DNA of 15,641 nucleotides from Candidatus Sulfobium sp. GTDB lineage: Bacteria; Nitrospirota; Thermodesulfovibrionia; Thermodesulfovibrionales; UBA6898. Every line of letters starts with the position of its first letter. The stretch's first letter is position 1. Positions 1-15,641 of the stretch are shown here, in pieces. The DNA lies in NCBI GenBank assembly GCA_037380845.1, contig JARRRI010000037.1, forward strand, positions 1-15,641, written 5' to 3'. The notes beneath the pieces were generated by a model. That model saw nothing but the letters and a program-made list of their open reading frames with translations. It did not search any database and had not been told where the DNA came from. The translations under genes were made by a program, and so were the position numbers.

Positions 1-623
1 CTGAGCTTCTCGATCCTGGCCTGCCTTTCCTTTTCCAGCCAGGACCGTCTTGAAATTACAATGTTTTTGCCGTTTTCTTCGTGTTCCAATATATTGAAAG
101 GGAAGGTCCGCCCCAGGTAAACACCGCCTTCACGGCCACCCTTTAAATCGATCTGGGAAAAAGGGCAGAAGCACCTGACGCCGCCGACAGACACCTCGAA
201 GCCCCCTTTTACCTCACGTTTGACCTCGCCGTTGACCGGCACACCGGCCTCGAAGGCGTCGCTGATGGCCTTCAGTGTCACTGCCGAGTATCCGTTGACC
301 AGGGTAGTGAGCCTCCTGATGCCGTCCTGCACGGATACAAAGAAGGCCTCAACTACATCTCCCTCTTTTATCCCGGGAACGCCTTCTTCGCCGGCAAACT
401 CTCCTATGTCTATCGAACCTTCTGTCTTTCCGCCCAGATCGACGTAAACTGAATCCCCTGAGATACTCACGACCCGGCCCGTGACCTTCTGGCCGCGGGA
501 AAGCCTCTCCGAGGGATCTCCGCTCTTCTCCAGCAAAACGGCGAAGTCTTCCTCTACGTCAGTCTCGTCACCTCCTCTGCCGATTACGTCCACTGAATTG
601 TTTCTCTCTGTCTCGTCAAACAT
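1..623 (-). CDS. rpsA: 30S ribosomal protein S1-like, multi-S1-domain RNA-binding protein (5' part; continues past the left edge)
   Basis: Manual translation from ATG at 623 (SD-like GAGAGG upstream) is open to the edge: MFDETERNN...EEDFAVLLEKSG...LSRGQKVTGRVVSISGDSVYVDLGGKTEGSIDIGEF...AFEAGVPVNGEVKREVKGGFEVSVGGVRCFCPFSQID...ENGKNIVISRR. These match S1 repeat motifs. Could be a paralog rather than the main rpsA. Confidence 0.85.
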   Translation of the reverse strand, partial: MFDETERNNSVDVIGRGGDETDVEEDFAVLLEKSGDPSERLSRGQKVTGRVVSISGDSVYVDLGGKTEGSIDIGEFAGEEGVPGIKEGDVVEAFFVSVQDGIRRLTTLVNGYSAVTLKAISDAFEAGVPVNGEVKREVKGGFEVSVGGVRCFCPFSQIDLKGGREGGVYLGRTFPFNILEHEENGKNIVISRRSWLEKERQARIEKL

Positions 624-714
624 TTGATTACCTCTCAACAAAATAAAGTCCCTCGCACCTCATCTGCAGATTATGGATTCTAGACTGCGCAGGGCCGGAT
701 ACTCATGACCTTAG

Positions 715-744
715 AGTGTAAAAGATTTGGGAGTCGCGAGTCAA
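715..744 (-). promoter_or_regulatory. Putative sigma70 promoter of the S1-like gene
   Basis: Minus strand TTGACT (744-739), 18-nt spacer, TACACT (720-715); implies a 5' UTR of about 85 nt. Confidence 0.5.
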
Positions 745-752
745 ATGCATAG

Positions 753-782
753 TTGTCCGGTCAACGACTTTTAGCATATACT
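753..782 (+). promoter_or_regulatory. Putative sigma70 promoter of the small Cys-rich ORF
   Basis: TTGTCC (753-758), 18-nt spacer, TATACT (777-782); in-frame GTG at 792. Confidence 0.4.
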
Positions 783-791
783 AAAGTTACG

Positions 792-959
792 GTGGCAGAA
801 AAAATTATTCTGAAAAAGAACCCCTGCCCAGACTGCACTTTCTGCCAGTACTGCAGCAAGACCCGGTGCAGCATGTGCCGCCCAGGGGAGCGTAAAGAGG
901 GCAAAAAAGGGAGGACAGGGGAAAAGAAGGCGCACACACCTCTCTTCCGGCGATATTGA
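792..959 (+). CDS. Small Cys-rich basic protein, 55 aa (CxxCxxCxxCx4CxxC), probably metal-binding
   Basis: MAEKIILKKNPCPDCTFCQYCSKTRCSMCRPGERKEGKKGRTGEKKAHTPLFRRY. Six regularly spaced Cys; fills the intergenic gap. GTG 792 is preferred over TTG 753, which coincides with a -35-like box. Confidence 0.65.
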   Translation: MAEKIILKKNPCPDCTFCQYCSKTRCSMCRPGERKEGKKGRTGEKKAHTPLFRRY

Positions 960-993
960 TGTCACCGGAAACAGCGACAGTGCCGGGACTATG

Positions 994-3402
994 TTACCCG
1001 AGTTCACGGAGCTTCTTTTTCGCCCTGGCATTGCCGGGGTCGATCAATAGCGCGTGTTTGTATTCTTCCATCGCCCTGTATCGTATGCCGGCCCTCTCAT
1101 AGGCCTCTCCGGCCGCCAGCCTTATGTTGACATCTTCCGGCAAGGCATCGACCGCCTTTCTCATGACCATAACCGCCTCATCCGGCATGTTTTTCTTCAC
1201 AAAATACCGGTAGACATGGAAAAAATATGACGGCCTCAATTCCCTCTCATTACCGGCATAACCGAGGGCCAGGAGGTATTCCTTTTTCGCAAGGTCGTCC
1301 CGGCCGGTCTGGCTGAGGTAATCCGCAAAAGAAAGGTGCGGCGCGACCCTCTCGGGAAGTGAGCCGCGAATGTCTTTATCGTCCAGGCCGTACAATATAA
1401 GGAAGGTTATGTACTCTCCGGTATCCTGCGGTTCGAGTGCAATTGCCTTCTTTATATAACCGAGCCCGGCGTCTTTTTTGCCCCGAGCTATGAGCCATGA
1501 GGAATAAACCTTGTATCTCGCGGGATTGCTTATGTCGCAGTCAATGCCCGCCCGTAAAAGCCTGTCTGCCTCCCCGCCCTTCCCCAGATCTGAAAGCGCA
1601 AGTCCGAGGGTCTGCAGATATTCGGCGTTCGTCGTGTCCAGGAGCACCGCATTCCTGTACTGGACCAGGGCCTGCTCCTTGTTAGAAGAAAGCCATTCGG
1701 CATTGGCTATCTCATAGCGGTACTCAGCCTCGAGCGGATCGGCGCCGGCGGCCCTGTAGGCCTCACTCTTTACACGGGAAAGGTCCTCACCTGCGATACG
1801 GGATTCCGGCCTGCCGTTTTGCATGAAAGGAGAGAAGTATCTCCCGGCCAGTATGCCGACATTGAATGTCAGACCGCAGGCCAGAAGCGCCAGGGCGGAG
1901 ACCGCGAATATCCGCCCATGGCGAGACTCCTTCCTTGCGAGAAGTGTGCCTTCTTTCGTCCCGTTTCTCATCCTCGTGTGCGCTGCGGACACCGTCAGCC
2001 CGGCAAGGAAGAAGAAATAGAGGCCGTTGGCCCCTGTCTGAAGATTAAAATCTGCCATGCTGTGGATCAGTATGGAAACCAGGCCGGTGAGGCCGCCCGC
2101 CAAAAGATAGATGGAATACGGCTCTCTCCTTTTCATGAAAGTCCTCAGAGACCGGTATAAAACAGCCAGCAGGAACCATCCCATAAGCGCACATGCAACG
2201 ATGCCGCCGTCAGTCGCCAATTCCATAAAGTCATTATGGGCATGTTCGAGCGGACCCGCCGCCGCTATTGAACGGTATCGGGGATAAATATCTGCAAAGG
2301 TGCCGAACCCGGTACCCGTCAAGGGGAACTGTCTGACGATGTTGACGCAGTCCCGCCAGATGTCGAAGCGCAAATTGGAAATAGCTCCCTGCCCGTCCCT
2401 CAGATTCCTGAATTTCTCCAGTATCGGCCCCCAGCCGAACCAGCCGGACGCCGAAAGAATAAAAGCCAGAATAACAATAATTACAAGGGCCCTGTTGCTC
2501 CTCTTCCTCTTTTTTGCGACCAGCAGACAGAAGAATATCATTGACAGACTCAGGCTTATGATGCCGCCCCGGGAAAGGCTGAGGAAGACGGAAGTAGCGA
2601 TCAGCACCGACGACAGCCCCAGCAGGATGTGTACGTTTGTGCCCTTCTGGTTGAATGCCTCGGTCATCCTTTCGCGAAAAGACCCGTATTCGGTGTACGG
2701 TCTGCTCAGCAGAAAAAAACCGAAGACGACCGGAAAGATCATCTCCATCAGACCGGCGTAATGGTCCCTGTTGACGTAGGGTCCGAAGGGCGTCCCCGGA
2801 TATGTCAAACCCCTCAGCCAGTAGATTTTGCCATTCGGGATAATATACTGGAGTATGGCAAAGAAGGCGACCACTGATCCCAGCAGAATCACGGTAGAAA
2901 CCGTCTTCTTCAGCATCTCCTTCCTCGCCAGGACCTGGACGGTGATGAAATAGGCGGCAGCGTAAGACGTAAACCTGAAGAACTCTGAAACAGTGGCCTT
3001 CCTGCAGATTGAAATAGAACCCCATCCCGCATGGCCGCCTGTCCATGCCGTCTCCCGGTACAGGGACCAGGCACCCGGCGACAGGAGCTTCAGGACCGGC
3101 GGAGGAAGGGGGATGATCTGCACTATCGCGTACGACAGAAACAGCAACAGAGGGACGGTACCCGGGACTTCCCGTAATGGCTTCCCGGTGAGGACACTTC
3201 TGAAAAATATCAGACACAGCGCAAGAACGGAAGCCGACTCCATCACTGTCAGAGACCATTGTTCGACGGTCCCGAAGGCGAGGGGGGAAAAGATCAGGAG
3301 AAAGACAAGAATTCTTTGGACCGTAACGTTCATCGAGACGTGAGCCCCATTCCCCTCAAAGTTACTCTTCGGCTGTTTCCAGGTCAAACGTTTCCCGGCC
3401 AT
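994..3402 (-). CDS. O-antigen ligase/Wzy-like polymerase family membrane protein with C-terminal TPR repeats
   Basis: Many hydrophobic segments; motifs FGPYVNRDHYAG, SLSRGG, RFDIWRD, PLTGTGFGTF, HAHNDFME; C-terminal TPR-like helices (e.g. AMEEYKHALLIDPGNARAKK). The start could instead be ATG 3333. Confidence 0.85.
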   Translation of the reverse strand: MAGKRLTWKQPKSNFEGNGAHVSMNVTVQRILVFLLIFSPLAFGTVEQWSLTVMESASVLALCLIFFRSVLTGKPLREVPGTVPLLLFLSYAIVQIIPLPPPVLKLLSPGAWSLYRETAWTGGHAGWGSISICRKATVSEFFRFTSYAAAYFITVQVLARKEMLKKTVSTVILLGSVVAFFAILQYIIPNGKIYWLRGLTYPGTPFGPYVNRDHYAGLMEMIFPVVFGFFLLSRPYTEYGSFRERMTEAFNQKGTNVHILLGLSSVLIATSVFLSLSRGGIISLSLSMIFFCLLVAKKRKRSNRALVIIVILAFILSASGWFGWGPILEKFRNLRDGQGAISNLRFDIWRDCVNIVRQFPLTGTGFGTFADIYPRYRSIAAAGPLEHAHNDFMELATDGGIVACALMGWFLLAVLYRSLRTFMKRREPYSIYLLAGGLTGLVSILIHSMADFNLQTGANGLYFFFLAGLTVSAAHTRMRNGTKEGTLLARKESRHGRIFAVSALALLACGLTFNVGILAGRYFSPFMQNGRPESRIAGEDLSRVKSEAYRAAGADPLEAEYRYEIANAEWLSSNKEQALVQYRNAVLLDTTNAEYLQTLGLALSDLGKGGEADRLLRAGIDCDISNPARYKVYSSWLIARGKKDAGLGYIKKAIALEPQDTGEYITFLILYGLDDKDIRGSLPERVAPHLSFADYLSQTGRDDLAKKEYLLALGYAGNERELRPSYFFHVYRYFVKKNMPDEAVMVMRKAVDALPEDVNIRLAAGEAYERAGIRYRAMEEYKHALLIDPGNARAKKKLRELG

Positions 3403-3408
3403 CTGCCG

Positions 3409-5583
3409 CTACATGATGTCGTATCTGTTTTCTCCGTCAGCCGCGTAATAGTAATTATGATAGCGCGAATAATAGTACTTGTTCTTTTTCAGGTCGAAGG
3501 CGTTGATCACCACCCCGAAGACATTGGCATTAAGGTCGGCGAGCGACTTCAGACTCCTGCCCAGTACTTCGTAAGTGGTCTTTCCCGCCCTGGTAACGAC
3601 TATAGAGCCGTCCAGGACCTTGCCCAGGATAAGGCTGTCGACTACCGTGAGGATGGGCGGCGAGTCCCAGATTACTATATCGTATTCCCGGCCCAGCAGG
3701 CCCATCATCTCCACAAGCTTTCCGGAACCGAGAAGTTCGGACGGATTGGGGGGGACAGGCCCCGAGGGGATAACCTGAAGGTTCGGAAGAGGGCCTACAC
3801 GTATGATATCCATGTCGGAGGCTCCGGCCAGGTATGTGCTCAGTCCCTTCGAGTTGTCCATCCTGAAAACTTTGTGGACACGCGGTTTTCTCAAATCCGC
3901 ATCGACCAGGAGCACCCTGTACGCCGACTGGGCGATCGCCGCCGCCAGATTTATTGAGGTGACTGTCTTGCCCTCTTCGGGTCCGGCGCTGGTCACGAGT
4001 ATGTGCTTGGGCGGTTTCTCGGCTGAAGAAAGCAGGAGGCACGTCCTGATAGCCTTGTAATTCTCGGCGAAGGTCGAAGTCGGGTTGTCGACCACGGCGT
4101 TTTCAATCGGCCTGTCGTTAGAGGGGAAAAGTGGGATGAGGCCGAAAACCGGCACGCCGAACCTGGCCTCGACTTCCTCCGGCGATTTGACGGACTGATC
4201 GAGATATTCAACGAAAAACGCCATGCCGAAGCCCCCGAATAATCCCACGATTATTCCGAGCAGGACGTTGAGGGTCTTCCGCGGTTTCACGGGTGAAGCG
4301 GGTGTACGGGCCTTTTCAACGATCATCACATTGGCAGTCTGGATCTGTTCGGTGATATTCTGCTCCTTTATCCTCTTGATCAGTGCCTCATAGAGCTGTC
4401 TGTTGGTCTCGACCTCCCTGTTGATCATGTCGTACTCAATGAATTTTTCGTTGAGGTTGATGGCGTGACCCTTGGCCTCGGAAAGCATCCTTCTGAGGTT
4501 GTTCTCGTTGGACCTGGCCAGATCGTATTCATTTTTTATCGAGTCGATTACCCGCTTTATCTCCTGTTCCTTCTTTTCCTTCAAAACGTTCAGGTCCTCA
4601 CGTGCCCGGATCATGAGGGGGTGCTTCTTTCCGTATTTCTGCGAAAGGTCCATGATCTTCTGCTCCGCCTCCAGTATCTGCTGCCGAAGGGACTGGAGGG
4701 TCGGGTCATCAGCGATGGCAGACACCGTCTCCGCCTTTCCAGGATGGCTGGAGACCTCCCTGACCTGGTTATACAACGTCTCCATCTCCTCCCGCCTGGT
4801 CTGTGCCTTTACGAGCTGACTGTTGAGCTGCGATATCTGTTCCGGAACGATAGCCATTTTGTTCTGGATGGTAACGAGGTCCTGGCTCTTGATATACTTC
4901 TGGAGCGCCCTCTCGGAGTCGTCGAGCCTCTTCTTCTCTTCTTCAGCCTTCTTGGTCATCCACTGAAGCGTATGTTTGGTGGAACCCATATTCAAATCCA
5001 GAAGCTCATCTATGTATGCCTTCGCCACCGTGTTGGCAACGGATTTTGCCAGCCCGGGATTAGTTGATATATAATTGACAGTGACGATCTTGCTGTTTTT
5101 CACTGGGTCGACGGATATACCTGCACTGATGGTCTTTGCAAGCATGTCCTCTCTGCTCTCCTCCTCCGAGCCCGAGGGCTTCTCCTCCTTCTTTCCGAAA
5201 ATCACTGACGAGAGGTCCCTGAACCATCCGGAAACCGCGTCCACCATTGAAAACCCGCTGTCCGGCCCCTTCATAAGAGAGCCATAAGTCTTTTCAAGGT
5301 CGAGCATCCGGACCACCCTTCTTGCCACCGGTATGCTTTTTATTATCTGATACTGGGTCTCGTAAAAGTCGGGGTCATAAGGCATATATCCGTAATTCGT
5401 CATAAGGGGTACGGACTCCCTCTTCTCGATGAGGACCTTGGTCGATGCCATATAGACCGGCGTGGCAGAAAATGTGCCTATAAGAACAACCGTAAAAACC
5501 ACGATAAAAAAGGTATAGACCGTATACCTTCTCTTATCGATGACCCTCAGGTAGTCCCGTAAATGAATCTCTCTCTCTTCCAT
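3409..5583 (-). CDS. wzc: Polysaccharide co-polymerase / tyrosine autokinase (Wzc/GumC family)
   Basis: N-terminal EIHLRDYLRVI plus TM helix, PVYMAST, long coiled-coil periplasmic region, PVKPRK plus second TM, Walker A GPEEGKT, DADLRKP, Walker B DSPP and Tyr-rich tail YYYSRYHNYYY. Confidence 0.93.
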   Translation of the reverse strand: MEEREIHLRDYLRVIDKRRYTVYTFFIVVFTVVLIGTFSATPVYMASTKVLIEKRESVPLMTNYGYMPYDPDFYETQYQIIKSIPVARRVVRMLDLEKTYGSLMKGPDSGFSMVDAVSGWFRDLSSVIFGKKEEKPSGSEEESREDMLAKTISAGISVDPVKNSKIVTVNYISTNPGLAKSVANTVAKAYIDELLDLNMGSTKHTLQWMTKKAEEEKKRLDDSERALQKYIKSQDLVTIQNKMAIVPEQISQLNSQLVKAQTRREEMETLYNQVREVSSHPGKAETVSAIADDPTLQSLRQQILEAEQKIMDLSQKYGKKHPLMIRAREDLNVLKEKKEQEIKRVIDSIKNEYDLARSNENNLRRMLSEAKGHAINLNEKFIEYDMINREVETNRQLYEALIKRIKEQNITEQIQTANVMIVEKARTPASPVKPRKTLNVLLGIIVGLFGGFGMAFFVEYLDQSVKSPEEVEARFGVPVFGLIPLFPSNDRPIENAVVDNPTSTFAENYKAIRTCLLLSSAEKPPKHILVTSAGPEEGKTVTSINLAAAIAQSAYRVLLVDADLRKPRVHKVFRMDNSKGLSTYLAGASDMDIIRVGPLPNLQVIPSGPVPPNPSELLGSGKLVEMMGLLGREYDIVIWDSPPILTVVDSLILGKVLDGSIVVTRAGKTTYEVLGRSLKSLADLNANVFGVVINAFDLKKNKYYYSRYHNYYYAADGENRYDIM

Positions 5584-5597
5584 CTCCCCTTGTATGA

Positions 5598-6392
5598 CTA
5601 GAAGAAACTCTCGGGTACGACGATGACGTCGTCCGGCAGCACGGTCTGGTCCATTTTCACATCTTCTATTACGTCGTCTTTCCCGTTTTCATTTCGTATG
5701 ACCTTCACCCTTCCGGTCGACGCCTTATCAGTAAACCCTCCTGCCATGGTTATCGCCTTCAGTACCGTTGTCCCCTCCTCGAATTTGTATGCATCGGGTT
5801 TCCTGACCTCGCCCGTCACATAAAAAACTCCGGCCTTGGGTATGTAAATACTGTCGCCGTCCACAATGGGGATGTCCTGCGAAGTATCACCCATCTCTAT
5901 CAGGCGCTTGAGATCGATTGTGATGATTTTTTCCTTCTTACCGGCAGAACCCGGCTTCCTCTTGACTATCGCCTTGTCGCCGGCATCCTTGGTCAGATCA
6001 CCCGCCTTCGAAAGGACTTCGAGGAAGGTCGTATAACCCTTGAGTTCATACAGGCCAGGGTTCTTTACCTGGCCCATGATAGTCGCTTTCTGACTTCTGA
6101 ACTCTTTGATAAATACGGTAACCTGGGGCAAGACAATATAACCGTCGGAAAGCAAGCCGGCTATCTTCCGCGACACCTCGGATACTGTGAGTCCTGAAAT
6201 CTTGACATGCCCTATGAGCGGAAAGATTACGGTCCCCTCACCGCTCACGCGCACCGTGGTAGTCAGATCGGGATGGTCATATACCGTTATCTGAAGAACG
6301 TCGCCTTCCCCGACGATATAATCCTGAGCGGCCACGGGACGACATATGGCCAGGATGAAAACCAGAAATCCGATGATCCCAATCGACTTCAT
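5598..6392 (-). CDS. wza: Polysaccharide export OPX protein (Wza family; Poly_export plus two SLBB domains), short non-lipoprotein type
   Basis: DYIVGEGDVLQITVYDHPDL...VSGEGTVIFPLIG export motif; SLBB motifs MGQVKNPGLYEL and VTGEVRKPDAY...AITMAGGFT; ends VIVVPESFF. Confidence 0.9.
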   Translation of the reverse strand: MKSIGIIGFLVFILAICRPVAAQDYIVGEGDVLQITVYDHPDLTTTVRVSGEGTVIFPLIGHVKISGLTVSEVSRKIAGLLSDGYIVLPQVTVFIKEFRSQKATIMGQVKNPGLYELKGYTTFLEVLSKAGDLTKDAGDKAIVKRKPGSAGKKEKIITIDLKRLIEMGDTSQDIPIVDGDSIYIPKAGVFYVTGEVRKPDAYKFEEGTTVLKAITMAGGFTDKASTGRVKVIRNENGKDDVIEDVKMDQTVLPDDVIVVPESFF

Positions 6393-6536
6393 ATCCTAGA
6401 CTTATACATAATCCTCAGTTAGTATACTTAAAGACCGTCACAATTATAAAGGAATTTATCAAAAAAACGGAAATGTTTGTCCCTGAAGGGGGGGCGCAGG
6501 CATGAGGCCGCCGCCGGCCCCGACATCTCAAGAGGG

Positions 6537-7931
6537 TTACAAGGACCCCGTAACCCTGAAGAATATCGTGTTGCTCACGAAATCGAAATCGGCATAGGAG
6601 GAGTCGCGCCTGGTGTATACATACCCGACACTGCTTCTGAGCCATTTCTGGAACTCATACTGCAGGCCTATGGCCGCCTGATATATGTTGTTCTCTATGT
6701 CAGCAGTATTCCCTTCCGCTGAAACAATGCCTTTATATCTCTCGTTGATGTAGAGAAGGTCTGCCAGGCCGGTGATCTTCGAAGTAAAGAGCTGCTGGTA
6801 CTTGGCTCCTATCTGGTTGGTTATTGTATACAGGGATGTCTCCACGTTGGTCTCATCCGTCTTCCTGAAGCCTGTTACCGTCAGAGAAGTCTTGGGGGTG
6901 AACTGATGCTTCATCCGGGCCTCCGCTATAAACGTATTTACCTTTTCTGAAGAGCCTGTAAAGTCTTTGACGCCGTAGCCGGCCTTTACCATCCCCTTTG
7001 ATTTCGCCGTTATGTCCCATTGGACACCGGCCAGAAAATGATGTTCGTCACTGTCGAGGCTGGGATCATTGACATATGAAATGTCGATAAACCTGTACTC
7101 TGCAAACGCAGCAGTCTTGGTCTTGAACCTGTAAAAAACATACCCGGAAAAAGAGTTGTCGGTCCGGTCCCTGAACCTGTTCCTCAGGTCATCGTAGCGG
7201 GTTATGAAGTTGGAATAATCCAGCCGGAGACGCAACCGGTTGCCGGTATCGACATATGCAGCGGCCTCAAAAAGATTATTGTAAAACTTGTCGACCTCTC
7301 CCGGAGCGGTCGATATGTTCAGCCCCCTGGTTTCAAAGGATTTCACGAAAAGGTCGACAACATCGGCCGAAAATTTGTTGCCGTTATACTCGAAGCTCCC
7401 GTATCCGGTATGGCTGAGGGTATTCCTGTAAGGAGAATTGGCAGACGGCAAAGGGATATCGGCCCGATACAGAAAATAGGTCTGATACCTCCTCAGGACC
7501 TCCGGTTTGTACCTCGTGAAGATCAGCCCGCCCGGCATGCGGTTGGCCGTGTCGTCGATCACCAGGCGCTTTTCGGTAACCCGGGGCAGTGAAAGCCATA
7601 TCTCGGGCGACAGTATTGTGCTCAGATTCGTCTTTTTATTGTCTTTTGTCGCAAAGGCGTTGTCCGTGTATATCTCAGTAACCGACAGGGAGGGGTGAAA
7701 GTAACTCCCTCCCCTTCCGAATATATCCCTGTAACTTCTCATGGTGCCGACCGGGCCTTCTTCCCGCTGCAATCCTTCCGGTGTGCCTTCATCTCCAGCC
7801 TCGCTCAGAAGGAAATAGCAGTTCAAGTTCGCAGGCGCCCCACCCCTCTCACCTTCAACAATACCGGCATGGGAAGCGATTGCATGGAAAAAGAAAGAAA
7901 AAAACAAGATAGCTAACACGATTTTTTTCAT
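6537..7931 (-). CDS. Outer-membrane beta-barrel protein associated with exopolysaccharide export
   Basis: Signal peptide MKKIVLAILFFSFFFHAIASHA from ATG 7931 (track start TTG 7976 is likely too long); alternating aromatic/polar beta strands; C-terminal NTIFFRVTGSL resembling a beta-signal; directly upstream of wza-wzc. Confidence 0.82.
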   Translation of the reverse strand: MKKIVLAILFFSFFFHAIASHAGIVEGERGGAPANLNCYFLLSEAGDEGTPEGLQREEGPVGTMRSYRDIFGRGGSYFHPSLSVTEIYTDNAFATKDNKKTNLSTILSPEIWLSLPRVTEKRLVIDDTANRMPGGLIFTRYKPEVLRRYQTYFLYRADIPLPSANSPYRNTLSHTGYGSFEYNGNKFSADVVDLFVKSFETRGLNISTAPGEVDKFYNNLFEAAAYVDTGNRLRLRLDYSNFITRYDDLRNRFRDRTDNSFSGYVFYRFKTKTAAFAEYRFIDISYVNDPSLDSDEHHFLAGVQWDITAKSKGMVKAGYGVKDFTGSSEKVNTFIAEARMKHQFTPKTSLTVTGFRKTDETNVETSLYTITNQIGAKYQQLFTSKITGLADLLYINERYKGIVSAEGNTADIENNIYQAAIGLQYEFQKWLRSSVGYVYTRRDSSYADFDFVSNTIFFRVTGSL

Positions 7932-7943
7932 AATTTCCCTGAT

Positions 7944-7973
7944 ATTCTTGACAAAGAAACTGGTATTGTCAAG
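7944..7973 (-). promoter_or_regulatory. Putative promoter of the export operon overlapped by an inverted repeat
   Basis: Minus strand TTGACA (7972-7967), 17-nt spacer, AAGAAT (7949-7944); dyad CTTGACAA-N11-TTGTCAAG at 7947-7973. Confidence 0.45.
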
Positions 7974-8051
7974 CAAAATCGGGACATTCCAGGGAGACTC
8001 TTCACGTCTGTGCGCAAGGCTTCCAACTTAACATTCAGTTCAGCCACGCCA

Positions 8052-8073
8052 AGCAGATGTCGTGACATCTGCT
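8052..8073. repeat. Palindrome with perfect 10-bp arms
   Basis: AGCAGATGTC-GT-GACATCTGCT read directly; no adjacent U-tract on either strand. Confidence 0.8.
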
Positions 8074-8176
8074 ATCTAGCCTGCCTCATCCGTAAACTTC
8101 AAAAGCAGTATTCTGACATAGGGCTGGACAAAGATTCCGAGCGGTTTCTCCGCTTTACGTTCATAAATAGTCCAGA

Positions 8177-8686
8177 TTAAAAAGTCGACGGACTGATGGG
8201 AGGGTCGGGGTTAGGCTTCGGGATAGGATCGAAAGGCGCAAGAGTGTTTTCCGGCGGGTCGGAGGCTTGATGTTCAGTTTCAAAAAAGCTGAGGCTCACT
8301 CCCGCCCGCTGCAGGCTTGCTGCCACGGCAACGGAATTTACTCCGGCGTCCACAGCGCATCTTGAAACAACGTCGGATGTAGTACCTGCTTCCAGGGCGC
8401 CCGAAATTATCTCCTTCAGGTTCCCGCCACCGTCTATGGCACATTTGACCACCAGGCACGGCTTGTTGCCAAGTTCTATAGCAGTACTGACAACTTCCCT
8501 GTCGTTTATGCCCTGCTCGATCGTCACCTCTACGGCTCTGCAAATATCCGCTCGTCCATTATTTTCATAAAGCCTGTCCTTTGTGTCCTTACTGGCGAAG
8601 GCTGGAATGGAGAAGATAAGAAAGAATATCGCGGCAGCGATACACGAGACAGAACTCTTACTAATAGCTGTTTTCCCGCCTTTCAT
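8177..8686 (-). CDS. Hypothetical secreted protein with 14-aa tandem repeats and a Pro-rich tail
   Basis: Signal-peptide-like N-terminus (IAAAIFFLIFSIPAFA); five 14-aa units; tail DPIPKPNPDPPISPSTF; same strand as the export genes. Confidence 0.75.
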   Translation of the reverse strand: MKGGKTAISKSSVSCIAAAIFFLIFSIPAFASKDTKDRLYENNGRADICRAVEVTIEQGINDREVVSTAIELGNKPCLVVKCAIDGGGNLKEIISGALEAGTTSDVVSRCAVDAGVNSVAVAASLQRAGVSLSFFETEHQASDPPENTLAPFDPIPKPNPDPPISPSTF

Positions 8687-8695
8687 TCCGCCTTA

Positions 8696-8724
8696 ATTAT
8701 TCCAAAAAAGCGCCCTTCTGTCAA
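8696..8724 (-). promoter_or_regulatory. Putative sigma70 promoter of the 169-aa gene
   Basis: Minus strand TTGACA (8724-8719), 17-nt spacer ending TGG, AATAAT (8701-8696); ATG 9 nt downstream. Confidence 0.45.
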
Positions 8725-8776
8725 GATCAACGGGGATAAACCGAATGCGGGATACGGGTGAGAATACCTCAAGGTC

Positions 8777-10681
8777 TCACACCTCCCTTCCGTTGCTGGC
8801 ATTAAGAACACCGGGGGTGCAGTCATGTAGCTTCCTGTAAAGGCTGTTCTTCCCGAGAAGCTCCCTATGTGTCCCTCGCTCCACTATCTCTCCCTTATCC
8901 AGAACCAGTATCGTGTCGGCCATGTCTACCATTGAAAGCCGGTGGGCTACGATGAATGTGGTCCTGTCGGCGGCGAGTTTGTTTATCGAGTCCTTGACCA
9001 GCGCTTCCGTCCGAGGGTCCAGCGAAGAAGTCGGCTCGTCAAGTATAAGTATAGCCGGATTTCTCAGAAATGCCCGTGCGATCGAAATGCGCTGTCTCTG
9101 TCCTGCCGAAAGCCGGACCCCGCGTTCACCCACTTCAGACTCATATCCGTCGGGAAACGCCTCGATATCGTCAGCAATGTGTGCCAGCCTCGCGGCCCGG
9201 ACAACATCTTTTTTCGCGGCAAATGGGCTGCCGTGCTTTATGTTGTTCTCTATGGTGTCGTCAAACAGGAAGACCTCCTGGGACACGACGCCGACCTTCC
9301 CTCTGAGCCATCTCGGGGACATCTCCCGGATATCGCGACCGTCCAGATATATGGCCCCCTGCTGCGGAGCCTGGAACTTCAGAAGGAGGTTCACCAATGA
9401 GGTCTTGCCCGCCCCTGTGGGTCCCGCAAGGGCAATAATCTCGCCCGGTCCCGCCGAGAAGTTTGTGTTCCTGAGGACCGGCCTGCCCTCTTCATACCAG
9501 AAGGAGACGTTGTCGAATGTGATTTCACCCCTTATTTTCCCCGGGTCACCAACGTCCCGTATATCATCTTCTTCAGTAAATTCCGGAATGAGGCTGAAAA
9601 TCTCCTTAAGCCTCTCCATGGATGCAAAGGCCGGCTGGATCGACATGTGGAAAGTCAATATGCTGTTCAATGCGCCTGCAAGAAGAACTGCATAAGACGT
9701 GAAGGCAACGTAATCTCCGATGGTCAGCTGCCTTTGCAAAACCTCATTGATACCAACCCACATGATTACCAGATTGGCTGCAAACAGGGAACCGGCCGAA
9801 GCATAATTCGAAAAAAGAGAAAGAAACATCGCCTTTATCCTTTTATGGACAACAGCCCTCATACCGCTTGAGACCTTCTGCCCTTCCCGTTCTTCGGCGG
9901 TATTCGCCTTGATGGTCTCCACTCCGGACAAGATCTCCTGTAAGTCGCCTGAGACGCGGGCACTCGTTTCGCGTTCCTGGAAACTGACATCCCTGAGCCT
10001 TGAGCCGAAAAAATAGTTTATCATCAAATAGAGAGGTAAAGCGGCGGCCAGTATGAGCGACAGTTTGAAGCTGAGTGCGAAAACTATTACTATGCCGAAA
10101 AAGAAATAGAACGCCTTGGAAAAAACCTGGGCAATGCTTTCGGAAAACAACATCTGAAGGACGTATATATCGTCTGACACCCTCGACATCAGGTATCCCG
10201 TCCGCTGTCTCTTGAAAAAAGGCACGGGGAATCTCAGGAGATGATCGAACAGGGTTGTCTGGATATTGAAGGTAACCTCCTGCTGAAACCTCAGCGCCAG
10301 GTACTTCTGGATGATGCCGGTTATTCCGGCCGCTATACCGATTGTCAGTACGGCCAGGACCACAAAAGTCAATGCTTCGGGCGCGTGCCTGACAGGGTCC
10401 GATATATCAGAGAGGCCGAGAATCCGAAGAAAATGTCCGACCCCGTGGAGGTCCTTTTTCAGGACCACAAAATCTATCAGGACCTTGCCACTCAGCGGTA
10501 GCAGTGAACTGAAAGCGGTGGCAACAAGGGATAAAACAAGGACTGCGAGACCGGTCTTCCACAAAGGCCTCACAAATCTGCCGAAGAAAAGAACATCCCG
10601 GTATCCAAACTCACCACCCCGGCGTTCGGGCCTCTCCAGGATGTCCCTCAGATATGCCGTTGCTTTACGAAGTTGCGTCAC
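8777..10681 (-). CDS. ABC exporter with fused permease and ATPase (MsbA-like/peptide exporter type)
   Basis: N-terminal TM domain (TGYLMSRVSDD); Walker A GPTGAGKT, Q-loop VSQE, signature LSAGQRQR, Walker B ILILDE, H-loop VAHRLS. No N-terminal C39 peptidase domain is apparent. Confidence 0.92.
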   Translation of the reverse strand: MTQLRKATAYLRDILERPERRGGEFGYRDVLFFGRFVRPLWKTGLAVLVLSLVATAFSSLLPLSGKVLIDFVVLKKDLHGVGHFLRILGLSDISDPVRHAPEALTFVVLAVLTIGIAAGITGIIQKYLALRFQQEVTFNIQTTLFDHLLRFPVPFFKRQRTGYLMSRVSDDIYVLQMLFSESIAQVFSKAFYFFFGIVIVFALSFKLSLILAAALPLYLMINYFFGSRLRDVSFQERETSARVSGDLQEILSGVETIKANTAEEREGQKVSSGMRAVVHKRIKAMFLSLFSNYASAGSLFAANLVIMWVGINEVLQRQLTIGDYVAFTSYAVLLAGALNSILTFHMSIQPAFASMERLKEIFSLIPEFTEEDDIRDVGDPGKIRGEITFDNVSFWYEEGRPVLRNTNFSAGPGEIIALAGPTGAGKTSLVNLLLKFQAPQQGAIYLDGRDIREMSPRWLRGKVGVVSQEVFLFDDTIENNIKHGSPFAAKKDVVRAARLAHIADDIEAFPDGYESEVGERGVRLSAGQRQRISIARAFLRNPAILILDEPTSSLDPRTEALVKDSINKLAADRTTFIVAHRLSMVDMADTILVLDKGEIVERGTHRELLGKNSLYRKLHDCTPGVLNASNGREV

Positions 10682-10705
10682 CGGTTATTTTCCAAAATTC
10701 CTGTT

Positions 10706-10766
10706 AATAAGCATACAATTTTTGTACATCCGAAAGCGAGTGGATGGTCCGGCGAACCGAGCATAA
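10706..10766 (+). repeat. Direct repeat copy A (~60 bp)
   Basis: AATAAGCATACAATTTTTGTACATCCGAAAGCGAGT matches 14314-14349 at 34/36 positions; weaker similarity continues (GGATGGTCCGGCGAAC vs GGACGGTCCGGTGGAC). Confidence 0.9.
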
Positions 10767-10996
10767 TCGCAAACAAATCCTGCCACAGTATTTGCGCGGC
10801 AAGGCACATCAAAGGAAAATTTACGCCATCAATTAGGGCCCGGTAGGCAGAAAAATTCTGCCCCCCTTAATCACACAAGAGCTCCATAGCCAAAGTCGGC
10901 CAAGTCCAAAAAAGAAATGTTCTCAGTGAACGTATACCGCTTATCATCATTTTTTTGCGAACTAAGTTTTTGTCTTGGCAGAAGGGCGGGTATATT

Positions 10997-11025
10997 TTGA
11001 CTTTTTACGGCCGTTTGTCTATTCT
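10997..11025 (+). promoter_or_regulatory. Putative sigma70 promoter of the RRE-rSAM-precursor operon (leaderless)
   Basis: TTGACT (10997-11002), 17-nt spacer, TATTCT (11020-11025); GTG start at 11031 with no SD sequence. Confidence 0.6.
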
Positions 11026-11030
11026 AAATT

Positions 11031-11321
11031 GTGAAAATATCGGTGGATACAATTTTCAAAAAAAGCGAAAATGTTGTCTTTAGAAAAATACAGGATGAAT
11101 ACATCCTTGTGCCTATCGTCGCCTCTGCTGCTGATGTCGATTCGATCTTCAATCTCAATGAGACGGGTGCCGCAGTCTGGGAGAGAATTGACGGTGTGAA
11201 GAAACTGTCTGACATAATTGAAGATATCAAGGCGGAATATGAAGGCGAACGAAAGGAGATAGAAGATGACGTAATGGCGTTTGTCGGTAGAATGGTAGAA
11301 GAAAAGTTGATTGAAGCGTGA
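11031..11321 (+). CDS. PqqD-family RiPP recognition element (stand-alone RRE)
   Basis: 96 aa with pattern FRKIQDEYILVP...IFNLNETGAAVWERIDG...LSDIIEDIKAEYE...IEDDVMAFVGRMVEEKLI; TGATG-coupled to the radical SAM gene. Confidence 0.92.
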   Translation: MKISVDTIFKKSENVVFRKIQDEYILVPIVASAADVDSIFNLNETGAAVWERIDGVKKLSDIIEDIKAEYEGERKEIEDDVMAFVGRMVEEKLIEA

Positions 11322-12445
11322 TGAGCAACGTTTCTTACGCATATTTCAGCGCGAAAGTGCATTCCGGCACTTCAGATAAGCGCATCCCGCTCGACGCAAG
11401 CATCGACCTCACCTACCGGTGCAACAACAAGTGCGTCCACTGTTACTGCAATCTCCCCGAACGCGACGTCACGGCAAAAAGCAATGAGCTGAATACGGAA
11501 GAGGTAAAGAAGCTGTTTGACGGCCTCGCGTCGTTAGGCACTCTATGGCTCCTGATAACCGGGGGAGAGCCCCTCCTCAGGGAAGACTTCGAGGAGATTT
11601 ATATTTATGCAAAAAAGAAGGGGTTTCTCATCACTTTCTTTACGAACGGAACCCTCATCGAAGACAAGACCGTTCGGCTTCTGACGAAATATCCTCCTTT
11701 CGTGGTCGAGATTTCCCTTTATGGAGCTGCTGAGGATACGTATGAAAAAGTTAGCCGCGTAAAAAGGTCTTATCAACGGTGCATGGAAGGGATAAGAAGA
11801 ATCATTAACGCCGGCATAAGGCTTAGACTCAAGTCCATGGCTATGACAATCAACCGGCATGAGATTGATGCAATGGACAGGATGGCCCGGGAACTGGGGT
11901 GCCAGTTCCGGTTTGACCCCATAGTCAGTAAACGAATTGACAAGAATGCTTTGTCAGACCCTGCGAAATATCGAATCTCTCCCGAAGACGTCGTGCGCCT
12001 CGATAAGGCATATCCGAAGCGTATGGAGGGATGGAAGCGATTTTGCGATAAATTTGTTGGAGAACAGAACAGGGACAACAGACTCTACAAATGCGGCGCA
12101 GGTATCGGCGCCATTCACGTCGACCCTTACGGGGATGTAAGGGGCTGCATGACGATGAGGGGGGATGGTTTTTCAATAAGGGAGCACGACCTGGGGTGGA
12201 TTTGGAGGGAAGGCATACTTTCAGTAACCACCCGAAAGAAGGATTTCTTCCTTCCCTGCGATGACTGTCATCTCGCGAATCTCTGCGGGCAGTGCCCGGC
12301 ATGGTCAATCCTTGAAAGCGGGGACATGAGAAAAGAAGTTGCATATTTATGTGAAATTGCAAAAATAAGGAGCAGGAATTTTGAATTTATCAAACCAGAA
12401 CGAGGGGAGAAAAGATATGGGAAAGAAGAAATGGTCAAAGCCTGA
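11321..12445 (+). CDS. Radical SAM / SPASM-domain peptide maturase
   Basis: LTYRCNNKCVHCY (CxxxCxxC), ITGGEPLLR, FTNGT, ISLYG; C-terminal SPASM with 7 Cys (CGAG...DPYGDVRGC...CDDCHLANLCGQCPAWS...YLC). ATG 11321 overlaps the RRE stop; GTG 11318 is an alternative start. Confidence 0.93.
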   Translation: MSNVSYAYFSAKVHSGTSDKRIPLDASIDLTYRCNNKCVHCYCNLPERDVTAKSNELNTEEVKKLFDGLASLGTLWLLITGGEPLLREDFEEIYIYAKKKGFLITFFTNGTLIEDKTVRLLTKYPPFVVEISLYGAAEDTYEKVSRVKRSYQRCMEGIRRIINAGIRLRLKSMAMTINRHEIDAMDRMARELGCQFRFDPIVSKRIDKNALSDPAKYRISPEDVVRLDKAYPKRMEGWKRFCDKFVGEQNRDNRLYKCGAGIGAIHVDPYGDVRGCMTMRGDGFSIREHDLGWIWREGILSVTTRKKDFFLPCDDCHLANLCGQCPAWSILESGDMRKEVAYLCEIAKIRSRNFEFIKPERGEKRYGKEEMVKA

Positions 12446-12566
12446 GTGTCAGAAGATAAAACTGGTTGTGGAGGAAGCCGTAATAACCGGGTGCAAACAT
12501 GGCCACGATTCCGGCCCCGGAACAATTTGTGCAGGCGGAGCGCTATGCAGAACCGGTGCGAGCTAA
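12417..12566 (+). CDS. Putative RiPP precursor peptide (49 aa)
   Basis: MGKKKWSKPECQKIKLVVEEAVITGCKHGHDSGPGTICAGGALCRTGAS. SD-like GAGGGGAG upstream of ATG 12417; basic N-terminus with W-x-x-P motif; Gly/Cys-rich C-terminal half; overlaps the rSAM 3' end by 29 nt. Confidence 0.85.
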   Translation: MGKKKWSKPECQKIKLVVEEAVITGCKHGHDSGPGTICAGGALCRTGAS

Positions 12567-12644
12567 TCCCTCGCTGAGAAGAAAAATAACGAGAGGCACA
12601 GACTCTTTTTTTATCTCTGAGGGTAATGTGTAATGTTCCCTCGT

Positions 12645-12685
12645 TTCAGGCACCTTAAAATGCCTGAATTGTTGCCATAGGCAAC
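12645..12685. terminator. Tandem hairpins between convergent genes (possible terminator or stabiliser)
   Basis: TTCAGGCA-CCTTAAAA-TGCCTGAA (12645-12668) and GTTGCC-ATA-GGCAAC (12671-12685); no strong U-tract. Confidence 0.4.
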
Positions 12686-12705
12686 GAGTTATCAAACTAA
12701 CAACG

Positions 12706-13587
12706 TTAAGTCACTAAGCTTCTCACGTAGTTCACAACAGAAGAATCATTAACAAATTCAAGCTCATAGCATTCTTTTTCCTGGGCAACCAGTGTACAGA
12801 AGTCCAAAGAAAACTCCATCCCCTCCCTGTTCCAGAAGGTTGGGAAGCACCTAACCAAAAGCCTGTTGACAGCGTCGGTTTTAGAAATTGGAATCGCCCT
12901 GTTCTCCTTGCCGTGCCTGATGAAAAATATTTTCTCTATCGGGACCCCTATGTTTTTATGCATCTCTGCAGTCCCGTGCCATGGGGTACCGAATGCCGAG
13001 AGTTCATTGCTGAATTCTCGAATTATAACCCTTTCGTCCGTCAAAACGTCCGCTCCACCATCTTGCTGCCAGATTTCTGACATCGTTGACTTGCCCGCGC
13101 CTGATACGCCTGCAAAGAGATATCCTCTGCCGTTTAAAGAAATACAAGCGGAATGGAGAATTATTCCGATTTTGTTAATATTAATGTGGCCGGAGACAGC
13201 TAGATCGCCAAGGGGATATTCGAGGGGGGCGAGTATACCTTCGTCATTGGGTCTTGCATAAATTATGAAGTCAGTAAATTCCCTGTCGGCCTTTATCATC
13301 CTATAAGGCTTAACTTCTCTCAAAGCTGCTTGTAAAGAGATTAAGTAGCCAGGTTTATTATCATCTTTAAGTATTGTCCATAAACCGTCCGGACCGGATG
13401 TGAATATCTTTCTCGACGATTCCGAGGAAGGAAAAGGGGACGTTGTATTCAGCCGGAACTGAATGTCCGGCAATTCAAAGGTCCCGGCGGCAAATGACTC
13501 AAGAGCCGCATCCAAAAATATTTTATACTCCTCCGGATTGGATTCAAGGGAAATTTTCAATTCTCCGATACTAAAGAATCTCCTCAT
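12706..13587 (-). CDS. HPr-kinase-related P-loop NTPase/kinase of the type found in RRE-containing RiPP clusters
   Basis: ILHSACISLNGRGYLFAGVSGAGKSTMS (His plus Walker A), VLTDERVII acidic pair, AFGTPWHG. ATG 13587 is preferred over TTG 13623, which coincides with a -35-like box. Confidence 0.8.
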   Translation of the reverse strand: MRRFFSIGELKISLESNPEEYKIFLDAALESFAAGTFELPDIQFRLNTTSPFPSSESSRKIFTSGPDGLWTILKDDNKPGYLISLQAALREVKPYRMIKADREFTDFIIYARPNDEGILAPLEYPLGDLAVSGHININKIGIILHSACISLNGRGYLFAGVSGAGKSTMSEIWQQDGGADVLTDERVIIREFSNELSAFGTPWHGTAEMHKNIGVPIEKIFFIRHGKENRAIPISKTDAVNRLLVRCFPTFWNREGMEFSLDFCTLVAQEKECYELEFVNDSSVVNYVRSLVT

Positions 13588-13593
13588 TGTATT

Positions 13594-13647
13594 ACTATGC
13601 CAAAATATATACGTGATTTTCAAAGCCTGTTACTGAACTGATAAAAT
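13594..13647. promoter_or_regulatory. Putative back-to-back promoters for the kinase-like and peptidase genes
   Basis: Minus: TTGAAA (13623-13618)-N18-CATAGT (13599-13594), ATG 6 nt later. Plus: TTCAAA (13619-13624)-N17-TAAAAT (13642-13647). Both -10 boxes are preceded by TGn and the -35 boxes overlap. Confidence 0.45.
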
Positions 13648-13668
13648 AATTGGGAATAGGAACGAGGA

Positions 13669-14112
13669 TTGAAGAAGGTTAAAGAAGTTCACAAAAAACT
13701 ATTGGAGGAAGGATTTGATATTCGTATCAGTAGCCTTGGCTCGTCAATGTTTCCTCTGATTGCGACAGGTGACAAGATCACCATAAGCCCGGAGAAAAGC
13801 TTCGTCGTCGGAAACCTTATCGTATTCACGAGAGGTGAACAGATGGTGTGTCACAGGCTTGTAAAAGTTTTCGAGAAAGGGGGCATCAAATATTATCAAG
13901 CCCGGGGGGATTCATTTTTTTGCCTTGATGACCCGGTAACATCGGACCAAATACTGGGAAGGGTGACGAAGATCGAGAGAGAGAACGTCTCGGTCTTGAG
14001 AAGAATCCTGCTTTTTGTCCATCCAGTACTCAGGTTCAGCAAGATAAATGCATTTGTTATAGCAATCCTGATAAGACTCAAAGCATTCCTTCCATCGCCC
14101 CAATCCCATTAA
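13669..14112 (+). CDS. S24/S26-family (signal peptidase I-like) serine peptidase
   Basis: LGSSMFPLIATGD (catalytic Ser box), GNLIVF, MVCHRLV (His general base), ARGDS...DDPV...ILGRV; TTG start after GAGGA; hydrophobic/basic C-terminus and no N-terminal TM helix. Confidence 0.85.
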   Translation: MKKVKEVHKKLLEEGFDIRISSLGSSMFPLIATGDKITISPEKSFVVGNLIVFTRGEQMVCHRLVKVFEKGGIKYYQARGDSFFCLDDPVTSDQILGRVTKIERENVSVLRRILLFVHPVLRFSKINAFVIAILIRLKAFLPSPQSH

Positions 14113-14313
14113 TTCATGAACCGCCCGATGGAGACTCTGGGCCGGATTTACATTTTCGGTTAATAAAGCGCCTGTTTCGGATGGAGAGGCCACCGGTCTG
14201 AAATATGGCAATCCGTTGGAAAAAATCAGGATTTCTGAAACAATGACCATCGCAGGTCGTTGATTCCAAGGCTTCGAAAACAACCCGCTAAGTCTGTGAT
14301 CCTGGCTCCCATG

Positions 14314-14377
14314 AATAAGCATACAATTCTTGCACATCCGAAAGCGAGTCCGGGACGGTCCGGTGGACTAAAGATAA
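14314..14377 (+). repeat. Direct repeat copy B (~60 bp)
   Basis: AATAAGCATACAATTCTTGCACATCCGAAAGCGAGT..., partner of 10706-10766. Confidence 0.9.
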
Positions 14378-14461
14378 TGCACCGCCAGGGTTAAGACGTC
14401 GAGGGGCAAGCCGGTCTGCCGATACGGTCAATTATTTCGTTCTGGTCAGATCAGGCGGCAG

Positions 14462-15349
14462 CTATTTCACAGTTGTCTTGCTGCCTACCAGGACCGAACA
14501 TCCGGCATGGCCCAGTGTCCTTCTGGACACGCTTCCCAGCATTCCCCTGATCCCCCTCAGTCCCCTGCTGCCCACAGCGATCATGTCCGCTTCCCATTTT
14601 TCGGACTCCTCAAGTATCAATGTCGACGGATCTCCTTTTTCGATGATCCTGCCGACATTCGAAAATCGCCTTCTCAACCGAAGCTCCGCTTCCTGCACCA
14701 CTCTTTCTGCCGCTTCAGCCTCCACGGTCCTCATCCTGGCAACCGTCTCCTTCATTTTTTCATCCACTTCCAGTGCCAGCCTCTCGGGTATGTCGGAAAC
14801 CGCAGACCACTCGACGTTAATAATCTTTACCTGGGTGTCATCCCCCAGCGGCAAGGACGTCAGTAAATCGCCGGTCACCTCTGCAGAATCCGAGCCGTCC
14901 GCGGCAAAAAGGACCTTCAAGGCTCCTCCACCCCGCGCCGCTGGCTTGGTAACCAGTACCGGTTTTGATGAATTGATAACAACGGACCGCGTGGAACTTC
15001 CCAGAAGGAAGGCCTTGAGGCCCTTTATCCCCCTCGCCCCCATCACAATCAGGTCCATGCCCGCATTGGCCGCGATATCCATGATCGTCGAATCGGGATA
15101 GCCCTCCTCTTCCATCGTGACCACCCTGGCCTTCACGGGCTTGAGGATGCCGGCCGCCGTCCTCAGTATTCCCGGGGCCGCCCTCCTGATAAACTGTCTT
15201 ACCTGGGCACGATAGTCATCCTCGAAGGGTATTTCGGAAACGACATGAAGCACCACGATCTCGTCCTGCGCGGAAAAATCAAAGCGCGTAAGGAACCTTG
15301 CCGCGCCTTCGGAAAACTCGGAACCGTCGGTAGCCAGCAGAACTTTCAT
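14462..15349 (-). CDS. Universal stress protein with two tandem Usp domains
   Basis: MKVLLATDGSEFS...DLIVMGARG...LLGSSTRSVV...PVLV and KVLFAADGSDSA...DMIAVGSRG...MLGSVSRRTLGHAGCSVLV. Confidence 0.93.
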   Translation of the reverse strand: MKVLLATDGSEFSEGAARFLTRFDFSAQDEIVVLHVVSEIPFEDDYRAQVRQFIRRAAPGILRTAAGILKPVKARVVTMEEEGYPDSTIMDIAANAGMDLIVMGARGIKGLKAFLLGSSTRSVVINSSKPVLVTKPAARGGGALKVLFAADGSDSAEVTGDLLTSLPLGDDTQVKIINVEWSAVSDIPERLALEVDEKMKETVARMRTVEAEAAERVVQEAELRLRRRFSNVGRIIEKGDPSTLILEESEKWEADMIAVGSRGLRGIRGMLGSVSRRTLGHAGCSVLVGSKTTVK

Positions 15350-15366
15350 TTCAATCCCTCAGCCAA

Positions 15367-15395
15367 ATCCTATCACACTATTCAGGGAGGGGCAA
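15367..15395 (-). promoter_or_regulatory. Putative promoter of the Usp gene
   Basis: Minus strand TTGCCC (15395-15390)-N17-TAGGAT (15372-15367) with TGn extension; SD-like GAGGG before the ATG. Confidence 0.35.
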
Positions 15396-15446
15396 TGAAA
15401 AAGAGTACATTGACATATGAGGCTTCAGGATGACTTAAAACATAAC

Positions 15447-15475
15447 AAAAAAGGGCTGCATCTCTGCAAGCCCTT
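15447..15475 (-). terminator. Rho-independent terminator downstream of the tRNA 3' fragment
   Basis: Minus strand AAGGGCTTGCA-GAGA-TGCAGCCCTT followed by a T run. Confidence 0.75.
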
Positions 15476-15483
15476 GACTTCAT

Positions 15484-15528
15484 TGGTGGCGGGGAGAGGA
15501 TTTGAACCTCTGACCTTCGGGTTATGAG
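15484..15528 (-). pseudogene. 3' half of tRNA-fMet(CAT); probable att site of an integrative element
   Basis: Minus strand CTCATAACCCGAAGGTCAGAGGTTCAAATCCTCTCCCCGCCACCA gives the anticodon loop, 3' anticodon strand, T-arm, 3' acceptor strand and CCA. Upstream sequence (GTTTAAATCGCT) lacks the TCGGG 5' anticodon strand, the D-arm and the 5' acceptor strand. Confidence 0.88.
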
Positions 15529-15641
15529 AGCGATTTAAACAGTTTTTGTAAATGGGCCTTCTACCTGACAATTTATCGAAATTCCTTGAATGTTAGCAAT
15601 TTCCGGCATTACATCCTTTATGGTATTTTCTATTCTCTCCG

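Follow-up and report, generated by a model that had tools for sequence, protein, structure and literature searches.

The window, by which we mean the whole 15,641-nucleotide stretch of DNA that was analysed, carries a gene cluster that is genuine and widely conserved. We read it, with a probability of roughly 0.6, as a RiPP cluster in which a radical SAM/SPASM maturase (rSAM) is combined with an LPP/paeninodin-type module of RRE, kinase, signal peptidase and exporter. The product is most likely a small exported peptide, cross-linked through three cysteines and phosphorylated at its last serine. The first characterisation of part of these enzymes dates from 2026, and the rSAM version seen here has no known product.

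Gene content of the cluster

The original prediction described a RiPP-type cluster of six adjacent genes, and the ORF list and domain searches agree with it in coordinates, domains and intact catalytic motifs. The six encode an ABC exporter, a stand-alone RRE, a maturase of the rSAM-SPASM type, a precursor with cysteines, a kinase of the HPrK-like kind and a leader protease resembling signal peptidases. The features are as follows.

8777..10681, minus strand: ABC exporter, fused permease and ATPase, MsbA-like, 634 aa
10682..11030: divergent intergenic region between the ABC and PqqD genes, holding the left direct-repeat copy
10699-10757: left direct-repeat copy, intergenic between ABC and PqqD
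11031..11321, plus strand: discrete PqqD-family RiPP recognition element (RRE), 96 aa, PF05402 E 7.4e-18
11318..12445, plus strand: radical SAM/SPASM peptide maturase, start GTG 11318 or ATG 11321, PF04055 E 2.5e-23
12417..12566, plus strand: precursor peptide, 49 aa, likely ATG 12417 with SD-like GAGGGGAG before the start
12706..13623, minus strand: HPrK/PEPCK-fold P-loop kinase-like protein, likely start ATG 13587
13669..14112, plus strand: SipW/SEC11-like S26 serine peptidase, predicted leader peptidase, 147 aa, soluble type
14307..14368: right direct-repeat copy, 88% identity to 10699-10741, longer in an extended alignment

The predicted overlaps are present as well: the stop codon of PqqD and the ATG of the rSAM gene overlap in a TGATG, and the ATG of the precursor is located 29 nt within the rSAM coding sequence. 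The rSAM gene is translationally coupled to both of its neighbours.

Conservation of the cassette

Homologs of the rSAM were grouped by phmmer E value into close (E <1e-60, 26 loci) and distant (E 1e-30 or weaker, 100 loci). Close to the former we found PqqD in 23 loci, a similar precursor in 20, an HPrK-like gene in 19 and an S26 peptidase in 14, most of the missing genes belonging to contigs of <5 kb. Around the 100 distant homologs, HPrK-like, PqqD and peptidase genes each appeared once and a precursor never. Co-occurrence of the cassette is specific to the rSAM clade of the window and, because the gene set recurs around close and not around distant homologs, it is more than a chance grouping. 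A lack of short peptides near rSAM homologs had been named as the outcome that would speak against the cluster; the opposite is seen at 20 of the 26 close loci. Some of the genes are also found fused: among nine long representatives scanned with Pfam, three join Radical_SAM to an HPrK-like domain (P0128, P0145, P0232), one joins HPrK-like to Peptidase_S24 (P0219), one joins a methyltransferase to HPrK-like, and four gave no match.

Maturase, recognition element and precursor

The nearest solved chains to the PqqD protein are lasso-type RREs, namely PbaB1 (9x90_B, E 7.6e-6), TbiB1 (5v1u, 1.3e-5) and LppB (9x8z_B, 8.3e-4), with PDB codes assigned from PMC13381572. The rSAM has the CX3CX2C motif at C35/C39/C42, and in an alignment of 16 homologs C259, C277, C314, C317, C323, C326 and C345 are invariant. 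With these seven C-terminal cysteines the SPASM domain is a full one, and the protein falls within the rSAM-SPASM peptide maturase superfamily. In profile searches its nearest solved structures are SkfB (6efn, 4.3e-20), PqqE (6c8v, 1.4e-15) and CteB (5wgg, 5.3e-10), of which SkfB and CteB form thioethers. The NCBIfam models of characterised rSAM maturases all stayed below their cut-offs (PapB 66.9 against 340 bits, AlbA 87.8 against 850), and the type of cross-link therefore cannot be read from homology.

The precursor is listed among the ORFs with a TTG start at 12381, the ATG at 12417 just behind the SD-like motif being likelier. Its leader, M1-A21, holds W6-x-x-P9 and E19-E20-A21; the predicted core, V22-S49, holds C26, C38, C44 and the C-terminal S49. 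In an alignment of 20 precursors P9, C26 and K27 are invariant and E20, C38 and C44 are at least 90% conserved. The 57 distinct precursors of the family share a leader with [W/Y]xxP and an EEA at its end, and those of the single-rSAM type have three core cysteines.

This pattern bears on what the rSAM would do. The three cysteines and K27 are the sole invariant or near-invariant residues of the core, and SkfB, the nearest solved relative, forms Cys thioethers; both point to a thioether maturase. An rSAM in a cluster of this same type might instead form C-C or C-O cross-links, epimerise residues or oxidise cysteine, and the conserved cysteines would then have another use, for example to form disulfides or bind a metal once the peptide is mature. 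PqqE, the second-nearest structure, is a C-C bond former, models of the MftC, AhbD and NirJ type score as high as those of thioether enzymes, and the alignment of 20 precursors has no conserved acceptor residue at a fixed distance from a cysteine. Against the cysteine conservation and the SkfB match, we consider a chemistry other than thioether formation unlikely, at about one chance in five.

The kinase-like protein

The start of the HPrK-like protein is likely ATG 13587, because of the alignment of homologs. Its P-loop reads GVSGAGKST; H157, G177, K178 and T180 are invariant in 23 homologs, and an acidic pair follows at D196-E197. Profile searches match HPr kinase/phosphorylase (2qmh, 1ko7, 1jb1; E about 8e-6), in a match confined to about 70 positions of the profile near the P-loop. 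The AF2 model (pLDDT 92.6) has the HPrK/PEPCK fold, with Foldseek matches to PEPCK (E 2e-7) and to HPrK/P (1knx, 3.6e-5). The NCBIfam models ScmC, HprK_rel_A and HprK_rel_B gave only 24-28 bits.

The candidate phosphosite is most likely the conserved C-terminal serine, S49. A serine ends 49 of the 57 distinct precursors, against an 11% Ser background; of the other eight, three end in threonine. Position +3 of the core is a threonine in the window and is not a conserved Ser/Thr among the precursors. PadeK and PsmK add one to three phosphates to the side chain of a C-terminal serine (PMC6993621, in the part of that paper available).

A different role for this protein, as an ATP-dependent scaffold, a phosphorylase or a kinase of another substrate such as a polysaccharide export component, is rather improbable. 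The conserved serine would in that case be kept for recognition by the rSAM or the exporter, or for a cross-link to the last cysteine. The short span of the HPr kinase match leaves room for such a role, as does the gene's strand, opposite to that of PqqD, rSAM and precursor. The distance from the last cysteine to the C-terminus, 5-6 residues in 40 of the 57 precursors, also fits a link between that cysteine and the C-terminal residue, and PapB can join a cysteine to a C-terminal residue in vitro (PMC12373016, available part). On the other side, both characterised types of HprK-like protein from RiPP systems, LppK and PadeK/PsmK, phosphorylate their precursors (PMC13381572, PMC6993621, as far as the available text goes). 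Certain relatives carry the HPrK-like domain in one protein with an rSAM or an S24 domain, and the 19 loci in which the HPrK-like gene accompanies the rSAM clade span many phyla, most of them without polysaccharide genes. These observations favour a precursor kinase.

The predicted leader peptidase and a proposed pathway

The S26 peptidase matches SEC11A/C in profile searches at 8e-11, with Ser/His/Asp at the SEC11 positions. Ser26 is at least 90% conserved, and H62, R63 and D81 are invariant, among 11 homologs. Its AF2 model (pLDDT 84.4) starts with a helix at 2-13 and has no N-terminal membrane anchor, and by Foldseek its fold is that of LexA/SEC11/SipA. Thus the catalytic residues sit in an S26 fold, as in SipW/SEC11 signal peptidases I of the ER/archaeal type, with a score for sigpep_I_arch of 41 bits, below the cut-off of 51.85. 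Like the rSAM and the kinase, the peptidase looks catalytically competent.

The analysis shows which genes are present, their intact motifs and folds, their conserved co-occurrence, the domain fusions and the conservation of the precursors; the chemical steps and their order, the place where the leader is cut and what the product does are inferred. The 96-aa PqqD protein would bind W6-x-x-P9 in the leader of the 49-aa precursor and present the core to the rSAM-SPASM enzyme, which would turn C26, C38 and C44 into intramolecular cross-links, most likely thioethers. The HPrK-fold kinase would then use ATP to phosphorylate a serine hydroxyl, most likely that of S49 and possibly more than once. Aided by PqqD, the Ser26/His62/Asp81 peptidase may cut after E19-E20-A21 to leave a core of 28 residues, and the MsbA-like ABC pump would export the product.

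Relation to characterised systems

Among characterised systems the LPP pathway comes closest; it is encoded by lppA-K-B-S-D-N in Paenibacillus alginolyticus (Popov et al., Nat Commun 2026, PMC13381572; statements on LPP here follow the available part of that paper). There, the core is phosphorylated by LppK, an HprK-like enzyme, and leader removal by the SipW-like LppS (S29/H68/D93) requires LppB, the RRE. The window likewise combines, by domains, motifs and folds, an RRE, an HprK-like kinase, a SipW-type SpI peptidase and an MsbA-like exporter; for kinase and peptidase the likeness lies at that level, the direct comparison being with LppB only (9x8z_B, E 8.3e-4). Both leaders have a [Y/W]xxP about 16 residues before the cleavage site, predicted in the window, and a Glu at -2: W6 stands 15 residues before A21, which is the spacing of the LPP leader tyrosine at -16. 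Both clusters adjoin polysaccharide loci.

The LPP pathway lacks a radical SAM enzyme and yields a linear product, whereas the window has an rSAM-SPASM gene; the words 'radical', 'SPASM', 'rSAM' and 'thioether' are absent from the text of the LPP paper. The LPP phosphosite is Ser3 of the core, by the cleavage site, while the conserved serine of the window's family is C-terminal. Of the LPP leader consensus YxxPxVLxHQxIxFETxxS, the window's family has no more than [W/Y]xxP, its spacing and the Glu at -2. LPP clusters are reported as restricted to Bacillota (PMC13381572), whereas the window comes from a Nitrospirota-like lineage. The LPP cluster includes an NTP transferase (LppN, PF14907-type) and the window has none; the sole PF14907 gene is on contig C44, surrounded by glycosyltransferases. 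Systems related to the window cassette often carry an NTP transferase.

The original prediction knew of no characterised product for this combination. That stands for the rSAM hybrid with an LPP-type module, for which a literature search found no published description, and does not stand for leader removal by a signal-peptidase-like enzyme: such a protease has a precedent alongside an RRE, an HprK kinase and an MsbA-like pump, a set that defines the LPP family (PMC13381572).

Paeninodin and pseudomycoidin share with the window an HprK-like kinase (PadeK, PsmK) and a precursor ending in serine, which is phosphorylated in theirs, and their WxxP leader is bound by a discrete PqqD RRE, as predicted for the window (PMC6993621, available part). 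The window's PqqD protein is nearest to the paeninodin-type RRE PbaB1. Unlike the paeninodin cluster, the window has no lasso cyclase (C) and no B2 cysteine leader protease, as judged from 13 genes searched against Pfam and NCBIfam. Its cross-linking would be by an rSAM on cysteines instead of by macrolactam formation, and its predicted leader removal by an S26 peptidase.

Sactipeptide and ranthipeptide systems (SkfB, CteB, PapB, AlbA) resemble the window in having an RRE-guided rSAM with SPASM or Twitch domain and a Cys-bearing core; they differ in that the RRE of the window is a separate protein and that no family model reached its cut-off. For sactipeptides, core and enzyme class fit, and the AlbA and StsB models scored 84-88 bits against cut-offs of 625-850. 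The PapB-type ranthipeptide model (NF047865) gave 66.9 bits against 340, and the cores of the precursor family, that of the window included, are without Cys-X3-Asp/Glu repeats. To our knowledge, a kinase and a signal-peptidase-like protease are not part of the SkfB, CteB, PapB or AlbA systems.

The likeness to SynChlorMet cassettes (TIGR04248-TIGR04251) that had been suggested extends to the general composition of a PqqD relative, an rSAM/SPASM enzyme and an HPrK-like 'ScmC', and was not borne out as a cassette type. ScmC and HprK_rel_B are the top NCBIfam matches of the kinase-like protein and ScmD, ScmE and ScmF are listed, but all are far below curated cut-offs (ScmC, TIGR04249, 26.5 against 125 bits; ScmD, TIGR04248, 29.2 against 100; ScmE 74.8 and ScmF 78.7 against 400), and the window has one rSAM gene, not two paralogs. 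Relatives with two rSAM genes (L012, L015, L017) miss the cut-offs too, with ScmC at 36-42 bits. Since every cut-off is missed, we do not class the cassette as SynChlorMet, membership of which is very improbable.

Exporter, repeats and neighbouring genes

The ABC exporter consists of ABC_membrane (residues 46-338, 8.9e-46) and ABC_tran (403-552, 3.1e-32) and has no peptidase domain in Pfam; its best NCBIfam matches are MsbA_rel and MsbA, all below cut-off. Homologous ABC genes adjoin the cassette in L177, L178, L017, L015, L094 and L105. Three of the closest relatives (L009, L179, L181) showed no such gene nearby, so that export by this pump is not a fixed feature. The cluster had been called apparently complete, which is plausible and, given these three loci and the NTP transferase on another contig, unproven.

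The direct repeat flanks the block from PqqD to peptidase and has just two copies in the genome at E <1e-10. Promoter-like plus-strand sites at 10920-10947 and 10997-11025 are consensus matches only. At lower coordinates than the ABC gene lie the following minus-strand features.

8177..8686, minus strand: secreted protein, 169 aa, outside known families; may be an accessory gene
994..7976, minus strand: exopolysaccharide export locus (context), adjoining genes
6537-7976, minus strand: EpsL-like outer-membrane barrel of that locus
5598-6392, minus strand: EpsE/Wza-like gene of that locus
3409-5583, minus strand: Wzc-like gene of that locus
994-3402, minus strand: Wzy_C+TPR gene of that locus

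The 169-aa protein has no match in Pfam or NCBIfam, and its atlas clusters are unnamed and mostly from Nitrospirota and Thermodesulfobacteriota; its homologs adjoin the cassette in L009, L179 and L181. The exopolysaccharide export genes are contiguous with the cassette in the same-family genomes L179 and L181, as is the barrel gene in L009, and in the bacterial family of the source the cassette heads the exopolysaccharide export locus.

Gene organization of the cassette

The window is the entire contig (15,641 bases) of a 3.18 Mb genome with a marker-gene completeness of 100%. All six genes of the radical SAM (rSAM) RiPP cassette named in the original prediction are present, as are the overlaps claimed for them: the PqqD stop and the rSAM ATG share a TGATG, and the precursor ATG lies 29 nt inside the rSAM gene. 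The window holds the following features.

3–641: ribosomal protein S1 gene, 5′ part only, at the left contig end (ordinary flank)
994–7976 (−): exopolysaccharide export locus, with EpsL-like outer-membrane barrel, EpsE/Wza-like exporter, Wzc-like protein and Wzy_C+TPR protein
8177–8686 (−): 169-aa secreted protein that belongs to no known family; like the export genes, it lies downstream of the ABC gene
8777–10681 (−): ABC protein that joins ABC_membrane and ABC_tran domains but lacks a peptidase domain; top NCBIfam matches MsbA-type
11031–11321 (+): PqqD, a clear PF05402 match (E 7e-18)
11318/11321–12445 (+): rSAM, with C35-X3-C39-X2-C42 and seven further Cys
12417–12566 (+): precursor of 49 residues; best start ATG 12417, with GAGGGGAG before it
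12706–13623 (−): HPrK-like gene
13669–14112 (+): S24/S26 peptidase gene
14462–15349: universal stress protein gene with tandem domains, bordering the cassette on the right (ordinary flank)

The HPrK-like and peptidase genes are divergent, with a 45-nt spacer between them. An Rfam search of the whole window gave no match, and a promoter/terminator scan of the window gave counts near the shuffled expectation.

Conservation of the gene set and natural fusions

From genome and metagenome collections we gathered at least 156 loci surrounding relatives of the rSAM gene, a set that does not extend to the 60–80% identical relatives seen in a separate search, and queried their six-frame ORFs with the window proteins and an HMM derived from eight precursors. 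Among the 26 loci with an rSAM phmmer E below 1e-60, PqqD was found in 23, a precursor-like ORF in 20, the HPrK-like protein in 19 and the S26 peptidase in 14, with contigs shorter than 5 kb accounting for most of the misses. Across the 100 loci with an rSAM E of 1e-30 or weaker, the HPrK-like protein, PqqD and the S26 peptidase were each found once, and a precursor-like ORF in none. The absence of a similar short peptide beside rSAM homologs, which the original prediction would have taken as its refutation, is thus not what we see: such a peptide is present in 20 of the 26 close loci. The cassette is real, conserved and uncharacterised.

The activities are also joined in single proteins. A profile of 23 HPrK-like proteins, run against 1.84 billion proteins, returned 5,791 representatives at E 1e-30 or better. 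In a Pfam scan of nine long representatives, three combined Radical_SAM with the HPrK-like region (P0128, P0145, P0232), one combined it with Peptidase_S24 (P0219) and one with a methyltransferase (P0129); the remaining four had no Pfam match. Single open frames with both rSAM and HPrK-like matches were found in four of the collected loci (L014, L089, L105, L115). These natural fusions argue that the activities act on one substrate.

The S26 peptidase profile matches many GNAT structures, and in three loci (L088:6430–7341, L117:3825–4682, L100:1556–2587) the peptidase carries a C-terminal GNAT acetyltransferase-like domain. This domain suggests that the newly exposed core N-terminus may be N-acetylated in those systems.

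Precursor family

We found 58 precursor matches including the window, representing 57 distinct peptides. Their leaders start with a basic stretch followed by a [W/Y]xxP motif, which begins with W in 23 of the 45 distinct motif-bearing peptides, with Y in 20 and with F in 2, and in most members the leader ends as (P)EE(A/S)-(V/I)-L-x-x-C-K. In a 20-member alignment P9, C26 and K27 (numbered on the window peptide) are invariant, while conservation of E20, C38 and C44 reaches at least 90%. The core holds three Cys in members that, like the window, have one rSAM gene. The C-terminal residue is Ser in 49 of the 57 precursors and Thr in 3, against a Ser content of 11% in the same regions, and 40 of the 57 have exactly 5 or 6 residues beyond the last Cys. 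The precursors offer a compact prediction that is easy to test, namely three Cys followed by a tail of fixed length with Ser as its last residue.

Five relatives (L089, L094, L110, L106, L184) have two or three rSAM genes and arrays of two to six precursor genes, each encoding four to six Cys. By inspection, rSAM gene number and precursor Cys number seem to rise together.

Enzyme motifs, profiles and folds

None of the seven extra Cys of the rSAM protein varies among 16 homologs, which reach down to 44% identity, and we therefore assign it a full SPASM domain; by profile, SkfB, PqqE and CteB are the solved structures nearest to it. Across 23 aligned sequences the HPrK-like protein keeps H157, the P-loop G177-K178-x-T180 and the acidic pair D196-E197. 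Profile comparison aligns it with HPr kinase/phosphorylase chains along some 70 positions (E about 8e-6), and its AF2 model (pLDDT 92.6) matches ATP-PEPCK and HPrK/P folds. In the peptidase, Ser26 is kept and His62-Arg63 and Asp81 are invariant among homologs; the profile matches the ER-type signal peptidase SEC11A/C (8e-11), and the model has a LexA/signal-peptidase fold with an N-terminal helix and no N-terminal anchor. The window PqqD is closest to lasso-type RREs, with PbaB1 (9x90) outscoring LppB (9x8z). A predicted complex of PqqD, peptidase (residues 1–112) and precursor was outscored by its control, and is uninformative either way on binding or cleavage site.

Comparison with known systems

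The SynChlorMet label, suggested by the co-occurrence of PqqD, rSAM and kinase-like genes, was rejected because no such NCBIfam model reached its cut-off, either in the window or in the two-rSAM relatives L012, L015 and L017. The models for GeoRSP, HPr-rel-A, HprK_rel_B, PapB and AlbA likewise stayed below their cut-offs, again both in the window and in these relatives.

A closer likeness is to linear polyphosphorylated peptide (LPP) clusters (Popov et al. 2026, PMC13381572). That paper describes a discrete RRE (LppB), an HprK-like kinase (LppK), an MsbA-like pump (LppD), an NTP transferase (LppN) and a SipW-like signal peptidase (LppS; S29/H68/D93). In this account core Ser3 is polyphosphorylated by LppK, while leader removal by LppS, which cuts after T-1, requires LppB. 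A Tyr stands at −16 in the leader, and the clusters, found in capsule loci, are said to be restricted to Bacillota. The spacing from leader aromatic to cleavage site, the latter predicted in the window, and a Glu at −2 are common to LPP and window precursors. The phosphosites differ, since the LPP site is core Ser3, whereas in the window family position +3 is not conserved and the conserved hydroxyl is the C-terminal Ser. Moreover, LppN is part of the LPP cluster described there, but the PF14907 gene of the window's genome is unlinked to the cassette. This gene (NTP_transf_5, LppN/PsmN-type), the only one in the genome, lies amid GT4 glycosyltransferase genes on another contig (C44:21237–21968, locus L190).

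The cassette couples an rSAM maturase to a tailoring and processing module of LPP/paeninodin type. A term search found radical SAM enzymes nowhere in the text of PMC13381572, and the main text, as distinct from the supplements, of PMC7470986, PMC12710340 and PMC10288494 uses none of the terms kinase, HPr and signal peptidase. Our literature search found no paper naming SynChlorMet, none joining HprK and SPASM and, among the matching papers listed, none whose title or opening of the abstract points to an rSAM-containing hybrid, although supplementary tables could list rSAM neighbours.

Proposed mechanism

Gene content, motifs, folds and conservation form the observed basis of the mechanism, from which we infer its chemistry, the order of its steps and the sites of modification and cleavage. 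The WxxP leader would be bound by PqqD, after which the rSAM-SPASM enzyme would cross-link C26, C38 and C44, most likely as thioethers. The HPrK-like kinase would then phosphorylate S49, the S26 peptidase would cut after A21 with the aid of PqqD, and the 28-residue product would be exported by the ABC pump. Cleavage is tentatively placed after A21 by analogy, because W6 lies 15 residues before A21 of E19-E20-A21, with Glu at −2, matching the LPP geometry. Cut there, the unmodified core would have a neutral monoisotopic mass of 2625.221 Da, or 2619.174 Da with three cross-links. The C-terminal Ser is a candidate phosphosite because it is conserved here, as +3 is not, and because the C-terminal Ser side chain is the target of the paeninodin and pseudomycoidin kinases (PMC6993621).

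Distribution and genomic context

Of 401 genomes sampled from the phylum, 52, the window's genome among them, carry the HPrK-like gene, as do 11 of the 14 other genomes from that genome's own family. Sequence words of the window were matched in marsh metagenomes that could be its source and in two runs of one salt-marsh study (0.93 and 0.83 of words), with no RNA run among the matches of this search.

The 169-aa gene and the export genes, whose Wzc-like product is of the chain-length/tyrosine autokinase type, also adjoin the cassette without interruption in two further genera of this family (L179, L181); in another close relative (L009), the 169-aa gene and the EpsL-like barrel do so. Contiguity is kept in all three despite differing gene order and strand and the absence of the ABC gene. 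Eight more genome loci, examined alongside L179 and L181, did not show the link, so it may be a family-level synteny. An Atlas search with the 169-aa protein gave unnamed clusters only. In lying beside polysaccharide export genes the cassette resembles LPP/paeninodin systems, for which an association with capsule loci has been reported, and this analogy hints at a cell-envelope or matrix role rather than antibiosis.

If the mechanism proposed above holds, this family would be the first to combine radical-SAM cross-linking, HprK-type Ser phosphorylation and signal-peptidase-like leader removal in one ribosomal peptide, and would extend the LPP/paeninodin logic, first shown in Bacillota in 2026, to Nitrospirota, Thermodesulfobacteriota, Acidobacteriota-like and further uncultured lineages. 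A more far-reaching reading would make the cassette a new RiPP class, a three-fold thioether-stapled peptide with a (poly)phosphorylated C-terminal Ser and a cell-surface, non-antibiotic role. After export, the neighbouring EPS machinery (Wzy_C/O-antigen-ligase-like protein, Wzc, Wza/EpsE, EpsL-like barrel) would build on its phosphoserine end or couple that end to polysaccharide, giving a peptide–polysaccharide conjugate or a matrix primer or anchor. We consider this full reading unlikely, at a probability of roughly 0.12.

A direct repeat of about 45–65 nt, at 10699–10757 and 14307–14368, brackets the PqqD-to-peptidase block. Its copies are 88% identical over 43 nt, the left one lying 18 nt upstream of the ABC start codon, and are the only two in the genome apart from one weak 25-nt match on another contig. 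The repeat could be a duplicated regulatory site or, because gene order differs from that of relatives, the trace of a rearrangement.

Follow-up and report, generated by a model that had tools for sequence, protein, structure and literature searches.

A predicted RiPP precursor gene beside radical-SAM and kinase-like genes in a Nitrospirota genome belongs to a very large, unnamed peptide family

A 49-codon open reading frame (ORF) lies across the 3′ end of a radical-SAM (rSAM) gene in Candidatus Sulfobium sp. of the phylum Nitrospirota (assembly GCA_037380845.1, contig JARRRI010000037.1). The locus raises the question of whether this short frame encodes a peptide precursor and, if so, which neighboring genes would act on its product. 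The window, which is the whole 15,641-nucleotide stretch of DNA analyzed here, contains the features listed in the table below. As judged by translation and family comparison, the ORF is very probably a genuine precursor gene of a radical-SAM/kinase cassette, and its product is likely to be a ribosomally made peptide that is post-translationally modified and exported.

Features of the window and the basis of their assignment
Feature	Coordinates	Strand	Basis
Polysaccharide export/assembly genes	994..7976	-	Wzy_C+TPR, Wzc-like tyrosine autokinase, EpsE-like export protein, EpsL-like porin
Signal-peptide-bearing, Cys-containing protein, 169 aa	8177..8686	-	Family not found
MsbA-like ABC exporter, 634 aa	8777..10681	-	Pfam ABC_membrane 8.9e-46, ABC_tran 3.1e-32
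Putative discrete PqqD-family RiPP recognition element (RRE), 96 aa	11031..11321	+	NCBIfam sub-threshold, L002 orthologue
Radical SAM/SPASM enzyme, 375 aa	11318..12445	+	Pfam PF04055 E 2.5e-23
Predicted precursor peptide, 49 aa	12417..12566	+	Translation and family comparison
Candidate P-loop kinase-like protein, HprK/PEPCK fold, 305 aa	12706..13623	-	Sub-threshold matches and fold model
Candidate SipW/archaeal-type signal-peptidase-I-like protease, 147 aa	13669..14112	+	Sub-threshold matches, conserved columns

The translated precursor, MGKKKWSKPECQKIKLVVEEAVITGCKHGHDSGPGTICAGGALCRTGAS followed by a stop codon, consists of a leader (approximately residues 1–18), a conserved junction (E19–K27, EEAVITGCK) and a variable core that is rich in Gly, Ser and Pro. 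The leader segment K3–L16 (KKKWSKPECQKIKL) contains a W6-x-x-P9 motif (W-S-K-P-E-C). The peptide has cysteines at positions 26, 38 and 44, the last two inside the core, and a further cysteine in the leader (Cys11); S49 is the final residue. The first-pass annotation of this DNA had described the same 49-residue frame with its WxxP leader, EEAVITGCK junction, three cysteines and terminal Ser, and the translation agrees. The 29-nt overlap with the rSAM gene that it had reported is borne out by the TGA stop codon of that gene at 12443–12445. It had also expected gene callers to miss the frame easily, but the ORF was called, and the exact sequence is present on two contigs in JGI/IMG-derived protein sets. 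A Shine-Dalgarno-like sequence (GAGGGGAG) is positioned 7 nt upstream of the precursor ATG. A simple scan identified no terminator 3′ of the ORF, and the region 12560–12640 folds no better than its shuffles (z -1.37).

The window precursor belongs, as a divergent sequence, to a very large family of peptides. A profile built from seven peptides encoded beside rSAM homologs retrieved 2809 cluster representatives at E<=1e-3 in a full HMMER scan of 1.84 billion proteins. A word-based protein search returned only one relative (84% identity) and thus gravely under-counted the family. Family members are 50–65 residues long. Their leader carries W-x-K-P, the junction reads EE-x-V-L-x-x-C-K and is followed by two or three more cysteines, the variable core is rich in Gly and Pro, and the C-terminal residue is Ser or Thr. 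A 48-sequence alignment shows no variation at W6, P9, E20, C26, C38 and C44 and at least 90% conservation at E19, V22, L23, K27, G33 and S49. Exactly the WxxP, EE-x-V and Cys positions singled out by the first-pass annotation are thus conserved in homologous loci, so non-conservation does not count against the peptide. Its (Y/W)xxPxL leader motif holds in part: W6 and P9 are invariant, but the Leu position is occupied by Cys in the window. A relaxed leader pattern fits 148 of the best 150 matches, all 148 with the Trp, and a strict pattern fits 137 of them. The C-terminal Ser that had been highlighted is a hallmark of the family; of these 137 members, 135 have either Ser (116) or Thr (19) as their last residue. 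The last cysteine is separated from the C-terminal Ser/Thr by exactly six residue positions in 138 of the 148 relaxed-pattern members among the best 150; in the Nitrospirota subfamily, including the window, the distance is usually five. This near-fixed spacing was absent from the earlier description. Between the cysteines, the family has no conserved acceptor position. Neither Pfam nor NCBIfam offers a model of this peptide, and the window precursor had no credible match in either collection. The 48 family members gave weak sub-threshold matches only, none of them to a SynChlorMet (SCM) precursor model; the paeninodin-family model NF033524 matched 15 of the 48 in this manner (best E 0.0069). 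Atlas look-ups returned unnamed clusters only.

The precursor is the third and last gene of an overlapping operon in the order PqqD, radical-SAM/SPASM and precursor, in which the PqqD and rSAM genes share 4 nt at the stop of the former and the start of the latter. The PqqD protein matches the NCBIfam models lasso_PqqD_Bac (2.5e-12) and PQQ_PqqD (2.3e-11), both under cut-off, and its orthologue in the related locus L002 matches Pfam PqqD at 9.4e-19. The ABC exporter is transcribed divergently from the PqqD operon and contains no C39 peptidase domain; its best NCBIfam matches are MsbA-related models, all under cut-off. Pfam and NCBIfam scans assigned no family to the 169-aa protein, homologs of which adjoin the cassette in three other loci (L054, L055 and L057) and fall into unnamed Atlas clusters, and it is a possible accessory component. 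The earlier description of the window had mentioned neither the candidate SipW-type leader peptidase nor the exporter. An ORF at 13912–14337(-) overlaps the peptidase gene, has no family match and is probably spurious. The window contains no PF14907 nucleotidyltransferase; the single PF14907 gene of the genome is located on another contig (C44) in a glycosyltransferase/polysaccharide cluster.

The rSAM enzyme contains a CX3CX2C motif at C35/C39/C42 and eight further cysteines (243, 259, 277, 314, 317, 323, 326 and 345) that are conserved across 15 homologs and would be enough for auxiliary clusters. No NCBIfam model was reached at its cut-off, and the enzyme joins no characterized maturase family of that collection by sequence. 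Its best peptide-maturase matches are MftC, AlbA and PqqE, with the MftC match (112.5 bits) covering residues 25–335, which corresponds to the whole length. The best PDB sequence matches are PqqE (6c8v), the best solved relative, and SkfB (6efn). No characterized thioether synthase matched the enzyme better than AhbD/NirJ2, MftC or PqqE. Homologs with 36–46% identity (L003-L007, L009 and L011-L014) have no family peptide in the available sequence of up to 6 kb on each side, with several of these loci being short contigs or ending at the rSAM gene, and they probably serve other substrates.

The next gene downstream of the precursor encodes the kinase-like protein, which carries a Walker A motif (G-V-S-G-A-G-K-S-T, residues 172–180) followed by L-T-D-E-R; the motif is invariant in homologs. 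Sub-threshold NCBIfam matches were obtained to HprK-related kinase B, ScmC and HprK-related kinase A, and a profile matches HprK 1jb1 with an E value of 0.0024. In a Foldseek search with the AF2 model (pLDDT 91.7), PEPCKs rank first (E 2.7e-6, TM ~0.45) and HprK 1ko7 ranks 50th. These sequence and fold matches make the protein a candidate HprK/PEPCK-fold kinase, and Ser49, proposed earlier as a kinase target, gains a putative enzyme encoded directly downstream. The neighboring protease is a candidate leader peptidase. It matches the NCBIfam models sigpep_I_arch (1.7e-10; 41 bits against a cut-off of 51.85) and SipW (9.4e-8, sub-threshold) as well as Pfam Peptidase_S24 (22.8 bits against 23.3), and G-x-S26-M-x-P, H62-R63 and D81 are invariant columns among five homologs. 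Both the kinase and the peptidase assignments lie under every curated cut-off.

Comparison of loci indicates that members of the peptide family are accompanied by the same set of enzymes. Among 401 genomes analyzed from the phylum, 12 encode a family peptide, counting the genome studied here. In the 11 others, the genes around the peptide comprise rSAM in 11, PqqD in 10, the kinase in 10 and the signal peptidase I (SpI) in 8; most misses occur at contig ends (L047, L048 and L049), and one 17-kb locus (L056) has no SpI by BLAST. Among 24 metagenome loci of at least 5 kb, rSAM is present in 17, PqqD in 16, SpI in 15, the kinase in 12, the ABC exporter in 6 and PF14907 in 5, and in five loci the family peptide has no gene for any of these enzymes within the sequence available around it. 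Absences in these 24 loci are soft because the local HMMs were built from few sequences. Moreover, the loci were found with 12 mainstream family members, and the sample therefore describes the mainstream family and not the subfamily of the window.

The PqqD protein likely binds the WxxP leader. The first-pass annotation had named the leader motif as RRE-binding, and a gene for a discrete PqqD-type RRE is located directly upstream in the operon; the window thus presents the (Y/W)xxP leader and nearby PqqD-type RRE that characterize RRE-dependent RiPPs. A complex model of PqqD and the precursor scored 0.47, compared with 0.00 for the best of three controls, and its runs agree in at least 94% of contacts with a partner pLDDT of at least 55. 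In calibration, 116 of 157 solved complexes passed the mark applied to such models, as did 2 of 215 mismatched pairs; the passes with scores of <=0.60 comprised both of these mismatches but no more than 18 solved complexes. The pass may reflect memorized structures, since like complexes have already been solved. The model of the native pair thus lends weak support to the RRE–leader binding put forward earlier.

A processing pathway can be proposed from these assignments. The PqqD protein would bind the WxxP leader and present the peptide to the rSAM/SPASM enzyme, which would modify the core, most likely by forming thioether cross-links at Cys26, Cys38 and Cys44. In the manner of paeninodin-type kinases, the HprK-like kinase would transfer phosphate to the Ser49 hydroxyl at the C-terminus. 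The SipW-like peptidase, helped by the RRE, would cut off the leader within the EEAV junction or shortly past it, a role that LppS plays in the clusters for linear polyphosphorylated peptides (LPPs), and the MsbA-like pump would export the product. Leader removal of the SpI type is fairly probable, Ser49 phosphorylation has a slightly better than even chance, and thioether formation falls somewhat short of an even chance. The cysteines could alternatively form disulfides or bind metal.

Three other explanations were weighed against this pathway. The ORF might be a chance open frame over the rSAM 3′ end and the spacer that is never translated. It is indeed short, shares 29 nt with the rSAM gene, has likewise open reverse-strand frames across it and lies in a stretch that none of 13 RNA runs is listed as containing. 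These points are set against thousands of homologs with invariant residues in common, a place beside rSAM, PqqD and kinase genes that is kept across phyla, and a Shine-Dalgarno sequence present in both the window and L002. Along the + strand, the precursor frame is the sole frame open in both loci, with 9 codons differing only synonymously and 17 non-synonymously. A chance frame is already contradicted by these comparative data and is highly improbable.

The remaining two explanations accept a true precursor and differ in what becomes of it. The rSAM enzyme might install a modification other than a thioether, such as a C-C or C-O cross-link, an epimerization or MftC-like chemistry at the C-terminal residue, with the cysteines forming disulfides or binding metal and the kinase and peptidase acting as in LPP biosynthesis. 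The whole-length MftC match, the PqqE relationship and the missing acceptor position between the cysteines are consistent with such chemistry, and the strict spacing of the last cysteine (138/148) suggests an enzyme that measures from the C-terminus. The MftC and PqqE matches are far under their cut-offs, however, and three invariant cysteines in a hypervariable core beside a SPASM enzyme are what typically marks sacti- and ranthipeptides, in which the rSAM links a Cys sulfur to an alpha carbon (sacti) or to a beta or gamma carbon (ranthi). A non-thioether outcome is rather unlikely. Alternatively, the kinase might activate the C-terminal Ser/Thr for joining to the cysteine five to six residues upstream, generating a C-terminal macrocycle either by phosphate elimination and thiol addition in a lanthionine-like manner or through an rSAM-made Cys-Ser/Thr link. 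The near-fixed C-x5-[S/T]-COOH ending in 138/148 members and the C-x4-S ending in most of the window's subfamily would suit such a ring, and the mixture of terminal Ser (116) and Thr (19) among 137 members fits lanthionine/methyl-lanthionine logic better than it fits the Thr-rejecting LPP kinase LppK. The cassette contains no lyase or cyclase gene, though, the (poly)phosphates made by the HprK-like RiPP kinases known to date are stable, and the macrocycle is pure inference; we regard it as very unlikely. The pathway of leader recognition, core modification, Ser49 phosphorylation and SpI-type cleavage is preferred over all three.

The peptide family is still unnamed and unstudied. Among the papers listed by literature searches, judged in part by title and abstract, none describes the PqqD/rSAM/HprK-like kinase/precursor architecture, although rSAM-containing clusters may appear in the supplementary material of the LPP paper, and no paper joins HprK, SPASM and RiPP; searches joining PF14907 with radical SAM retrieved unrelated work only, and 'linear polyphosphorylated peptide' retrieved the LPP paper only (PMC13381572). 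If the preferred pathway is true, thousands of sequence clusters from many uncultured phyla mark an uncharacterized modification pathway, which joins a kinase/RRE/signal-peptidase toolkit, first demonstrated in 2026 for LPPs, to radical-SAM chemistry. A more far-reaching proposal, which we hold to be a long shot, is an undescribed RiPP class in which an rSAM-cross-linked, Cys-scaffolded peptide would be (poly)phosphorylated at a C-terminal Ser/Thr five to six residues past the last cysteine; polysaccharide enzymes (the PF14907 transferase and the glycosyltransferases among the neighboring EPS genes) would extend the phospho-end. Such a pathway would yield a glycan anchored to or primed by the peptide, or else a biofilm signal, and not an antibiotic. 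The window holds one of the smallest versions of the cassette (one rSAM, one 49-aa precursor, five or six genes), and this small gene set makes it a convenient construct for asking how the rSAM enzyme acts on the three invariant cysteines, whether phosphate is added to the terminal Ser, and what makes the cassette recur in polysaccharide-export loci.

The cassette resembles several known systems in part. Like SCM systems (TIGR04248, TIGR04249, TIGR04250 and TIGR04251), for which the literature search found no paper, it combines a putative HprK-related protein, a PqqD homolog and an rSAM/SPASM enzyme, but no window protein reaches the equivalog cut-offs of TIGR04248 to TIGR04251 (ScmC, 26.5 against 125; ScmD, 29.2 against 100; ScmE and ScmF, 74.8 and 78.7 against 400 for the rSAM), and the window has one rSAM where SCM has two. 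With sacti- and ranthipeptide systems (AlbA, SkfB, StsB and PapB), it shares a SPASM rSAM beside a short precursor with conserved cysteines in a variable core. Its rSAM scores far lower than the respective cut-offs (AlbA, 87.8 against 850; PapB, 66.9 against 340), and its RRE is a separate protein. Genes for kinases and signal-peptidase-type enzymes are not known from sacti- or ranthipeptide systems. Paeninodin/pseudomycoidin-type lasso tailoring, which employs an HprK-like kinase and a PF14907 nucleotidyltransferase, offers a WxxP leader, a PqqD-type B1 RRE and a kinase targeting a C-terminal Ser, as far as described in the available text of PMC8498205. The window has an rSAM and a serine peptidase in place of the lasso cyclase and B2 protease, and none of the window ORFs scanned contains an Asn-synthetase-like macrolactam cyclase or B2 cysteine protease domain.

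The closest described system is the LPP cluster of Bacillota (LppA/K/B/S/D/N; Popov et al., Nat Commun 2026, PMC13381572), a relationship absent from the first-pass annotation. In the available text of that paper, the HprK-like LppK phosphorylates the precursor, the SipW-like LppS requires the RRE LppB for leader cleavage, [Y/W]xxP is the RRE-binding motif and the clusters sit in capsule loci. The window likewise combines a discrete RRE predicted to read a [Y/W]xxP leader with a candidate HprK-like kinase, a putative SipW/archaeal-type signal peptidase I gene, an MsbA-like exporter, a polysaccharide-locus location and a patchy distribution. The same text contains no mention of 'radical SAM', 'rSAM' or 'SPASM' and gives phosphorylation as the primary and sole core modification, with no second class-defining enzyme, whereas the rSAM/SPASM gene of the window overlaps the RRE and precursor genes. 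The LPP leader follows YxxPxVLxHQxIxFETxxS, in contrast to W-S-K-P-E-C...EEAVITGCK in the window, and its HQ/FET pattern occurs in none of the 148 relaxed-pattern family members. Furthermore, LPP cores as described there are not Cys-scaffolded, the LPP core cluster holds a PF14907 NTP transferase that the window lacks, and the host is a member of Bacillota and not of Nitrospirota. The predicted phospho-site also differs: in LPPs, it is core Ser3 and not the C-terminus, and LppK rejected Thr, whereas 19 of the 137 strict-pattern family members among the best 150 matches end in Thr.

The precursor gene encodes MGKKKWSKPECQKIKLVVEEAVITGCKHGHDSGPGTICAGGALCRTGAS, in which all of the peptide features described in the first-pass annotation are present: the leader KKKWSKPECQKIKL, the junction EEAVITGCK, the core residues Cys26, Cys38 and Cys44 and the terminal Ser49. 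An additional cysteine, Cys11, lies within the leader. The rSAM (radical SAM) ORF stops with TGA at 12443-12445, and the ORF coordinates bear out the 29-nt overlap with the precursor gene claimed earlier. GAGGGGAG is positioned 7 nt 5' of the precursor ATG. A TTG start at 12381 would give an extended form; the ATG is the likely start because M-x-K-K opens the peptides of relatives right ahead of the Trp residue. Two opposite-strand open frames, lying over the precursor and peptidase genes, are probably spurious, as they have neither a family match nor a conserved context.

Features of the contig and of related loci
Feature	Location	Strand	Size	Remarks
169-aa protein	8177-8686	-	169 aa	signal-like hydrophobic stretch at the N-terminus; four Cys and a C-terminal S-P-[S/A]-x-F conserved; no family match
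MsbA-like ABC exporter	8777-10681	-		divergent from PqqD operon; without peptidase domain
PqqD-family protein (RRE)	11031-11321	+	96 aa	upstream of rSAM gene, 4-nt overlap
rSAM/SPASM enzyme	11318-12445	+	375 aa	CX3CX2C at C35/39/42
Opposite-strand frame	12268-12525	-		over precursor gene
Precursor	12417-12566	+	49 aa	
Kinase-like protein	12706-13623	-	305 aa	convergent with precursor gene; invariant G-x-S-G-x-G-K-S-T P-loop
Signal-peptidase-I (SpI) homologue of SipW/archaeal type	13669-14112	+	147 aa	after kinase-like gene; conserved S-M-x-P, H-R and D columns
Opposite-strand frame	13912-14337	-		over peptidase gene
Sole PF14907 nucleotidyltransferase of the genome	contig C44, 21237-21968 (locus L138:9130-10290)			not beside peptide cassette; in polysaccharide biosynthesis cluster (Wzy_C, GT2, three GT1, GT4-GGDEF fusion, ManC, phosphomannomutase, epimerase)
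Single-frame peptidase fusions (three GNAT acetyltransferase, one PF14907)	L051:6423-7418, L054:6254-7288, L055:9341-10375, L052:9714-11213			
Peptidase_C25 (gingipain-type)	L057:23-1120			directly 5' of PqqD-rSAM-peptide-kinase cassette in one Nitrospirota relative

A word-based protein search returned a single relative of the peptide (84% identical), and the neighbourhoods of rSAM homologues were therefore inspected. Among 31 loci with homologues of the 375-aa enzyme, four (L002, L008, L010 with two copies, and L015) contain five small ORFs of the same design. A profile of seven peptides, scored against 1.84 billion cluster representatives, yielded 2809 matches at E≤1e-3, 44 of them with E≤1e-10. 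Among the best 150 of the 2809 matches, 137 display the strict leader pattern and 148 a relaxed one, with Trp in every case; the remaining two are long repetitive proteins that do not fit. The strict-pattern members end in Ser (116), Thr (19), Asp (1) or Val (1) and mostly contain two (51) or three (76) further cysteines past the C-K pair. In a 48-sequence alignment including the window peptide, W6, P9, E20, C26, C38 and C44 are invariant, and conservation reaches 90% or more at E19, V22, L23 (where the window has Ile), K27, G33 and S49. The residues singled out in the first-pass annotation are thus the conserved positions of the family. Exactly six residues lead from the last Cys to the C-terminal Ser/Thr in 138 of the 148 relaxed-pattern members, and the intervening residues vary freely.

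On its sequence, the window peptide is a divergent family member. It has a leader with one residue fewer, and its last Cys-to-C-terminus distance is five, as in most close relatives. The Trp and Pro of the (Y/W)xxPxL leader motif are retained, but its Leu is replaced by Cys, as also in the closest relatives (the 84% identical P0002, L002, both L047 peptides and L050). Compared with L002, labelled Thermodesulfovibrionales and sharing 70% rSAM identity, the peptide has 23 identical codons, 9 synonymous and 17 non-synonymous differences, mainly in the core.

Pfam-A and NCBIfam lack a model for the peptide, its Atlas clusters are unnamed, and ten family members are named 'hypothetical protein' or left blank at source. 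The window proteins fail the SynChlorMet cassette models. A search of the openly accessible literature found no publication on an rSAM, HprK-like kinase and SpI cassette.

The window rSAM reaches no NCBIfam cut-off; its top partial matches are AhbD/NirJ2, MftC, AlbA and PqqE, and its best solved relatives are PqqE and SkfB. Eight additional cysteines, conserved in 12-15 of 15 homologues, mark a SPASM-type C-terminal half. The kinase-like protein gives sub-threshold matches to HprK-related kinases A and B and ScmC, and its profile matches HprK 1jb1 (E 0.0024). Among solved folds, its confident model (pLDDT 91.7) comes closest to PEP carboxykinases, HprK itself ranking 50th; the kinase fold is common to HprK and PEPCK. 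The SipW-type protein is a candidate leader peptidase. The remainder of this complete 15.6-kb contig (genome of 3.18 Mb in 104 contigs) carries polysaccharide export genes. Homologues of the 169-aa protein directly adjoin cassette PqqD or peptidase genes in L054, L055 and L057, so that it may be an unrecognised cassette component or second substrate.

The peptide occurs in 12 of 401 genomes scanned in the phylum, its own included, and patchily in the same taxonomic family (4 of 14 other genomes). Alongside the peptide in the remaining 11 genomes of the phylum lie rSAM (11/11), PqqD (10/11), kinase (10/11) and peptidase (8/11), and all 13 peptides end in Ser. Most missing genes fall at contig ends (L047, L048 and L049); in L056, BLAST found no peptidase. 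Of nine loci scanned, four have polysaccharide export genes within reach; three encode the peptidase as a GNAT-domain fusion and one as a fusion with PF14907 (L051, L052, L054 and L055), whereas the window peptidase is a bare protein. Among 24 metagenome loci of at least 5 kb around mainstream members, rSAM is found in 17, PqqD in 16, peptidase in 15, kinase in 12, exporter in 6 and PF14907 in 5; five loci have none of these. L008, L010 and L015 are larger cassettes that carry PF14907 along with two or three rSAM genes, and the window cassette is the minimal form. Within 6 kb of the rSAM/SPASM homologues in L003, L005, L006, L007 (Methanosarcina), L012 and L013 (38-40% identity, mostly adjoining an ABC-type gene), no peptide of the family was found.

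The proposed binding of the leader by the RRE (RiPP recognition element) was modelled as a PqqD-precursor complex, which scored 0.47 versus 0.00 for the best of three controls, in a range that also contains both passing mismatches. Of the 157 solved complexes 116 pass the mark, as do 2 of the 215 mismatches; at 0.60 or under, though, the passes comprise only 18 solved complexes and both of these mismatches. Contact agreement between runs was at least 94%, with partner pLDDT of at least 55. Model memory may contribute to the score, since similar complexes are already solved. The model thus lends weak support to leader binding.

The LPP (linear polyphosphorylated peptide) clusters of Bacillota are the closest characterised system. 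In these clusters, LppB is the RRE and binds a YxxP leader, HprK-like LppK polyphosphorylates core Ser3, and leader cleavage by SipW-like LppS requires LppB; they further comprise an MsbA-like pump and a PF14907 transferase and are located in capsule loci (PMC13381572). By analogy, the RRE would bind the window leader, the rSAM would modify the Cys scaffold, the kinase would phosphorylate Ser49, the SpI-type peptidase would remove the leader with RRE help, and the pump would export the product. Thioether formation, suggested by the three invariant cysteines and the SPASM enzyme, is the weakest step; no conserved acceptor position is visible in the family peptides. Against this reading, the kinase and peptidase assignments score under curated thresholds, the single PF14907 gene lies on a different contig within a glycosyltransferase cluster, none of 13 RNA runs is listed as containing the stretch, and Thr, which LppK refuses, is the last residue of some family members. 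The text of the LPP paper does not mention radical-SAM enzymes (PMC13381572). The window encodes a compact family member convenient for experiments, and its system is filed as an RRE-dependent RiPP joining LPP-type tailoring to radical-SAM chemistry.
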